64,000 bases of DNA from a virus: the IMG/VR virus record IMGVR_UViG_3300025770_000656, one strand, 5' to 3'. The translations under genes were made by a program, and so were the position numbers. How positions within the stretch are numbered: position 1 is the first letter of the stretch; every line of letters starts with the position of its first letter. Positions 1 to 64,000 of this stretch are shown in pieces. The notes beneath the pieces are model-generated. The model searched no databases. It saw only the letters and a program-made list of their open reading frames with translations, and was not told the DNA's origin.

Positions 1-131
1 GTTATTGTCTACAACAGGATTATAAACCGGAGTTGGTGGGAAAATTTTTAAAGTATTGTAAATTTTATGAGTCAGATCATAACCTAAAATTACTAGAAGT
101 TGCTCCAGAATTACTTGACTCTTTTAACTAG
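1..131 (+). CDS. Partial CDS (C-terminal end, truncated by window edge)
   Basis: Frame starting at nt 3 is open (YCLQQDYKPELVGKFLKYCKFYESDHNLKLLEVAPELLDSFN) to TAG at 129-131. Confidence 0.4.
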   Translation, partial: YCLQQDYKPELVGKFLKYCKFYESDHNLKLLEVAPELLDSFN

Positions 132-482
132 GGTAATATTTTTACGTTTGCTTCGTGTTTTTGCTAGTTCTGCTATATTAACACTGGGTCCAAACTTAAC
201 TTCAACATCTTTTATGTTAAATGTTGTAAGTGTATATGCAAATTTCTTCCAGTCATGCTTTAAAAACAGGTTAATAGGTATACGCTGATTACTTTCCCAC
301 CACCAAATCTCTGCTAGATCTAAAAATTCTTGCACATCATGACTATATAAGGCTTCATAATTATACAGACTTAATACAACTTCATCGCTGTTTTGAATAA
401 TGCCTACATACTCATTTCCGCCATACGTTAGCATGCTTAGAAAAGGGTACTTTTCCTTTATCTCGTCACTTAATCTTGTCAT
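111..482 (-). CDS. Hypothetical phage protein
   Basis: 123 aa ORF with natural composition, divergent from the 507 gene. Confidence 0.65.
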   Translation of the reverse strand: MTRLSDEIKEKYPFLSMLTYGGNEYVGIIQNSDEVVLSLYNYEALYSHDVQEFLDLAEIWWWESNQRIPINLFLKHDWKKFAYTLTTFNIKDVEVKFGPSVNIAELAKTRSKRKNITLVKRVK

Positions 483-490
483 AAATTCTC

Positions 491-498
491 TATAAATA
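491..498 (+). promoter_or_regulatory. T4-type late promoter TATAAATA (representative of a window-wide motif)
   Basis: Exact TATAAATA 8 nt before the ATG at 507. ATAAATA recurs just upstream of genes at about 10400, 14061, 16200, 22584, 29228, 34727, 40531, 43404, 46994, 48645, 52068 and 54841. Matches the T4 gp55-dependent late promoter consensus. Confidence 0.75.
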
Positions 499-506
499 GT
501 ATTATA

Positions 507-1265
507 ATGGGTACCATCACTAGTTACTTATACAAACAAAAATTACAGGTTACAACTACTGATGTGACTGCGGGGAATACTATGAGCATGTTTTATACAC
601 CAAACATCAAAGTTTACAGAGGTATCGATAATCCAGTCAGAGTAAATTTTGTTAACAGAGATCAAAAAAAGACTAGCTTAACAGACAAGACTGTTAGCTT
701 TATAATGATTGATAAAGATACAAATAAGACACTACTTTCCAGGAGTGTTACTAATATTAATGCGCCACTTGGATATGGTGAATTTACACTACGTGATGTA
801 GATACCTATAATTTGGATAGCAAATATTACACGTATAGCTTTAAAGTTACAGACGGCGAGGGTAATGTACAAATTGGATACAGTGATGATAACTATGGTG
901 CTGGCGGTGTACTAGAGCTAGTAGAAGGTGTATATCCAACATTCCAGGCAAGTACAACAGAAGACTTTGGTAATGGCGATACTGGCAGTATAATTTATTT
1001 GGACCCACACGTTAATCGAAATGTAGCATTGCATAGTGCTCAAGTTTACTTTTCAAGTGCATTTACAGGCACACTTACCGTTGCAGGAAGTCTTAACCCC
1101 AGCGGCGGGGGAATCAGTTCAGACGATTTCACAACTATTAGTACTCAAACTTACACATCGCAGACTGATAATGTGGTGTTTAGTTGGAACGGTGTTTACA
1201 GTGCAATACGGTTTACTAGAGCAACAACTTCTGGTACACTTAGTAAAGTACTGTATCGCCCATGA
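507..1265 (+). CDS. Probable virion structural protein (BppU-like N-terminal Ig-type domain)
   Basis: Late promoter, Thr/Ser/Gly-rich beta composition, VYRGIDNPVRVNFVNRDQK...YTYSFKVTD pattern. Confidence 0.5.
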   Translation: MGTITSYLYKQKLQVTTTDVTAGNTMSMFYTPNIKVYRGIDNPVRVNFVNRDQKKTSLTDKTVSFIMIDKDTNKTLLSRSVTNINAPLGYGEFTLRDVDTYNLDSKYYTYSFKVTDGEGNVQIGYSDDNYGAGGVLELVEGVYPTFQASTTEDFGNGDTGSIIYLDPHVNRNVALHSAQVYFSSAFTGTLTVAGSLNPSGGGISSDDFTTISTQTYTSQTDNVVFSWNGVYSAIRFTRATTSGTLSKVLYRP

Positions 1266-1933
1266 CCCTAGTAGGATTTGGTTGTAGTTTTACATACGGC
1301 AGTGAATTATTAAATCCAGAACTAGAAGATAGTTGGGATCGTCATAATGACAATACTCCTTATAGAGAAAAGCATACATGGTTGGGACAATTAGCTGAAA
1401 GGCTGGATTGTAAAGCAATAAATTTAGCAGAACCGGGTTGCAGTAATTATGCATTACAAGAAAATTTTGCAAAATATGTTCATGAAAATGATTGCTCTAA
1501 TATAATAATTGCTGTAGCTTGGACAAATCATTTACGCTATAGTTGGTGGAGTGATGATCAACAACGTTGGGTACATGATGGCTTTATACGTTACAACAAT
1601 GATAATGATGAATTATTTATGGATAGTTTTAAGGAATGGCTAGCCTTAAGTTATGATCGCAGCGAACAGATAACTAAAAATGCAAAGTTGTTTGTTAATA
1701 GCGTTTGCCAAAGTCATGGAATAAAATTAATACAGTTTGACGCACTACCAAATGTAAATGGCCATTATGGTAATTTCCATCAACAAGGCAGAAATATGTT
1801 GGATGTATTAAAAAAAGAAGCTGAACGCTTAGATAGAACATTCATTACTGCTGGTGATCATCCTACTGAAGCAGGGCATGCATATTATGCTAAATTGCTA
1901 CATTCATGGATAAGGGCTAAGAAAAATGTATAA
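1262..1933 (+). CDS. SGNH/GDSL hydrolase-like protein
   Basis: N-terminal GCSFTYG block, PGCSN, C-terminal DHP catalytic motif. Confidence 0.6.
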   Translation: MTLVGFGCSFTYGSELLNPELEDSWDRHNDNTPYREKHTWLGQLAERLDCKAINLAEPGCSNYALQENFAKYVHENDCSNIIIAVAWTNHLRYSWWSDDQQRWVHDGFIRYNNDNDELFMDSFKEWLALSYDRSEQITKNAKLFVNSVCQSHGIKLIQFDALPNVNGHYGNFHQQGRNMLDVLKKEAERLDRTFITAGDHPTEAGHAYYAKLLHSWIRAKKNV

Positions 1934-2708
1934 TAGATTCTTTGCCTTCGGATGTAGTTTTACACTTTACAAATGGCCAACATGGGCTGATTATTTGTAT
2001 GCAGGAGGTATAGCAGAAGCATACGAAAACTGGGCTCTACCTGGCGGCAGTAATGATTTTGTATTTCATAGCTTAATTGAATGTAGCAGTTTGCGTGGCA
2101 TAACAGCAGAAGATTATGTAGCCATAATGTGGAGTCAGCCTTGGCGTATCGCAGATTACACAAACGAACAAGGTTGGGACATGCCTGGTAATGCATATTT
2201 GTATCAACCCAAAGAGCGTGTAAAATATCTACATGAAGATCAAATAGCTCTAGAGAATCAAACGTATTTTAGAGCCTCTATTAACATGCTACAAGCAATA
2301 GGATGTGACTTTACGTTCACTAGCATGGAAAGAATTGATTTACAATTTGAGGATGTGTACGCTACTCAAGATTATTTTAAACCTAGTATGGCAGAGTTTC
2401 TAGGTTACACAGGCCCTAATGAAACGGATTGGAAAGAAACACTACCTGGAGATAGACATCCTAGTCCTAGAGAACATGCAAGTTTTGCTAAAACTTTAGA
2501 TACAAGTTTAAATCATTCATTAATAGACAAACTTTGTGATGCTAGTGAAAGTTACATATTTGAAAGTGATCGTCCCCACAGACAAGAGATTACAGTATTT
2601 CCAGAAAAAATACCACAAGACAGGTTGCCAAATGTTGAAAGTAAAGTTAATTCAGGTTCGGGAAGTTTAATTGATGTCAATAGAATTCAGCCTTTCGACT
2701 GGGAATGA
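1926..2708 (+). CDS. SGNH/GDSL hydrolase-like protein
   Basis: FGCSFT, PGGSN and DRHP motifs. Confidence 0.55.
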   Translation: MYNRFFAFGCSFTLYKWPTWADYLYAGGIAEAYENWALPGGSNDFVFHSLIECSSLRGITAEDYVAIMWSQPWRIADYTNEQGWDMPGNAYLYQPKERVKYLHEDQIALENQTYFRASINMLQAIGCDFTFTSMERIDLQFEDVYATQDYFKPSMAEFLGYTGPNETDWKETLPGDRHPSPREHASFAKTLDTSLNHSLIDKLCDASESYIFESDRPHRQEITVFPEKIPQDRLPNVESKVNSGSGSLIDVNRIQPFDWE

Positions 2709-3732
2709 ACATTATAGTCAGTTAACTCCGCAGGGTAATATGTTGCGTGAGTTGCTGGAACTTATACCTAAAACAAAAGACCTTTGGTATGCTGACACTT
2801 TTAGTTTGCCTGAATTTGGTGCTCTTAAAAAGTATTATACTGGAACTGTTGTACTGTACTGTTGGTGGGATCCGGCAGATGATCGCATATCCAATCAAAT
2901 TGATAACATGGATTTAGATTTTATAATTATAACCAGTGACCCAGAATTATTACCAGTGCATCCTAGGATACATCCTATCAAATGGGAAAAGCAATACGGA
3001 TTTCACATGGATTTAATACGGACAGAGCCCTGGTATGAGCTTGAGGATAGACGAGAATTTTTATGTATGATGCGTAACCATAAACCTGAACGATTAATGT
3101 TCCTAGAAGAACTATGGAAACGTGATTTAATAAGAGAAAACTTTATAAGTTATCTGGGTCAGGTTAATACAAAAGCTATACATGGAAGAACAAACAGACC
3201 CATTGCAGAGATAGTTAGCCAGCAATATCAGGCTGATACTGACTTTACATACACTCCAGGTGCAGAGTTTGCTGGTTGGTTAGAAGATAATATACCCATA
3301 TTATTACCAGATGATCAAACGTTAACAAACGAAAATAATACTGACTTTTTTACTACGGGCAACCCAGACTGGTATGCCTGGACCAAGTACAGCATTGTTT
3401 TAGAAACATACTGGGCTCGTACACAATTTTTAACTGAAAAGTCTTTTAAGCCTATAGTAGCTCAACATCCATTCGTTAACCTGGGCAATAACAGTAACCA
3501 GCTATTGGAAAGTCTGGGCTTTGATGTTTTTCCAGAGCTTGGCTGTGACATGTATGACGGCATGCTAACACAAAAAAAAGTGGAGTATGTTGTTAAAGAA
3601 ACATGTGTAGAAACATGTGTAGAATTCGATCCTGGGCGTGTTAAGCACAATTATCAGCAGGGATTTAACTTACTTGATCAAGCTAGAGCTGAGCAAAAAC
3701 ATATCGCAAAACTAGTTAAAGATATATTATAA
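2671..3732 (+). CDS. Putative glycosyltransferase-like protein (start uncertain: 2705 or 2740)
   Basis: C-terminal YSIVLET...FLTEKSFKPI..HPF motif resembling GT10-like phage proteins. Confidence 0.45.
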   Translation: MMSIEFSLSTGNEHYSQLTPQGNMLRELLELIPKTKDLWYADTFSLPEFGALKKYYTGTVVLYCWWDPADDRISNQIDNMDLDFIIITSDPELLPVHPRIHPIKWEKQYGFHMDLIRTEPWYELEDRREFLCMMRNHKPERLMFLEELWKRDLIRENFISYLGQVNTKAIHGRTNRPIAEIVSQQYQADTDFTYTPGAEFAGWLEDNIPILLPDDQTLTNENNTDFFTTGNPDWYAWTKYSIVLETYWARTQFLTEKSFKPIVAQHPFVNLGNNSNQLLESLGFDVFPELGCDMYDGMLTQKKVEYVVKETCVETCVEFDPGRVKHNYQQGFNLLDQARAEQKHIAKLVKDIL

Positions 3733-3739
3733 TAATACT

Positions 3740-4540
3740 ATGAAATTGTTATTTAATGACAAATCTAGTATAGAAATTAAAACTCGTGACTGCCTAGCTT
3801 GGTCTGAAGTACATACAATGTATAGGCATCTTCAGCATGTTGATATTCCTTTTAAAGAGTGGGACAATCCCTGCTATACATCACAGCACAGTTTTAAAAG
3901 TTTAGTAGATAAGTTAGCACATTTTGGTAAACTGTTGGACATAAACATAGACATATCGCGATGTTTAGAATTAGACCAAACTTACTATAACGAAATACAT
4001 AAAATATATGAAGATAATTATAACGGAACCCCAGCATGGTTAGATTTCCACGAACATATACATATATGTGAACGAAAAAATCCAAAGATTTCTAGTACAA
4101 TCAAATTTGATTGGCGTGAAAAGGCAGGCCCGTTAATAAAAAAAATTAATAAAGACTTATATACTGACCTAACTACTAAGATTGCCGCTGGTGACGTGTT
4201 TACAAAGTGGTCAGAATTAGGCAAAACTCCTTACCTATATTGGAAGGATGGCGAGCCCAACAATATTAGACGTATTTGTGAGTTAGCTAAACCCTGGGAT
4301 AAACTTAACCCTGTGCTTTGTATAGCTATGCAGGATATAGATCTATTAGACAACAATGATGTTAATGGGTTTAACAAATGGTGGAAGATTTATGAAAACA
4401 ACTGGTGCAAGCATTGGCAAATTGAAAAATGGTCATTACAAGATATGCGTGGAGTTCTTGTATACGGGACGATTGACAATGTCGAATTATTAAAGTATAA
4501 TCTTATGCATAACATCTCTCCAGTTAGAATTAGTCTATGA
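3740..4540 (+). CDS. Hypothetical protein
   Basis: 266 aa ORF coupled (ATGA overlap) to the primase. Confidence 0.6.
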   Translation: MKLLFNDKSSIEIKTRDCLAWSEVHTMYRHLQHVDIPFKEWDNPCYTSQHSFKSLVDKLAHFGKLLDINIDISRCLELDQTYYNEIHKIYEDNYNGTPAWLDFHEHIHICERKNPKISSTIKFDWREKAGPLIKKINKDLYTDLTTKIAAGDVFTKWSELGKTPYLYWKDGEPNNIRRICELAKPWDKLNPVLCIAMQDIDLLDNNDVNGFNKWWKIYENNWCKHWQIEKWSLQDMRGVLVYGTIDNVELLKYNLMHNISPVRISL

Positions 4541-5502
4541 ACTCTATACAACAAACTGTATTGGATAATCTACCTAGGTTAAAGCGTAGTCCTGGCGGAT
4601 GGTATACATTTAATGCTGTATGTTGTCATCACAATGCTGAAAGCATGGATAAAAAAGGCAGAGGTGGTGTAATTACAGATGGCGAAGCTGTAACGTATCA
4701 CTGTTTTAACTGTGGCTATAAGACTGGATGGAGACCTGGTAGGCATATAAGTTACAAGTTTCGCAAACTACTAGACTGGATGGGCGTAGCGGAGAACGAA
4801 CGACAACGCATGGTTGTTGAAGCACTGCGTATTAAAGAAACTGTAGTTATTAAAGAAGAGGAAGCTGAGCCAGAGTTTACTATTGAATTTAAAGATCGTG
4901 TACTTCCACAAGATTGTGTGCCATTATCAGAAGCACCACAAGAGTTACAAGACTATGCATTAAGCAGAAGTATGCCCATAGACCAGTTACGATGGAGCGA
5001 TACAAAGCCAGGAAGAATGTACAGACGTATTATTATCCCTTGCAGTTGGCAAGGGCGTGTAATAGGCTCAACAGCTAGAGCAGTTGACGAAAAAACAAAG
5101 CCCAAGTACTTTAATAACTATGACAGTAATTATGTATATGGTATAGATAGACAGGTAATAGGGGGAAAGTTCAGTGTGGTATGTGAAGGAGTTATCGATG
5201 CGCTCACTATTGGTGGTGTTGCTACACTTACCAATAGATGCAATGACACCCAGGCACAAATTATTGATACACTGGGCAGGGAAATTGTGTTGGTACCTGA
5301 CAGAGACAAAGCAGGACAGAAGTTAATAGACGATGCACTAGAGTATGGCTGGAGTGTTAGTTTTCCTGAATGGGAGGCTGACGTAAAAGACATTAATGCT
5401 GCTGTTATACGTTATGGTAAATTGTTTACACTAAAGAGTATCATTGATGCTAAACAAACTAATAGTTTAAAGATTAATTTAATGAGAAAACAGTATGGTT
5501 AG
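4537..5502 (+). CDS. DNA primase (T4 gp61-like)
   Basis: N-terminal Zn-binding CCHH...CFNC; TOPRIM VCEGVIDA, PDRD and KDIN motifs. Confidence 0.85.
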   Translation: MNSIQQTVLDNLPRLKRSPGGWYTFNAVCCHHNAESMDKKGRGGVITDGEAVTYHCFNCGYKTGWRPGRHISYKFRKLLDWMGVAENERQRMVVEALRIKETVVIKEEEAEPEFTIEFKDRVLPQDCVPLSEAPQELQDYALSRSMPIDQLRWSDTKPGRMYRRIIIPCSWQGRVIGSTARAVDEKTKPKYFNNYDSNYVYGIDRQVIGGKFSVVCEGVIDALTIGGVATLTNRCNDTQAQIIDTLGREIVLVPDRDKAGQKLIDDALEYGWSVSFPEWEADVKDINAAVIRYGKLFTLKSIIDAKQTNSLKINLMRKQYG

Positions 5503-6397
5503 TTTACATGTAGAACCAACTAGTAGATGTACATTAGCTTGTCCTCGTTGCGAGAGAACAGAGTTGCTATCTAAATTTGGTAAAAAGGCATTGCCTATTA
5601 ACGATCTTAATATTAATGACTTTAAAACTTTCATTGATATTGATATTGATAATATTAATTTTTGTGGAAATCTTGGTGATCCTATATATCATAAAAACTT
5701 TTTAGAATTAGTAAAAGAAAGTAAACTAGTTGCTAAAGCTGTTAATATTACTACTAACGGCAGTCGTAAAAGCAGAGCATGGTGGAAAAAACTTAATGCA
5801 ATACTAGACGATAAAGACACAGTAACATTTAGCATTGATGGTACTCCAGATAACTTTACACGTTATCGTATTAACGGCGATTGGCCTAGTATTCGTGTTG
5901 GTATAGACGAATGCGTATTAGGCTCAGTAAGAGTAGTATGGAAATATATTCCATTTAAGTTTAATGAAAATGATATGGAATATACACGTTTACTATCAAA
6001 TGAACTAGGAATAGACGAGTTTGAAGTTCATCCTAGTGACAGATGGAATGAAGCTGACGAGAGTATTAACACTCTACGTCCTACGCTAGAGTCGTTAGTA
6101 GCCTCTAGGGATATTGTACAAAGAAAATTTGAAACTACTACATCAAGAGATTTTGTTATAGATCCTAGGTGTAAGAATAACAAAGAGCATTTTATCAGCA
6201 GTGACGGCTACTATTCGCCATGCTGTTTTAGCAAACACTATAACTTTCATTATAAGAGTCAATGGCATAAAAATAAAGAGGATCATGTCATTAAAACTAG
6301 TAAATTAAGTAATCAGATATCTTATTTTAATAATTTTTATGCTACAATACAGACTAGTAAACCAGACTATTGTATCTTTAATTGCGGGAGATGCTAA
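5495..6397 (+). CDS. Radical SAM protein with C-terminal SPASM/twitch-like Cys cluster
   Basis: CTLACPRC (CxxxCxxC), FCGNLGDP, TTNGS, FSIDG; distal C...PCC...CIFNC. Confidence 0.85.
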   Translation: MVSLHVEPTSRCTLACPRCERTELLSKFGKKALPINDLNINDFKTFIDIDIDNINFCGNLGDPIYHKNFLELVKESKLVAKAVNITTNGSRKSRAWWKKLNAILDDKDTVTFSIDGTPDNFTRYRINGDWPSIRVGIDECVLGSVRVVWKYIPFKFNENDMEYTRLLSNELGIDEFEVHPSDRWNEADESINTLRPTLESLVASRDIVQRKFETTTSRDFVIDPRCKNNKEHFISSDGYYSPCCFSKHYNFHYKSQWHKNKEDHVIKTSKLSNQISYFNNFYATIQTSKPDYCIFNCGRC

Positions 6398-7008
6398 TGT
6401 TATATATTAATGGGTGTTCGTGGACTGACAGTTTTATATTTAGAGATTCATTGTCAAACAATGACATACTTGTAATTAACAATGCTGCAAGTGGCAACAG
6501 CAATTTTCAAATTTGTCGACAAACAAAATATGACTTAAAGAATTTTAGCAAACATTTTGATAAAATAACAGCAATAATTTTTCTTACAGAAGCATTTAGA
6601 TCTGAATATGAATATAAAATGGCCAAAGGCCCAGGAAGCCTCCAAGATTTAGCGAGTAAGAGTTTACATCAAATGAAAAAAGCAATTGACTCTTCATTGC
6701 CTAATAATGTTAACATAATATATTCATCTAGTTTTGTAGATCTTCCCTGGGAAACAAACTTTCCAAGTATGTTAACACTGGCATGCAAGGCACATGGAAT
6801 AATTCAAGAAGAAACTCAGTGTTACACTACTAAAGTAATTAAGGTTCAGAAAATTCATGAACTTAAACCTAATCTTAAAGATTTAGATATTATTATTGAT
6901 AGATTAAACACTATTGAAAAAATTCCTAATCAACAGAATTACCACATAAAGGATTCTATATCATATACTGCCGTAGTTAAACAAATTCAAGAGGTATTAA
7001 ATGGCTAA
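6382..7008 (+). CDS. SGNH-like protein (divergent)
   Basis: YINGCSWT and NAASGNSN blocks. Confidence 0.45.
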   Translation: MREMLMLYINGCSWTDSFIFRDSLSNNDILVINNAASGNSNFQICRQTKYDLKNFSKHFDKITAIIFLTEAFRSEYEYKMAKGPGSLQDLASKSLHQMKKAIDSSLPNNVNIIYSSSFVDLPWETNFPSMLTLACKAHGIIQEETQCYTTKVIKVQKIHELKPNLKDLDIIIDRLNTIEKIPNQQNYHIKDSISYTAVVKQIQEVLNG

Positions 7009-8389
7009 AGAATATACACCAGACTTACAAAAACTATTCATTGAGATGATGATGCAAGATGCACAGAACTATGTAAGAGTGCAAAACATCTTTAATGTAG
7101 AAAACTTTGATCGTAGTTTAAAAGATGCGGCTGAGTTTATTAAGAGTCATTGCACTAATCACACAGCAATGCCTACATATGAACAGCTAAATGCAGCAAC
7201 TGGTGTAAACGCAAAGCCTATTCCAGACATGGCAGATGGACATAATGATTGGTTCTTGGAAGAGTTTGAAGGCTTTACAAAGCGTCAAGAACTAGAACGT
7301 GCCATACTTAAAGCGGCAGACATGCTGGAAAAAGGCACATATGATCCAGTGGAAAAACTGATCAAGGATGCAGTACAAATTAGTTTAACCAAAGATCTAG
7401 GTACAAGTTACTTTGACAACCCTAGAGAACGACTAATGAAGTTAAAGGATAATAACGGACAAGTAAGCACAGGTTGGCCAGCACTGGATCGTAAACTATT
7501 TGGCGGCATGAACAAAGGTGAACTTAACATCTTTGCAGGCGGCAGTGGCAGTGGTAAAAGTTTGTTTATGCAGAACTTAGCAGTTAACTGGGTTACAAGC
7601 GGGCTCAGTGGTGTGTATGTAAGTTTAGAACTAAGTGAAGAACTTAGTGCAATGCGTATTGATAGTATGCTTACAAATGTTAGCACCAAGGAAATATTTA
7701 AAGACTTAGACACTGTGGAAATGAAAGTTAAAATGGTTGGCAAGAAATCTGGCACACTACAGATTAAATACTTGCCAGCACAGAGTACAGTAAATGATAT
7801 ACGTGCATACTTAAAAGAATTGGAGATAACAAAAGATCTTAAAGCAGACTTTGTGCTTATTGATTACTTGGATTTGGTTATGCCAGTTAGTGCTAAAGTA
7901 AGTCCCAATGACTTGTTTGTTAAAGACAAGTACGTCAGTGAGGAACTACGTAACCTAGCAAAGGAATTACAGTGTATCTTTGTAACAGCTAGTCAGTTAA
8001 ATCGCGGTGCAGTAGAAGAGATTGAGTTTGATCACAGCCATATTGCTGGCGGACTTAGTAAGATTAATACAGCAGATAACGTGTTTGGTATCTTTACAAG
8101 TAGAGCAATGCGAGAACGTGGACGCTATCAACTACAACTTATGAAAACACGTAGTAGTAGTGGTGTTGGCAGTAAAGTTGATTTAGAGTTTGATTTAGAA
8201 AGTCTGCGTATTAGAGACCTGGGAGAAGATGAAGATACCAGCAAAGAACGTGGTAACATCATGGGCCAGCTTAAAGACAAGTCTGATGCGTCTGCTGGAA
8301 GTGGTGATGCGGAGGTAGGTAAAATTACTGCTAATGTACAAAGCAGTAAACTAAAAGATATGCTAGCGAGTTTAAAGCAGAATGACTGA
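7001..8389 (+). CDS. Replicative DNA helicase (T4 gp41/DnaB-like)
   Basis: Walker A GGSGSGKS, SLELSE, Walker B LIDYLD, TASQLNR, QLMKTRSS. Confidence 0.92.
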   Translation: MAKEYTPDLQKLFIEMMMQDAQNYVRVQNIFNVENFDRSLKDAAEFIKSHCTNHTAMPTYEQLNAATGVNAKPIPDMADGHNDWFLEEFEGFTKRQELERAILKAADMLEKGTYDPVEKLIKDAVQISLTKDLGTSYFDNPRERLMKLKDNNGQVSTGWPALDRKLFGGMNKGELNIFAGGSGSGKSLFMQNLAVNWVTSGLSGVYVSLELSEELSAMRIDSMLTNVSTKEIFKDLDTVEMKVKMVGKKSGTLQIKYLPAQSTVNDIRAYLKELEITKDLKADFVLIDYLDLVMPVSAKVSPNDLFVKDKYVSEELRNLAKELQCIFVTASQLNRGAVEEIEFDHSHIAGGLSKINTADNVFGIFTSRAMRERGRYQLQLMKTRSSSGVGSKVDLEFDLESLRIRDLGEDEDTSKERGNIMGQLKDKSDASAGSGDAEVGKITANVQSSKLKDMLASLKQND

Positions 8390-9527
8390 TGATATAAAGT
8401 CACAGCCTGGATTTTGCTACGATATATTCAAAAATCAAGCCTTTTGGAGTACACGAAACACAATAGGATACAATCCTTGCTGTAATTACGATGGTTATAT
8501 CGCAACAGATATTACGCCTGAACAGGCATGGCTCGGTGCAGAACATTTTGCCATTATTGACAGTGTAGCGCGAGGAGAACTTGTACCAGGCTGTCATAAC
8601 TGTTATCGAGCAGAACAAGCAGGACTTGTTAGTAGACGCATGGGTAGTAAAGAACTGTACGAAAACTATCACAAAGACGCCGACATAACTCTCACTGATA
8701 CGCCCAGAGCATTAGATTATAGTGTAGGTAACTTGTGTAATCTTAAATGCACTATTTGTGGACCTAGCAACAGCAGTAAATGGATTAGCGATTGGGCTAA
8801 ACTTTATCCTAATACAAACATAGACAATTTTTTATACAGGAAAGATCAATATGTAAAGATTGATGATTTAGAATATCTTAAAAATATTAGAAGCGTTCAC
8901 TTTCATGGTGGTGGCGATCCTTTGCTCAGTGATGCACATGTAAAACTATTACAAAACATTGAAGCCAGTAAAGGGTTAAGCGATGTTAGAGTATTTTACA
9001 ATATTAATGCTACTAACCGTGTGAGTGACGATGTTCTAGATCTTTGGAGTAGGTGTGATATTGTAGAACTATATTTTAGCATTGATGATGTAGAAGATAG
9101 ATTTGAATACCAACGTACCGGTGCATTATGGCAAGACACTGTAGACATTATGCAATGGTATCATGAACATATGCCAGTTAATCATTTGTTTTATATTAAC
9201 TGCACTTGGGGATACCTTAACCTATATTATCTAGATGAATTGTACAATTGGTATAAAGAAAGTTTTAGTGAAAATAGGCTAGGCGATCCAGTTAAATTAA
9301 TATTTCAAAAATGTTTAGGCACATACAGTTTAGATTGGGTAAGTGCAAAAACTATGCAAGTACTAAAAGATAAATTCAAACCGTATCCTGAAATATACGG
9401 GCTACTTGCAATATTAGATATACAAGAAAAACCGCATACAACGTTTTGGGATATAGTAAGTCGTACAGACAAAATCCGTAATCTCAACTTCCGCAACCTT
9501 TGTTCTGAATGGAGTAAATTATTATGA
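8382..9527 (+). CDS. Radical SAM protein with N-terminal twitch-like Cys motifs
   Basis: PCC...CHNC, then CNLKCTIC; HFHGGGDPL; YFSID. Confidence 0.85.
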   Translation: MTDDIKSQPGFCYDIFKNQAFWSTRNTIGYNPCCNYDGYIATDITPEQAWLGAEHFAIIDSVARGELVPGCHNCYRAEQAGLVSRRMGSKELYENYHKDADITLTDTPRALDYSVGNLCNLKCTICGPSNSSKWISDWAKLYPNTNIDNFLYRKDQYVKIDDLEYLKNIRSVHFHGGGDPLLSDAHVKLLQNIEASKGLSDVRVFYNINATNRVSDDVLDLWSRCDIVELYFSIDDVEDRFEYQRTGALWQDTVDIMQWYHEHMPVNHLFYINCTWGYLNLYYLDELYNWYKESFSENRLGDPVKLIFQKCLGTYSLDWVSAKTMQVLKDKFKPYPEIYGLLAILDIQEKPHTTFWDIVSRTDKIRNLNFRNLCSEWSKLL

Positions 9528-9640
9528 AAATATTATGCTCGGGAAATTCTGATCATAAAACTATTGCTAGTGGAGTAGTTCAGATATACAATAAAAGTAA
9601 TTATTTTCTTGGTATTGGATTTTCTAACTTGTTAATGTAG
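9524..9640 (+). pseudogene. Truncated remnant of a probable Rossmann-fold (SDR-like) gene
   Basis: ATGA-coupled start MKILCSGNSDHKTIASGVVQIY resembles a beta1-alphaA dinucleotide-binding start, then runs into the 3' end of the opposing lipase gene and stops after 38 aa. Confidence 0.4.
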
Positions 9641-10350
9641 TGATTAATACTATGATCACTTAGTCCATCAAGCAATGACCATTGTTTAGCAGCCGCCCAG
9701 CGTCCTCGTAAACCATCTTTAGTACGTTGCCAAAAAGTAGCACTTCTAAAATCGCCATAGTAGTTAATATACTGTAACTTGCCACAGTGTCTATAACCCA
9801 TGATCCACAGTGGAACTTTAGGAACAATATCGTTATTATTAACAAATCGTTGGTAATTAAAATCACTGTTAACATTTACCCAGCGTTTATTTCCTACTCT
9901 GGGACTGCCGTAGGTATAAACATTTTTTACACGATTTTTTAATCTGCTAGCAGCAATAGTTGCCATACCGCCGCCCAAACTATGTCCGGTTATATGCAAA
10001 GTTTTGTCCTTAGCTTTACCTTTGTTAATGTATGTGGTAATTTCATCCCATATCTTTTTAAGTTCATCATAGAATCCGTCATGCACTTTGCCTACAGTTA
10101 TTTGACTCTTGTGTTTCCATGCTTTAAGATCAGCTATTACATCTTTTACCTGAGTAGGTTCTGTACCTCTAAAAGCCAGTGTTATTTCCTTTGTATTCTC
10201 AAAAATCATGCACTGAGCACTTTCAAAACTAATTAACTTAGCTTTTGAGTATCCTAACTCTTTTAACTCTTCTTTGGTTGCTTTATCTCTGTATGCTATA
10301 GCACTACATCGGGCATAGTGTATAGCTAAAACTCTATTAGATCGATTCAT
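9601..10350 (-). CDS. Class 3 lipase (alpha/beta hydrolase)
   Basis: LAFRGTE, VHDGF, GHSLGG nucleophile, YTYGSPRVG, NNNDIVP, DHS. Confidence 0.9.
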   Translation of the reverse strand: MNRSNRVLAIHYARCSAIAYRDKATKEELKELGYSKAKLISFESAQCMIFENTKEITLAFRGTEPTQVKDVIADLKAWKHKSQITVGKVHDGFYDELKKIWDEITTYINKGKAKDKTLHITGHSLGGGMATIAASRLKNRVKNVYTYGSPRVGNKRWVNVNSDFNYQRFVNNNDIVPKVPLWIMGYRHCGKLQYINYYGDFRSATFWQRTKDGLRGRWAAAKQWSLLDGLSDHSINHYINKLENPIPRK

Positions 10351-10427
10351 TCACTCTTCTCCTGTACAATGGTTATTGTTATTTAACGAATAATTCTTAA
10401 TAAATACATTGTAAACAGGCATAAACT

Positions 10428-10685
10428 ATGAAAAAACGAACTCGCAGCATATTACAAGAGCTAACTAACGTAGCTACCCATAGAGATAAGAAGCATCTTA
10501 TAGAGTCACGTGGCGAGGCAATGATCGAAAATGCTATCTATATTATTGAACAAATACATAATGCATACGATGCTGAAACAGCAGGGGATTTGGAGCGTAG
10601 ACTAATTAATAGCATACGTAATCGAGACACCAAACGTTTTAAGGTCGGAATTAAACGAGCAGGGTTAAATGAAAATAAAAAGTAA
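10428..10685 (+). CDS. Hypothetical late protein
   Basis: 85 aa ORF after ATAAATA at about 10400. Confidence 0.65.
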   Translation: MKKRTRSILQELTNVATHRDKKHLIESRGEAMIENAIYIIEQIHNAYDAETAGDLERRLINSIRNRDTKRFKVGIKRAGLNENKK

Positions 10686-10702
10686 AACAAGGCATAGTTA
10701 AT

Positions 10703-11473
10703 ATGACACCTAGAATATTATCAGAGGGCGGCAATATCTTTAAAGACGAAGATGGAAACCCTGTAACACAACGTATTAACCAAGCAGACGTAGACCCCAC
10801 ACTAGCCTGGGTTGAGGCTATTACTGGCATACCACATAAAGATTTTAAATTAGGGTCAACTGGAATTCGCTCTACATCAGGTGATATGGATATTGCTGTT
10901 AACCAAAATGAGGTTGATAAGGCTGACTTATATAACAAGATAGCTGCCTGGGCACAGAAAAACCACCCAGAAGACAATGTCAGACAGTGGGTTGCTAAGT
11001 CAGGTATTAGTGTTCATCTTAAAACTCCTATTAACGGCGATCCCAATCAGGGATATGTACAAACAGATCTGATGTTTGGTGATCCTGAATGGATGAAGTT
11101 TACAATGAAGGGTGCTGGTGATGACACACCATTTAAAGGAATGCACCGTGCTATCCTAATGGCATCTGTAGCTAAAGCACTGGGAATGAAGTGGTCTCCT
11201 AAAGACGGATTAATTAATAGAGAAACAAATGAAGTATTGTCCAGGGATCCTGATCAAATTGCAGAGATGTTACTTGGGAAAGGCGCTAGCCGCGGTGACC
11301 TAGATAGTGTTGAGTCAATGATTGCTAAACTCAAGGGTAGACCAGACTATCAAGCAGTGACAGCAGATGCAAGAGAAGCATTTGCAAGAGAGAAGTTAAC
11401 ACTTCCAGAATCAGTTTATACACAAGTAGGCACCACTGAGTGGTTTAGGCAACTATCAGAGAAATTAAAATGA
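10703..11473 (+). CDS. Putative pol-beta-superfamily nucleotidyltransferase
   Basis: GSTG...SGDMDIAV (hG[S]x..DxD) plus distal QTDLM acidic residue. Confidence 0.55.
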   Translation: MTPRILSEGGNIFKDEDGNPVTQRINQADVDPTLAWVEAITGIPHKDFKLGSTGIRSTSGDMDIAVNQNEVDKADLYNKIAAWAQKNHPEDNVRQWVAKSGISVHLKTPINGDPNQGYVQTDLMFGDPEWMKFTMKGAGDDTPFKGMHRAILMASVAKALGMKWSPKDGLINRETNEVLSRDPDQIAEMLLGKGASRGDLDSVESMIAKLKGRPDYQAVTADAREAFAREKLTLPESVYTQVGTTEWFRQLSEKLK

Positions 11474-12609
11474 GACTCAGGGAATTTTCCGTACCTCAAC
11501 GCAAGCCACTAAGCGAAGCCGCACGTATCCAACACGCAGAAGATATTGTCTTCTGGGAAGGTAGCAAGGGTGCTATTAGAGCATTACAAAGTCTACGCAA
11601 CCTGGATCAAGGCGGACATAGTGAAGTTACTATTAAATGGGATGGTTCACCTGCCATTATTTTCGGCCGTGACGCTAACGGTGAGTTTATACTAACAGAT
11701 AAGTCAGGGTTTACTGCTAAAGGATATGATGGGCGCAGCAAGAGTGCCTCGGACCTAGAGCAAATGTTCCTAAACAGATCCGGTGGTAAGAATAGAGAAA
11801 ACCCTGGGTATGTTAAGTTTGCAAGTAGTATGAAATATATCTTTGATGAATATGAAAGAGCAACACCCGCTGACTATGTGGGATTTTTTAAAGGTGACTT
11901 ACTATACTTTAATACCCCACCGATCAAAGGTAAGAACTATGTGTTCAAGCCCAATGTCGTTGAGTATGCAGTAGATGTAACCAGTGATTTAGGCAAGAGA
12001 ATTGGTGCCAGTAAGACTGGCGTGGTTATTCACAGACAAGTACAGCCAGACGGAACAGAAACCCCACTACAGGATCCTGATATCTTTTTGGGTAACGATG
12101 TTCTTGTTGTACCTCCTATAACTGCTGAACGGGCACCACAGGTACCCCATGCCATGTTAGACCGCCTAGAGAAAGTTATTAAAAAAGATGCGGCGGCTAT
12201 TGACAGCCTATTGGACCAGAATAAATTACGTCAACAACAGATGACTGACTTTTCCAGTGTTCTTTACACCTATACTAATAGTAAAGTGGACTCGGGTCTA
12301 CAAGGACTAGGTTCAGACTTTGCCAAATGGTTGGAAACTTCTAAAGTAAGCGATAAAAAGAAAGCTAAGATTGCTGAATATATTACTAGTAATCAGACTG
12401 GATGGATTGCACTATGGGAAACAGTAAATACTATTATGCAAGCCAAAGATCAGGTTATTGCTGATATTGACGCCCAAGGCGGCACAGTTCAACAGAGTAT
12501 TGGTGGACAAGCAGGTGGTGAAGGATATGTATTAGCACACCCAGAGGGTGACATAAAACTAGTGCCAAGATCTACATTTAGTGCAGCCAACCGTGCAGTT
12601 AAACGATAA
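11470..12609 (+). CDS. DUF6267-like protein with RNA/DNA-ligase-type nucleotidyltransferase motifs
   Basis: TIKWDG (motif I KxDG), FKGDLLY (motif III-like), GEGYVL (motif IV), IKLVPR (motif V-like). Confidence 0.55.
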   Translation: MRLREFSVPQRKPLSEAARIQHAEDIVFWEGSKGAIRALQSLRNLDQGGHSEVTIKWDGSPAIIFGRDANGEFILTDKSGFTAKGYDGRSKSASDLEQMFLNRSGGKNRENPGYVKFASSMKYIFDEYERATPADYVGFFKGDLLYFNTPPIKGKNYVFKPNVVEYAVDVTSDLGKRIGASKTGVVIHRQVQPDGTETPLQDPDIFLGNDVLVVPPITAERAPQVPHAMLDRLEKVIKKDAAAIDSLLDQNKLRQQQMTDFSSVLYTYTNSKVDSGLQGLGSDFAKWLETSKVSDKKKAKIAEYITSNQTGWIALWETVNTIMQAKDQVIADIDAQGGTVQQSIGGQAGGEGYVLAHPEGDIKLVPRSTFSAANRAVKR

Positions 12610-12636
12610 GTATTTAGAGAACAAGGACTTGAGAAG

Positions 12637-13362
12637 ATGAAAATTAGTGAAGTAACACAGAAGTCACACAGTGAACAATTATCTGAAGACAGAAGCAAAC
12701 TGGATGAGGCTTTTTGGGTGCCATTCACCGCGGCAGCAGGTGCAGGATTAAGTTATGCAGACTTGGGATCAAGATTTGGCTGGAAACCATGGGAATGGAC
12801 AAAAGCTCAATGGAAAACGGCCGGCGCAGAAATTGCGGCAGATGCTGCACTAGGAGCAACTGGCGTGGGACTTCTAAGTGTTGCAAACAAAGCTCGTAAA
12901 GTAGGAAAGAGAGCCTTTGCGGCCAGCCGTGCCGCAAAGGCACAAAAAAAGGCTGATAAGGCCATGGACAAGGCAACAGATCCAAATGTACAACTATCTC
13001 CTAGAAAACAAGCCAAACTAACCAGAAAAGCTGCTGATTTAGAATATGATGCTAAAGCCGCTAAAGATGCTGCAGACGCGGCTAGGGTTAATAACCTGCC
13101 AACTTCTACTGGAGAAAAAGCATGGAACACTGCGAAAAAAATACCTGCGGCATATGGCTTGGGTGCCGCGGGAAACAAAGCTTCGAAGCTGGCTACGGAC
13201 CAACCTTTGGTTAGTCCAGGGGACGTGGGCTCGGCCTTGGGCCTCGACGATGCAGGCGAAGCCAACGATGCAGACAAAACATTTAAACTTGACAGATCTA
13301 GATCTAAAGGTGGAGGCTTTGAGAAACTTAGGATGCCATCCAAAGGACGTCCTCTAGGATAA
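12637..13362 (+). CDS. Ala/Lys-rich probable internal head protein
   Basis: MKISEV...LSE...LDE leader and low-complexity Ala/Lys content. Confidence 0.55.
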   Translation: MKISEVTQKSHSEQLSEDRSKLDEAFWVPFTAAAGAGLSYADLGSRFGWKPWEWTKAQWKTAGAEIAADAALGATGVGLLSVANKARKVGKRAFAASRAAKAQKKADKAMDKATDPNVQLSPRKQAKLTRKAADLEYDAKAAKDAADAARVNNLPTSTGEKAWNTAKKIPAAYGLGAAGNKASKLATDQPLVSPGDVGSALGLDDAGEANDADKTFKLDRSRSKGGGFEKLRMPSKGRPLG

Positions 13363-13371
13363 GTGTAAGCA

Positions 13372-14049
13372 ATGTATGAATTCTTAACACAAGAGCTAAC
13401 AGAAGCAAGGTATATTAGGAATGTTCGTGACACTGTGGGGCGTACAGCAGACGGTATTGCTGAAGGATTCTACGAACACCTGCTAGTACTACAGCAAATG
13501 CGTTATGAAAATCCCAGTTGGGCAAGAAAATATGCTAAAGATACCATGCGTTTTATGAGTTTTAACAATATACGTACTGGCGGCACAGATTTACACAATC
13601 TAGCTTCTATACTTAATAATCCTAGTAAGTTTTCTGATAAAGTAGGTAGCAGTAATTTAAGATTTGATGAGCTAGGGTTTAAACGTTATCTACGTAACAT
13701 TGTAGATGGTCGTCACATGCCTGGCCAAGACCGCGCTTTTTTACTTAAAATGCAAAAGAATTTAAGTATTAACAACGGGTTGCTTAAACAGGCAAGGCGT
13801 TTAATGGCTGACTACGGCACAACCAGTAACAGCGAACGTGCCAGTGTTAGTAGCCGCATGGTTAATAGTTTCCGCAACGATAACCAGTATAAAAGCGATA
13901 TGTACCGTCCTTATGCAGGTACAATTAAAAACAACAAGGTAATGCCAACTACAAAAAAAGCTGGTCTAGGTATAGCGGCAAAAACTGCTATAGGCACAAT
14001 AGGTGGCTTTGGCATAGGCTATGCCATTGGTAAAGGCGCAACTAAATAA
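13372..14049 (+). CDS. Probable internal head protein
   Basis: MYEFLTQELTEA leader; C-terminal Gly-rich hydrophobic segment. Confidence 0.55.
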   Translation: MYEFLTQELTEARYIRNVRDTVGRTADGIAEGFYEHLLVLQQMRYENPSWARKYAKDTMRFMSFNNIRTGGTDLHNLASILNNPSKFSDKVGSSNLRFDELGFKRYLRNIVDGRHMPGQDRAFLLKMQKNLSINNGLLKQARRLMADYGTTSNSERASVSSRMVNSFRNDNQYKSDMYRPYAGTIKNNKVMPTTKKAGLGIAAKTAIGTIGGFGIGYAIGKGATK

Positions 14050-14112
14050 TCCTTTCTCTGATAAATAATTACAAGCTCGTTAAACACGGGCAGTATTTAT
14101 GGAGAAAGAAAA

Positions 14113-14520
14113 ATGGCAAGTATTACACGTACCCATGGTAACGCTCTAGGACAAGGAACACCAGCAACAGGTAGTAACATTACCGCTGATGAACTAGTTA
14201 TCTTAAACGGCGTTGCAATGGACTTTTTCAAGATTATCCAGCAAGACGTTTCAGGCGATGTCAACGACATCCGCAATGAACTAGAAACTGGCGAATCAGT
14301 AGAAGCAATGCTTCGTGAAGTTGCAACAAAAGCAAATATAGAAATGTATCAAGTAGAGGCAGACACAACTGGACAAATTTCAGTTGCAGTTTACCCTGCA
14401 GGTGCATGGACAACAGCAACACTACAAACTGCTCTTCGTGCATTAGGCACATCAGTTGGTGGGAACACCGTGGACGTAAGTGGTACAACAGTTACCTCAA
14501 GCGGCCTCGAGTTTGTTTAA
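14113..14520 (+). CDS. Small virion structural protein (paralogue 1)
   Basis: Late promoter at 14061, strong SD, MASITRTHG start, composition typical of structural proteins. Confidence 0.6.
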   Translation: MASITRTHGNALGQGTPATGSNITADELVILNGVAMDFFKIIQQDVSGDVNDIRNELETGESVEAMLREVATKANIEMYQVEADTTGQISVAVYPAGAWTTATLQTALRALGTSVGGNTVDVSGTTVTSSGLEFV

Positions 14521-14538
14521 TAGATAAGGAATAGTATT

Positions 14539-14847
14539 ATGGCAGGCGTAACAGAAGGTGTTCGTAACTCTAATGTTTTCTCAGCAATGGGAAAGGATCT
14601 AGCGGTCACCAAACTAGCAAAAAGTAACATGACACAGGATGAGCTAGATGCAGCAATTGATTTTATTCAATTAACTACAACAGTAGTTGGCATCGCAGAC
14701 GATACAACCGGCGGATTTAACGCTGGTGCATCTGATAATATTCACATCCTAACAGAAGGCGGAGTGGCTCCAGCAGCCGGATCCGACTTTGGTGTTGGTT
14801 CAACAGGAATTACATCTTCAGTCGTAGCATATTTTGCTACGGAATAG
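14539..14847 (+). CDS. Small virion structural protein (paralogue 2)
   Basis: MAGVT start, similar size and composition to its neighbours. Confidence 0.55.
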   Translation: MAGVTEGVRNSNVFSAMGKDLAVTKLAKSNMTQDELDAAIDFIQLTTTVVGIADDTTGGFNAGASDNIHILTEGGVAPAAGSDFGVGSTGITSSVVAYFATE

Positions 14848-14874
14848 ATGAATAATTAATAAAGGAGTAGAGAT

Positions 14875-15261
14875 ATGCCCGGAGTAACAAGAGCACATCC
14901 CCCAGTCGCTAACATAATTGGTGAACACCGTTTTGTTGGTAAAGACATCACAATGTTGATGGTGGACTTTAATGTCGACGCAGACGGATCATTCATTGCA
15001 ATGAACTCTGCACTAAACGCAATCAGCCGTTATGGAAATATCCTAATTGCTGGCGCAGTTTACGGCACAGGACAGCAAATTGACGTAATTATCGAAGGTA
15101 CAAATGGCGGCAGTGACTATGTTTCCGAAGACGGAACAGTAACTGGCACATTGGAGCAGGCTTTAGAAGAAGATCTTATAAATCTTGGAACCATCGATGG
15201 TGTTAACTTTGCAACCGGTACACCAGCAGTTACAACTAAGACAGCATTTAAACTGGCTTAA
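14875..15261 (+). CDS. Small virion structural protein (paralogue 3)
   Basis: MPGVTRAH start, SD AAGGAG. Confidence 0.55.
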   Translation: MPGVTRAHPPVANIIGEHRFVGKDITMLMVDFNVDADGSFIAMNSALNAISRYGNILIAGAVYGTGQQIDVIIEGTNGGSDYVSEDGTVTGTLEQALEEDLINLGTIDGVNFATGTPAVTTKTAFKLA

Positions 15262-15280
15262 TTTAACTACACACTACAGA

Positions 15281-15311
15281 AAAAGCGGTGTAGAAATACA
15301 CCGCTTTTTTT
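15281..15311 (+). terminator. Rho-independent terminator
   Basis: aaaagcggtgta-gaaa-tacaccgctttt hairpin with T-tract. Confidence 0.9.
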
Positions 15312-15331
15312 ATCAGTTAAATACATACATA

Positions 15332-15742
15332 ATGAAACATTGCAGAGCATTGTATCAGAATCTTCCAGGTATACACTCAGTAGATTTAGATAAACTTAGT
15401 CCTATGAGCTACCACGATGACGAACGTTGGCGAACTAGAGACTTGCCCATGATAGAACGTGATGGGCTATGGTATCCCTTCTTGTACTACAAGGTTACAT
15501 TAGAGTGGTGGAATGGTGGATTTGAAGAGATTAAAGGTGCATATTCCAGCTGGGAAATGATTAACCCTCCAGTTGTATGTGAAGATGGGTTTATATGGGC
15601 GTTAAAAATGGGAACAAATCGGTTGATTGCACTAAAGCATCTGTGCTATACTAGTGTTGATGCAATCTATTTTGAACATCCTAATGATTTAATAAAAACA
15701 GGGATATACCTGAGGGAAGAGGATCCCCTACACAATGAATGA
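15332..15742 (+). CDS. ParB/Srx-like domain protein
   Basis: ATG at 15332 after TAAATA; GLWYPF...MGTNRLIAL..L pattern. The upstream extension in the ORF track crosses the terminator. Confidence 0.45.
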   Translation: MKHCRALYQNLPGIHSVDLDKLSPMSYHDDERWRTRDLPMIERDGLWYPFLYYKVTLEWWNGGFEEIKGAYSSWEMINPPVVCEDGFIWALKMGTNRLIALKHLCYTSVDAIYFEHPNDLIKTGIYLREEDPLHNE

Positions 15743-16199
15743 TTTTGCAGAAGTATGGCACTTATTGACACTGGTAGATATTACACAAACAGGTGTTAAC
15801 AGAGGCACTGGGAAAGAACGTAATCAACAACGTAACTTTGACACTGTTCAGCAAGTTATAGGTATGTTAACACAGTGTTGGTCTATTAAAGAGCCTGTAG
15901 TAGGAAACTGGGGTCAACTACATACTAAGTTTAAACAAGTTGGAGTAGTGTTTGGGGTTCAGCATGATTTTACCCAAGAAACATTTTCAAACTTAAACGT
16001 ATGGACATGGCGTTTTGGCATAGAAAAAGATGGTGTATTTGACCAGGATAAAAAATACGACGGAAAAAATTTACTTAAATTATTTGATAATGTGCCTATC
16101 GTGACTCATTTAAACGATAATGCTGTACTAGAGCCTCCTGTGTTTACAACAGACCCTGAACTACAAAATGTGCTATTAATATGTGAGAACAGACTGTAG
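15735..16199 (+). CDS. Hypothetical phage protein
   Basis: 154 aa ORF overlapping the previous stop. Confidence 0.65.
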   Translation: MNDFAEVWHLLTLVDITQTGVNRGTGKERNQQRNFDTVQQVIGMLTQCWSIKEPVVGNWGQLHTKFKQVGVVFGVQHDFTQETFSNLNVWTWRFGIEKDGVFDQDKKYDGKNLLKLFDNVPIVTHLNDNAVLEPPVFTTDPELQNVLLICENRL

Positions 16200-16309
16200 A
16201 TAAATATTGTTGATAATTGATGCATATTATATAGGCACATATAGGCAAAATTAGAGGCACACAAAGGCACCGAATCAAGCATCACCCAAAGGTAGGTGAG
16301 ACCGGAAAC

Positions 16310-16564
16310 ATGTCGACAAAAGACATTGAAAAAGAAAATTTAGAAGCACACGTAGAGCTGTGCTCTGAAAGATATAAACAATTGCACGATAAACTCGATG
16401 CGATCAATTCCCGTCTTGATAAGAATGAGTCAACTCTGGTTGAGATCCATAAGGCCGTTACTAACAATGAAAGTAACCGTAACAAGCAAATACTAGCTTG
16501 GGGCGGCGGAATCATTGCGAGCCTTGTCGCAGCAGTTGGTTATCTAATTGTTCAACAGTTATAA
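16310..16564 (+). CDS. Coiled-coil protein with C-terminal TM helix (holin/XhlA-like)
   Basis: Heptad-rich N-terminus plus ILAWGGGIIASLVAAVGYLIV. Confidence 0.55.
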   Translation: MSTKDIEKENLEAHVELCSERYKQLHDKLDAINSRLDKNESTLVEIHKAVTNNESNRNKQILAWGGGIIASLVAAVGYLIVQQL

Positions 16565-16582
16565 ACCTAGCTAAATACATAC

Positions 16583-16852
16583 ATGTTAATAAACGAAGTA
16601 ACTGAAGGCTTGGCCTGGGCTAAGAGTGGCAATAAAGTCGTTCGTAAGTTCAGATGTACAAGCGGCAGACGCAAAGGACGTATTGTTGCAAAACCTGCAC
16701 AATGCTTTGCGGCGCCAGATATGAAGAAGCGTATTAAATTAAAGATGACAAAAATGCGTAAAGGAAGTCTTATGGCACGTAAAGCTAAGAAATCCAAACG
16801 TGTTAACCCTGCAAGCAGACGTGTAGCGGCATTGAATAAGGCAAGCAGATGA
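16583..16852 (+). CDS. Basic probable head protein
   Basis: MLINEVTEG leader, Lys/Arg-rich, late promoter upstream. Confidence 0.6.
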   Translation: MLINEVTEGLAWAKSGNKVVRKFRCTSGRRKGRIVAKPAQCFAAPDMKKRIKLKMTKMRKGSLMARKAKKSKRVNPASRRVAALNKASR

Positions 16853-17589
16853 GAATTAAAGAAATATTAGAAGGAAAAAGCCCGCACCCCAAGGGCAGTA
16901 AAAAGTACAAAGCACACATGGCCGCAATGCATGCTAGTGCGGATCCAAAGGGTAAGATGATTAAAGAAGTTGTACTTGATGAATGGACAGTAAGTGATGT
17001 TGAAATTGCCATGAAGAAGAAATATGGTAAGATTGACAAAGAGGCAATAGAGAAATTGAAGAAAGTCCAATATAAAGGTAATGTTGACAGGAATGATCTT
17101 GTTAAAGTTGGACACGGCAAGTTGCATGTAGAATCCGTTGAACTTGATGAAGCAAAAGAATATGAAATAAAAAATGGTAAGATTCATATATCAAAAGCAA
17201 ACTTTCGTAAAGTTCATAAAGACTATAAAAATTCCACAAAAGGCAAAGAGCGCATGATAGCACTTGATCCTAAATCTGGTGCAACCACATCCTATGAAGT
17301 TGTTTTTGAAGAAGGAAAAAGGCCGCACAAGATGATTGAAGGTGAGACCTTCCAATTAGACGAAGCACAATATTACATCTGGCAGATAGACGGAAACAGC
17401 GCCTTGGTCAGCGCAGTGGGCCCGGACGGACAGCCAGCACCAAAAGATCAGGCTAGACGCATTAACATAGGACAAAAAGTACTAGATATGAGCTCTGGCA
17501 TGCCTACTCTGAGAGACAAGATTCAGATGGTGGCTATAGATAATCAATTAACGGGACAGATGGTAGACATCCAAGGGCGTGTACGATAA
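16849..17589 (+). CDS. Modular probable internal head protein
   Basis: MRIKEILEG leader; internal VVLDE, ESVELDE and FQLDE junctions. Confidence 0.6.
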   Translation: MRIKEILEGKSPHPKGSKKYKAHMAAMHASADPKGKMIKEVVLDEWTVSDVEIAMKKKYGKIDKEAIEKLKKVQYKGNVDRNDLVKVGHGKLHVESVELDEAKEYEIKNGKIHISKANFRKVHKDYKNSTKGKERMIALDPKSGATTSYEVVFEEGKRPHKMIEGETFQLDEAQYYIWQIDGNSALVSAVGPDGQPAPKDQARRINIGQKVLDMSSGMPTLRDKIQMVAIDNQLTGQMVDIQGRVR

Positions 17590-17819
17590 TGCGTGTTGTC
17601 GAGTTTACCAACAGCCATAACGTAGTTATTACTAATGAAGAACAAGATATACTACAACAAGTTATTAATGACGGTAGTATAGAGAAGAAGAAGTTTTCAG
17701 AAAGAGATGCACAAATTGCAAATCAATTAGTTAATAAAGATCTATTGCTTAGAAAGAAAATCAATGACCAGATCACATATAGCCCACAGCCTAGAACAAA
17801 AAATATCACAGTTAGTTAA
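17589..17819 (+). CDS. Hypothetical protein
   Basis: TAATG-coupled 76 aa ORF. Confidence 0.6.
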   Translation: MRVVEFTNSHNVVITNEEQDILQQVINDGSIEKKKFSERDAQIANQLVNKDLLLRKKINDQITYSPQPRTKNITVS

Positions 17820-18189
17820 GTCTAACAATACTATAAAAATTCTTAAAAAGGACAATGCAGTCTTTGTTAATGATGAAACTGTAGTTTCTCAGTATGGGCT
17901 TCATGTAGTTAAAAATCATAACCCAGTGTTTCTTGTTAAGAAATCAGCAGTTGCATACGCTATATGTATAGCAACTAAAGATGATTCACTGGCAAAAACT
18001 ATTGTACAGTTAGATCATACGTATAGGAAGCTAACTGAAGACGCATTGCGCTATTCGTATACTATGAAAAACGCAAGTAACCAAATTTCGCAAGAAACTG
18101 CGGCTAATAGGCTGTCAGCAATAAAACCTCGTTTGTCTAATGTTAGAGATGAGCTGACACAAACTTTAAAATCAATTAAAATAGCATAA
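17764..18189 (+). CDS. Hypothetical protein
   Basis: 141 aa ORF in a tightly packed operon. Confidence 0.55.
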   Translation: MTRSHIAHSLEQKISQLVKSNNTIKILKKDNAVFVNDETVVSQYGLHVVKNHNPVFLVKKSAVAYAICIATKDDSLAKTIVQLDHTYRKLTEDALRYSYTMKNASNQISQETAANRLSAIKPRLSNVRDELTQTLKSIKIA

Positions 18190-18214
18190 ATATAACAAAG
18201 CTAAGGAAGAAACA

Positions 18215-19231
18215 ATGTACCTAGATGATTTAATCCCAGCCCCAACTAGTAGCAAAGTTGCTACTGTAGCGAACAAAGTTTTTGGCTACACACTAGATTT
18301 GGAGAGCTTGACCCCAGAAAAAGCAAAGAAACTACAAGAATCTTTTACCAATCGCATTTCTCATCTTGATAAAAAGATGGGTACAAAAGCCGCTGGAAAC
18401 AAGATTTACTTGGAAAGTAAGTTATTTTTGGAAGCAATAGACAAGTTTATTGCTGAAAATGAAGTAGATGATGATGCAATGCGTGAGTTAGAATTGTATT
18501 CAGAAAATGATGGCGATCTTTACAGACAGAGTTATGTTCCTATTGCAAAGAACCTAAGCAAGAAGTTTAAGAAGGGTAACTACGACAGTGAGCTAGCCCA
18601 GAAACTTTGGAAGTATCATGCAGACAGGGCCGCACAAAAGTATGGCATGGACCACGCTGGTGGTGCAAAAGATGGACTACGCATGTTTAGTCCTGATACA
18701 CGTAGAGCATTAGCTGCTTCATTAGAAGATGCATGGCACCAAGAAATGCAAGCGGGTAATTTCATGGAATCAAATGTAAATGAAAGTGTTATTACTGAAG
18801 GCGAACTGGAAAATGCAGAACTAGTTTTAGCAGCTAAAGACATGGTAGACAAAATCCAAGGCATGGTTGAAGATCTAGGCGAAATACAAAACGAACAACT
18901 GGGACCACTTACAGATGCAATCCGCGACGAAATGGGTACAGACGTTGCAGACCAATTTAAAGGTGCTATGGAGTCAGTTATTGTAAACGCACTAGAAGGA
19001 ATGAGACAGTCACGTGATGCTGCAGAGCAAAGCAGTAGGATTTTACAAGGCGAGATGCCAGCACCAATGATGGGTGACGAGCCAGCCATGGACGATCCAA
19101 TGAGTCCAGAAGACCCAGCAATGGAACCAACCATGGACATGGACATGGAACAGCCTACTGAAGAGGATTTTGCAGCTGCCGACGCCGCTCAAGCAGGTGA
19201 TGAAGAACTAGGCAGAGAGCGTCGTGAATAG
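18215..19231 (+). CDS. Probable prohead core/scaffold-type protein
   Basis: Acidic helical protein, VITEGELE motif, Met/Pro/Asp-rich tail, late promoter. Confidence 0.5.
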   Translation: MYLDDLIPAPTSSKVATVANKVFGYTLDLESLTPEKAKKLQESFTNRISHLDKKMGTKAAGNKIYLESKLFLEAIDKFIAENEVDDDAMRELELYSENDGDLYRQSYVPIAKNLSKKFKKGNYDSELAQKLWKYHADRAAQKYGMDHAGGAKDGLRMFSPDTRRALAASLEDAWHQEMQAGNFMESNVNESVITEGELENAELVLAAKDMVDKIQGMVEDLGEIQNEQLGPLTDAIRDEMGTDVADQFKGAMESVIVNALEGMRQSRDAAEQSSRILQGEMPAPMMGDEPAMDDPMSPEDPAMEPTMDMDMEQPTEEDFAAADAAQAGDEELGRERRE

Positions 19232-20923
19232 ACTATTTAAAGAATATTTAAAAGAAGCAGACGAAAATCCAGCCAACATTATTTTGAGTGTATCTGAACT
19301 TGTACGCAAAGATGCGGACAGTGAAGATGAAGTTGCTAAAACTAGTATTCCTTATTTTTTAATGTTGTTAAAAAATGCTGGACTTCCAATTAGCTATGCT
19401 GGTTTAAAATCATATTACAATGCTCATCCAGAATTAAAAAATGTTATACAGACATTTAATGACAGTGAAATTGTGTTTGTAGGACAGGGCGATGAAAAAG
19501 ATGGCGAGTCACTGGGCGAGCCACAAGGAGAAGTTCCACCCGAGGAGGTTGTTGATAAAATGGCAAAACGTGCAATGAAAGCTAGAGAACAAGTTGACCT
19601 TGATGAAGCAATGGGCAGTATGAAACCAGAAACAGGTGTTAAAGGCATCATTATAACCAAGTTGGCTATTGATATGTCCCGACAGGGTATGTCTGATGCT
19701 GAAGTTTTTAAACAGATGAAATTACTTCGTAAAAAGAAACTACCAGAACTGAGGAAACTTGCTAAAGAATTACAAATGAAACTATTAAAAAAAGAAGAAG
19801 TTGAACTTGATGAAAAAGCAGACTTGAAAAAACTTGATACAAATCAACTTGAGAAACAGTTAGGATTGTTAAAAATTGGAAAACCAACATCAAGAATGAA
19901 AGATACCGCTAAAAGAATTAGGGATGAACTGAAAAGTCGTGGAATCAAGGCAGAAGAAGTTGACCTTGATGAAGACGAATATGCTGCACTGGACAGTTTT
20001 ACAAATAGCGTAGACTTAACTCCAGAGGAAGAAGCTAAGATAGCCGCAGGTCCAGATGCATACGAAGCTGACGAAAAACTAATGGCAAAGCTAATGGATC
20101 ACTTTAGTGATGGAATGCCTTACGGAATGCAAAAAGGCAGAACAGGCGATCCATACGATTTTATATACCAGGAGTTAGATATGATGGGGTTAATTAAAGA
20201 ATCTGTAGAAGAGGCAGCATTTGGTGGCACAATAGACAAGATGCAACACATTGTGGATAATAAGTCAGCAATGGAAATTGACGGCGTAATGGTGGATACA
20301 TTTACAGCCAGTCTTATTATGGACATCTTCAGCAAAGTAAACAAAGACAACCAGGACAAGATGCGTAAAATGCCAGTGGAAAAATTAGCAAGTGCAGCAT
20401 ACAAGTTGGCTAACCGTTTCAAGGAAGATGTTGAAGAAGGTTATTATGTAATGCCTCCTATAGATAGAGAGCGTTACACAGATTTACCAGGCCTAGAAGG
20501 ACCATTTACAACACGCTCAGGCAAAGTTGTTTACTACGATCCCAAAGAAGGAAAGTATTACGATAGAGATTCAGATATGTATCTGACTTACGATGAGTTT
20601 AAGGCTCATGATCAAAGTAGACCAGATGAGACTGTTAAGAAAGCATCTGACAAGTCAGCCAAATACGGTGGAAGTGGTCCATATGGATCGCACACACTGG
20701 CCGATCAACAAAAAGAAGATAAATTTGATTACTGGCAGTCACCAAATAGCCTAGCTAAACTTGCTGGTATTAAAGAGCGTAGTCTTACAATGGCTGAAAA
20801 AAAAAGATGAAGCATTACGAAAAAAAATTAAGTAAAGCAGACTTTATTGATCGCTACGGTAAAAAAGAAGGCGAAGCCATATACTACGCTACAGCAACTA
20901 AAATGGCAAAGGATAACGCATAA
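19224..20923 (+). CDS. Modular head polyprotein; zero frame stops at 20810, -1 frame continues to 20923
   Basis: Repeated E(E/Q)V(E/D)LDE junctions. A9 tract at 20797-20805. The -1 frame reads KMKHYEKKLSKADFIDRYGKKEGEAIYYATATKMAKDNA and ends in a TAATG overlap with the next gene. Confidence 0.6.
19591..19974 (+). repeat. Direct repeats aagttga(c/a)cttgatgaa encoding V(D/E)LDE
   Basis: Identical 18-mers at 19591-19608 and 19957-19974, a variant at 19798-19814, and another copy at 17137-17152. Confidence 0.8.
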
Positions 20924-21282
20924 TGGCATACTTCCCTACAGGCGCACAAGCAAGAGAACGCTCGCAAGGTAACAATATCTTAGCTCAGCAAATTGCCATC
21001 ATGGAAGTAGCAGTTCTAAATGCTATCACCGCCAGCGCATTTGAAGCAACAATTAGTAATAGCACCACAGTTAGTATTCAAGGAACTACTATCACAGGTA
21101 GTCCAATGACTGACAATGATACTGATGGACTAAACTACTACAAAGCCTGGCAGGGAACTATTACTGATGATGTTAAAGTAGAGCAAATGAACGAAGTTAT
21201 TAACCACTTTAAGTCAAAAGGTTTTACATGTGCAAGAAAAAGTACTTCTGGCACATATTTTTATTGGTATATCACCTGGTAA
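20923..21282 (+). CDS. Probable structural protein
   Basis: 119 aa ORF; Thr/Ala-rich. Confidence 0.55.
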   Translation: MAYFPTGAQARERSQGNNILAQQIAIMEVAVLNAITASAFEATISNSTTVSIQGTTITGSPMTDNDTDGLNYYKAWQGTITDDVKVEQMNEVINHFKSKGFTCARKSTSGTYFYWYITW

Positions 21283-21299
21283 TCTGTTACAATTAGAGT

Positions 21300-21905
21300 A
21301 TGATACGAATATACGAACACAGTCTGTTCTGTGTAGGATTAATTCCCAAAACTGGCAGTGCAAATTTACAAAAATGGTGTTTAGATAATGGTTTTACAGA
21401 AACATATGATGTGCCTAAATCTAAACCATTGTACAGTATTTTTAGAGATCCACAAGAACGTATTCCCAGTTGCATTGCAACAGACATAAATGAAGTTGTA
21501 TATGCGTATTATAATATTTCAGATCTTGTATGGGATTACAAACTTTACGAAAAAAAATATCTATCTATTATAGAGAAATGGAGTAATAATCCGTGTGTGC
21601 CTGTAAAGGTAGATAATATTCAAGCTCAAGCAAAACATTACTTGCCGTTAACCGATTACATAGATGTTACACAAAACATTAATTGGATAAAATTATCTGA
21701 TTTAGATAAATTTCCAGAATATAGTAGTCAAACTTATAACATTAACTTTCCTTTTGGATTACAGGGTGCTAGGGATCATCCAGATCAAGTTAAATGGTTA
21801 GATTGGAGATTATTTTTAGATAAATGTGGTCCAAAAGCACATAATTTAATAAACAATTTAATCGAAGAGGATACATTTATTCCCCAGGAATTTTTAAAAT
21901 TATGA
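21300..21905 (+). CDS. Sulfotransferase-family protein
   Basis: IPKTGS (5'-PSB), FRDPQERIPS (3'-PB), HYLP. Confidence 0.6.
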   Translation: MIRIYEHSLFCVGLIPKTGSANLQKWCLDNGFTETYDVPKSKPLYSIFRDPQERIPSCIATDINEVVYAYYNISDLVWDYKLYEKKYLSIIEKWSNNPCVPVKVDNIQAQAKHYLPLTDYIDVTQNINWIKLSDLDKFPEYSSQTYNINFPFGLQGARDHPDQVKWLDWRLFLDKCGPKAHNLINNLIEEDTFIPQEFLKL

Positions 21906-22579
21906 TTACAGAAAAATATGATTACTACAGCCTGTCACGTAAAAACGTAAACGGCCGTAGAATGTACTCTACACCAGACGGTTTAGCAGTACCAAGCGTA
22001 ACAACAATCCTAGATAAAACAAAACCTGAACGTGACAAGCAAGCGTTATTAAACTGGCGTAAACGTGTAGGTGAGAAAAAAGCAACAGAGATTGTTACTG
22101 AAGCCGCAGGGCGTGGTACACGTATGCACAAGTGGTTAGAAGACTATGTAATCACTGGAGAACTAGGAACGCCTGGAAGTAACCCGTATAGTCAACAAAG
22201 CCATAAAATGGCTGAGATTGTCATTGAGCAAGGATTATCAAATGCTAATGAGTACTGGGGTACAGAGGTACCACTTTATTTCCCACAAGTATATGCTGGC
22301 ACAACTGACTGTGTGGGCGTGTATAATGGAAAACCTGCTATAATTGACTTTAAACAAACAAATAAACCTAAAAAAACAGAGTGGATTGGTGATTACTTTA
22401 TGCAACTATGTGCTTACGGTGAAGCACACAACGAAGTGCATGGAACTAATATTCAGCAGGGTGTTATACTGATGTGCAGTGCAGATTTTGAATTTCAAAC
22501 ATGGACTATTAAAGGAAATGACTTCAAAAAGCACAGCCAGAACTGGTGGAAGAGAATTGGTGATTACTACGGCGCCTAA
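21902..22579 (+). CDS. PD-(D/E)xK exonuclease (T4-like phage exonuclease)
   Basis: PSVTTIL, RGTRMH, YAGTTDCV, IIDFKQ, QLCAY. Confidence 0.85.
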   Translation: MITEKYDYYSLSRKNVNGRRMYSTPDGLAVPSVTTILDKTKPERDKQALLNWRKRVGEKKATEIVTEAAGRGTRMHKWLEDYVITGELGTPGSNPYSQQSHKMAEIVIEQGLSNANEYWGTEVPLYFPQVYAGTTDCVGVYNGKPAIIDFKQTNKPKKTEWIGDYFMQLCAYGEAHNEVHGTNIQQGVILMCSADFEFQTWTIKGNDFKKHSQNWWKRIGDYYGA

Positions 22580-22617
22580 AATCATAAATACTATATATAA
22601 GATCAAGGAGTAGTATT

Positions 22618-24189
22618 GTGGCTGTAGTCCAGATAAGTCGTATTACACATCGTAGTGGTGTTTCAGAAAATTTACCTCAATTAGCTAGAGGCGAAATTGG
22701 ATTAGCGGTTGATACACGTCAGCTATACATTGGTAATGGTGGTGCAAATGCTCCAACTACAGAAAACCTTGAGATTTTAACCAGTCGCAGTGACGTTATT
22801 CAGCTAGCAGACACATATACATACAGCGATGACCAAATTGGGTTTAGTGCTCAAACTGGCGTTAGCAGTGCAATTCCTGTTACACGAACACTACAGCATA
22901 AGTTAGATGACTTTGCAAGTGTAAGAGATTTTGGCGCAGTTGGTGACGGCGCCACTGATGATACAGCCGCTATTAACCGTGCATTATATGAATTATTTGC
23001 TAGAGAAACAGAAACTCGTATACGTAGATCATTATATTTTCCAGCAGGAAACTATTTGGTAACTAACGAGATTAAGATTCCAACTTATGCAAAACTAGTC
23101 GGTGAAGGGCCAGATAGTAGTATTATCCGTAGCACGGACACAACCGGCCCAGTTGCACAAGTTGCTGATAGTCTACAACAAATAGATGCTAGTGTGGGCT
23201 CAAGCAGTGCTACACAACCCAGCTTTATTACAGTTGAAGGTATGACCTTTGATGCTGATAATGATATTGATGTGTTTAAAGTAGACCAAGCAAAAAATGT
23301 TCACTTTACAAATGTAAAATTTGTTGGTAATAAAACCACAGCACCTAGCAGTGTTGGCAATGCAAAAGCATGTGTTAAAATTACAAGCACTGCTAGTTTC
23401 CAGACAGAATTTATAACTTTTAGAAATTGTGTACTTGAAGGTCAAAGTTTTAACGTATTAGCAGACAATGACATGAAAGGCATTTTATTTGACGGTTGCA
23501 CATTTAATATTGCATTCAAAGGATTTAAAATTGGAGAGAATGTAACAGGTAGTAGCCCAAGTGTTATTGGACCTAAAAGCATGAAAGTTACAGGCAGTGT
23601 TTTTGATAATATTCATAACAATGCTATTCATCTTTACAGTACTATACTAGGATTTGTAAGTTCGCATAACATTTATAAAGACTGCGGCAACAGCGGCCTA
23701 GGAGTAGGAAATGCTAGTGCAGATGTTTTACTATATTCTGGCACAGGGAACTACAGTATTGCAGATAGTTTTGACAGACCAGATAGTGATGTTTCAAGCA
23801 CTACTAGAAAAATAGATCAAGGCCAAACAAATATTACTACACAGGATAATAGTTTACACGTAGGTAGTTACATACGAAAAGCAAATACTAGTATTACACT
23901 CGATAATAATAGTACAAAGAGTACAGGATTAACATTTGCTAGTAACGGTGATTATTATGCTATTAAACTAGATTATTATATTTCTAGAAACAGTAAAATT
24001 CGTCAGGGCAAACTTAGAATAACACATGATGGCACTGCTCAAGTTTTAGATGATGAGTTTACAGAAAACAACGGCGATGTTGGTGTTTCATTTAGTATTT
24101 CACACGGTAGCAATATCACAACGTTAAATTATACAACAGATGCTTCAACAGCTGGTACAATGTACGTTTCAACAAGAATTATACGATAA
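22618..24189 (+). CDS. Tail fibre/spike-like protein with pectate-lyase-3 beta-helix
   Basis: N-terminal LARGEIGLAVDTRQLYIGNG (Mtd-N-like), SVRDFGAVGDGATDDTAAINRAL, FPAGNYLV. Confidence 0.75.
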   Translation: MAVVQISRITHRSGVSENLPQLARGEIGLAVDTRQLYIGNGGANAPTTENLEILTSRSDVIQLADTYTYSDDQIGFSAQTGVSSAIPVTRTLQHKLDDFASVRDFGAVGDGATDDTAAINRALYELFARETETRIRRSLYFPAGNYLVTNEIKIPTYAKLVGEGPDSSIIRSTDTTGPVAQVADSLQQIDASVGSSSATQPSFITVEGMTFDADNDIDVFKVDQAKNVHFTNVKFVGNKTTAPSSVGNAKACVKITSTASFQTEFITFRNCVLEGQSFNVLADNDMKGILFDGCTFNIAFKGFKIGENVTGSSPSVIGPKSMKVTGSVFDNIHNNAIHLYSTILGFVSSHNIYKDCGNSGLGVGNASADVLLYSGTGNYSIADSFDRPDSDVSSTTRKIDQGQTNITTQDNSLHVGSYIRKANTSITLDNNSTKSTGLTFASNGDYYAIKLDYYISRNSKIRQGKLRITHDGTAQVLDDEFTENNGDVGVSFSISHGSNITTLNYTTDASTAGTMYVSTRIIR

Positions 24190-24196
24190 TTTATAT

Positions 24197-24649
24197 ATGT
24201 TTTACGGGGATACTCAGTCCAGGCTTCTGGATTGGAAGAAATTTAGGTTAGAGATAGACACGTTGTCTGAAATTGATGCAATTCAGGCAACGTCTGCTTT
24301 ATACAACACTGCACCAATAAGCAGTCAGTTTCTTTGTCCAGACTTTGTTGAAGACTGGCCAGACCCATGGCAATTAATTGTGGATAACTACTATGATGAT
24401 ATTGCAAAAGCATTGGGAATGTTGTATACTATGTACTATAGCAGTCATAATATGGCAGGAGAGATGCGTTGCTACAGGGATAACGACCGCAGTGAAGATT
24501 ATAATTTAGCATGGTTAGGCCATGGGAAATATATACTTAATTACGACTTAGATGTTGTAGTAAATAACACAAGCATAACAAATGAAATTAATTTAGTAAC
24601 GCAGATAGGCGTAGAGGATCTAGTAAATGAGTCAAATTCAAGTCACTAA
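24197..24649 (+). CDS. Hypothetical phage protein
   Basis: ATG at 24197 (MFYGDTQSRLLDWKKFR) in frame with the track ORF. Confidence 0.6.
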   Translation: MFYGDTQSRLLDWKKFRLEIDTLSEIDAIQATSALYNTAPISSQFLCPDFVEDWPDPWQLIVDNYYDDIAKALGMLYTMYYSSHNMAGEMRCYRDNDRSEDYNLAWLGHGKYILNYDLDVVVNNTSITNEINLVTQIGVEDLVNESNSSH

Positions 24650-26918
24650 AAGAACCGGTCAACAAGAAGATCTAGACTTAGAAAAATTACATAAAGTGGT
24701 GGAATATGCGTGTGAAGGCGTTACTGGTGTGAGTGCCAGTGAGGTGGAAATCCGCAGCCACTTACAATTTTATGACGGCATTAAAACTAGTGATATCCAA
24801 GAAACCCTCATAAAAAGTACAGCAGATCTAATAAGTGAAAATACGCCCGGTTACCAATACGTAGCTGGGCGTTTAATTAACTATCATTTGCGTAAGATGG
24901 TATATAATACGTTTGAACCATGGCACCTTTATGATATCGTTAAACGTAATGTAGATGCAGGATTTTATGACGATCAACTAATGGTGGATTGGACCAAAGA
25001 AGAATGGGACGAACTAAATCGATATATTAAACATAACAGAGATGAAGATCTTACATACGCTGGCATGGAACAGTTTCGTGGAAAATATTTGGTACAAAAT
25101 CGTGTAACAAGGGAGATTTTTGAAACTCCACAAGTTGCATATATGTGTATTGCAGTTACTTTATTTGGCGGATATCCAAAAGAGACACGTATGAAATGGG
25201 TAAAGGATTACTATGACGCAATTTCAACTTTCTATATTAGTCTTCCTACTCCTGTTATGGCTGGTGTACGAACCCCACAGAGACAGTTTTCAAGTTGTGT
25301 TCTCATCGAAACCGGCGACAGTCTTGATAGTATTAATGCTACTGCTAGCAGTATCGTTAAGTACGTTAGCCAGAAAGCAGGTATTGGAATTGGAGCAGGC
25401 TCGATTAGAGCAATTGGAAGTCCAATCAGAAAAGGCGATGCCTATCATACCGGAGTAATTCCTTTTTACAAGTTATTCCAGAGTGCTACACGTAGTTGCA
25501 GTCAGGGCGGTGTGAGGAATGGTGCGGCAACGCTATATTATCCAATTTGGCATCTAGAGGTAGAAGATTTACTAGTGTTAAAGAACAACAAGGGAACTGA
25601 AGATAATAGAGTACGCCATATGGATTATGGCGTTCAGTTTAATAAGATGATGTATGAAAGACTATTAAACAACGGCAACATTACTCTTTTTTCGCCTGCT
25701 GATGTTCCAGGATTATATGAAGCATTTTTTGCTGATCAGGAAAAGTTCCAAGAGCTATATGAACGTGCAGAGCGCAATACACGTCTACGTAAAAAGACTA
25801 TTAAGGCCAGTACATTGTTTAGTACATTTATGGAAGAGCGCAAAAACACTGGCCGAATTTACTTAATGAACGTGGACCATGCAAACGATCATGGCAGTTT
25901 TAAACCAGACGTTGCGCCAATCCATCAAAGTAACCTTTGTTGTGAGATTGACTTGCCAACTAAGCCGTTAAATGATTACAATGATTCAGAAGGTGAGATT
26001 GCCTTGTGTACGTTGAGTGCAATTAACTGGGGGCTAATTAGAGATCCAAAAGACTTTGAAAAACCATGTGAGCTAGCAGTTCGTGGACTTGATGCACTGC
26101 TAAGTTATCAAAATTATCCTGTTGAAGCTGCACGTACTAGTACAATGAATCGTCGTCCACTTGGAGTTGGTATTATTAATCTTGCATATTTTCTTGCTAA
26201 GAATAATACTACGTACAGTGAGCCTAACCTAGAACTAGTTGACGAGTACGCCGAAGCATGGAGTTATTATCTTATTAAGGCTAGTGCTGATCTTTCTGTT
26301 GAACAAGGAGCATGCCCAAAGGTAGATGAAACCAAGTATGGCGATGGTATTACTCCTAATCAAACATATAAAAAGGATGTTGACGAACTTGTTCCACACA
26401 AAGAGCGCATGGACTGGAAATCATTGCGTAAGCAACTAGCTGAAACTGGCATACGTAATAGTACACTAATGGCACTTATGCCAGCAGAAACATCAGCACA
26501 AATTAGTAATGCTACTAACGGCATTGAACCCCCACGTAGTTATGTTAGTGTTAAGCAAAGCAAGGATGGCGTACTTAAACAAGTAGTGCCAGGCTATCCT
26601 AGGTTAAAAAATAAATATGATCTATTATGGGATCAAAAATCTCCACAAGGATATCTTTCCATTATGGCAGTACTGCAAAAGTACATTGATCAAGGTATTA
26701 GTGTAAATACAAGTTATAACCCACAGTTTTTTGAAGATGAAAAGATCCCAATGAGTACGATGCTCAAGGATATTATTACTGCCTACAAGTACGGTATGAA
26801 GCAACTATACTATTTTAATACATATGATGGTGCTGGTGATGATATTGCAGAAAAAGAAGTAATTCATTTAGAGATACCAGATATTAAAGAAGAAGAATGT
26901 GACAGTTGTACTATATAA
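24627..26918 (+). CDS. nrdA: Class Ia ribonucleotide reductase alpha subunit
   Basis: ATP cone, PTPVMAG, SSCVLI, SNLCCEI, MPAETS, C-terminal CDSC. Confidence 0.97.
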   Translation: MSQIQVTKRTGQQEDLDLEKLHKVVEYACEGVTGVSASEVEIRSHLQFYDGIKTSDIQETLIKSTADLISENTPGYQYVAGRLINYHLRKMVYNTFEPWHLYDIVKRNVDAGFYDDQLMVDWTKEEWDELNRYIKHNRDEDLTYAGMEQFRGKYLVQNRVTREIFETPQVAYMCIAVTLFGGYPKETRMKWVKDYYDAISTFYISLPTPVMAGVRTPQRQFSSCVLIETGDSLDSINATASSIVKYVSQKAGIGIGAGSIRAIGSPIRKGDAYHTGVIPFYKLFQSATRSCSQGGVRNGAATLYYPIWHLEVEDLLVLKNNKGTEDNRVRHMDYGVQFNKMMYERLLNNGNITLFSPADVPGLYEAFFADQEKFQELYERAERNTRLRKKTIKASTLFSTFMEERKNTGRIYLMNVDHANDHGSFKPDVAPIHQSNLCCEIDLPTKPLNDYNDSEGEIALCTLSAINWGLIRDPKDFEKPCELAVRGLDALLSYQNYPVEAARTSTMNRRPLGVGIINLAYFLAKNNTTYSEPNLELVDEYAEAWSYYLIKASADLSVEQGACPKVDETKYGDGITPNQTYKKDVDELVPHKERMDWKSLRKQLAETGIRNSTLMALMPAETSAQISNATNGIEPPRSYVSVKQSKDGVLKQVVPGYPRLKNKYDLLWDQKSPQGYLSIMAVLQKYIDQGISVNTSYNPQFFEDEKIPMSTMLKDIITAYKYGMKQLYYFNTYDGAGDDIAEKEVIHLEIPDIKEEECDSCTI

Positions 26919-26930
26919 AAGGAAGTAACC

Positions 26931-28103
26931 ATGAGTGTTTTAAATTTAGATAATAAAGATCATATCAATCGCAATGCGTTTTTCGATGGCGGTGTGGGTA
27001 TGCAACGTTATGATACTGTAAAGTATCGTTGGATGGACAAACTTACTGATAAACAACTGGGTTTTTTCTGGAGACCTGAAGAAGTAGATATTTTACGTGA
27101 TGCCAAAGACTTTAAAGAACTAACTGAACACGAAAAACATATCTTTACAAGCAATTTAAAGCGACAAATCTTACTAGACAGCGTACAAGGTAGAGCTCCA
27201 AGTGAAGCATTTGGCAGTGTTTGCAGTTTGCCTGAACTAGAAGCCTGGATACAAACTTGGACATTTAATGAAACTATTCACAGTCGAAGTTATACACATA
27301 TCATCCGTAACATCTATTCAGATCCAAGTAAAGTATTTGATGAGATGTCAGACATAAAAGAAATCATGGATTGTGCAGATACTATTACAGAGCATTATGA
27401 TGATCTAGTACGCATGGTTGGTTGGTATAATCTGCTAGGAGAAGGCAGACATCTTGTAGTTAGCGGCAAGGAACATAACACAAAGAAAGTTAATGGTAAC
27501 TTTAGTAATGTTGCTATGCAGGTTAACGTTAATATGTATGAGCTAAAAAAGAAACTATGGCTTACACTGGCTAGTGTAAACATTCTAGAAGGTGTACGTT
27601 TTTATGTTAGTTTTGCATGTAGTTGGGCGTTTGCTGAACTTAAAAAAATGGAAGGCAATGCTAAAATTATTAAGTTTATTGCCAGAGACGAAAACGTACA
27701 CTTAGCATTTACCCAACAGATGCTAAAAGTTCTTCCCCAGGAAGATAAAGATTATGCAAAAATTAAACAAGAAACACAGGACCAAGTAACAGCAATGTTT
27801 GATGCCGCAGTTAATCAAGAAAAAGAATGGGCAGAATTTTTATTTAAAGACGGCTCAATGATTGGGCTTAATACAAGATTGCTGGAAGATTACATAGAGT
27901 GGATTGCTAACAAACGCATGATTGCTATTGGATTATCTAGCCCATACAAAGTTCCAGCAGCTAACCCTCTTCCATGGACACAAAAATGGATCAGCGGTAG
28001 TGACGTACAAGTAGCTCCGCAGGAAACAGAAATTTCAAGTTATATCATAGGTGGCACAAAGCAGGACGTCGAAGAAACTACATTTACTGGGCTTAGTCTT
28101 TAG
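26931..28103 (+). CDS. nrdB: Class Ia ribonucleotide reductase beta subunit
   Basis: FFWRPEEV, LDSVQ, ETIHSRSY, EGVRFY, RDENVH, APQETEISSY. Confidence 0.97.
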   Translation: MSVLNLDNKDHINRNAFFDGGVGMQRYDTVKYRWMDKLTDKQLGFFWRPEEVDILRDAKDFKELTEHEKHIFTSNLKRQILLDSVQGRAPSEAFGSVCSLPELEAWIQTWTFNETIHSRSYTHIIRNIYSDPSKVFDEMSDIKEIMDCADTITEHYDDLVRMVGWYNLLGEGRHLVVSGKEHNTKKVNGNFSNVAMQVNVNMYELKKKLWLTLASVNILEGVRFYVSFACSWAFAELKKMEGNAKIIKFIARDENVHLAFTQQMLKVLPQEDKDYAKIKQETQDQVTAMFDAAVNQEKEWAEFLFKDGSMIGLNTRLLEDYIEWIANKRMIAIGLSSPYKVPAANPLPWTQKWISGSDVQVAPQETEISSYIIGGTKQDVEETTFTGLSL

Positions 28104-28134
28104 AGATAGACAGATTTCGTAAGAAGTTGGGTAT

Positions 28135-28284
28135 ATGATATTAGAAAACATACCATTCGATGATACGATATATGCATGGTGTGGAGAGTATTTCATTCAA
28201 CTATCCATATGGCAAGAGAAGTTTCCGGTAGAGATGTTATGTGCATTACACTATGCAGAGAAAGTAGGGGAAATATTATTCTAA
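28135..28284 (+). CDS. Small hypothetical protein (49 aa, below the track cut-off)
   Basis: MILENIPFDDTIYAWCGEYFIQLSIWQEKFPVEMLCALHYAEKVGEILF. Confidence 0.35.
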   Translation: MILENIPFDDTIYAWCGEYFIQLSIWQEKFPVEMLCALHYAEKVGEILF

Positions 28285-28506
28285 AGATTGGATGTGTCAC
28301 ATATCCTAATACGCCAGAAGGTCGTAGAGCCTATAGAGAGACACTGCCAGCAGAAAGATCGAAACCTCGTATATCAATACCAACAGCACATTCAAGAGTA
28401 TGGTATGTAGGTGAATATGAAAAAAATGGATGTAGAATAATAGTAAAGACGAATACGAAGTGATGCGGAAAGATTTACTCATTATAATAAATTTTTACAA
28501 AAGGAT

Positions 28507-28785
28507 ATGTACATGTTAATAGTATATACAAAACATTGGTGTGGCTACTGCGACATGGCAAAAGCTCACCTAAACAAACACAATATAGTATTTGAAGAAG
28601 TCAATATTGATGACGACAAAGATGCAAGAGAGTATATGCGATCACAAGGACACAGAACTGCTCCTCAGATTTACCACAATGGTAAACTTTTAGTAGAAGG
28701 TGGAGCATCTGGTTTAGTAAGTTTGAGTGGTACAGAAATTAAAGAACGACTAGGAGACCTAGACTTTTCAGATATAAGTTTATGA
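28507..28785 (+). CDS. Glutaredoxin
   Basis: WCGYC active site, TAPQI, GG motif; adjacent to nrdAB. Confidence 0.9.
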   Translation: MYMLIVYTKHWCGYCDMAKAHLNKHNIVFEEVNIDDDKDAREYMRSQGHRTAPQIYHNGKLLVEGGASGLVSLSGTEIKERLGDLDFSDISL

Positions 28786-29018
28786 GATACAGAATTACAA
28801 CAACCTTAAAAAAAGGTATATTAGATAACGCTGGCACTGCCACTGGCAAAGCATTACAGACGCTGGGATTTGAAAATGTGGGAGAGGTACGCATAGGGAA
28901 AATAATAGAATTAAACTGCGATTCTGCAGATATAGACTCCATAGCTAAAAGTACATACAACGAAGTTATGGAAGATTTTACCATAGAAGAGATGAAAGAA
29001 GAAAACAATGATAATTGA
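28782..29018 (+). CDS. purS: Phosphoribosylformylglycinamidine synthase subunit PurS
   Basis: LKKGILDNAG.A...AL..LGF..V.EVRIGK.IEL...NEVME pattern, 78 aa. Confidence 0.8.
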   Translation: MRYRITTTLKKGILDNAGTATGKALQTLGFENVGEVRIGKIIELNCDSADIDSIAKSTYNEVMEDFTIEEMKEENNDN

Positions 29019-29202
29019 TGCATTAGAAGCAAGATATAAAGCGGAGATAGCTTCAGCTAAAGCAAATATTCAAGTTTATTTGGAAAATCCTGCAGGAATT
29101 GGAGAACACCCAGATTTAGTAGCGGCGGTAGACGAGCAAATGGCTAAGTTAGCAGAAGCTGATGACAAATACGATACATTAGTAAAGCACTACAGAAAAT
29201 AA
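29008..29202 (+). CDS. Small T4-like phage hypothetical protein
   Basis: VYLENPAGIGEHPD motif, 64 aa. Confidence 0.65.
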   Translation: MIIDALEARYKAEIASAKANIQVYLENPAGIGEHPDLVAAVDEQMAKLAEADDKYDTLVKHYRK

Positions 29203-29239
29203 TTAACTTAGCATATTATTTCCGGTAATAAATACTATT

Positions 29240-29527
29240 ATGGCACAAATGGTAGTAAGAGTCGGAGATATTAATGTAGCTGGAGGTAAGGCAATCACGC
29301 CTGTATTAAATGTTACAGCAAATGGAAGACCTCTTGCAAAATTTATGAGTATTGTAACACCACACCATCCGTGTCCTTTTCCACCAATACACTGTAAGGC
29401 GAACGCGGCATTCCCCGGAAGCATGAAAGTAAGTGCTGGCGGATTGCCAGTTCTTAGAGTATTTACAGATATTGACACCTGTGGTCATCCTAGGATGACC
29501 GGGTCGTTTAACGTAACAGCAGGATAA
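29240..29527 (+). CDS. PAAR-repeat spike tip protein (gp5.4-like)
   Basis: RVGD, PHHPCPFPPIHC, DTCGH...GS. Confidence 0.8.
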   Translation: MAQMVVRVGDINVAGGKAITPVLNVTANGRPLAKFMSIVTPHHPCPFPPIHCKANAAFPGSMKVSAGGLPVLRVFTDIDTCGHPRMTGSFNVTAG

Positions 29528-29532
29528 AAAGC

Positions 29533-31449
29533 ATGGCATGTATTAGTGCAATGATAAGTGCAATAGGGTTGAGCGTTGCAGGAGGCGCCATGGGAGGTGC
29601 TGGTTTTGGAAATTTTGCAAAAGTTCTTTCAGCCCCAATGTCCGCACTTGGGCCTATTGCTGGGCAAATGGGTGCTGTATCAGCATTAGCTAATGCTGCT
29701 TCTCCTTTTTCTAGTGTTATTGCAATGGCTGCAGGTGGCGCTAATCCCCTTCAGTTAGTAAGCGGCGGCGCATCCGGTGTGCTTGGTAGCCTCGGATCTA
29801 ATATTGGATTTGGTGCCATCACTGGAGCTATAGGAGATACATTTAGTGCTATTGGGGGATCAGGTATTTTTGATGCAATAAGCAGTCACACCAGTGATCT
29901 TCTAGGTTCTTTTGGTGCTAATAGTATGATGCAAGCATTACAAGGTGCTGAAGGTTTTTCATTTATGAGCGGAGATATTGCAAATATGTTATCAGGAACT
30001 ATCAATGCACAATTTGGAGATGCTTTTAGCGCACTTAATAGTTTTTTACCAGCTGGAGAGTTCTTATCAGGAGTAGATGCAGACTTCTTAGCGGGATTAG
30101 ATCCAGGTGAATTTGCAAATTTGATAGGACAAGGATCTGACTTTAACTTTGGTGACTTCTTAGGAGGTAGTATTAACGGCATAGGCGATTTAGTAACAAA
30201 CGGATTAACTAACTTTATATCTGATCAAATAGAGATACCAGGATTTGCCGGCGATTTAATTAAACTAGGAGGCTCATTTAATTTAAACGACATCCAAAAT
30301 TTTGGAAATCCAGGACAGTTAATAGAAAATTTAATAAATGCTGGAGCTGGTGAAATTACTGGCATAGTAGACGCATTTGGTGATATTGGTTTTGATATTG
30401 AACGTAATTTAGGAAATTTGGCTAATGGTGAATTTAATGATATTCTCAATGAAGGACTAGGTTTAATTACCAATCCAGATATGATAAAGATTGCTCAACA
30501 AGCTCTTGGTTCAAATATACCTGGTATATCCAGTCTTGCAGACTTTACAAACTTAGCAAAAGTATTACCTACTAGTTTTGATAGCATAACTCCTGACACT
30601 TTTTCCCAATTAGCTGGTGAATTAGCAAATACTGCATTAGGAAGTTTAGCAACACCAAAGCAACTTGGCAATCTACTTAATGCTTTTGACCTCCCCGGCG
30701 AGTTTAATTTAATAGACCCGTTAAGCCTAAACTTAGTTGACAATGATGCAGTAGCTAATTTAACAGCTAAGTTTTTAGGTGGAACTGGGGTTAATGGCAG
30801 AATAAAGGTAAGTGACATAATAGGAAGTGTAGCTGGGGTAGGCTTGGAAACACCTATGAATTCTTATCTTGCAGCAATGAAGAGTATGGAAAACGGAGGA
30901 GCATTTGGCACAGTCAATAGCTTGTACGACACCTTACAAAATGGATTAGCGGGCAATTTAACAGTAACCGGCGATCCGTCAAATCCAATTTATGGTACAG
31001 ACTATATTAATGATACTGTTAACGGTTTACATCATGAAGATTTAGATAGTTTTGTTAAAAAAATAGCTGGTAATATACAAGGCGAAGTAGAAAATATTGC
31101 AAATAACACTACATTTGCTGGTGCATTTGGCACTGCTAGTGCAGCAATTCAACAAGTACAGAAAAAAATATATGATGAACAAATAGTACACCTGCCCAGG
31201 GTAGACTTACACTTAGAACATAGAACTAATGCTCCTGAAAATGTATATAGCTTTGTTACTGGTATGGCAAATCGTGTCTTAGATACTGATAACGTTGCTA
31301 TGGTAAAAGGTTTAGCAAAAGGAGCTACCGCAGTTGGGGATAAGTTTGGCGAGTATGCAGAAGCATTTACAAGTGAAATGATTAATAAGAATGCAGTTGA
31401 ACAGTATCAAATCGACTGGATGGGCGAGAACAAAGCTGAAATTGCGTAA
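29533..31449 (+). CDS. Large Gly/Ala-rich probable tail/baseplate protein
   Basis: 638 aa, follows PAAR in a late operon. Confidence 0.55.
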   Translation: MACISAMISAIGLSVAGGAMGGAGFGNFAKVLSAPMSALGPIAGQMGAVSALANAASPFSSVIAMAAGGANPLQLVSGGASGVLGSLGSNIGFGAITGAIGDTFSAIGGSGIFDAISSHTSDLLGSFGANSMMQALQGAEGFSFMSGDIANMLSGTINAQFGDAFSALNSFLPAGEFLSGVDADFLAGLDPGEFANLIGQGSDFNFGDFLGGSINGIGDLVTNGLTNFISDQIEIPGFAGDLIKLGGSFNLNDIQNFGNPGQLIENLINAGAGEITGIVDAFGDIGFDIERNLGNLANGEFNDILNEGLGLITNPDMIKIAQQALGSNIPGISSLADFTNLAKVLPTSFDSITPDTFSQLAGELANTALGSLATPKQLGNLLNAFDLPGEFNLIDPLSLNLVDNDAVANLTAKFLGGTGVNGRIKVSDIIGSVAGVGLETPMNSYLAAMKSMENGGAFGTVNSLYDTLQNGLAGNLTVTGDPSNPIYGTDYINDTVNGLHHEDLDSFVKKIAGNIQGEVENIANNTTFAGAFGTASAAIQQVQKKIYDEQIVHLPRVDLHLEHRTNAPENVYSFVTGMANRVLDTDNVAMVKGLAKGATAVGDKFGEYAEAFTSEMINKNAVEQYQIDWMGENKAEIA

Positions 31450-31467
31450 CTATAGTTAAATATATGT

Positions 31468-34428
31468 ATGGCGATTGAGATACCCGGCGGCGCATGGCTA
31501 TTAAATGCAGATTTTATACGCCAAGGCCATAGTTTAATACTACGTGGTCCTGATGGAAAAGAAGTTTATATCAGAGACTATTTTCTTTCTGATCCTCCAC
31601 AAGACTTAATTACAGATACTGGAGCCGTAATACATGGCCCGCTAGCATTAAAACTAGCTGGCCCTCTTGCGCCTGGTCAGTATGCATCGACTGATATGCC
31701 AGTTGGACAAATTAGTATTGGCCGTGTAGATGCGGTTGAAGGCGATGCTAAAGTTACTCGGTCTAACGGTGTTACTGAGCAAATACAACAAAACACAGAT
31801 ATTTTCCAAGGTGATATAGTTATTACATCTGCGGATACTAGTATTGGCATTAGTTTTGTAGACGATAGTATTTTTAGTATTGGTGAAAACGGACGCATGG
31901 TCATTGATGAGATGGTTTATGATCCTGAAACTCAGGAAGGAGTTTTTAATACTAATATTGTGCAGGGAGTGTTTAGTTTTGTTAGTGGACAAATAGCAAA
32001 AACAGGTGTTGATAGCATGACAGTTACTACACCTGTAGCAACCATCGGCATACGTGGCACTAAAGTTGCTGGTATTGCAGCACAGGAAGGAACAGAAAAC
32101 ACATTGTCACTGCTTCCTGAAACTGTAGCCGGGCAACAAATAGTTGGTGAAGTTATAGTAAGTAACCAAGGAGGATCCAGTGTACTTAATCAAATGGGTG
32201 CCAGCCTTAGTGTTAGTAGCTCATTTACATCTCCTCCACCACCAGTAGTGCTATCAGAATCTCAAATACAACAGAAGTTTGGAAGTACATTAACTACACT
32301 TAGCAAAGCAAATACTGTTAATGCAGAAGTTAAAACAGAAAAAGCAACGCAGGAAGCAGAAACTGCAAAAGCTGAAGCTGAGGTAGTACAAGAAAAAGCC
32401 GCAGAAGCAGAAGCCGCGGCAGAAGAGGCTGCACAAGAGGCAGAGGCTAAACAGGAAGAAGCAGAAGCCGCTTTGGAAGAGGCACAAGAAACAGGCGACC
32501 AGGAAGCAATAGAAGAAGCTGAACAAAAAATTGCAGAAGCAGAAGAAGCAAAAGTAGAGGCTGAACAAATTGCACAAGAGGCAGAAGCAGTAAAGCAAGA
32601 AGCTCAGGAAAAAATAGCTGAGGTAGAAGCTAAAGTTGAAGCTGTTGAAGAAGCCAAGCAAGTTTTAGAAGTTGCTAAACAAGAGCTAGTACAACAAATA
32701 CAAGTAATGGAACAAATCCAGCAACAGGCTCCGGAAGCTGCGCCTGAAGAAGCACCACAGGAAGGTCCAGCGGAAGATGCCCCACAAGACGAAGGGGATG
32801 CACCGGAAGGAGATGGTCCTGAAGAGGCGCCGCAAGAAGGTCCACTTGAAGAAGGACGACTCGAGGAGGGCCCATTAGAAGAGGGTCCATTGGAAGAAGG
32901 TAAACTAGAAGAAGGCCCAATTGAAGAAGGCAACGTTGAAGAAGGCCCAGTTGCTGAAGGTCCACCTATTGAAGAAGGAGTGGCTGAAGGACCTGTGGAT
33001 GGACCGGTAGACGAAGGGCCCATGGATGGCCCAGTTGCTGAAGGTCCTATAGAAGCACCTAAGCCTATTATAGAAGCACCCAAACCTATTATAGAGGATC
33101 CCAAACCAGAACCTATAGTTTTCGTAGACGTACAACCAGAACCTATTTTGGTTGTTGAACAAGAAGTATTGGTTATAGAGCCTCAAGTAGTACAAGAAGT
33201 GTTATTTGTAGAGCCAGAAAAACCAAAGTTTTTTGCAATTGCTAGAGCAATTGCTGCACCCATTATTATAATTGAATCAGAACCTGAGCCGGAACCTACT
33301 GTACAACCAAATCTTTTAGGAGTTGGTAGCACAGGCACTACTATAGCAGCCGCAATGAATATAGGATACTATTCTATGTCCGATGGACAAGGCGTATCAA
33401 AGCAAGTTGCTCCTATTGAAGATGCTGGCCACAATGCAATTAAAATGACTACTCTTTCGGAGACAGAACTTGCAGATGTTGATATACTCTGGGCAATCAA
33501 TCCATCCAATGATTCGTATGGAAATGAATATACCAATGCGGTAGACCGTATTAAGGAACGTGTTGACGAGGGTATGATACTTGTGATCCATGATCGACAA
33601 GTGGGGAACGCAGAGAACATTCTATTTGGAGAGGAACCAGCAGACATAGTGCGTAAGTTTACGAACAGTAGAGCAATAGATGTAGTCGATGAGAATACCG
33701 TAGTCGGAGAAGGGCCTGGTGGATTGCTTACGGACACTTCAATAGATGGTGGAAACAGTTCTAATCATGGATACACCAAGAAAGACACGTTACCAGATGA
33801 TTCCCTTGCATTACTTACTACGAGTGATGAGAATGAAATAGTAGATTTTGCATATAGGTATGGAGAAGGAGCAGTCATATATTCGTCTATTCCTCTTGAT
33901 TTTTATCTTGGAGGGACAATGCCCAATTTCAAAGACATATATGCACCTAATATACTACAATTCGCAGCATCACTTATTACAGACGGATATAATACAATAG
34001 AAGGTACAGATTCAAATGAAGTTATTGCTGGAACTGCAAATGATGATACATTAAAAGGTTTTGATGGAAATGATACTATATTTGGATTGTATGGTGATGA
34101 TAAAATAGAAGGAGGAGAAGGTGCTGACACAATTACTGGAGGTAGTGGAAACGATATATACATATATCGTTCTAAAGCTGATTCCCCGGCGGGTAGTGGG
34201 GATATAATAAAAGACTATCAACAAGATGAACAGTTTGATATTTCTGATATAACATCAGCTTTTAATATAGTTTCATCTTTTACGGGTTCTAATACACCTG
34301 AAGTTACTTTTAATAGCAACACAAAGTTATTACAAATGGATTTAGATTCAGATTTAGTTGCAGACATGGAAGTAACACTTGAAAACTTTACTGCAGACAT
34401 TATAGATACAAGTAATTTTATTATATAG
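31468..34428 (+). CDS. FecR-domain, RTX/hemolysin-type Ca-binding repeat protein (T1SS-substrate-like)
   Basis: IGRVDAVEG...FecR-like FSFVSGQIAK/TPVATIGIRGT; Glu/Ala coiled coil; EEGP repeats; C-terminal GFDGNDTI, GLYGDDKI, GGEGADTI and GGSGNDIY nonapeptides; serralysin-C-like tail. Confidence 0.8.
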   Translation: MAIEIPGGAWLLNADFIRQGHSLILRGPDGKEVYIRDYFLSDPPQDLITDTGAVIHGPLALKLAGPLAPGQYASTDMPVGQISIGRVDAVEGDAKVTRSNGVTEQIQQNTDIFQGDIVITSADTSIGISFVDDSIFSIGENGRMVIDEMVYDPETQEGVFNTNIVQGVFSFVSGQIAKTGVDSMTVTTPVATIGIRGTKVAGIAAQEGTENTLSLLPETVAGQQIVGEVIVSNQGGSSVLNQMGASLSVSSSFTSPPPPVVLSESQIQQKFGSTLTTLSKANTVNAEVKTEKATQEAETAKAEAEVVQEKAAEAEAAAEEAAQEAEAKQEEAEAALEEAQETGDQEAIEEAEQKIAEAEEAKVEAEQIAQEAEAVKQEAQEKIAEVEAKVEAVEEAKQVLEVAKQELVQQIQVMEQIQQQAPEAAPEEAPQEGPAEDAPQDEGDAPEGDGPEEAPQEGPLEEGRLEEGPLEEGPLEEGKLEEGPIEEGNVEEGPVAEGPPIEEGVAEGPVDGPVDEGPMDGPVAEGPIEAPKPIIEAPKPIIEDPKPEPIVFVDVQPEPILVVEQEVLVIEPQVVQEVLFVEPEKPKFFAIARAIAAPIIIIESEPEPEPTVQPNLLGVGSTGTTIAAAMNIGYYSMSDGQGVSKQVAPIEDAGHNAIKMTTLSETELADVDILWAINPSNDSYGNEYTNAVDRIKERVDEGMILVIHDRQVGNAENILFGEEPADIVRKFTNSRAIDVVDENTVVGEGPGGLLTDTSIDGGNSSNHGYTKKDTLPDDSLALLTTSDENEIVDFAYRYGEGAVIYSSIPLDFYLGGTMPNFKDIYAPNILQFAASLITDGYNTIEGTDSNEVIAGTANDDTLKGFDGNDTIFGLYGDDKIEGGEGADTITGGSGNDIYIYRSKADSPAGSGDIIKDYQQDEQFDISDITSAFNIVSSFTGSNTPEVTFNSNTKLLQMDLDSDLVADMEVTLENFTADIIDTSNFII
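32833..33110 (+). repeat. Intragenic tandem 15-nt/5-aa repeats (EEGP[LIV]; EAPKPII)
   Basis: EEGRL EEGPL EEGPL EEGKL EEGPI EEGNV EEGPV... visible in both DNA and protein. Confidence 0.85.
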
Positions 34429-34466
34429 ACAAACCTGGTTAATTTCTAATATAATATTTGGAATGA

Positions 34467-34543
34467 CTGCCCGTAGTTCAGTTGGATAGAACAACAGATT
34501 TCTAATCTGTAGGTCGGGGGTTCGAATCCCTCCGGGCAGGCCA
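34467..34543 (+). tRNA. tRNA-Arg(UCU)
   Basis: ctgcccg/cgggcag acceptor stem, gttc/gaac D-stem, acaga-ttTCTaa-tctgt, ggggg-ttcgaat-ccctc, encoded CCA. Confidence 0.95.
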
Positions 34544-34744
34544 AAGGCTCCGTATTTTAATGGCAGTGCAGTAGGAAGAATGAACTACTATTTCAAATAG
34601 GAAAGACGATGGATAAGTTCTGGTATAAGAGATATGTGAAACCTACGAAGAAGCAATGTGCAGTGAATAGCCACAGTATTCACCGTAAATCTTGCAGTGA
34701 ATAAATGGGTTGCAGGAGAAATATAATATAAATAGTACGTAACG

Positions 34745-35010
34745 TTGAAGCATAACAAAAGTTGCACAGGACCCGGGGTGCGATTCCCGGCATCTCCACC
34801 ATAAACACATTTTACGGAGTGTGCTTATGATGGGGATGAACAGGATCGACTGGCAAGTAGTAGGAATGTGGAGTTGTCCGGATGTAAGCTCGGTTAACGC
34901 GAACAAAAACTATAAATGCTAACGATAATGTAGCATATGAGGATTACGCTCTCGCAGCTTAATTTCTCGGGGGTGGCAACTTCCCTAGCAACAGAAAAGT
35001 TGCACTTTAA
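34745..35010 (+). ncRNA. ssrA: Circularly permuted (two-piece) tmRNA
   Basis: Acceptor piece ...ggacccggggtgcgattcccggcatctccACCA ends at 34801; intervening segment; coding piece starts GGGGATG at 34832 (G3:U70 pair with catctcc, A73); tag ANDNVAYEDYALAA* at 34918-34962. Outer ends are approximate. Confidence 0.9.
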
Positions 35011-35026
35011 CTTTAATAAGTATTAG

Positions 35027-35350
35027 ATGGTAAAGTGGTTAAGTATAATTTTAGTGTCAGTTGTAACTATAATGGTAACAGCATGTGCTGGATTGCCATT
35101 TCCTATACAACTATTAAGTACAGGAAAAACTGTGTATGATGGTGCTAGGATGCTGAATGACAAAAAAACTAGTACAGACGAAATAGTATCAGTGATAAAA
35201 GATAAAGAATGTAAAACAACAAATGTAATTAAGGGTCAAAGCTATTGTCAAAAACAAAAAACTACAGCTGAATTGTTAAAAGAATACATTGACAGTTTAA
35301 GAGATGTTGAAGAAGCAAAAGAGTCAATACATGATTTAGAGGATTTATAA
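35027..35350 (+). CDS. Putative lipoprotein
   Basis: Signal peptide with lipobox VTAC. Confidence 0.65.
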   Translation: MVKWLSIILVSVVTIMVTACAGLPFPIQLLSTGKTVYDGARMLNDKKTSTDEIVSVIKDKECKTTNVIKGQSYCQKQKTTAELLKEYIDSLRDVEEAKESIHDLEDL

Positions 35351-35351
35351 T

Positions 35352-35591
35352 ATGGGAAGAAAAAGTTCTACAACATATACGAGTAAGGGCCAACGTAGAA
35401 ATGTTGCAAAATCAACATGTAAAGCCATGTGTCGAGATTATATAGAAAATCAACTGTTACGCAGGGCTATTAATCAGTATGATGCATATTGTAAAAGTAA
35501 ACGGGTAATGATTACTATTGCTAACCCTAATAAAAATGAAACAAGAAGCCCTTTCATTCGTGTTAATGCGCGGGTAAAGCATAACTGGTAA
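35352..35591 (+). CDS. Small basic phage protein; 3' end overlaps tRNA-Gly
   Basis: MGRKSSTTYTSKGQRRNV...NPNKNET.SPFIRV; the stop codon lies in the tRNA D-loop. Confidence 0.6.
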   Translation: MGRKSSTTYTSKGQRRNVAKSTCKAMCRDYIENQLLRRAINQYDAYCKSKRVMITIANPNKNETRSPFIRVNARVKHNW

Positions 35592-35644
35592 TGTACTGGC
35601 TTGCCAAGTCAGATAACCGGATTCGAGTTCCGGTACCCGCTCCA
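35570..35644 (+). tRNA. tRNA-Gly(GCC)
   Basis: gcgggta/tacccgc acceptor stem, U73, ctggc-ttGCCaa-gtcag, ccgga-ttcgagt-tccgg, CCA. Confidence 0.92.
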
Positions 35645-35650
35645 TTTTTA

Positions 35651-35679
35651 TTGACTTCACTCACATTTTATTATATAAT
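35651..35679 (+). promoter_or_regulatory. Sigma70-type promoter
   Basis: TTGACT-17-TATAAT. Similar promoters at 39505-39533 and 52952-52980, weaker ones at about 41176, 45421, 47694 and 60134. Confidence 0.8.
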
Positions 35680-35697
35680 ATAGATCAAGGATAAACA

Positions 35698-36858
35698 ATG
35701 AGCATAGCCAACGATCTTGGATATTACGAAATCACTGATAAGCCAGGGTTGCGTTTTGAAAACAAAATTCAAGCACTACAGTCATGTAATGATATATCTC
35801 AAATCAAATGGGTTTTCCAAGATAAACAATTTGCTTCAATCAACTGGGAAAATGAACCAAAAGAAGATTTGTATGAGCTATATCGTCAACGTGCTATGTC
35901 CTTGCGCCTGAAGTACGATAGACTTATTCTATACTATTCGGGTGGGATCGATAGCACTTGCGTTTTACATTCATTCATCGATAACAACATCCCGCTCGAT
36001 GGAATCGTCAGTTATGGTGCTTTCGATATTAAATCATACGAATCTTACAATCGCAATCAAGAAATATTCAGAGTAGCACAGCCATATATTCACCATCTAG
36101 AAAAAACTAGAGGCATTAAATTGCCGTACCATTTACTGGATGATTGGTATCTGTTTGAGCAATCGTTTAAGGATGAGTCATGGATTCTTAATACCAATTC
36201 AGCATCTGTCAGTCCGGAGACATTCATATGGACTAAGCACAGACAAGATCCGTATTTCCAACAACACCTGATGGCTGGCACCACTGCTGTTATTCGTGGT
36301 GTTGACAAGCCAAGAGTGTTATGCGAGGACGGAACATGGAAAGTAAGTTTCTTGGATAGCAACGCGAACGGCCTATTTGGTTCTGAGTGTTCAACAGATG
36401 ATCCGAACTCGTTGTACTATGAGTATTTTTACTGGAGTGGCGATAATCCAAAAGTTATTTGTAAGCAAGGACACATGATCAAACAATATTTTCAAAAGAT
36501 CAATCGTCCAGATATCGTGAACACATTATTCTCTAGGGAGAGTGATAAATTCGTCAGTTCTGAATATTTCAAATGGATTGATCCGATAATTTATGAACGA
36601 TATCTGACAAATAAACCAGGCGATGATCGAAACTATTTCTCGTTAGGCAAAACACCACTCGTAAATGCGTGGCATAAAGACGATGTGTTCTTTGAACATG
36701 CTTCGAAGTCAGCGAGAGATGTTTGGAACGCTGGTATTGACCATGCTATAAATACAATCGACACATCTTTCTTCAATTCCGCAGAGCCTACACTTCAATC
36801 ATTCATCAAAACTGGATTGCGTGGAATATGGTCGAGAGATTACAATCTAGGATCATAA
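35698..36858 (+). CDS. PP-loop (N-type ATP pyrophosphatase/asparagine-synthase-like) protein, paralogue 1
   Basis: LYYSGGIDS; RGVDKPR; FYWSGD. Confidence 0.7.
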   Translation: MSIANDLGYYEITDKPGLRFENKIQALQSCNDISQIKWVFQDKQFASINWENEPKEDLYELYRQRAMSLRLKYDRLILYYSGGIDSTCVLHSFIDNNIPLDGIVSYGAFDIKSYESYNRNQEIFRVAQPYIHHLEKTRGIKLPYHLLDDWYLFEQSFKDESWILNTNSASVSPETFIWTKHRQDPYFQQHLMAGTTAVIRGVDKPRVLCEDGTWKVSFLDSNANGLFGSECSTDDPNSLYYEYFYWSGDNPKVICKQGHMIKQYFQKINRPDIVNTLFSRESDKFVSSEYFKWIDPIIYERYLTNKPGDDRNYFSLGKTPLVNAWHKDDVFFEHASKSARDVWNAGIDHAINTIDTSFFNSAEPTLQSFIKTGLRGIWSRDYNLGS

Positions 36859-36859
36859 T

Positions 36860-38011
36860 ATGTTGATAACAGGACAGAAAGAACTGGGGCATTACTCTGT
36901 TAATGGATTAAAGTTCTATAACAAAGTCTCAGCGTTGAAGGCGTGCTCTGGCGGTGAGTTACCGAAGTGGATTTTCCAAGACCAGCAGTTCTCAGCACAT
37001 CAGTGGCTTGAAGAACCAGCCGAAGACTTATATGAAATTTATCTTCAACGAGCTATCCAGATACGCAATCAATACGACAGAGTAATATTGATGTATAGTG
37101 GCGGGATCGATAGCACTACTATGTTGAGAACATTTGTCGATAACGATATTCCCATTGAAGGCGTTGGAACATATGGTAGTTTTCAATTCGACAACTGGGG
37201 AGAATTGACACAAAACAAAGAAGCACATAATGTCGCCCTGCCATACATCAGGCAGCTTGAACATGATAGAAACATCGATTTGAACTATTTCTTCCTTGAT
37301 GATAGTAAGCACTATGACAAATTCATCGATGAGGAATGGGTGTACTCTACGAGCAACTTCAGTTTAAGTCCTCAAACATTCATGTGGAATTTCCACCAGA
37401 CCGATTTTCAGTACCAAGCACAAATGGAGATGGGCAGAACATGTATTGTTCGTGGTGTTGACAAACCTCGTATATTTTACGAAGATCACAAATGGAAAAT
37501 AAGCTTTCTTGACAGTTGCCCTGGGTTCTTCAACTCTAATGATGTAGCAAAGGAAGGCAGTTGGTACGATAATGATTATTTCTATTGGAGTGGCGATATG
37601 CCAAAGCTGATATGTAAGCAGGCATACACGATCAAGAATTTCTTCGATGCTCTGGAAGATACCCCAGAGAAAGCTACCTTAATGAAGCAATTATTCAGTC
37701 GTGAAAAGAAGTATTTCAACAGAGAATTCTACCATAACTACATTGACCCATTACTTTATGGACGCTATGTTAATCAAAACGTCGGCGATGATCGTCCATA
37801 TTTCACCCTTGGCAAAGCAAAGCTTGTCAATGCGTGGGATAAAGATGATGGGTTTTTTCTTCACGCAGAAAAGAAACATCAGGATGCTTGGAAAGCAGGT
37901 ATAAATCACGTTGAAGAAATCATTGATGATTGCTACAAGAAGGATGAGTCAGACTTTATCACATCTGGGTTTGTAGATATATGGTCACAGGATTACGTGT
38001 TAGGAGAATAA
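36860..38011 (+). CDS. PP-loop protein, paralogue 2
   Basis: LMYSGGIDS; RGVDKPR; FYWSGD; collinear with the upstream paralogue. Confidence 0.7.
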   Translation: MLITGQKELGHYSVNGLKFYNKVSALKACSGGELPKWIFQDQQFSAHQWLEEPAEDLYEIYLQRAIQIRNQYDRVILMYSGGIDSTTMLRTFVDNDIPIEGVGTYGSFQFDNWGELTQNKEAHNVALPYIRQLEHDRNIDLNYFFLDDSKHYDKFIDEEWVYSTSNFSLSPQTFMWNFHQTDFQYQAQMEMGRTCIVRGVDKPRIFYEDHKWKISFLDSCPGFFNSNDVAKEGSWYDNDYFYWSGDMPKLICKQAYTIKNFFDALEDTPEKATLMKQLFSREKKYFNREFYHNYIDPLLYGRYVNQNVGDDRPYFTLGKAKLVNAWDKDDGFFLHAEKKHQDAWKAGINHVEEIIDDCYKKDESDFITSGFVDIWSQDYVLGE

Positions 38012-39373
38012 ATGCTTGAAACAATGGCAATGGATGTCAATATGATATCTGTATTGATTTTTGTTTTATGTGGATCACTGGCTGGTATTTTAGCTGGATT
38101 GAATCCAAGTGTCAATATATCAATATCCATTCTGATGTTTTATCCGTTGCTATCATCAATAGATGTTTACAGCTTGATAGCGTTTTACATCGGAATTCTG
38201 ATCACAAGTCAATACATGGGTTCTGTTATAGCATCCACTGTTGGTATTCCTGGCGAAGCAAGTAGCATCCCCGCAGTCAAAGAGGGATACGCTATGAACA
38301 TTCAAGGCAGACTTACCGAAGCACTTAGAACATCTGCTATATCCAGCGCAGTAGGAAGCGTTGTGGCTGTGATCGCCATCATCACTACCATCACATACAT
38401 TTCATATCTACATGTGTTTTACGCACTGACACTACAACTTCTGTTACTTGGAGGGTGTATTGTAATATCAGTTATAACATCAAGCAATAAATTCATCGTG
38501 AACTGTTGTCTTATGGGTACAGGATATCTACTTGGTACTGCTGGTATCACCCAAATACACAATACTACATGGTTTACTGAAATGTTTGATGTCACGAATG
38601 TATATTTTATGGCTGGCATTCCAACCACAGTAGCATTCATTTTTCTGTATGCGTTGCCAACATTGTTCGGTAATAAATTCAACGACGATGGCGAAATGAT
38701 CGTAGCAAAACAAGACAGTGGCAAATTCAGCATCACTGAATTCAAATGGATTTCTGCTATCAGGGGAAGCTGTATTGGTTTCTTCGCAGGATTTATCCCA
38801 AGTCTCACGTTTACTATCAGTTCACAACTGGCGTATTCATATGAAAAATGGATCAAACGGAAGGTATATAAGAAGGGCGATGCTTCTTGTTTATCCGCAG
38901 CAGAAGCAGCAAACAACTCAGCATCGTTGAGTTTTTTGATTCCATTACTCGCATTTGGAATTCCCATCAGTGCCAGTGAGATATTGGTGTATGATATGGC
39001 TGTGAATAGCGGGGCGCAGTTTGGATTGGAATGGTTCAATAACATTAATATCACGTATGCGTTAGTTATGTCATTCATAATCGCCAATGTCATTGGATTA
39101 GTTTCAGCATGGCCGTTGGCAACATTAATCAATGATTTCGTCTATAAACACAATAACAAAATATTCTGGGTTGCTCTTGTGATGTTAGGAGCAACTATCA
39201 TCAACATGGGCATGGAAGAATACCAGTTATGGTATTATCTCTTACTCAGTGGATTTCTGTTACCTGTAGCGTGGTTTATACGCAAACTTGACTGTATCCC
39301 ATTGATATTTGGATTTATGTTGTCAATTCATTTCCAAGAAGTGTTGACACATTTCTTACAGATTTACCTCTAA
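38012..39373 (+). CDS. tctA: TctA-family tripartite tricarboxylate transporter large membrane subunit
   Basis: Polytopic; GIPGEASS..A.KEGY.M...G, AEAANNS...IPLLAFGIP. Confidence 0.8.
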   Translation: MLETMAMDVNMISVLIFVLCGSLAGILAGLNPSVNISISILMFYPLLSSIDVYSLIAFYIGILITSQYMGSVIASTVGIPGEASSIPAVKEGYAMNIQGRLTEALRTSAISSAVGSVVAVIAIITTITYISYLHVFYALTLQLLLLGGCIVISVITSSNKFIVNCCLMGTGYLLGTAGITQIHNTTWFTEMFDVTNVYFMAGIPTTVAFIFLYALPTLFGNKFNDDGEMIVAKQDSGKFSITEFKWISAIRGSCIGFFAGFIPSLTFTISSQLAYSYEKWIKRKVYKKGDASCLSAAEAANNSASLSFLIPLLAFGIPISASEILVYDMAVNSGAQFGLEWFNNINITYALVMSFIIANVIGLVSAWPLATLINDFVYKHNNKIFWVALVMLGATIINMGMEEYQLWYYLLLSGFLLPVAWFIRKLDCIPLIFGFMLSIHFQEVLTHFLQIYL

Positions 39374-39504
39374 ATGATAAATACTTTTGCAGCGTCACAG
39401 TCCAGTGATGCCAGGTATACCAAATCGACGCAGGGCTTGACCCTTTTTAGAGTTGTATGATCTTAACGCCGACCTGTATATGTTCAAAACATTAGCAAAA
39501 AATA

Positions 39505-39533
39505 TTGACATAATGATACCATTGTTATATAAT
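39505..39533 (+). promoter_or_regulatory. Sigma70-type promoter with an inverted repeat over the -10 box
   Basis: TTGACA-17-TATAAT; taccatt-N7-aatggta at 39517-39537. Confidence 0.75.
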
Positions 39534-39577
39534 GGTAACATCTATAAATTTCATATACAAATAGGAGATTAACAATT

Positions 39578-40459
39578 ATGAAAAAGATTATACTAGCACT
39601 GGCATTGATCACCGCGACTACATCTGCTTACGCAGCAGAATTGGTGGTTGGATCAAGACCAGGTGGGGCAGGAAACTACACATTCGCCGCCGTCCAACCA
39701 ACACTTAAACAACACGGGTATACAAACAACATTCAATTTTTGGGTGATTGCCGAAAAGGAAAAGCAAGACATGAGAGTGGTCCTACTAATGACATGTATT
39801 GGGTTAACAATGCTTATCATAGTATTCCAGGGTGTGGTGTTGAAATTACCAAAGCCAATCTAGTTGATGCTGTTGCTAAATCTAGCACATCCATTTGCTA
39901 CAGAAGTGACAAGGCAGGTCTAGGTCTTGATGATCTGATGTACGGTAACAAAGACAGATCAATTGCCGTTCCAAATATGTGGGAATCATTCGCTAACGCA
40001 CTAATGAATGAGTTCAAAACAACTGCTAAACGGACCGTGATCAATGTTGGTAATTCAAAAGGAGTAGCCAAAACATTGTTAGGTAATGATATTGATTATA
40101 TCATCCATTACAGTAAATGGGCGGCTGTTAATCTTGACAAAGTGACATGTGTTATCAATACCGGTGATACTGCCAGCTTGGAGTCGTTTCCAGGAACAAA
40201 AACTATGGCAGAAGTTGCTCCAAATTTCGCTATTAAAACATTCTATGATGTGTGGTTTATTGTAACTAATCCAAAGAGTGATGCTGACCTACAGAATATG
40301 CGTAAATGGTTTAAGAAAGCCAGAAGTCAAAAACACTTCAGTAACAATTTCAAAGCAAAGGCGTTGGAAGTTATCGATGTTAGCTTCAGTGATGCGTTAA
40401 AGATTGCCAACAAGGCAGTTGGAGATATCAAGATGTTTGAGAAAAATAAAACAAAATAA
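39578..40459 (+). CDS. TctC/Bug-like periplasmic substrate-binding protein
   Basis: Signal peptide, LVVGSRPGG first strand-loop, about 290 aa, next to tctA. Confidence 0.55.
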   Translation: MKKIILALALITATTSAYAAELVVGSRPGGAGNYTFAAVQPTLKQHGYTNNIQFLGDCRKGKARHESGPTNDMYWVNNAYHSIPGCGVEITKANLVDAVAKSSTSICYRSDKAGLGLDDLMYGNKDRSIAVPNMWESFANALMNEFKTTAKRTVINVGNSKGVAKTLLGNDIDYIIHYSKWAAVNLDKVTCVINTGDTASLESFPGTKTMAEVAPNFAIKTFYDVWFIVTNPKSDADLQNMRKWFKKARSQKHFSNNFKAKALEVIDVSFSDALKIANKAVGDIKMFEKNKTK

Positions 40460-40483
40460 CACTTCACGCAACTATATGTGATT

Positions 40484-40510
40484 AAAGAGCCACATAATGT
40501 GGCTCTTTTT
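40484..40510 (+). terminator. Rho-independent terminator
   Basis: aaagagccaca-taa-tgtggctcttttt. Confidence 0.9.
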
Positions 40511-40639
40511 CTATTGTGTGTTTTATAATTTATAAATATAGATATGAAAAATATTCACATTTTTTCTCCATCCCATACCAATAATATGCCTTCAAACCCA
40601 TTGGCGTTTATGTATTTCAAAAAAATTATTATAATACTC

Positions 40640-40666
40640 TTAGCAGTCTAGATCTTAGGCTGCTAA
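40640..40666. terminator. Hairpin, possible terminator
   Basis: ttagcagtcta-gatct-taggctgctaa. Confidence 0.5.
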
Positions 40667-40728
40667 AAGTGTCTATGACTTAATTATATATGCATATAAA
40701 TACTTTCAAGCATGGAGAGGAAAATTAT

Positions 40729-41172
40729 ATGTATGAATATCGAGTTAATGTAAGAAGAGTAGTAGACGGCGATACAGTTGATGTCGACATCGATCTAGGA
40801 TTTGGTGTTTGGATGATGGATGAACGTGTTCGCATGATGGGTATTGACACCCCAGAATCAAGAACCAGAGACAAAGTGGAAAAGAAGTTTGGGCTAGCTG
40901 CTAAAGAAAGACTTAAATCTTTGCTAGGAAAAACATCTGTTCTTCAAACTCAGATCAATAAAGACGGTGAAGATATGAAGGGTAAGTTTGGGCGTATACT
41001 TGGTGATTTTAAAGTTTACGATGCAGTTAATGACAGAGAGTGCGGAGCTACCCAGGTTTTAATACAAGAAGGACATGCAGTTCCATACTTTGGTGGATCC
41101 AAGGATGATGTTGTGGCCCAGCACATGATTAACAGAGAAAGGCTAGTTGAAGAAGGAATAGTTACCCTATAA
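40729..41172 (+). CDS. Staphylococcal nuclease (SNase/thermonuclease)-like protein
   Basis: RVVDGDTVDV, RMMGIDTPE, GKFGRILG; ATG at 40729 after SD GGAGAGG. Confidence 0.85.
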   Translation: MYEYRVNVRRVVDGDTVDVDIDLGFGVWMMDERVRMMGIDTPESRTRDKVEKKFGLAAKERLKSLLGKTSVLQTQINKDGEDMKGKFGRILGDFKVYDAVNDRECGATQVLIQEGHAVPYFGGSKDDVVAQHMINRERLVEEGIVTL

Positions 41173-41235
41173 TGGTTGACAGACTAGCAAATCGTGTTAT
41201 TATAGTTACTATATGGAAACTAATAGGAAAATACC

Positions 41236-41973
41236 ATGCTCTGGAACTTAAAAAATCTTATACTAGCAACAATAATCGGATTTATGATAGGTGTAGTAAG
41301 TTACTACTACCTAGGAATGCCACGAACTATTACGCAAGTAGTTGAAGTAGAAAAGATGGTCCCAGTTGAGATCGTTAAGGTAGAACGAGTAGAAGTTCCT
41401 AAAATTGTAACTAAAGAAGTTATTAAAATTAAGGAAGTACCTACAATTAAAAAAGTAACTCAAACCCGTGTAATATACCTTCCTGCGAAGTCAGAAGTAG
41501 AAGTAGACAAAGAACAACAATACTGCATGGCTTTAAATATATACAGGGAAGCAAATAATCAGAGCTACAACGGCATGATTGCAGTTGGTAGGGTTGTTAT
41601 GAATCGTGTACAGGATAATCGCTGGCCAGGCGACCCGTGCAGTGTTATATATGAAGGGCCAGTAAGGGAATCTTGGAAGACTAAGAAAGATCCTACCTTG
41701 GCTGATAAAGATAGAGTATATAATCCTGTGAGAAACAGATGTCAGTTTAGTTGGTATTGTGATGGTAAGAAGGATGAATTAATAAACACTGATAATAATA
41801 TTAAGTGGAAAGTTGCTAGTGCTATAGCTTACGAGATCTTAGCATACGACAAATGGAATGGGATTGTAGAAGGTGCAAATCATTACCATGCTGATTATGT
41901 TAAGCCAAGCTGGCGTAAACAGATGCAACTAATAAGCCGTATAGACGATCATATCTTCTATAGACAGGAGTAA
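41236..41973 (+). CDS. Cell wall hydrolase (SleB/Hydrolase_2) with N-terminal TM anchor
   Basis: CMALNIYREA, AVGRVVMNRV, CQFSWYCDG, GANHYHADYV.PSW, IDDHIFY. Confidence 0.9.
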   Translation: MLWNLKNLILATIIGFMIGVVSYYYLGMPRTITQVVEVEKMVPVEIVKVERVEVPKIVTKEVIKIKEVPTIKKVTQTRVIYLPAKSEVEVDKEQQYCMALNIYREANNQSYNGMIAVGRVVMNRVQDNRWPGDPCSVIYEGPVRESWKTKKDPTLADKDRVYNPVRNRCQFSWYCDGKKDELINTDNNIKWKVASAIAYEILAYDKWNGIVEGANHYHADYVKPSWRKQMQLISRIDDHIFYRQE

Positions 41974-41974
41974 A

Positions 41975-42745
41975 ATGTTTAATACGGATGGCTTAGATAA
42001 AGCCAAAGCTGATTTTAAAATCCAGCGTTTTTGTGTAATTGATAATATTATACAGGAACCCTGGATTTCTGATCTTTACAAATGTTTACCAACCATGAAC
42101 ATGGGATACTGGATGTGTGCTGGGCATAAACATCAAAAAGTATCACAAGAAAAAGCTAACACTATAGACTTAGCAGGTTACAAAAGTTACCACAAAAATG
42201 TTTCTTTACAGACTTTTGGTTATTGGCACAAAGCTAAATGGTTGCTTAAAGAAGAAGATTTTATAGAAAATGATTACCCTAAGACTATTGAATTTAGTCG
42301 TGTAGTATGCGGAGATTATAGTTTAGGAAAACCAGATACTACATTTTTAGATATTGCTGAACATGTTACTGAATTTCCAAACATGTATACTGACCAACCA
42401 AGTTACAGTGCATACGATCACGAATCATGGTTAAATCCACACCATGATCCCAGACGTTGGTGTGCCTACATATTTTACTTTAACCCAGACTGGAAATCTC
42501 ACTGGGGCGGGCAATTATGCTTAATGAATAAAGATGAGCAGACTATTAAGCATAGCATTGAACCATTTGGTAATCGTTTAGTTCTTATGGATGTTAGCGA
42601 TACAACTGGGAACAGACAAAACAAGCATTTTATTAGTCCAGTAAGTTATATTGCTCCGCACCCACGCTATAGTTTGGCTGGTTGGTTCTATCCTAAAGAC
42701 CCTGATGGTATAATACCAATAAGTATTGCTAACCAGGGAACTTAA
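41975..42745 (+). CDS. 2OG-Fe(II) oxygenase (prolyl-hydroxylase-like)
   Basis: HHD (HxD), YIFYFNPDW...WGGQL, distal H and RYSLAGW. Confidence 0.8.
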   Translation: MFNTDGLDKAKADFKIQRFCVIDNIIQEPWISDLYKCLPTMNMGYWMCAGHKHQKVSQEKANTIDLAGYKSYHKNVSLQTFGYWHKAKWLLKEEDFIENDYPKTIEFSRVVCGDYSLGKPDTTFLDIAEHVTEFPNMYTDQPSYSAYDHESWLNPHHDPRRWCAYIFYFNPDWKSHWGGQLCLMNKDEQTIKHSIEPFGNRLVLMDVSDTTGNRQNKHFISPVSYIAPHPRYSLAGWFYPKDPDGIIPISIANQGT

Positions 42746-42747
42746 AT

Positions 42748-43407
42748 ATGGCAAATATTAAAATTTCTAAGATATTAAAGAGTGCTTTTCCTTTGAATAA
42801 TTTTCAAACTATAGTAGATTACTATCAGCTAACAAGAAAAAAAAATGCTAGGAAGTATTTTGACGAGTTTGATACGCATTGGGAAAACAAATGGAACGCT
42901 GTTGAGATATTAGATCTAGTACAACGAGATAGAATACGCATATTAGATGTTGGTGCAGGTATTGGGTTGTTTGCCTGGATATGTTCATCACTGGGTCATA
43001 AGGTTGATGTAACTGAACTTCCTGTTAAAAACAATTATCAACCTCCTGATGTTATAAACTTCTTTGATGATGTTAAGCAGTCATATAACTTGCACAAGCA
43101 GGTTGATACCTATAGATGGGAAATATCCAGTACAAATTTTTATTTTCCCAGTAAAAGAAAGTATGACTTAATAGCCATGCAGAGAACTAATTTTGATATT
43201 GACTGGAATGCAAACGAATACATAAGATGGATAACGAATTGTTTAATGCCAGGATTGTTACCTGGAGGCAGGGTATTTTGGGTTTGTTCATGGAAAAAAT
43301 CTAAAATGTTACAAGCTGCATGCGATCAAGGAGAAATTAAATACTTTCGACATACTAGCAAAGAAGATAATATATTTGAGTTATATGATCAACAAGGTGT
43401 GCAATAA
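42748..43407 (+). CDS. Class I SAM-dependent methyltransferase
   Basis: ILDVGAGIG motif I; LLPGGR. Confidence 0.75.
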   Translation: MANIKISKILKSAFPLNNFQTIVDYYQLTRKKNARKYFDEFDTHWENKWNAVEILDLVQRDRIRILDVGAGIGLFAWICSSLGHKVDVTELPVKNNYQPPDVINFFDDVKQSYNLHKQVDTYRWEISSTNFYFPSKRKYDLIAMQRTNFDIDWNANEYIRWITNCLMPGLLPGGRVFWVCSWKKSKMLQAACDQGEIKYFRHTSKEDNIFELYDQQGVQ

Positions 43408-43415
43408 ATACTAGT

Positions 43416-43781
43416 ATGAAGTACGTTAAACCACAATTTGATGTAGAATGGGAAGAGGCTAACCGCTATCCATATCTAGAAAAACTAGGTCAAGAAGGCT
43501 GGGTGAAACTTGCTAAAACAGGCAAAGTATTCACAGTTAACAAAAACAGTATTAGAAAAATTGGTAATACTGGTGCTGATGGCAGTGAAACATTGGATGA
43601 CCTAGAGCCGGATAAGGTTGCAAGACTTAAAAAAGCCATGGACTCAGGTACAATTGAAATGCCTATAGTTGTTAAACAACCAGACGGTTCGCTAGAGTTA
43701 ATTGCTGGAAACACTAGGTTAATAGGACTTATTAGTACATATGGTGAAGCAAAGGTTTGGGTTGTAGATGCTACTATATGA
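43416..43781 (+). CDS. ParB/Srx-like domain protein
   Basis: MPIVV...ELIAGNTRL. Confidence 0.6.
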   Translation: MKYVKPQFDVEWEEANRYPYLEKLGQEGWVKLAKTGKVFTVNKNSIRKIGNTGADGSETLDDLEPDKVARLKKAMDSGTIEMPIVVKQPDGSLELIAGNTRLIGLISTYGEAKVWVVDATI

Positions 43782-44457
43782 ACTTACAGAAGCACGTTTA
43801 CAGCCTGATCAGGACTACCTTGCACACATAGGCGATATATTGGACGATGCTAATGCTGAGTATGCAGAGTTTCTAAAAAAAAATAATGATAAAGACGACG
43901 TAGAAGAATTAGTAGACATATTGCAGAGTTACAGTGATTCTGAAGAGTTAGATTTAGACTGGCATGTAGGAGACACTGGCCGTAAAGCAGTAGACTGGTA
44001 CATACAGAGTGCAGTGGTACAGGGAGATGGTAGCATTGACGTTATCATTGATCCTGACAGTACCATTGGTTATTGGGGACCAAAGTCATTTAAAGATAGT
44101 GTACTAAAAACCCTGGCACACGAAACAATACACCTAGCCCAGCGAGATCGTATGGGTGCTGACAAATATAAAAATTTACCCAGTGGATATATGCAGGGTG
44201 TACGCAAAGCAGAAAAATCTGGCAAAGAACGTGACATGATCCGTACTTACTTTCGTGACCCACATGAGCTAATGGCGCACGGACACGATTTAGCACAGGA
44301 GATACTGGCTAGTAGTAATCCTGAGGATGCTCTACGTAATCCAGAAAAATATAGGGAGGAATTACCTGCCTATGATAAACACAGACAAATCTTCCCACCC
44401 AATGCAAAGCCGCTACAGCAATTATTAAAATACGCTAGCGGATATGTTAAAAATTAA
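43768..44457 (+). CDS. HExxH (zincin-like) protein with head-protein-type leader
   Basis: MLLYELTEA; LAHETIHLAQ; YFRDPHELMA. Confidence 0.55.
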   Translation: MLLYELTEARLQPDQDYLAHIGDILDDANAEYAEFLKKNNDKDDVEELVDILQSYSDSEELDLDWHVGDTGRKAVDWYIQSAVVQGDGSIDVIIDPDSTIGYWGPKSFKDSVLKTLAHETIHLAQRDRMGADKYKNLPSGYMQGVRKAEKSGKERDMIRTYFRDPHELMAHGHDLAQEILASSNPEDALRNPEKYREELPAYDKHRQIFPPNAKPLQQLLKYASGYVKN

Positions 44458-44492
44458 AGTATACGAAATATAAACCATCTTAGAATGTGGTA

Positions 44493-44720
44493 TCAGGCAT
44501 GTTTATGCAAAACAACTTTATAACTACCGCCATCAATATTTAATTTGGCTTCGCGAACTCGAGGATGACTACTAGCCCATGCTGGAAACTCACGTAGCAT
44601 TTCGCCTTTGCCAGTGATTACTTTAAATGCTTTTACCCTACGGTAATAAGCATCGTCTGCCTCTTGCACGAATGTTTTCCATCCATTGTGTATAGTTGTT
44701 CCGTGTAAGTCCAATGCCAT
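44493..44720 (-). CDS. Stand-alone Smr-domain protein
   Basis: LDLHG, VITGKG, GGSYKVVL. Confidence 0.8.
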   Translation of the reverse strand: MALDLHGTTIHNGWKTFVQEADDAYYRRVKAFKVITGKGEMLREFPAWASSHPRVREAKLNIDGGSYKVVLHKHA

Positions 44721-44796
44721 ATACTTACTTATTTTGGTTGACTAATTATACACAATAGTATATTATAAATATAGTTATAAGTTTAAGGAAACAGCT

Positions 44797-45282
44797 ATGA
44801 ACATTAAAATAAAGAATATTCTACTGGTATCAGCAGTTGCAGTAAGTTTAGGTGCATGCCAGACCATGGGAAATAATGCTCCTAAAGCTACTATGGGAAC
44901 TGTACTAGGCGGTGCAATGGGCGGACTTGCTGGTTCACAAGTTGGTGGCGGCAGTGGAAAACTTGCTGCTGTTGGTATTGGTGCAGTACTAGGTGCATTT
45001 ATGGGTAACAGCATTGGCGCCAGCTTAGATGAGTTGGACAAGATTAAAATGCAGAAAACTAGTCAGCGTAGCTTGGAAAATATGCGTGATAATCAAGTAG
45101 CTAGTTGGTCAAATCCTAACTCAGGAAACTCAGGAACAGTTATGCCTATGAGGACTTACCAACGTGCATCTGGACAATATTGCCGGGAATATCAGCAAAC
45201 TATTACAATTGGCGGTAAACAGGAAACAGCATTTGGTAAAGCATGTAGACAACCAGATGGATCTTGGCAAGTTCAAGGTTAA
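44797..45282 (+). CDS. 17 kDa surface-antigen-like lipoprotein (glycine zipper, RT0821/Lpp0805-like)
   Basis: Lipobox LGAC, G..GA..GG glycine zipper, W.NP.SG.SG, CREYQQTITIGG..ETAFGKACRQPDGSW. Confidence 0.85.
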   Translation: MNIKIKNILLVSAVAVSLGACQTMGNNAPKATMGTVLGGAMGGLAGSQVGGGSGKLAAVGIGAVLGAFMGNSIGASLDELDKIKMQKTSQRSLENMRDNQVASWSNPNSGNSGTVMPMRTYQRASGQYCREYQQTITIGGKQETAFGKACRQPDGSWQVQG

Positions 45283-45386
45283 CCAGGTAGCTATACCTAC
45301 TGACGGCCGCGGTAAAGGGTCAAAGCATAAAAGGTGCTGTGGAGCGGGTAAAAAATAGTAATTACTATATATACATTACAGAAAAT

Positions 45387-45409
45387 GCTCACTTTTGTGG
45401 GCTTTTTTT
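45387..45409 (+). terminator. Rho-independent terminator
   Basis: gctcac-tttt-gtgggc followed by T7. Confidence 0.75.
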
Positions 45410-45480
45410 GTAGGGAATGGTTGACTATTGGTAAGATCGTGCTATTATATGTATAGTTAAACAACACAAGAGACCAAACA

Positions 45481-45870
45481 ATGTTTACATACGATGAAAC
45501 TATTTTTTCAGATCTTCATAAAGATGCGTATGGGTTTCGTCCTCGCGGTCACAACTTTTATACAGCTACGCCTGCAGAGAAGCAGAAAATCTGGGATACA
45601 ACTATTCTAGATATGGAAGCCGCCCAGGAAGCGGAGATAGCTCGCGAAAAAGAGTGTGAAAAAGAGTTTAAAAATCAGATCAGCAAAGTTATCGAAGCTG
45701 GTGCTGGCAACCGCATCAATGCTCTCCGGTGGATGACGTCTACCGAGACGTTTTACCACAGTCAGTCTGTTGAGGGCTGGGTGTACAAACAGGGAATCCT
45801 GTTCACTGACTACGGACGGGAGCTCGTCAAGGAGCTCATGGAGATCGTTGAGTTTGAGGAGGATGCATAA
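45481..45870 (+). CDS. Early hypothetical protein
   Basis: After a TTGAC-type promoter; SDLHKDAYGFRPR motif. Confidence 0.7.
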   Translation: MFTYDETIFSDLHKDAYGFRPRGHNFYTATPAEKQKIWDTTILDMEAAQEAEIAREKECEKEFKNQISKVIEAGAGNRINALRWMTSTETFYHSQSVEGWVYKQGILFTDYGRELVKELMEIVEFEEDA

Positions 45871-46085
45871 TGCGTACAGTAACAGTTTCGGCCGCTGGTC
45901 GGTTGTTTTGTGGCTCACCGTCAATGGGTACTCTTGTTGATGAAGGTATCCTGAGTAAAGAATATGCAGCCAATTATTCTGGAATGGGTGTAAATATCGT
46001 CTGGACTAACATATCCAAAAATGTAATCGTAAAAAACGATTATGAAACCATTAAGCCAGGAGAAAGTGTAACATGGGAGAAGTAA
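45870..46085 (+). CDS. Hypothetical protein
   Basis: TAATG-coupled ORF. Confidence 0.55.
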   Translation: MRTVTVSAAGRLFCGSPSMGTLVDEGILSKEYAANYSGMGVNIVWTNISKNVIVKNDYETIKPGESVTWEK

Positions 46086-46411
46086 TTAATATGGAAGTAG
46101 GTGATCATGTTAGCGTTGCTGGCACGAGCCTAGTAGGTAAAGTTAAAACAACCTACGATGAATTAGAGGCAGTTTTTGGCCCTCCAACTTATAAGGGTGG
46201 AGACAAAACAACCGCAGAATGGAATATCGAATTTCTTGTTAGGGACGATGATGATGATTATGACGAAGAATACATAGTCGCTAGCATCTACGATTGGAAG
46301 ATGCAGGATACTCCGTTTGGGCCATATGATTGGCATGTGGGTGGAGCAAGAAATAATGATGCCGTGTGGTATGTTCAAGACATGCTAGACGCACATAGGA
46401 AGGGACAGTAA
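46073..46411 (+). CDS. Hypothetical phage protein
   Basis: TSL.G...TTYDEL..VFGPP...DKT..EW...IYDWK...WHVGG. Confidence 0.7.
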   Translation: MGEVINMEVGDHVSVAGTSLVGKVKTTYDELEAVFGPPTYKGGDKTTAEWNIEFLVRDDDDDYDEEYIVASIYDWKMQDTPFGPYDWHVGGARNNDAVWYVQDMLDAHRKGQ

Positions 46412-46427
46412 GAAAGATACCTGTAAA

Positions 46428-46988
46428 ATGAATATTTTGTATGTACATGGGTTTGGTAGTAACTACGATACTACTAGCCCAAAGATTAAAATGCTAGAAG
46501 AACTAGGCACAGTCGTTGGTAAAGACGTAGATTATTCTAGTGGATTTAAAAAGGTATATGCTGAGATCAAAGATTTTGCACTAGGTAATGACATAGACCT
46601 AATTGTTGGTACTAGCCTAGGTGGACACACTGCATCACATGTTGGCACTAACTTAGGCATACCATTTGTAGCAATTAACCCTGCTATTACTCCTAGCGTG
46701 TCACTTAAGGACTACCTAGGCACACACAATGATTTCGTTGGTAGTACCTATACTCTACGAGAAGATATAGTAGATGCGTGGCCCTCTTTTTTAACTGGGG
46801 GATGTGGATGTATTATTGTAGAAATGGGTGATGAGATTTGTGATGCAAACGAAACTATAACAGAATTAACACCTCATTACGAAGTAAATGCTTTACCTAA
46901 CGGAAGTCACATATTTGACGACTTAAAATCAGGTAAAGAAATAATTAGTAAATTCGTTGTTAACAACCCTTGCGGATACGGCGCTTAA
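46428..46988 (+). CDS. YqiA/UPF0227-like alpha/beta hydrolase (esterase)
   Basis: YVHGF.S, VGTSLGG, INPA, GDE, GSH. Confidence 0.85.
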   Translation: MNILYVHGFGSNYDTTSPKIKMLEELGTVVGKDVDYSSGFKKVYAEIKDFALGNDIDLIVGTSLGGHTASHVGTNLGIPFVAINPAITPSVSLKDYLGTHNDFVGSTYTLREDIVDAWPSFLTGGCGCIIVEMGDEICDANETITELTPHYEVNALPNGSHIFDDLKSGKEIISKFVVNNPCGYGA

Positions 46989-47004
46989 TTTAAATAAATA
47001 CTTT

Positions 47005-47628
47005 ATGCGCTTTAAAGAATTTATAACAGAAACGTTTGTAAACATTATTGGCTTTGACGACACTGCTCAGGCTAATAAAGAAAAATACAAAGACATTGTA
47101 TGGCATTTGCTTCAAAAAAGTTACGCTAGTATTGGCGGCATTAAAGGAAGCGGCTTTGCTAATCCTGATGATATGGTTACCAAAATACCTTTTTGGAAGA
47201 TTGCAATGCGAGCAGGAAAACCTGTAGCAGTTATTCTCTATAAAGATAAAGGTGGACGAAAAAGCGTTGCTATGGGTAGTGATGGTAGTGCAGACGCTAA
47301 CGCTTTTGTTAATGAGATATTTAAAAACGAAATATACCGTAGTTACGGTGAAAAATCAAAAGCATCATTGGGTAAAATGATGAAAACAGTACCATGGGAA
47401 GTACTTCAAAATTATGTAAGTACGCCACAAGAAGCAGATAAAGTCCTAGGCAAATACGAAATTACTCCTATTAAACAGGTACCAAAAGACCAATGGCCCG
47501 AAGATGCACAAATGACGCTTACACGTTATCCACAATTATTAGATTACGGGTACTTACGAGACCTAAATGGAGTTCCAACCTTTAAGGTGTTAATAGGTAC
47601 GCCCGGTAAAAACGTAGTTCCAAACTAA
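47005..47628 (+). CDS. Probable internal head protein
   Basis: ATG at 47005 after ATAAATA; MRFKEFITE leader. Confidence 0.6.
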   Translation: MRFKEFITETFVNIIGFDDTAQANKEKYKDIVWHLLQKSYASIGGIKGSGFANPDDMVTKIPFWKIAMRAGKPVAVILYKDKGGRKSVAMGSDGSADANAFVNEIFKNEIYRSYGEKSKASLGKMMKTVPWEVLQNYVSTPQEADKVLGKYEITPIKQVPKDQWPEDAQMTLTRYPQLLDYGYLRDLNGVPTFKVLIGTPGKNVVPN

Positions 47629-47754
47629 CTATCATTTAGCATAACTTGCTGGTCTATAGACTACCGACATGAATGATTAATTAAGAAAAATGGTTGACGT
47701 TCTAGATGTCTGTGTTACTATTAATATAGTTAAACAACTTAAGACTGGAGAAGT

Positions 47755-48018
47755 GTGATGAATATCGAAAACATTGAAATTGGTAAATCTTACGATTGTG
47801 AATTTACTGTTAATATTCCTCTTGATGAGTGGGGTCGCCCAGGCGGCATGCACAGCCTTGCTGATGTGCCCGTTGTAAGAGTTGGGGATTATTCAGGTAC
47901 TGGCTTATTGCTAGCACGTGATTCAGCAAGCAAGTTGGTTGAAGTTCGCGATTACAAATCAAACGCAGAGTTTGTCGTTGAATTTAAAGACATTGCAAAG
48001 GTGACTCAAAATGACTAA
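47755..48018 (+). CDS. Early hypothetical protein
   Basis: After a TTGAC promoter and SD GGAG. Confidence 0.6.
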   Translation: MMNIENIEIGKSYDCEFTVNIPLDEWGRPGGMHSLADVPVVRVGDYSGTGLLLARDSASKLVEVRDYKSNAEFVVEFKDIAKVTQND

Positions 48019-48196
48019 GGCAGAAAAAGCTATTCAAGACGAAATGCTGGCTATCCCAACATTCTTAAATCGTCAAATTAACCCAGACGTTCAGTCAGTT
48101 GGTTTTGAAACTATTGATGGTAACCTTTACAAGAAAGATGACAAAGGAAACCTTTACAATGCTAAAACTAACAAGCTCAAGCGTGGAAAAAGATAA
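48011..48196 (+). CDS. Hypothetical protein
   Basis: Coupled 61 aa ORF. Confidence 0.55.
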   Translation: MTKAEKAIQDEMLAIPTFLNRQINPDVQSVGFETIDGNLYKKDDKGNLYNAKTNKLKRGKR

Positions 48197-48648
48197 TGGA
48201 TGTTAACCCGATCACGCCGTCCGGTTTGGGGCGGCGTGATTATCGTATTATGGATTTTGCTAGGCGCCAAGCTATCGATAACGATGATTACCGCCGCGCA
48301 AAACTTGCGGCTATTATAGGCATTAAAAATAAGATTATTAGTGTAGGTACTAACAAAATAAAAACTCACCCGTTCCAGAAAACGTATGCTAAGAACAGTG
48401 AGGCTATATTTCTTCATGCTGAAATAAATGCTATTAAGAATAGTTTAAACCATATAGATCCTGAGGATTTAAGAAAATCTACTCTATACATTTACCGTGT
48501 TAAACGTCCAACAGAAAATTCTAAACAATGGATTAACGGCATGGCTAAACCCTGTACAGGGTGTATGAGAGCAATTGTAGAATTTGAGTTCAAACGTGTT
48601 ATATATACCACTGATATTCCTGATGAGTATGCTGTTATAAATGCATAA
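48196..48648 (+). CDS. Zinc-dependent cytidine/dCMP deaminase-like protein (alternative start at 48250)
   Basis: HAE...PCTGC Zn ligands. Confidence 0.8.
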   Translation: MDVNPITPSGLGRRDYRIMDFARRQAIDNDDYRRAKLAAIIGIKNKIISVGTNKIKTHPFQKTYAKNSEAIFLHAEINAIKNSLNHIDPEDLRKSTLYIYRVKRPTENSKQWINGMAKPCTGCMRAIVEFEFKRVIYTTDIPDEYAVINA

Positions 48649-48669
48649 ATACACTAAAGGAGATCATCA

Positions 48670-48987
48670 ATGGCACAATATGGAGAATACGGCGGCCCTA
48701 TCAAAGACACGTTAGGAAAGCAGAGTATTACTTGCGTCAGTAATACCAATGTTGCAACAACTATTACTCATCCAGACCAGACAGGTTCAGGCAGTAGTAG
48801 ATTAGTAACAATGATTATTACATCTAGTGGCAATGCAACACTAGAAATAAATGGCGTAGCAGATGCAAACAGTCTCGCTATTACAAGCAGTGACACGGTG
48901 ATTGCAAGAATAGCAAGTGGCGGAACTTTAGGTGCTCGCGGAACTGCTAGTACACCTACCGTTACAGTTAACAAAGTAGTCTGCTAA
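48670..48987 (+). CDS. Small structural protein (paralogue A)
   Basis: MAQYGEYGGPIKDTLG; late promoter at 48645. Confidence 0.6.
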   Translation: MAQYGEYGGPIKDTLGKQSITCVSNTNVATTITHPDQTGSGSSRLVTMIITSSGNATLEINGVADANSLAITSSDTVIARIASGGTLGARGTASTPTVTVNKVVC

Positions 48988-49316
48988 TGGCTGATTTTGG
49001 AGAATTTGGCGGGCCAATTAAAGACTACTTAGGTAGTCAAACTATTTCTGCTCCTGATGCCAGTAATATTAGCACTGTTATTACAGATCCACGTTCTATT
49101 GGCAGTGAGAGTAACAAAACAATGACTTGTTTAATTACAACTAGTCACGATGTTAAGATTGAGATTAACGAAGCCGCAACAGATGCTAATAGCTTGGCTA
49201 TTGGTTCCAGTGATACATTAATAATTAAACTAGCAAGCGGTGCTACTCTTGGTGCATTTGGTAAACGAGGCGGCTCGGCTGTTAGTACTGTCACAGTAAA
49301 GAAGTACGTCTCATAG
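48987..49316 (+). CDS. Small structural protein (paralogue B)
   Basis: MADFGEFGGPIKDYLG; shares DANSLAI.SSDT.I...ASG.TLGA with paralogue A. Confidence 0.6.
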   Translation: MADFGEFGGPIKDYLGSQTISAPDASNISTVITDPRSIGSESNKTMTCLITTSHDVKIEINEAATDANSLAIGSSDTLIIKLASGATLGAFGKRGGSAVSTVTVKKYVS

Positions 49317-49360
49317 ATAATATATCGACACCCGCCGCCGGAAGGTAGTATAATAAAACA

Positions 49361-51480
49361 ATGTTCTTAGGCATTTTAACACTCTTCGTAGCATTGTGTA
49401 TATCAGCAATAGCCGCATATTATAGTATTGTTGGATTAACCGCAATCTTTGCGGCGGCCTTTGTGCCTATTGTTCTAATGGGTGCCGTGCTAGAAATTGG
49501 CAAACTTGTTTCTACAATATGGCTTAAAATATATTGGCAAAGAGCACCAAAACTCCTTCGTAGCTATCTGGTATTAGCAGTCTTTGCACTCATGTTTATA
49601 ACAAGCATGGGTATCTTTGGATTTCTAAGCAAAAGTCATATTGAACAAAGTTCAGTAGGGCAAGAACAACTAGCTCAAGCCACAGTTGTTGACGATAAAA
49701 TAGCTAGAAGTGATGCAAAAGTAAGTCGTTGGAAAAATGAAATAGAACGCCTTAATAAGGGTGAAACCAGTGGACGTATAGATGCGCTTATTAGCCGTGA
49801 ACAAAAACGTATCAGGAATGCTAATTCGAGATTAAAACCTGAAATTGATGCAGAAAATGCTAAAATACCTGGATTAAGAGCACAAGCTCAAGTTGAGGTT
49901 GAACAACAAAATAAACGTTTAAAAGATGCTCAAAAACGCAGTGCAGCTGATATTAAGATAGCAAATGATAAATTAGCACAACTAGACAAAGATGTAGAAG
50001 CCTACACATCAGGTGGTGTTAAAATTGGCACATTTAGTGATACTGACTTGGTTGCTAAGGGTGCAGAATTGCGTAGAACCCAAAAGCCTGAGCGTGATAC
50101 AATACAGGCCCAAATAGCGCAAGCAAAGAAAAATGAAATAGGTGTTGCTAGTAGGGTTCAGCGAGAAATAAGAAAAATTAATAATAAATTAGGTAACCAA
50201 ATTAAGGCTGTTGAAGCTCGCATTGCAAAGATACGTGAGAGTATTGCCCCAACTATTGAGAGTGCAAATGCAAACATTGCAAAATACACAGTAGAGGCTG
50301 GTAGTGCTAATAAAAACGTAGATAGCCGTATATCAGAATTAGAAACAAACATAGAAAATGAAATACCTATTATTGATAAATTACGCGAAGATAGGTTTGT
50401 ATTTGAAAAGAAATATAGACAGTTTGAAGCAGAAGTAGGCCCTGTCAAATATATTGCTGAGCTAATCTATGGTGAAGCTGATAGAACATTGTTAGAAGCG
50501 GCTGTACGTTGGGTAATAATTATAATTGTCGCAGTTTTTGATCCGTTAGCAGTATGTCTTGTATTAGCAGGCACCATGGCAATTAGTTGGTGGCGTAAAG
50601 ATAAAGCAGCTATGAGACCTAAGGGTTTAAAAGCCGCAGAAGAAAGAGTAGAGGAACTCGAAATGGAACTAAAAAAACATAATGAAATCTTAGACGAAAT
50701 TGAAAAACTATTAGATAGTAATCTAGGAAACGTTAACCCTGAGATGTATGCAAAGTTACAGGAAGAACATGCTGCATTGCTAGCAGAACAGGTCGACATG
50801 GAAGCAGCACTTGCTAAGTCCAAGGAAGAAACCGAGTTACTTGTGGACAAGGTAGTACAAACTGAAAGCGAACGTGACGATTATAAAGATCAACTTGATG
50901 CATTAGCCGCCCATATGGGTGAACATACATCAAAGATAGAACAGCTATTAGCTCAAATTGCAGAGTTACAAGCAGAAGTTGAACGTCGTGATGAGATTGT
51001 TGGCCGGATGGCAGAAAAATACCAACTAGTAGAAAAAGATAGCTTTGGTGATGAGTTAGTTGCTGAAGTAGTGCCTGACGCTCCAAGTAATATACCTGTT
51101 GCAGATCCGGAAGTCAGCATTACAGACTTAGCTGAAGATCTAGAAAAAAAGTAACGCAGGCTTCTACGCTACACATTCCTAGTAGGAGCCTGGAAGAAGA
51201 ATACAATATACCAGAGGGTGCTAATGTTAACTTTGGCACATGGTTTCCAACGTCTCCTGACAAAGGTGATTTGTTTATACGTGTAGATGTATTACCAAAC
51301 AAGTTGTTTAGATTTACCAGTGACAAGTGGATTGAGATACCTAAAACTAGAACAAGCAGTTACCTGGGTAACCAAGAATACCTAGATCATCTTATAAGTG
51401 ATGTAAATGCAGGACGCATTAATATAGAACAGTTGACAGAAGATGAACGAGAAGAGATAGCAAGATTATTAGATGACTAA
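49361..51480 (+). CDS. Multi-TM coiled-coil membrane protein; short form ends at 51154, -1 frameshift form ends at 51480
   Basis: Three N-terminal TM helices, long coiled coil, further TM; A_AAA_AAG TAA at 51145-51154; -1 frame open 51151-51480. Confidence 0.75.
51145..51192 (+). promoter_or_regulatory. Programmed -1 ribosomal frameshift signal
   Basis: A_AAA_AAG heptamer, 5-nt spacer, 11-bp stem caggcttctac/gtaggagcctg (one G:U pair), 14-nt loop. Confidence 0.7.
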
Positions 51481-51835
51481 ATTTACAATAGTTACACCAC
51501 CAGACTTTTATTTAATGGATCAGCCTAGTATATTAAGTATTGGATATGAAAGCAATAATCAAGCAGTATGCAACTACATAAAAGATGTTAATTTAGATAT
51601 TACTATATACCTAGCAGGTCCAAACAGTGATTTAAACTGGCTAATTAATGTTTCTAACAACGTTGATTATATATTGTTAAATACAGAAGTAAACCAATTG
51701 GTAACAGGATTATTAATTGACAAACCTAAGACAAACTACTATAATAATATTATAGACTTTGAACTAATTAATAAACAGCAAATTGAAGATCCAGTTGGAT
51801 TTTTAGTAAGTTGGACGAAAGATCTAGAGGAATAA
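51473..51835 (+). CDS. Hypothetical protein
   Basis: Its start overlaps the stop of the -1 frame extension, which supports that extension being coding. Confidence 0.65.
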   Translation: MTKFTIVTPPDFYLMDQPSILSIGYESNNQAVCNYIKDVNLDITIYLAGPNSDLNWLINVSNNVDYILLNTEVNQLVTGLLIDKPKTNYYNNIIDFELINKQQIEDPVGFLVSWTKDLEE

Positions 51836-52060
51836 ATGCCAAAACAAAGAGTTAAGCGTGGACTTACTGTAGAAGTTCACAATAACAATATCAACAAGGC
51901 CTGGCGCCGACTTAAGAAAATGGTGCAAGAAGATGGTCTTCTACAAACACTAAGAGATAAAGAGCGGTACACTAAACCCAGTGCCCGCCGTCGCAAAGCT
52001 AGAGATATGGCTCGTAAGCGTTGGTTAAAAAAGCAACGTGAACTTGAAAGTAATTTTTAG
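51836..52060 (+). CDS. rpsU: Ribosomal protein bS21
   Basis: V.VHNNNINKAWRRLKK...G.LQ.LRDKERYTKPS.RRRK. Confidence 0.9.
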   Translation: MPKQRVKRGLTVEVHNNNINKAWRRLKKMVQEDGLLQTLRDKERYTKPSARRRKARDMARKRWLKKQRELESNF

Positions 52061-52079
52061 TTAGGTGATAAATAGGGTA

Positions 52080-52146
52080 GAAGGCGCCAGTTAGCTGGGC
52101 TTTCATAAAATAGTAATCTTGCTTTTAAAAAGGAGATATAGCAATG
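52080..52146 (+). promoter_or_regulatory. ROSE-like RNA thermometer in the hsp20 5' UTR
   Basis: 5' hairpin gaaggc.ccag-ttag-ctgg.gctttc, then tcttgct (U-U-G-C-U) pairing with SD aaggaga with a bulged G. Confidence 0.6.
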
Positions 52147-52590
52147 AACACAACATTAACTACACTTGACATCCCCACACTATCACGTAATTTCATTGGC
52201 ATCGATCGTATAATGGATCGTATGCTTGCACAACATACTGTTAGTGATCAGGGATATCCCCCATACAACGTTATCAAACAAGACGATGATACTTTTACTA
52301 TCGAAGTAGCAGTAGCAGGTATTCCCAAAGAAGGCCTTTGTGTGAATACACACGAAGGTGTACTTACAATTGAGGCTAACATTGAAAAACTAGCCAAAGA
52401 TGTTAAAGACACTGAGCCTGAATACCTACATAAAGGCATCGCTGGCAGACGTTTTTCACGCACATTTAATCTAGCAGAGCATGTTTATGTAAAGTCTGCA
52501 GACGTTGAAAATGGTATTCTCAGCGTTCAGCTGGTACGTGAAGTTCCAGAGGAATTAAAGCCCAGAAATATCCCTGTTACATTCGTGTAA
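52144..52590 (+). CDS. Small heat shock protein Hsp20 (IbpA-like)
   Basis: YPPYNVIK, IEVAVAG, YLHKGIA.R.FSRTF.L, NGILSV.L. Confidence 0.95.
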   Translation: MNTTLTTLDIPTLSRNFIGIDRIMDRMLAQHTVSDQGYPPYNVIKQDDDTFTIEVAVAGIPKEGLCVNTHEGVLTIEANIEKLAKDVKDTEPEYLHKGIAGRRFSRTFNLAEHVYVKSADVENGILSVQLVREVPEELKPRNIPVTFV

Positions 52591-52596
52591 ATAATT

Positions 52597-52620
52597 GTGG
52601 GGGAGAGTAATCTCCCCCAC
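52597..52620. terminator. Strong hairpin (terminator or 5' stabiliser)
   Basis: gtgggggaga-gtaa-tctcccccac; no T-tract on the + strand. Confidence 0.6.
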
Positions 52621-52644
52621 TAACTAAACAACCGGAGAAGTATA

Positions 52645-52950
52645 ATGTCTGAGCAAACTGACACAAAAGAGAGAATTCGTCCCATACTAGATATTGAGCC
52701 GCCCAAGGATTATAAAGTTATCTATGTAAATGATGAGGTAACTACATTTGAATTTGTGAGTGAAAGTTTAGTTAGAGTCTTTGATTACGATCCAGGCAAA
52801 GCACAAAAGAAAAGTATAGAGATTAGTGATCAAGGTGCTGGTATTGTTGCAGTGCTTCCATTTGAACTTGCAGAACAAAAAGGTGTAGAAGTTCTAGTAA
52901 GTGCAAGACATAATGGTTTTCCTCTAGAGGTTAAATTAGAACAAGAATAA
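52645..52950 (+). CDS. clpS: ATP-dependent Clp protease adaptor ClpS
   Basis: YKVIYVNDEVTTFEFV, G.GIVAV.P.E.AE.K, FPLEVKLE. Confidence 0.9.
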   Translation: MSEQTDTKERIRPILDIEPPKDYKVIYVNDEVTTFEFVSESLVRVFDYDPGKAQKKSIEISDQGAGIVAVLPFELAEQKGVEVLVSARHNGFPLEVKLEQE

Positions 52951-52951
52951 G

Positions 52952-52980
52952 TTGACTTATCTTTTATACTATTCTATAAT
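52952..52980 (+). promoter_or_regulatory. Sigma70-type promoter
   Basis: TTGACT-17-TATAAT. Confidence 0.8.
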
Positions 52981-52989
52981 AGTTATACC

Positions 52990-54102
52990 ATGAGAATAGA
53001 AAATCAATTAAAATTAGATTATTCTAATGTACTATTACGGCCAAAGAGAAGCACTTTGGGTAGTAGAAAAAACGTAGACCTTTTAAGAACATACCATTTT
53101 AGGAATAGCGGTGCTGAATACACTGGTATTCCAATCATTGCCGCTAACATGGACGGTGTTGGCACTCGTGAAATGAATGGTGTACTTTCAACACATGGCA
53201 TGCTAACGGCTCTAACTAAACACTTTAATATAGCTACACTAGTTGAACATTTTAATGAGGCACCCAGTTGGCATGCTGCATATAGTATGGGAATCACAGA
53301 TAATGATTTAGCTAAATTTCGTGCAGTAAACGTTGGGTCTCACATTAAGTACGTATGTATTGATGTTGCTAATGGATATAGCGAAAGATTTTTAAATTTT
53401 GTTGGAAACTTTAGAGACGAATTTCCTAACAAAACTATTATTGCTGGCAATGTTGTAACAGGCGATGTTACAGAAGAGTTAATTTTAAAAGGGGCAGATG
53501 TTGTTAAAGTTGGTATCGGCCCTGGTAGTGTTTGCACTACTCGCATTAAAACAGGTGTTGGTTATCCTCAACTTTCGGCAGTTATTGAATGCGCTGATGC
53601 TGCTCATGGCTTAGGTGGACATATTATTGCTGATGGTGGCTGCACTAGTCCTGGAGACGTTGCAAAGGCTTTTGCCGGCGGCGCTGATTTTGTAATGCTT
53701 GGTGGAATGTTAGCAGGACACGATGAAGGCGGCGGTGATGTTATTACACGATATTACCAAAGTAACGAAGTCCAGCATATGCATGATGATGGCTTTGGTG
53801 GAGACATACCAACAAAGGATTACTATAAGCCTATTATTCAAGAAAAACATTTTGTACAGTTTTATGGAATGAGCTCAAAAGCCGCAAATGACAAACATAG
53901 CGGTGGATTAAAGGAGTATCGCAGCAGTGAAGGGCGAGAAGTTCTTATACCTTACCGCGGACCAGTGGAAGAAACTATTATGGACTTGCTTGGTGGTATA
54001 CGTAGTGCTTGCACTTACGTTGGTGCTCGTCGCTTAAAAGATTTATCAAAATGCACAACATTTATTCGTTGTGCTGACACACATAATAGAGTATATGAAT
54101 AA
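52990..54102 (+). CDS. guaC: GMP reductase
   Basis: [63 protein letters not shown]. Confidence 0.95.
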
Positions 54103-54848
54103 TGGTATTTAATAAAGTATTACATGAACGCAGATTACAGGCAGTGGCAAGCATTGTTAACTATAAAAAAGAGAAACAACGCTTTCATTCAGTACAAGCA
54201 GATCCAATAGCTTGTGCAGTACACATGTATGACAGACCAGAATGGCGAACCAAATTAGCTGCCCGTTCCACCACTGGTGACAGATCAGAGTTTCAGCAAG
54301 TTGCTCCTATGGTACGTAAACGAGATGTAAAAAAAGCTGGTCAGATCAGAGACTACTTTAGTAAAAAGTTTTTAATGATTCAGCTAGCTGGAGAATATCT
54401 TAGTCAGTATAGACGAGAACTATTAAAAATGCTTACAAGAAATAACGATAATTTTGGTGATGATGAAACGGGTATGATAATGAGTCTCCCCAGACTATTC
54501 ATTGAAGATCAATTCTTAGACGAACTTAAAGAAAACTACAATAATGATCCATGGATTGATACAACCAGCGAAAGAGATGTAAATCGCACTCTTACCTATA
54601 TTGGTTGCCATACTAAGAAGAGTCATAGATATACTGGGTATAGAAAAAGTGAATTTACATGCAACTGGTTTCATGACGAAGACGATAGACTTTATCTTAT
54701 TGAAACAGACATCGATAGCCCGTATAGGATGATTTGGCAAGATCTTATCCAGTATGCTTTGGATATCAAAGGCGACCCAGTAAAGTGTACCAAGCGTGAT
54801 GGCATGCATTATTACGAACTACATAACTGGTTTATTTTAAATAAATAA
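54102..54848 (+). CDS. Hypothetical protein
   Basis: TAATG-coupled 248 aa ORF. Confidence 0.6.
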   Translation: MVFNKVLHERRLQAVASIVNYKKEKQRFHSVQADPIACAVHMYDRPEWRTKLAARSTTGDRSEFQQVAPMVRKRDVKKAGQIRDYFSKKFLMIQLAGEYLSQYRRELLKMLTRNNDNFGDDETGMIMSLPRLFIEDQFLDELKENYNNDPWIDTTSERDVNRTLTYIGCHTKKSHRYTGYRKSEFTCNWFHDEDDRLYLIETDIDSPYRMIWQDLIQYALDIKGDPVKCTKRDGMHYYELHNWFILNK

Positions 54849-54852
54849 CTGT

Positions 54853-55926
54853 ATGCTATTACGTGATTTATTCGAATATCAAGACCTAGAGGCAGAAAAG
54901 CAAAATATTATTGCTAGAGTTTCTGGTCTAAGCGCAGAGAACGAACAAGATGCAGCGTTGTTGGACAGGATCTACAAGATACTTAACAGCGGCACAATCG
55001 GCAGTAATATTACTAATGCTCTAATGACTCCAACCGCAGATGAAAATCTAGGTGAAAAAGAGCTAGATAAAGTTAGAAAAGATATTACAAAAATTCTTGC
55101 TGGTTTAGATAGCGATTATAAAAATTTAAGTAACTTCCTAGGAAAATTAGAGCAGGGCGGTGTAGTAGATATCGGCCAATTATCAAAGCCTTTAAACACA
55201 TTAGGCAACGTGTTTGGTGGAGATCCTGTAGCACTCAACGCCTTTATTGCATTATCTAGATACGGTGTAGGTGTTAAGCAAAAAGGACCTTGTGAGTTTG
55301 CTCTTGCTTGTTTAAGTAATCAAATTAAACTAGCAGATGGTGAAGGAGACTTAGAAGTTGTCGGGCTTGGTAAAGTAGAACTTAAAGCAGCATTGGGTCC
55401 AGCAGGTGGTAGAATTGGCTATGGTGGCGGATCACAAAAAGCTAAAACTCAGATTGTTCAGAAGTATGCAGAGGTTATTCCCACTATTGCCAATCATATT
55501 AACAGCAAAGGCGGCAGTATCGGACTCGGACCGTTTATTAAAGCATTAAACAATGACTTACCTATTAGTGATCAAAATAACAGACAAATAAGAAAAGATT
55601 TAATGAACGAATTGCTGGGAATGGACTTAGAGCAGTATACAGGCCCAGTAGCAGACGTTATAGCAAACAGTGATGACGTTGCCAAGATTGAACAAACATA
55701 CATGACGCAAAACTTTGAATGGTATAAAAACCGTGATGATTTCGATGCATTGTCCCTTATTAGCATACCAAGTATGAAAACAGCAATGATAAAAGATGCT
55801 AATTCGTTAATACAATTTAGAACCAGTGGGCAGTCTAATGCGCCAAGTATTAGTATTATTCCCACACAGGCAGGTGCCGGCCGCGAACAATGGGCACAAC
55901 TTACCTTAAATAAAGCAAAAATGTAG
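54853..55926 (+). CDS. Probable packaged protein with PD-(D/E)xK-like motif
   Basis: MLLRDLFE leader, late promoter; GPCEFAL...GEGDLEV..LGKVELK. Confidence 0.5.
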   Translation: MLLRDLFEYQDLEAEKQNIIARVSGLSAENEQDAALLDRIYKILNSGTIGSNITNALMTPTADENLGEKELDKVRKDITKILAGLDSDYKNLSNFLGKLEQGGVVDIGQLSKPLNTLGNVFGGDPVALNAFIALSRYGVGVKQKGPCEFALACLSNQIKLADGEGDLEVVGLGKVELKAALGPAGGRIGYGGGSQKAKTQIVQKYAEVIPTIANHINSKGGSIGLGPFIKALNNDLPISDQNNRQIRKDLMNELLGMDLEQYTGPVADVIANSDDVAKIEQTYMTQNFEWYKNRDDFDALSLISIPSMKTAMIKDANSLIQFRTSGQSNAPSISIIPTQAGAGREQWAQLTLNKAKM

Positions 55927-56052
55927 TACGTATGCAGTTAACGCATATCTGACATAGAATCTATGCGCCCGACTTTTGATTGCTAGGTCGGTAAATAGCA
56001 GTGTATAATAATATTATACAATAACACATATACACATACAAGGAACAACATA

Positions 56053-56211
56053 ATGTTAAACTTCTTTAAAGCATTAGTAGACACTCGAACTCTGAAATTA
56101 AATGGCACTGGCGATACGACAGGATTGCATACCTATTACGTAACTGAGTTTGGGCAAATTGAAGGTGAAAGACTTTACCGCCAATTTAAACTCGATCAGG
56201 GAGAAAGATAA
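56053..56211 (+). CDS. Small protein (52 aa)
   Basis: SD AAGGA; MLNFFKALVDTRTL...; TAATG-coupled to the next ORF. Confidence 0.55.
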   Translation: MLNFFKALVDTRTLKLNGTGDTTGLHTYYVTEFGQIEGERLYRQFKLDQGER

Positions 56212-56339
56212 TGTCTTTTTTCCAAAAAATAATTGAAATGTGCGAAGAGGCAGGAAGAGCCCGAGCGCAAAGAGAGCTTCACAGGCATTCATATCTAGCT
56301 CAATACGATATTCATTCTAAAGGAAAGGTTACAAGATAA
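56211..56339 (+). CDS. Small protein (42 aa)
   Basis: MSFFQKIIEMCEEAGRARAQRELHRHS...; TAATG coupling on both sides. Confidence 0.55.
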   Translation: MSFFQKIIEMCEEAGRARAQRELHRHSYLAQYDIHSKGKVTR

Positions 56340-56398
56340 TGTGGCCTTATACTGATGAAGAAGCTGACTACTTAAACGGAAAAGCTCCTAAGAAATAA
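56339..56398 (+). CDS. Micro-peptide (19 aa)
   Basis: MWPYTDEEADYLNGKAPKK; TAATG-coupled. Confidence 0.4.
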   Translation: MWPYTDEEADYLNGKAPKK

Positions 56399-56400
56399 AG

Positions 56401-56477
56401 TTGTAATGTAGGGCATAACGTTTAAGTTTTAAAACTTAAACGTTTGCGCCTAGTAGCAGAGCTACGAGAGATTACAA
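56401..56477. ncRNA. Candidate structured RNA or bidirectional terminator
   Basis: Outer ttgtaat/attacaa helix encloses a perfect 28-bp palindrome (56417-56444) and a gtagc-aga-gctac hairpin. Confidence 0.35.
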
Positions 56478-56494
56478 TGGTGCTAGATTTATAA

Positions 56495-57100
56495 TTATTT
56501 TCCGCTCATTGCATTAAGAGGATTGTTTAATGCTTTTGTGATTTGCTTACTTACTCGATCCTCTAATTCTTTCTGTGCTTTCTTTAACCGGTCTTCTAAA
56601 TTATCCATATCAGTCCGCAGTTGTTCTCTACGTTTATCAAAACGGTCACCACTATCTGTTACTAACTTACGAACTTTGGTATCATTTGTTTCTATGCTAT
56701 CTCTTACCATACGGAACGCATTCTTTCCACGTTTCTCTATGCCATCTACCTGCTTAGACATTGTGTGGAGCTCATCTTTAAGATCTGTTTTTATTTCTTT
56801 TGTATAGTCCCTAGCATCCTGAATTAGTTCTTCTTTGGCTTGTACCTCGGTCTTAAGGCTAAGCATTTCTTCTTTTAGCACCGCAAGTTTTTTATCAAAT
56901 CCTGACAAGTCTGGCGCAGTATAACTCTCTATTTTCTTTTTCATATCCATGTAATCTTTATACACTTCGAAACCTCCATAGAGACCGCCTACTAGTGTGC
57001 TAAGTGCGGTAATTATTACAAATATTTTACCACCTCGAAACTTAACACCGGCAAACTCTACTTCTGTTTTAATTTCATCTGTTTTAATTTCTTCAGCCAT
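56495..57100 (-). CDS. Membrane-anchored coiled-coil protein
   Basis: N-terminal TM (IFVIITALSTLVGGLYGGF), then heptad repeats. Confidence 0.7.
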   Translation of the reverse strand: MAEEIKTDEIKTEVEFAGVKFRGGKIFVIITALSTLVGGLYGGFEVYKDYMDMKKKIESYTAPDLSGFDKKLAVLKEEMLSLKTEVQAKEELIQDARDYTKEIKTDLKDELHTMSKQVDGIEKRGKNAFRMVRDSIETNDTKVRKLVTDSGDRFDKRREQLRTDMDNLEDRLKKAQKELEDRVSKQITKALNNPLNAMSGK

Positions 57101-57108
57101 TGTATTTC

Positions 57109-64000: not shown

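What the first reader, a model, noticed from the sequence alone, without database searches (positions are those of the whole stretch)
51145..51480. Textbook programmed -1 frameshift producing two forms of a large membrane protein
Seen: the 597-aa ORF ends ...GAA AAA AAG TAA, i.e. A_AAA_AAG at 51145-51151 directly before the stop. After a 5-nt spacer comes an 11-bp hairpin (51157-51167 with 51182-51192). The -1 frame is open for 110 codons (VTQASTLHIP...FGTWFPTSPDKGDLFIRVDVLPNKLFRFTSDKWIEI...) and its stop overlaps the next gene's start. Established: A_AAA_AAG plus a 3' stem-loop is the dnaX/IS-type bacterial frameshift cassette. Inference: a fixed ratio of short and long isoforms of a TM/coiled-coil protein of unknown function, outside the classical tail-chaperone context.
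Basis: partly seen in the sequence, partly recalled or inferred. Interest (0 to 1): 0.8.

Follow-up and report, generated by a model that had tools for sequence, protein, structure and literature searches.

The report
Conserved -1 frameshift, phage membrane protein
A membrane protein gene of an abundant uncultured marine phage group ends on a slippery run of A's followed by an RNA hairpin. Comparison with about 90 distinct relatives shows that ribosomes very probably slip back one base there and add a conserved 109-residue tail, making this a solid new example of a well-known recoding trick.

Summary
The 597-aa ORF (49361-51154) ends GAA AAA AAG TAA, with A_AAA_AAG in phase at 51145-51151. A 5-nt spacer is followed by an 11-bp hairpin (51157-51167 / 51182-51192, -18.2 kcal/mol). 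The -1 frame stays open for 109 codons to 51480, overlapping the next gene's ATG.

Comparative evidence strongly supports a real -1 programmed ribosomal frameshift:
- All 46 distinct -1 junctions in related marine phage contigs keep an in-phase A_AAA_AAN heptamer 0-4 codons before the stop.
- Nearly all have a hairpin starting 5-7 nt downstream, and all 9 tested pairs show compensatory changes.
- 38 of 48 junctions scanned have no start codon ahead of the conserved domain.
- 42 distinct, more distant homologues carry the same C-terminal domain fused in frame, without A-run or hairpin.

The identical 597-aa protein is indexed in 45 blocks of public assemblies, so an assembly error is unlikely. 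The protein is predicted to have four transmembrane helices, a long extracytoplasmic coiled-coil hairpin and a cytoplasmic coiled-coil tail. The added module starts with one copy of a beta repeat common in phage fibre and virion proteins. Its function is unknown.

This scan had already reported the same frameshift family on other genomes (e1-5379044, e1-5379054). I found no publication on it.

Verdict: a new member of a known kind.

The parts
49361..51154 (+). ORF1, the zero-frame product of 597 aa. It has three N-terminal TM helices, a ~290-aa coiled-coil hairpin, a fourth TM helix (~383-410) and a ~190-aa coiled-coil/acidic tail.
   Evidence: thousands of homologues of 576-602 aa. AF2 model of the natural in-frame homologue; the TM2-TM3 loop has K+R 4.2 against D+E 0.2.
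51145..51151 (+). Slippery heptamer A_AAA_AAG, in phase with ORF1.
   Evidence: An in-phase A_AAA_AAN is kept in all 46 distinct -1 junctions; the last base is A 18, G 15, C 9, T 4.
51152..51154 (+). Zero-frame stop TAA, directly after the heptamer.
   Evidence: In 42 of 46 junctions the stop lies 0-1 codon after the heptamer.
51157..51192 (+). 3' stimulatory hairpin: arms 51157-51167 and 51182-51192 (11 bp, one G-U), 14-nt loop, 5-nt spacer after the heptamer.
   Evidence: -18.2 kcal/mol, z = -3.3; covariation across 43-44 junctions; the equivalent region of in-frame homologues folds at a median of -4.5 against -13.35 kcal/mol.
51151..51480 (+). -1 frame extension: 109 codons plus TAA. The trans-frame product would be 597 + 109 = 706 aa, with junction ..L-E-K-K/V-T-Q-A..
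   Evidence: no ATG/GTG/TTG in this frame before the conserved domain. Gene callers leave the region empty or call only a 69-aa stub.
51229..51477 (+). Conserved C-terminal module: a four-strand beta unit (F-G-T-x-F-P...K-G-D-L-F-x-R-V-D...W) followed by three helices.
   Evidence: 113 distinct sequences with 8 invariant columns; pLDDT 74 when folded alone; pLDDT 91-96 inside the full-length model; phrog_11591, E 1.8e-6; the beta unit is a repeat found in phage fibre and virion proteins.
51473..51835 (+). Downstream 120-aa gene whose ATG overlaps the stop of the -1 frame. It is a conserved syntenic partner.
   Evidence: the start overlaps the end of the extension in 36 of 38 junction loci. No Pfam or PHROG hit.

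Best explanation
This is a -1 programmed ribosomal frameshift site.

Mechanism. Most ribosomes translating the 597-aa membrane protein terminate at TAA 51152. A fraction pause over the hairpin at 51157-51192 while the two tRNA-Lys sit on AAA AAG. They slip back one base on A_AAA_AAG, continue in the -1 frame for 109 codons, and make a 706-aa isoform.

The two isoforms. Both share four TM helices, a predicted extracytoplasmic coiled-coil hairpin of about 290 aa, and a cytoplasmic coiled-coil tail. Only the long form carries, after a disordered linker, a folded C-terminal module. The first half of that module is one copy of a beta repeat used in phage fibre, collar and virion proteins.

Shown here:
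- the sequence anatomy;
- conservation of the heptamer phase;
- covariation in the hairpin;
- purifying selection on the -1 frame;
- the lack of a start codon in that frame;
- natural in-frame fusions in distant relatives.

Inferred, not shown:
- that slippage happens on the ribosome, and at what rate;
- the membrane topology;
- that the module binds or oligomerises something on the cytoplasmic face of the membrane.
For: Anatomy.

Heptamer: in relatives 60-97% identical, all 46 distinct -1 junctions keep A_AAA_AA(A/G/C/T) in phase, with the zero-frame stop 0-4 codons later. Runs of only six A's, kept in phase, argue for the ribosome over RNA polymerase.

Hairpin:
- Hairpins start 5-7 nt after the heptamer in most junctions, with a median of -13 kcal/mol.
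- Stem sequences differ between clades but the pairing is kept. All 9 pairs show double changes, 82.6% of cells are paired against 34-58% for slid controls, and 0 of 500 shuffles reach the covariation score.
- The hairpin lies in a linker that is variable at the protein level and has pLDDT below 50.

-1 frame as coding sequence:
- It encodes a domain conserved at 31-97% identity over 113 distinct sequences.
- 38 of 48 junctions scanned have no ATG/GTG/TTG before the domain.
- 42 distinct homologues of 478-716 aa, with the same N-terminal TM signature, carry the domain in frame. Their equivalent region folds weakly (median -4.5 kcal/mol, p = 1e-12). Only 2 of 34 have an A6+ run nearby, and the covariance model does not hit them.

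Assembly: the same 597-aa product is indexed in 45 blocks of public assemblies.
Against: - No experimental product, reads or transcripts were available, so neither the frameshift itself nor its efficiency is demonstrated.
- A7 could also allow a low level of transcriptional slippage.
- No dnaX-like upstream Shine-Dalgarno stimulator is conserved (10 of 46).
- One relative (L007) lacks the extension altogether, so the long form is dispensable in some lineages.
- The junction sequences are related, so the shuffle statistics overstate independence. The slid-partner control and the distinct stem sequences in separate clades mitigate this.
Confidence: 0.88

Rival explanations
1. Transcriptional slippage: RNA polymerase stutters on the A7 run, and mRNAs with one extra A place the extension in frame, with no ribosomal event.
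For: Related lineages with A9-A10 runs lack a hairpin. Median downstream folding is -3 kcal/mol for A9 runs, against -13 to -15 for A6-A7 runs. This is what slippage-prone runs would predict, so the family may use this route elsewhere. Established knowledge: runs of 9 or more A/T slip efficiently with bacterial RNA polymerase, as in Thermus dnaX and some IS elements.
Against: In the window's own clade the run is only A6-A8. Its phase relative to the zero frame is strictly kept, which polymerase slippage does not require. A covarying hairpin sits 5-7 nt 3' of the run, the ribosomal geometry; known slippage-stimulating hairpins lie 5' in the nascent RNA.
Confidence: 0.07
2. The extension is a separate small gene with its own initiation or termination-reinitiation, and is not joined to ORF1.
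For: Gene callers sometimes call a 69-aa ORF from TTG 51271. Overlapping and coupled genes are common in this genome.
Against: TTG 51271 lies inside the conserved beta unit and would truncate it. 38 of 48 junctions scanned have no ATG/GTG/TTG before the domain. The domain is always C-terminal on a larger protein, and 42 distinct homologues carry it fused in frame to the same membrane protein.
Confidence: 0.03
3. An artefact or decay: a homopolymer assembly error (true A8) or a recent frameshift mutation creating a pseudogene.
For: Homopolymer runs are error-prone. A few metagenome contigs show odd frames at A10 runs (L118, L125, L126, L159).
Against: The same break with different heptamers, stops and stem sequences recurs in dozens of independent assemblies. 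The identical ORF1 product is indexed in 45 collection blocks. The downstream frame remains under purifying selection.
Confidence: 0.02

Closest known systems
E. coli dnaX tau/gamma -1 programmed frameshift (A_AAA_AAG plus 3' hairpin)
   Same: The heptamer is identical. A stem-loop sits 5-7 nt downstream. Two isoforms that differ at the C-terminus come from one gene. As with dnaX (ribosomal in E. coli, transcriptional slippage on an A-run in Thermus), different lineages of this family seem to reach the same outcome by different routes.
   Different: In dnaX the shifted frame stops almost at once and gives the shorter product. Here the shifted frame gives the longer product with an extra domain. 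No conserved upstream Shine-Dalgarno-like stimulator was found. The protein is unrelated.
Phage C-terminal extension frameshifts: T7 gene 10A/10B capsid protein and lambda-type tail chaperone G/GT
   Same: A -1 shift near the end of a phage ORF yields a minor, C-terminally extended isoform alongside a major short one. The arrangement is conserved across relatives.
   Different: Those are capsid proteins or tail-assembly chaperones in structural modules. This is a four-TM coiled-coil membrane protein sitting among dCMP deaminase, bS21, Hsp20 and ClpS genes. The heptamers and stimulators also differ.
IS911/IS3-type orfA-orfB transposase frameshift (A_AAA_AAG with 3' structure)
   Same: Same heptamer class, a 3' structure, and a fusion product (OrfAB) that carries an added functional domain.
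   Different: IS elements have long overlaps and often an upstream SD. The protein families are unrelated and there is no mobile-element context here.
Earlier findings of this scan on other genomes (e1-5379044, e1-5379054)
   Same: Same protein family and the same conclusion: a 584/689-aa pair, an A-run plus hairpin, and in-frame fusions in relatives.
   Different: The genomes are different. This report adds four things: the contrast between A-run length and hairpin strength; the identification of the beta unit as a phage fibre repeat; the overlap with the downstream gene; and a folding control on in-frame homologues.

Membership tests
-1 programmed ribosomal frameshift cassette (bacterial/phage type) | X_XXY_YYZ slippery heptamer in phase with the upstream frame | tested here: met
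   A_AAA_AAG at 51145-51151 is in phase. An in-phase A_AAA_AAN is present in all 46 distinct -1 junctions.
-1 programmed ribosomal frameshift cassette (bacterial/phage type) | 3' stimulatory RNA structure about 5-9 nt downstream, maintained by selection | tested here: met
   An 11-bp hairpin follows a 5-nt spacer, at -18.2 kcal/mol and z = -3.3. Covariation is seen in 9 of 9 pairs, with 82.6% paired against 34-58% for slid controls. The structure is absent from in-frame homologues.
-1 programmed ribosomal frameshift cassette (bacterial/phage type) | The -1 frame encodes conserved protein sequence that cannot be reached by independent initiation | tested here: met
   The domain is conserved over 113 distinct sequences. 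38 of 48 junctions scanned have no start codon before it.
-1 programmed ribosomal frameshift cassette (bacterial/phage type) | Both the zero-frame and the trans-frame products are made, in a reproducible ratio | not testable with these tools
dnaX-type cassette specifically | Upstream Shine-Dalgarno-like stimulator about 10 nt 5' of the heptamer | tested here: not met
   A GGAG/GAGG/AGGA core lies within 20 nt upstream in only 10 of 46 junctions, and there is none in the window.
Pfam DUF4407 (TM / coiled-coil / TM proteins of bacteria and viruses) | Score above the Pfam gathering threshold | tested here: inconclusive
   In-frame homologues score 16-20 bits against a cut-off of 31.3 (E 4e-4 to 8e-3). 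The window protein gets no hit. The architecture is similar, but membership is unproven.
PHROG 11591 ('virion structural protein') | Match over the whole profile | tested here: not met
   Only profile positions ~398-479 of 497 match the extension (E 1.8e-6). This is a shared C-terminal module and does not establish family membership.

The most novel reading that the evidence does not exclude
The family may attach one C-terminal module to its membrane protein in three interchangeable ways:
- an in-frame fusion;
- a hairpin-stimulated ribosomal -1 frameshift at A6-A8 heptamers;
- hairpin-less A9-A10 runs that work by transcriptional slippage.

If so, the short/long isoform ratio is a tunable, repeatedly re-evolved trait. 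The long form would place a fibre-type beta repeat on the cytoplasmic face of the membrane, for example to tether virion parts or to oligomerise the protein. Translation of the overlapping downstream gene would be coupled to the shifted ribosomes.
Probability: 0.3. Interest if true: 0.65.

Novelty: new member of a known kind. Interest (0 to 1): 0.5.

Why it matters
- Annotation: the gene family is very common in marine and freshwater phage metagenomes (7977 of 8000 scored candidates matched). Its second reading frame is left unannotated or miscalled in public assemblies. The true proteome of an abundant phage group is therefore one domain and one isoform richer than annotated.
- Recoding: it extends conserved phage frameshifting beyond tail chaperones and capsid proteins to an inner-membrane protein.
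- Comparative material: it offers natural series of heptamer variants, hairpin variants, long A-runs without hairpins and in-frame fusions. These allow study of how frameshift efficiency is set and how recoding sites are gained and lost.
- Limits: it opens no new mechanism, and the protein's function remains unknown.

Tried and rejected
Function of the proteins:
- Pfam gives nothing for ORF1 or the extension except sub-threshold Tetraspanin and DUF4407 hits.
- PHROGs give only the partial phrog_11591 match.
- The ESM Atlas returns only viral hypothetical proteins.
- The neighbouring genes are uninformative.

Structure searches:
- The extension model against PDB found nothing convincing by Foldseek or VIA-align. 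The best Z was 3.9, below the noise level stated by the tool.
- The full-length model against PDB gave only coiled-coil noise.
- BFVD gave an in-frame homologue, plus short (~40 aa) low-rmsd matches to tail fibre and collar proteins.

Phage genome records:
- tblastn of the extension against phage records found no match.
- DNA search hit only 135 nt of Pelagibacter phage Mosig.
- tblastn of a fused homologue hit only the N-terminal half of 'hypothetical' proteins in jumbo phages.

Other attempts:
- A search for longer proteins containing the extension, by word index, found one.
- The whole-genome search failed because no genome is held for this window.
- A profile scan of the window found no second copy of the extension domain.
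- RNAalifold on the raw MAFFT alignment recovered only the 4 outer pairs, because a bulge shifts the register between clades. A hand-specified 9-pair helix was used for the counts.
- The literature searches found no report of this site. That covers only the open-access library.
- An upstream SD-like stimulator was looked for and is not conserved.

Full report
OBSERVATION

The window carries a 597-aa ORF at 49361..51154 (+). It ends GAT CTA GAA AAA AAG TAA.
- The heptamer A_AAA_AAG occupies 51145-51151, in phase with the ORF. The stop is at 51152-51154.
- After the 5-nt spacer UAACG, CAGGCUUCUAC (51157-51167) pairs with GUAGGAGCCUG (51182-51192). This gives 11 bp with one G-U and a 14-nt loop.
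- MFE is -18.2 kcal/mol, and the MFE structure holds 69% of the ensemble. Against 200 dinucleotide shuffles z = -3.3, and none folded as well.
- The -1 frame is closed until 51136, then stays open to TAA 51478-51480. That is 109 codons after the shift.
- The next gene's ATG (51473) overlaps this stop.

A slip on the heptamer would yield 597 + 109 = 706 aa.

CONTEXT

The window belongs to a large uncultured marine myophage-type genome.
- It encodes ribonucleotide reductase, dCMP deaminase, bS21, Hsp20, ClpS, a tmRNA and several tRNAs.
- The only DNA match among phage records is 135 nt of Pelagibacter phage Mosig, inside a shorter homologue of the same protein.
- bS21 is described as a core gene of pelagimyophages (PMC7029224). 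That paper does not mention a frameshift.
- No whole genome is held for this window. The host is not established.

IS THE ARRANGEMENT CONSERVED?

ORF1 has thousands of homologues. The best 120 are all 576-602 aa, so they stop at the same place.

In 15 IMG/VR loci found with ORF1:
- 12 have an in-phase A-rich heptamer just before the stop and a ~100-110 codon -1 frame encoding a conserved domain;
- one (L012) has the domain fused in frame as a 679-aa ORF without any A-run;
- one (L007) lacks the domain;
- one is cut by the contig end.

Searching with the domain alignment brought in 160 more loci. Among them and the window I counted 48 distinct junctions. Two of the 48 (L118 and L125, both A10 runs) have the extension in the +1 frame relative to ORF1. 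For the other 46:
- the heptamer is always A_AAA_AAN in phase, with last base A 18, G 15, C 9, T 4;
- the zero-frame stop follows after 0-1 codon in 42 and after 3-4 codons in 4.

Six-A runs such as C-AAAAAA-C, kept strictly in phase, are what a ribosomal tandem slip needs. RNA-polymerase stuttering does not need them.

HAIRPIN

Folding the 48 nt after each heptamer gives a hairpin starting 5-7 nt downstream in most junctions, with a median of -13 kcal/mol.

The stems differ between clades but still pair. Examples are CAGGCUUCUAC/GUAGGAGCCUG, AGGUCUCUG/CAGGGACCU, GGGUACCUAA/UUAGGUGCCC, GGUUCCUGCU/AGCGGGAACC and GAUCCCUAC/GUAGCGGAUC.

I tested a 9-pair helix on the MAFFT alignment of 44 junctions:
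- all 9 pairs have changes on both sides;
- 82.6% of cells pair, against 34-58% when the 3' partner is slid by 1-3 columns;
- none of 500 shuffles reaches the observed covariation score.

A covariance-model realignment gives the same picture. The model hits none of the in-frame or extension-less loci that were included as controls.

The hairpin lies in the part of the -1 frame that is variable in sequence and predicted disordered (pLDDT below 50 for residues 1-17). Its conservation is therefore at the RNA level.

As a further control, I folded the equivalent region of 34 in-frame homologues. It folds at a median of -4.5 against -13.35 kcal/mol (Mann-Whitney p = 1e-12), and only 2 of the 34 have an A6+ run nearby.

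IS THE -1 FRAME A REAL CODING SEQUENCE REACHED ONLY BY SHIFTING?

- The extension is conserved at 31-97% identity over 113 distinct sequences, with 8 invariant and 13 nearly invariant columns.
- In 38 of the 48 junctions no ATG, GTG or TTG exists in that frame before the conserved F-G motif. Only 2 have an ATG.
- In the window the first candidate, TTG 51271, lies inside the conserved beta unit.
- 42 distinct homologues of 478-716 aa share the same N-terminal signature (..L-V-A-L-S-L-S-A-I-A-A-W-Y-S..) and carry the domain in frame at their C-terminus.
- A profile search of 1.84 billion representatives finds the whole domain only at C-termini.

ORF1 and the extension therefore belong to one polypeptide. 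The marine clade has replaced the fusion by a regulated break.

ARTEFACT?

The exact 597-aa product is indexed in 45 blocks of public assemblies, and the 24 contigs read carry it. Junctions with different heptamers, stops and stems recur in independent samples. An assembly error or a pseudogene is not tenable.

THE PROTEIN

An AF2 model of the natural in-frame homologue (mean pLDDT 78.6) shows:
- three N-terminal TM helices;
- two very long antiparallel helices (101-218 and 228-358) forming a hairpin;
- a fourth TM helix;
- about 130 aa of further helices;
- a disordered linker (554-588);
- a confidently folded C-terminal module (pLDDT 91-96).

The TM2-TM3 loop is strongly basic across the family (K+R 4.2 against D+E 0.2). 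By the positive-inside rule the coiled-coil hairpin is extracytoplasmic, and the C-terminal tail and module are cytoplasmic. This is inference.

Conserved charged and polar residues sit inside the TM helices (E45, K48, D394-P395 in L023 numbering).

There is no Pfam family. Only sub-threshold Tetraspanin and DUF4407 hits appear, and both have the same four-TM, large-loop layout.

The module has four short strands followed by three helices.
- Its beta half (F-P..K-G-D-L-F-x-R-x-D..L-x-R-x-x-G-x-x-W) is one copy of a ~38-aa repeat.
- That repeat occurs 8-13 times in tandem in 900-1650-aa phage proteins. These hit PHROGs labelled virion structural, tail, tail fibre or adaptor proteins.
- It superposes at about 1 A rmsd over 40 residues on predicted tail collar and tail fibre proteins in BFVD.
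- No solved structure gives a convincing match.

The function of both isoforms is unknown. My best guess is that the module is a binding or oligomerisation unit displayed on a fraction of the membrane protein.

MECHANISM AND RIVALS

I put -1 programmed ribosomal frameshifting at about 0.88.
- Transcriptional slippage at this site gets about 0.07, because A7 can slip at low level.
- However, slippage does not explain the conservation of heptamer phase or the position of the 3' hairpin.
- Independent initiation and artefact get 0.03 and 0.02.

An upstream SD-like stimulator, as in dnaX, is not conserved.

WIDER PATTERN (partly followed up)

- A second, more distant clade breaks the frame at an A9 run (CCUGUAAAAAAAAAG), 18-85 codons before the zero-frame stop and mostly about 70-85, with no hairpin.
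- Two other lineages have A9-A10 runs without the usual hairpin. One of them needs a +1 or -2 change.
- Across all junctions, A6-A7 runs go with strong hairpins (median -13 to -15 kcal/mol). A9 runs go with weak ones (median -3; p = 8e-8, though the samples are not phylogenetically independent).
- This suggests that some lineages use transcriptional slippage, as Thermus does for dnaX.
- In 36 of 38 junction loci the end of the extension overlaps the start of a conserved 120-133-aa downstream gene. That gene may therefore be coupled to shifted ribosomes.

NOVELTY

- The mechanism is textbook.
- The instance is unannotated in public data.
- I found no report of it in the paper library. That search covers only open-access texts.
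- This scan had already reported the same family's frameshift on other genomes (e1-5379044 and e1-5379054). My independent tests agree with those reports.

I class it as a new member of a known kind, interest 0.5.

Noticed in passing
L034, L039, L057, L067, L074, L076, L079, L090, L092, L094, L096, L145, L151, L163 (e.g. L057:2117-2132): A more distant clade of the same family breaks the frame at a long A run (A9 in most; mostly within CCTGTAAAAAAAAAG), 18-85 codons (mostly ~70-85) before the zero-frame stop. There is no downstream hairpin. Both frames look conserved over the overlap. This is a candidate for transcriptional slippage.
   Followed up: partly
L108/L109 (~638-660); L118 (~690-705); L125/L126 (~688-706): L108 and L109 have A9 runs with no detectable downstream hairpin (dG about -0.5). 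L118 and L125 have A10 runs whose downstream folds (-10.7 and -7.6 kcal/mol) are no better than shuffled sequence (z about -0.8 to -0.9). In L118, L125 and L126 the extension is in the +1 frame relative to ORF1. This could be slippage that makes both insertions and deletions, or homopolymer assembly errors.
   Followed up: no
L007:4749-5114: One close homologue (585 aa) lacks the extension entirely. The conserved downstream ~120-aa gene starts by an ATGA overlap with the ORF1 stop.
   Followed up: no
window 51473-51835, and 36 of 38 junction loci: The stop of the -1 extension overlaps the start of a conserved 120-133-aa gene (motif V-V-T-E-P-D-x-Y-F) by 4-41 nt. The gene has no known family. 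Its translation may be coupled to frameshifted ribosomes.
   Followed up: partly
P0122-P0126, P0143 (proteins): The beta half of the extension is a ~38-aa repeat (F-P..G-D-L-F-Y-R-T-D..L-Y-R-Y-D-G-S-x-W). It is present 8-13 times in tandem in 900-1650-aa phage proteins that hit tail, fibre and virion PHROGs. Two of these proteins have DUF2793 matches with no single stretch reaching significance; one passes the Pfam cut-off (44.7 against 27 bits) and one falls below it (21.5).
   Followed up: partly
window 20798-20804 (+) and about 58663-58669 (-): Two further in-phase heptamers sit at ORF ends. A_AAA_AAA ends ORF 19224-20810, where the -1 frame is open for 38 codons. A_AAA_AAG lies on the minus strand, where the -1 frame is open for 42 codons. 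I evaluated neither.
   Followed up: no
46 junction sequences: The zero-frame stop after the heptamer is TAA (29) or TAG (17) and never TGA. By contrast, the -1 frame of many relatives ends in TGA.
   Followed up: no
window 49361-50600 (ORF1 membrane part); alignment A5: Charged and polar residues inside the TM helices are invariant across 47 homologues down to 30% identity: E45 and K48 in TM2, and D394-P395 in TM4. So is the block E-V-G-P-x-K-Y-I-A before TM4. This hints at a working membrane machine, not a passive anchor.
   Followed up: no
L001:2781-6610 (Pelagibacter phage Mosig): The short (326-aa) Mosig homologue lies directly after a putative glucosaminidase and 1.7 kb before a GH108 lysozyme gene. 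This may be a lysis-region context that the window does not share.
   Followed up: no
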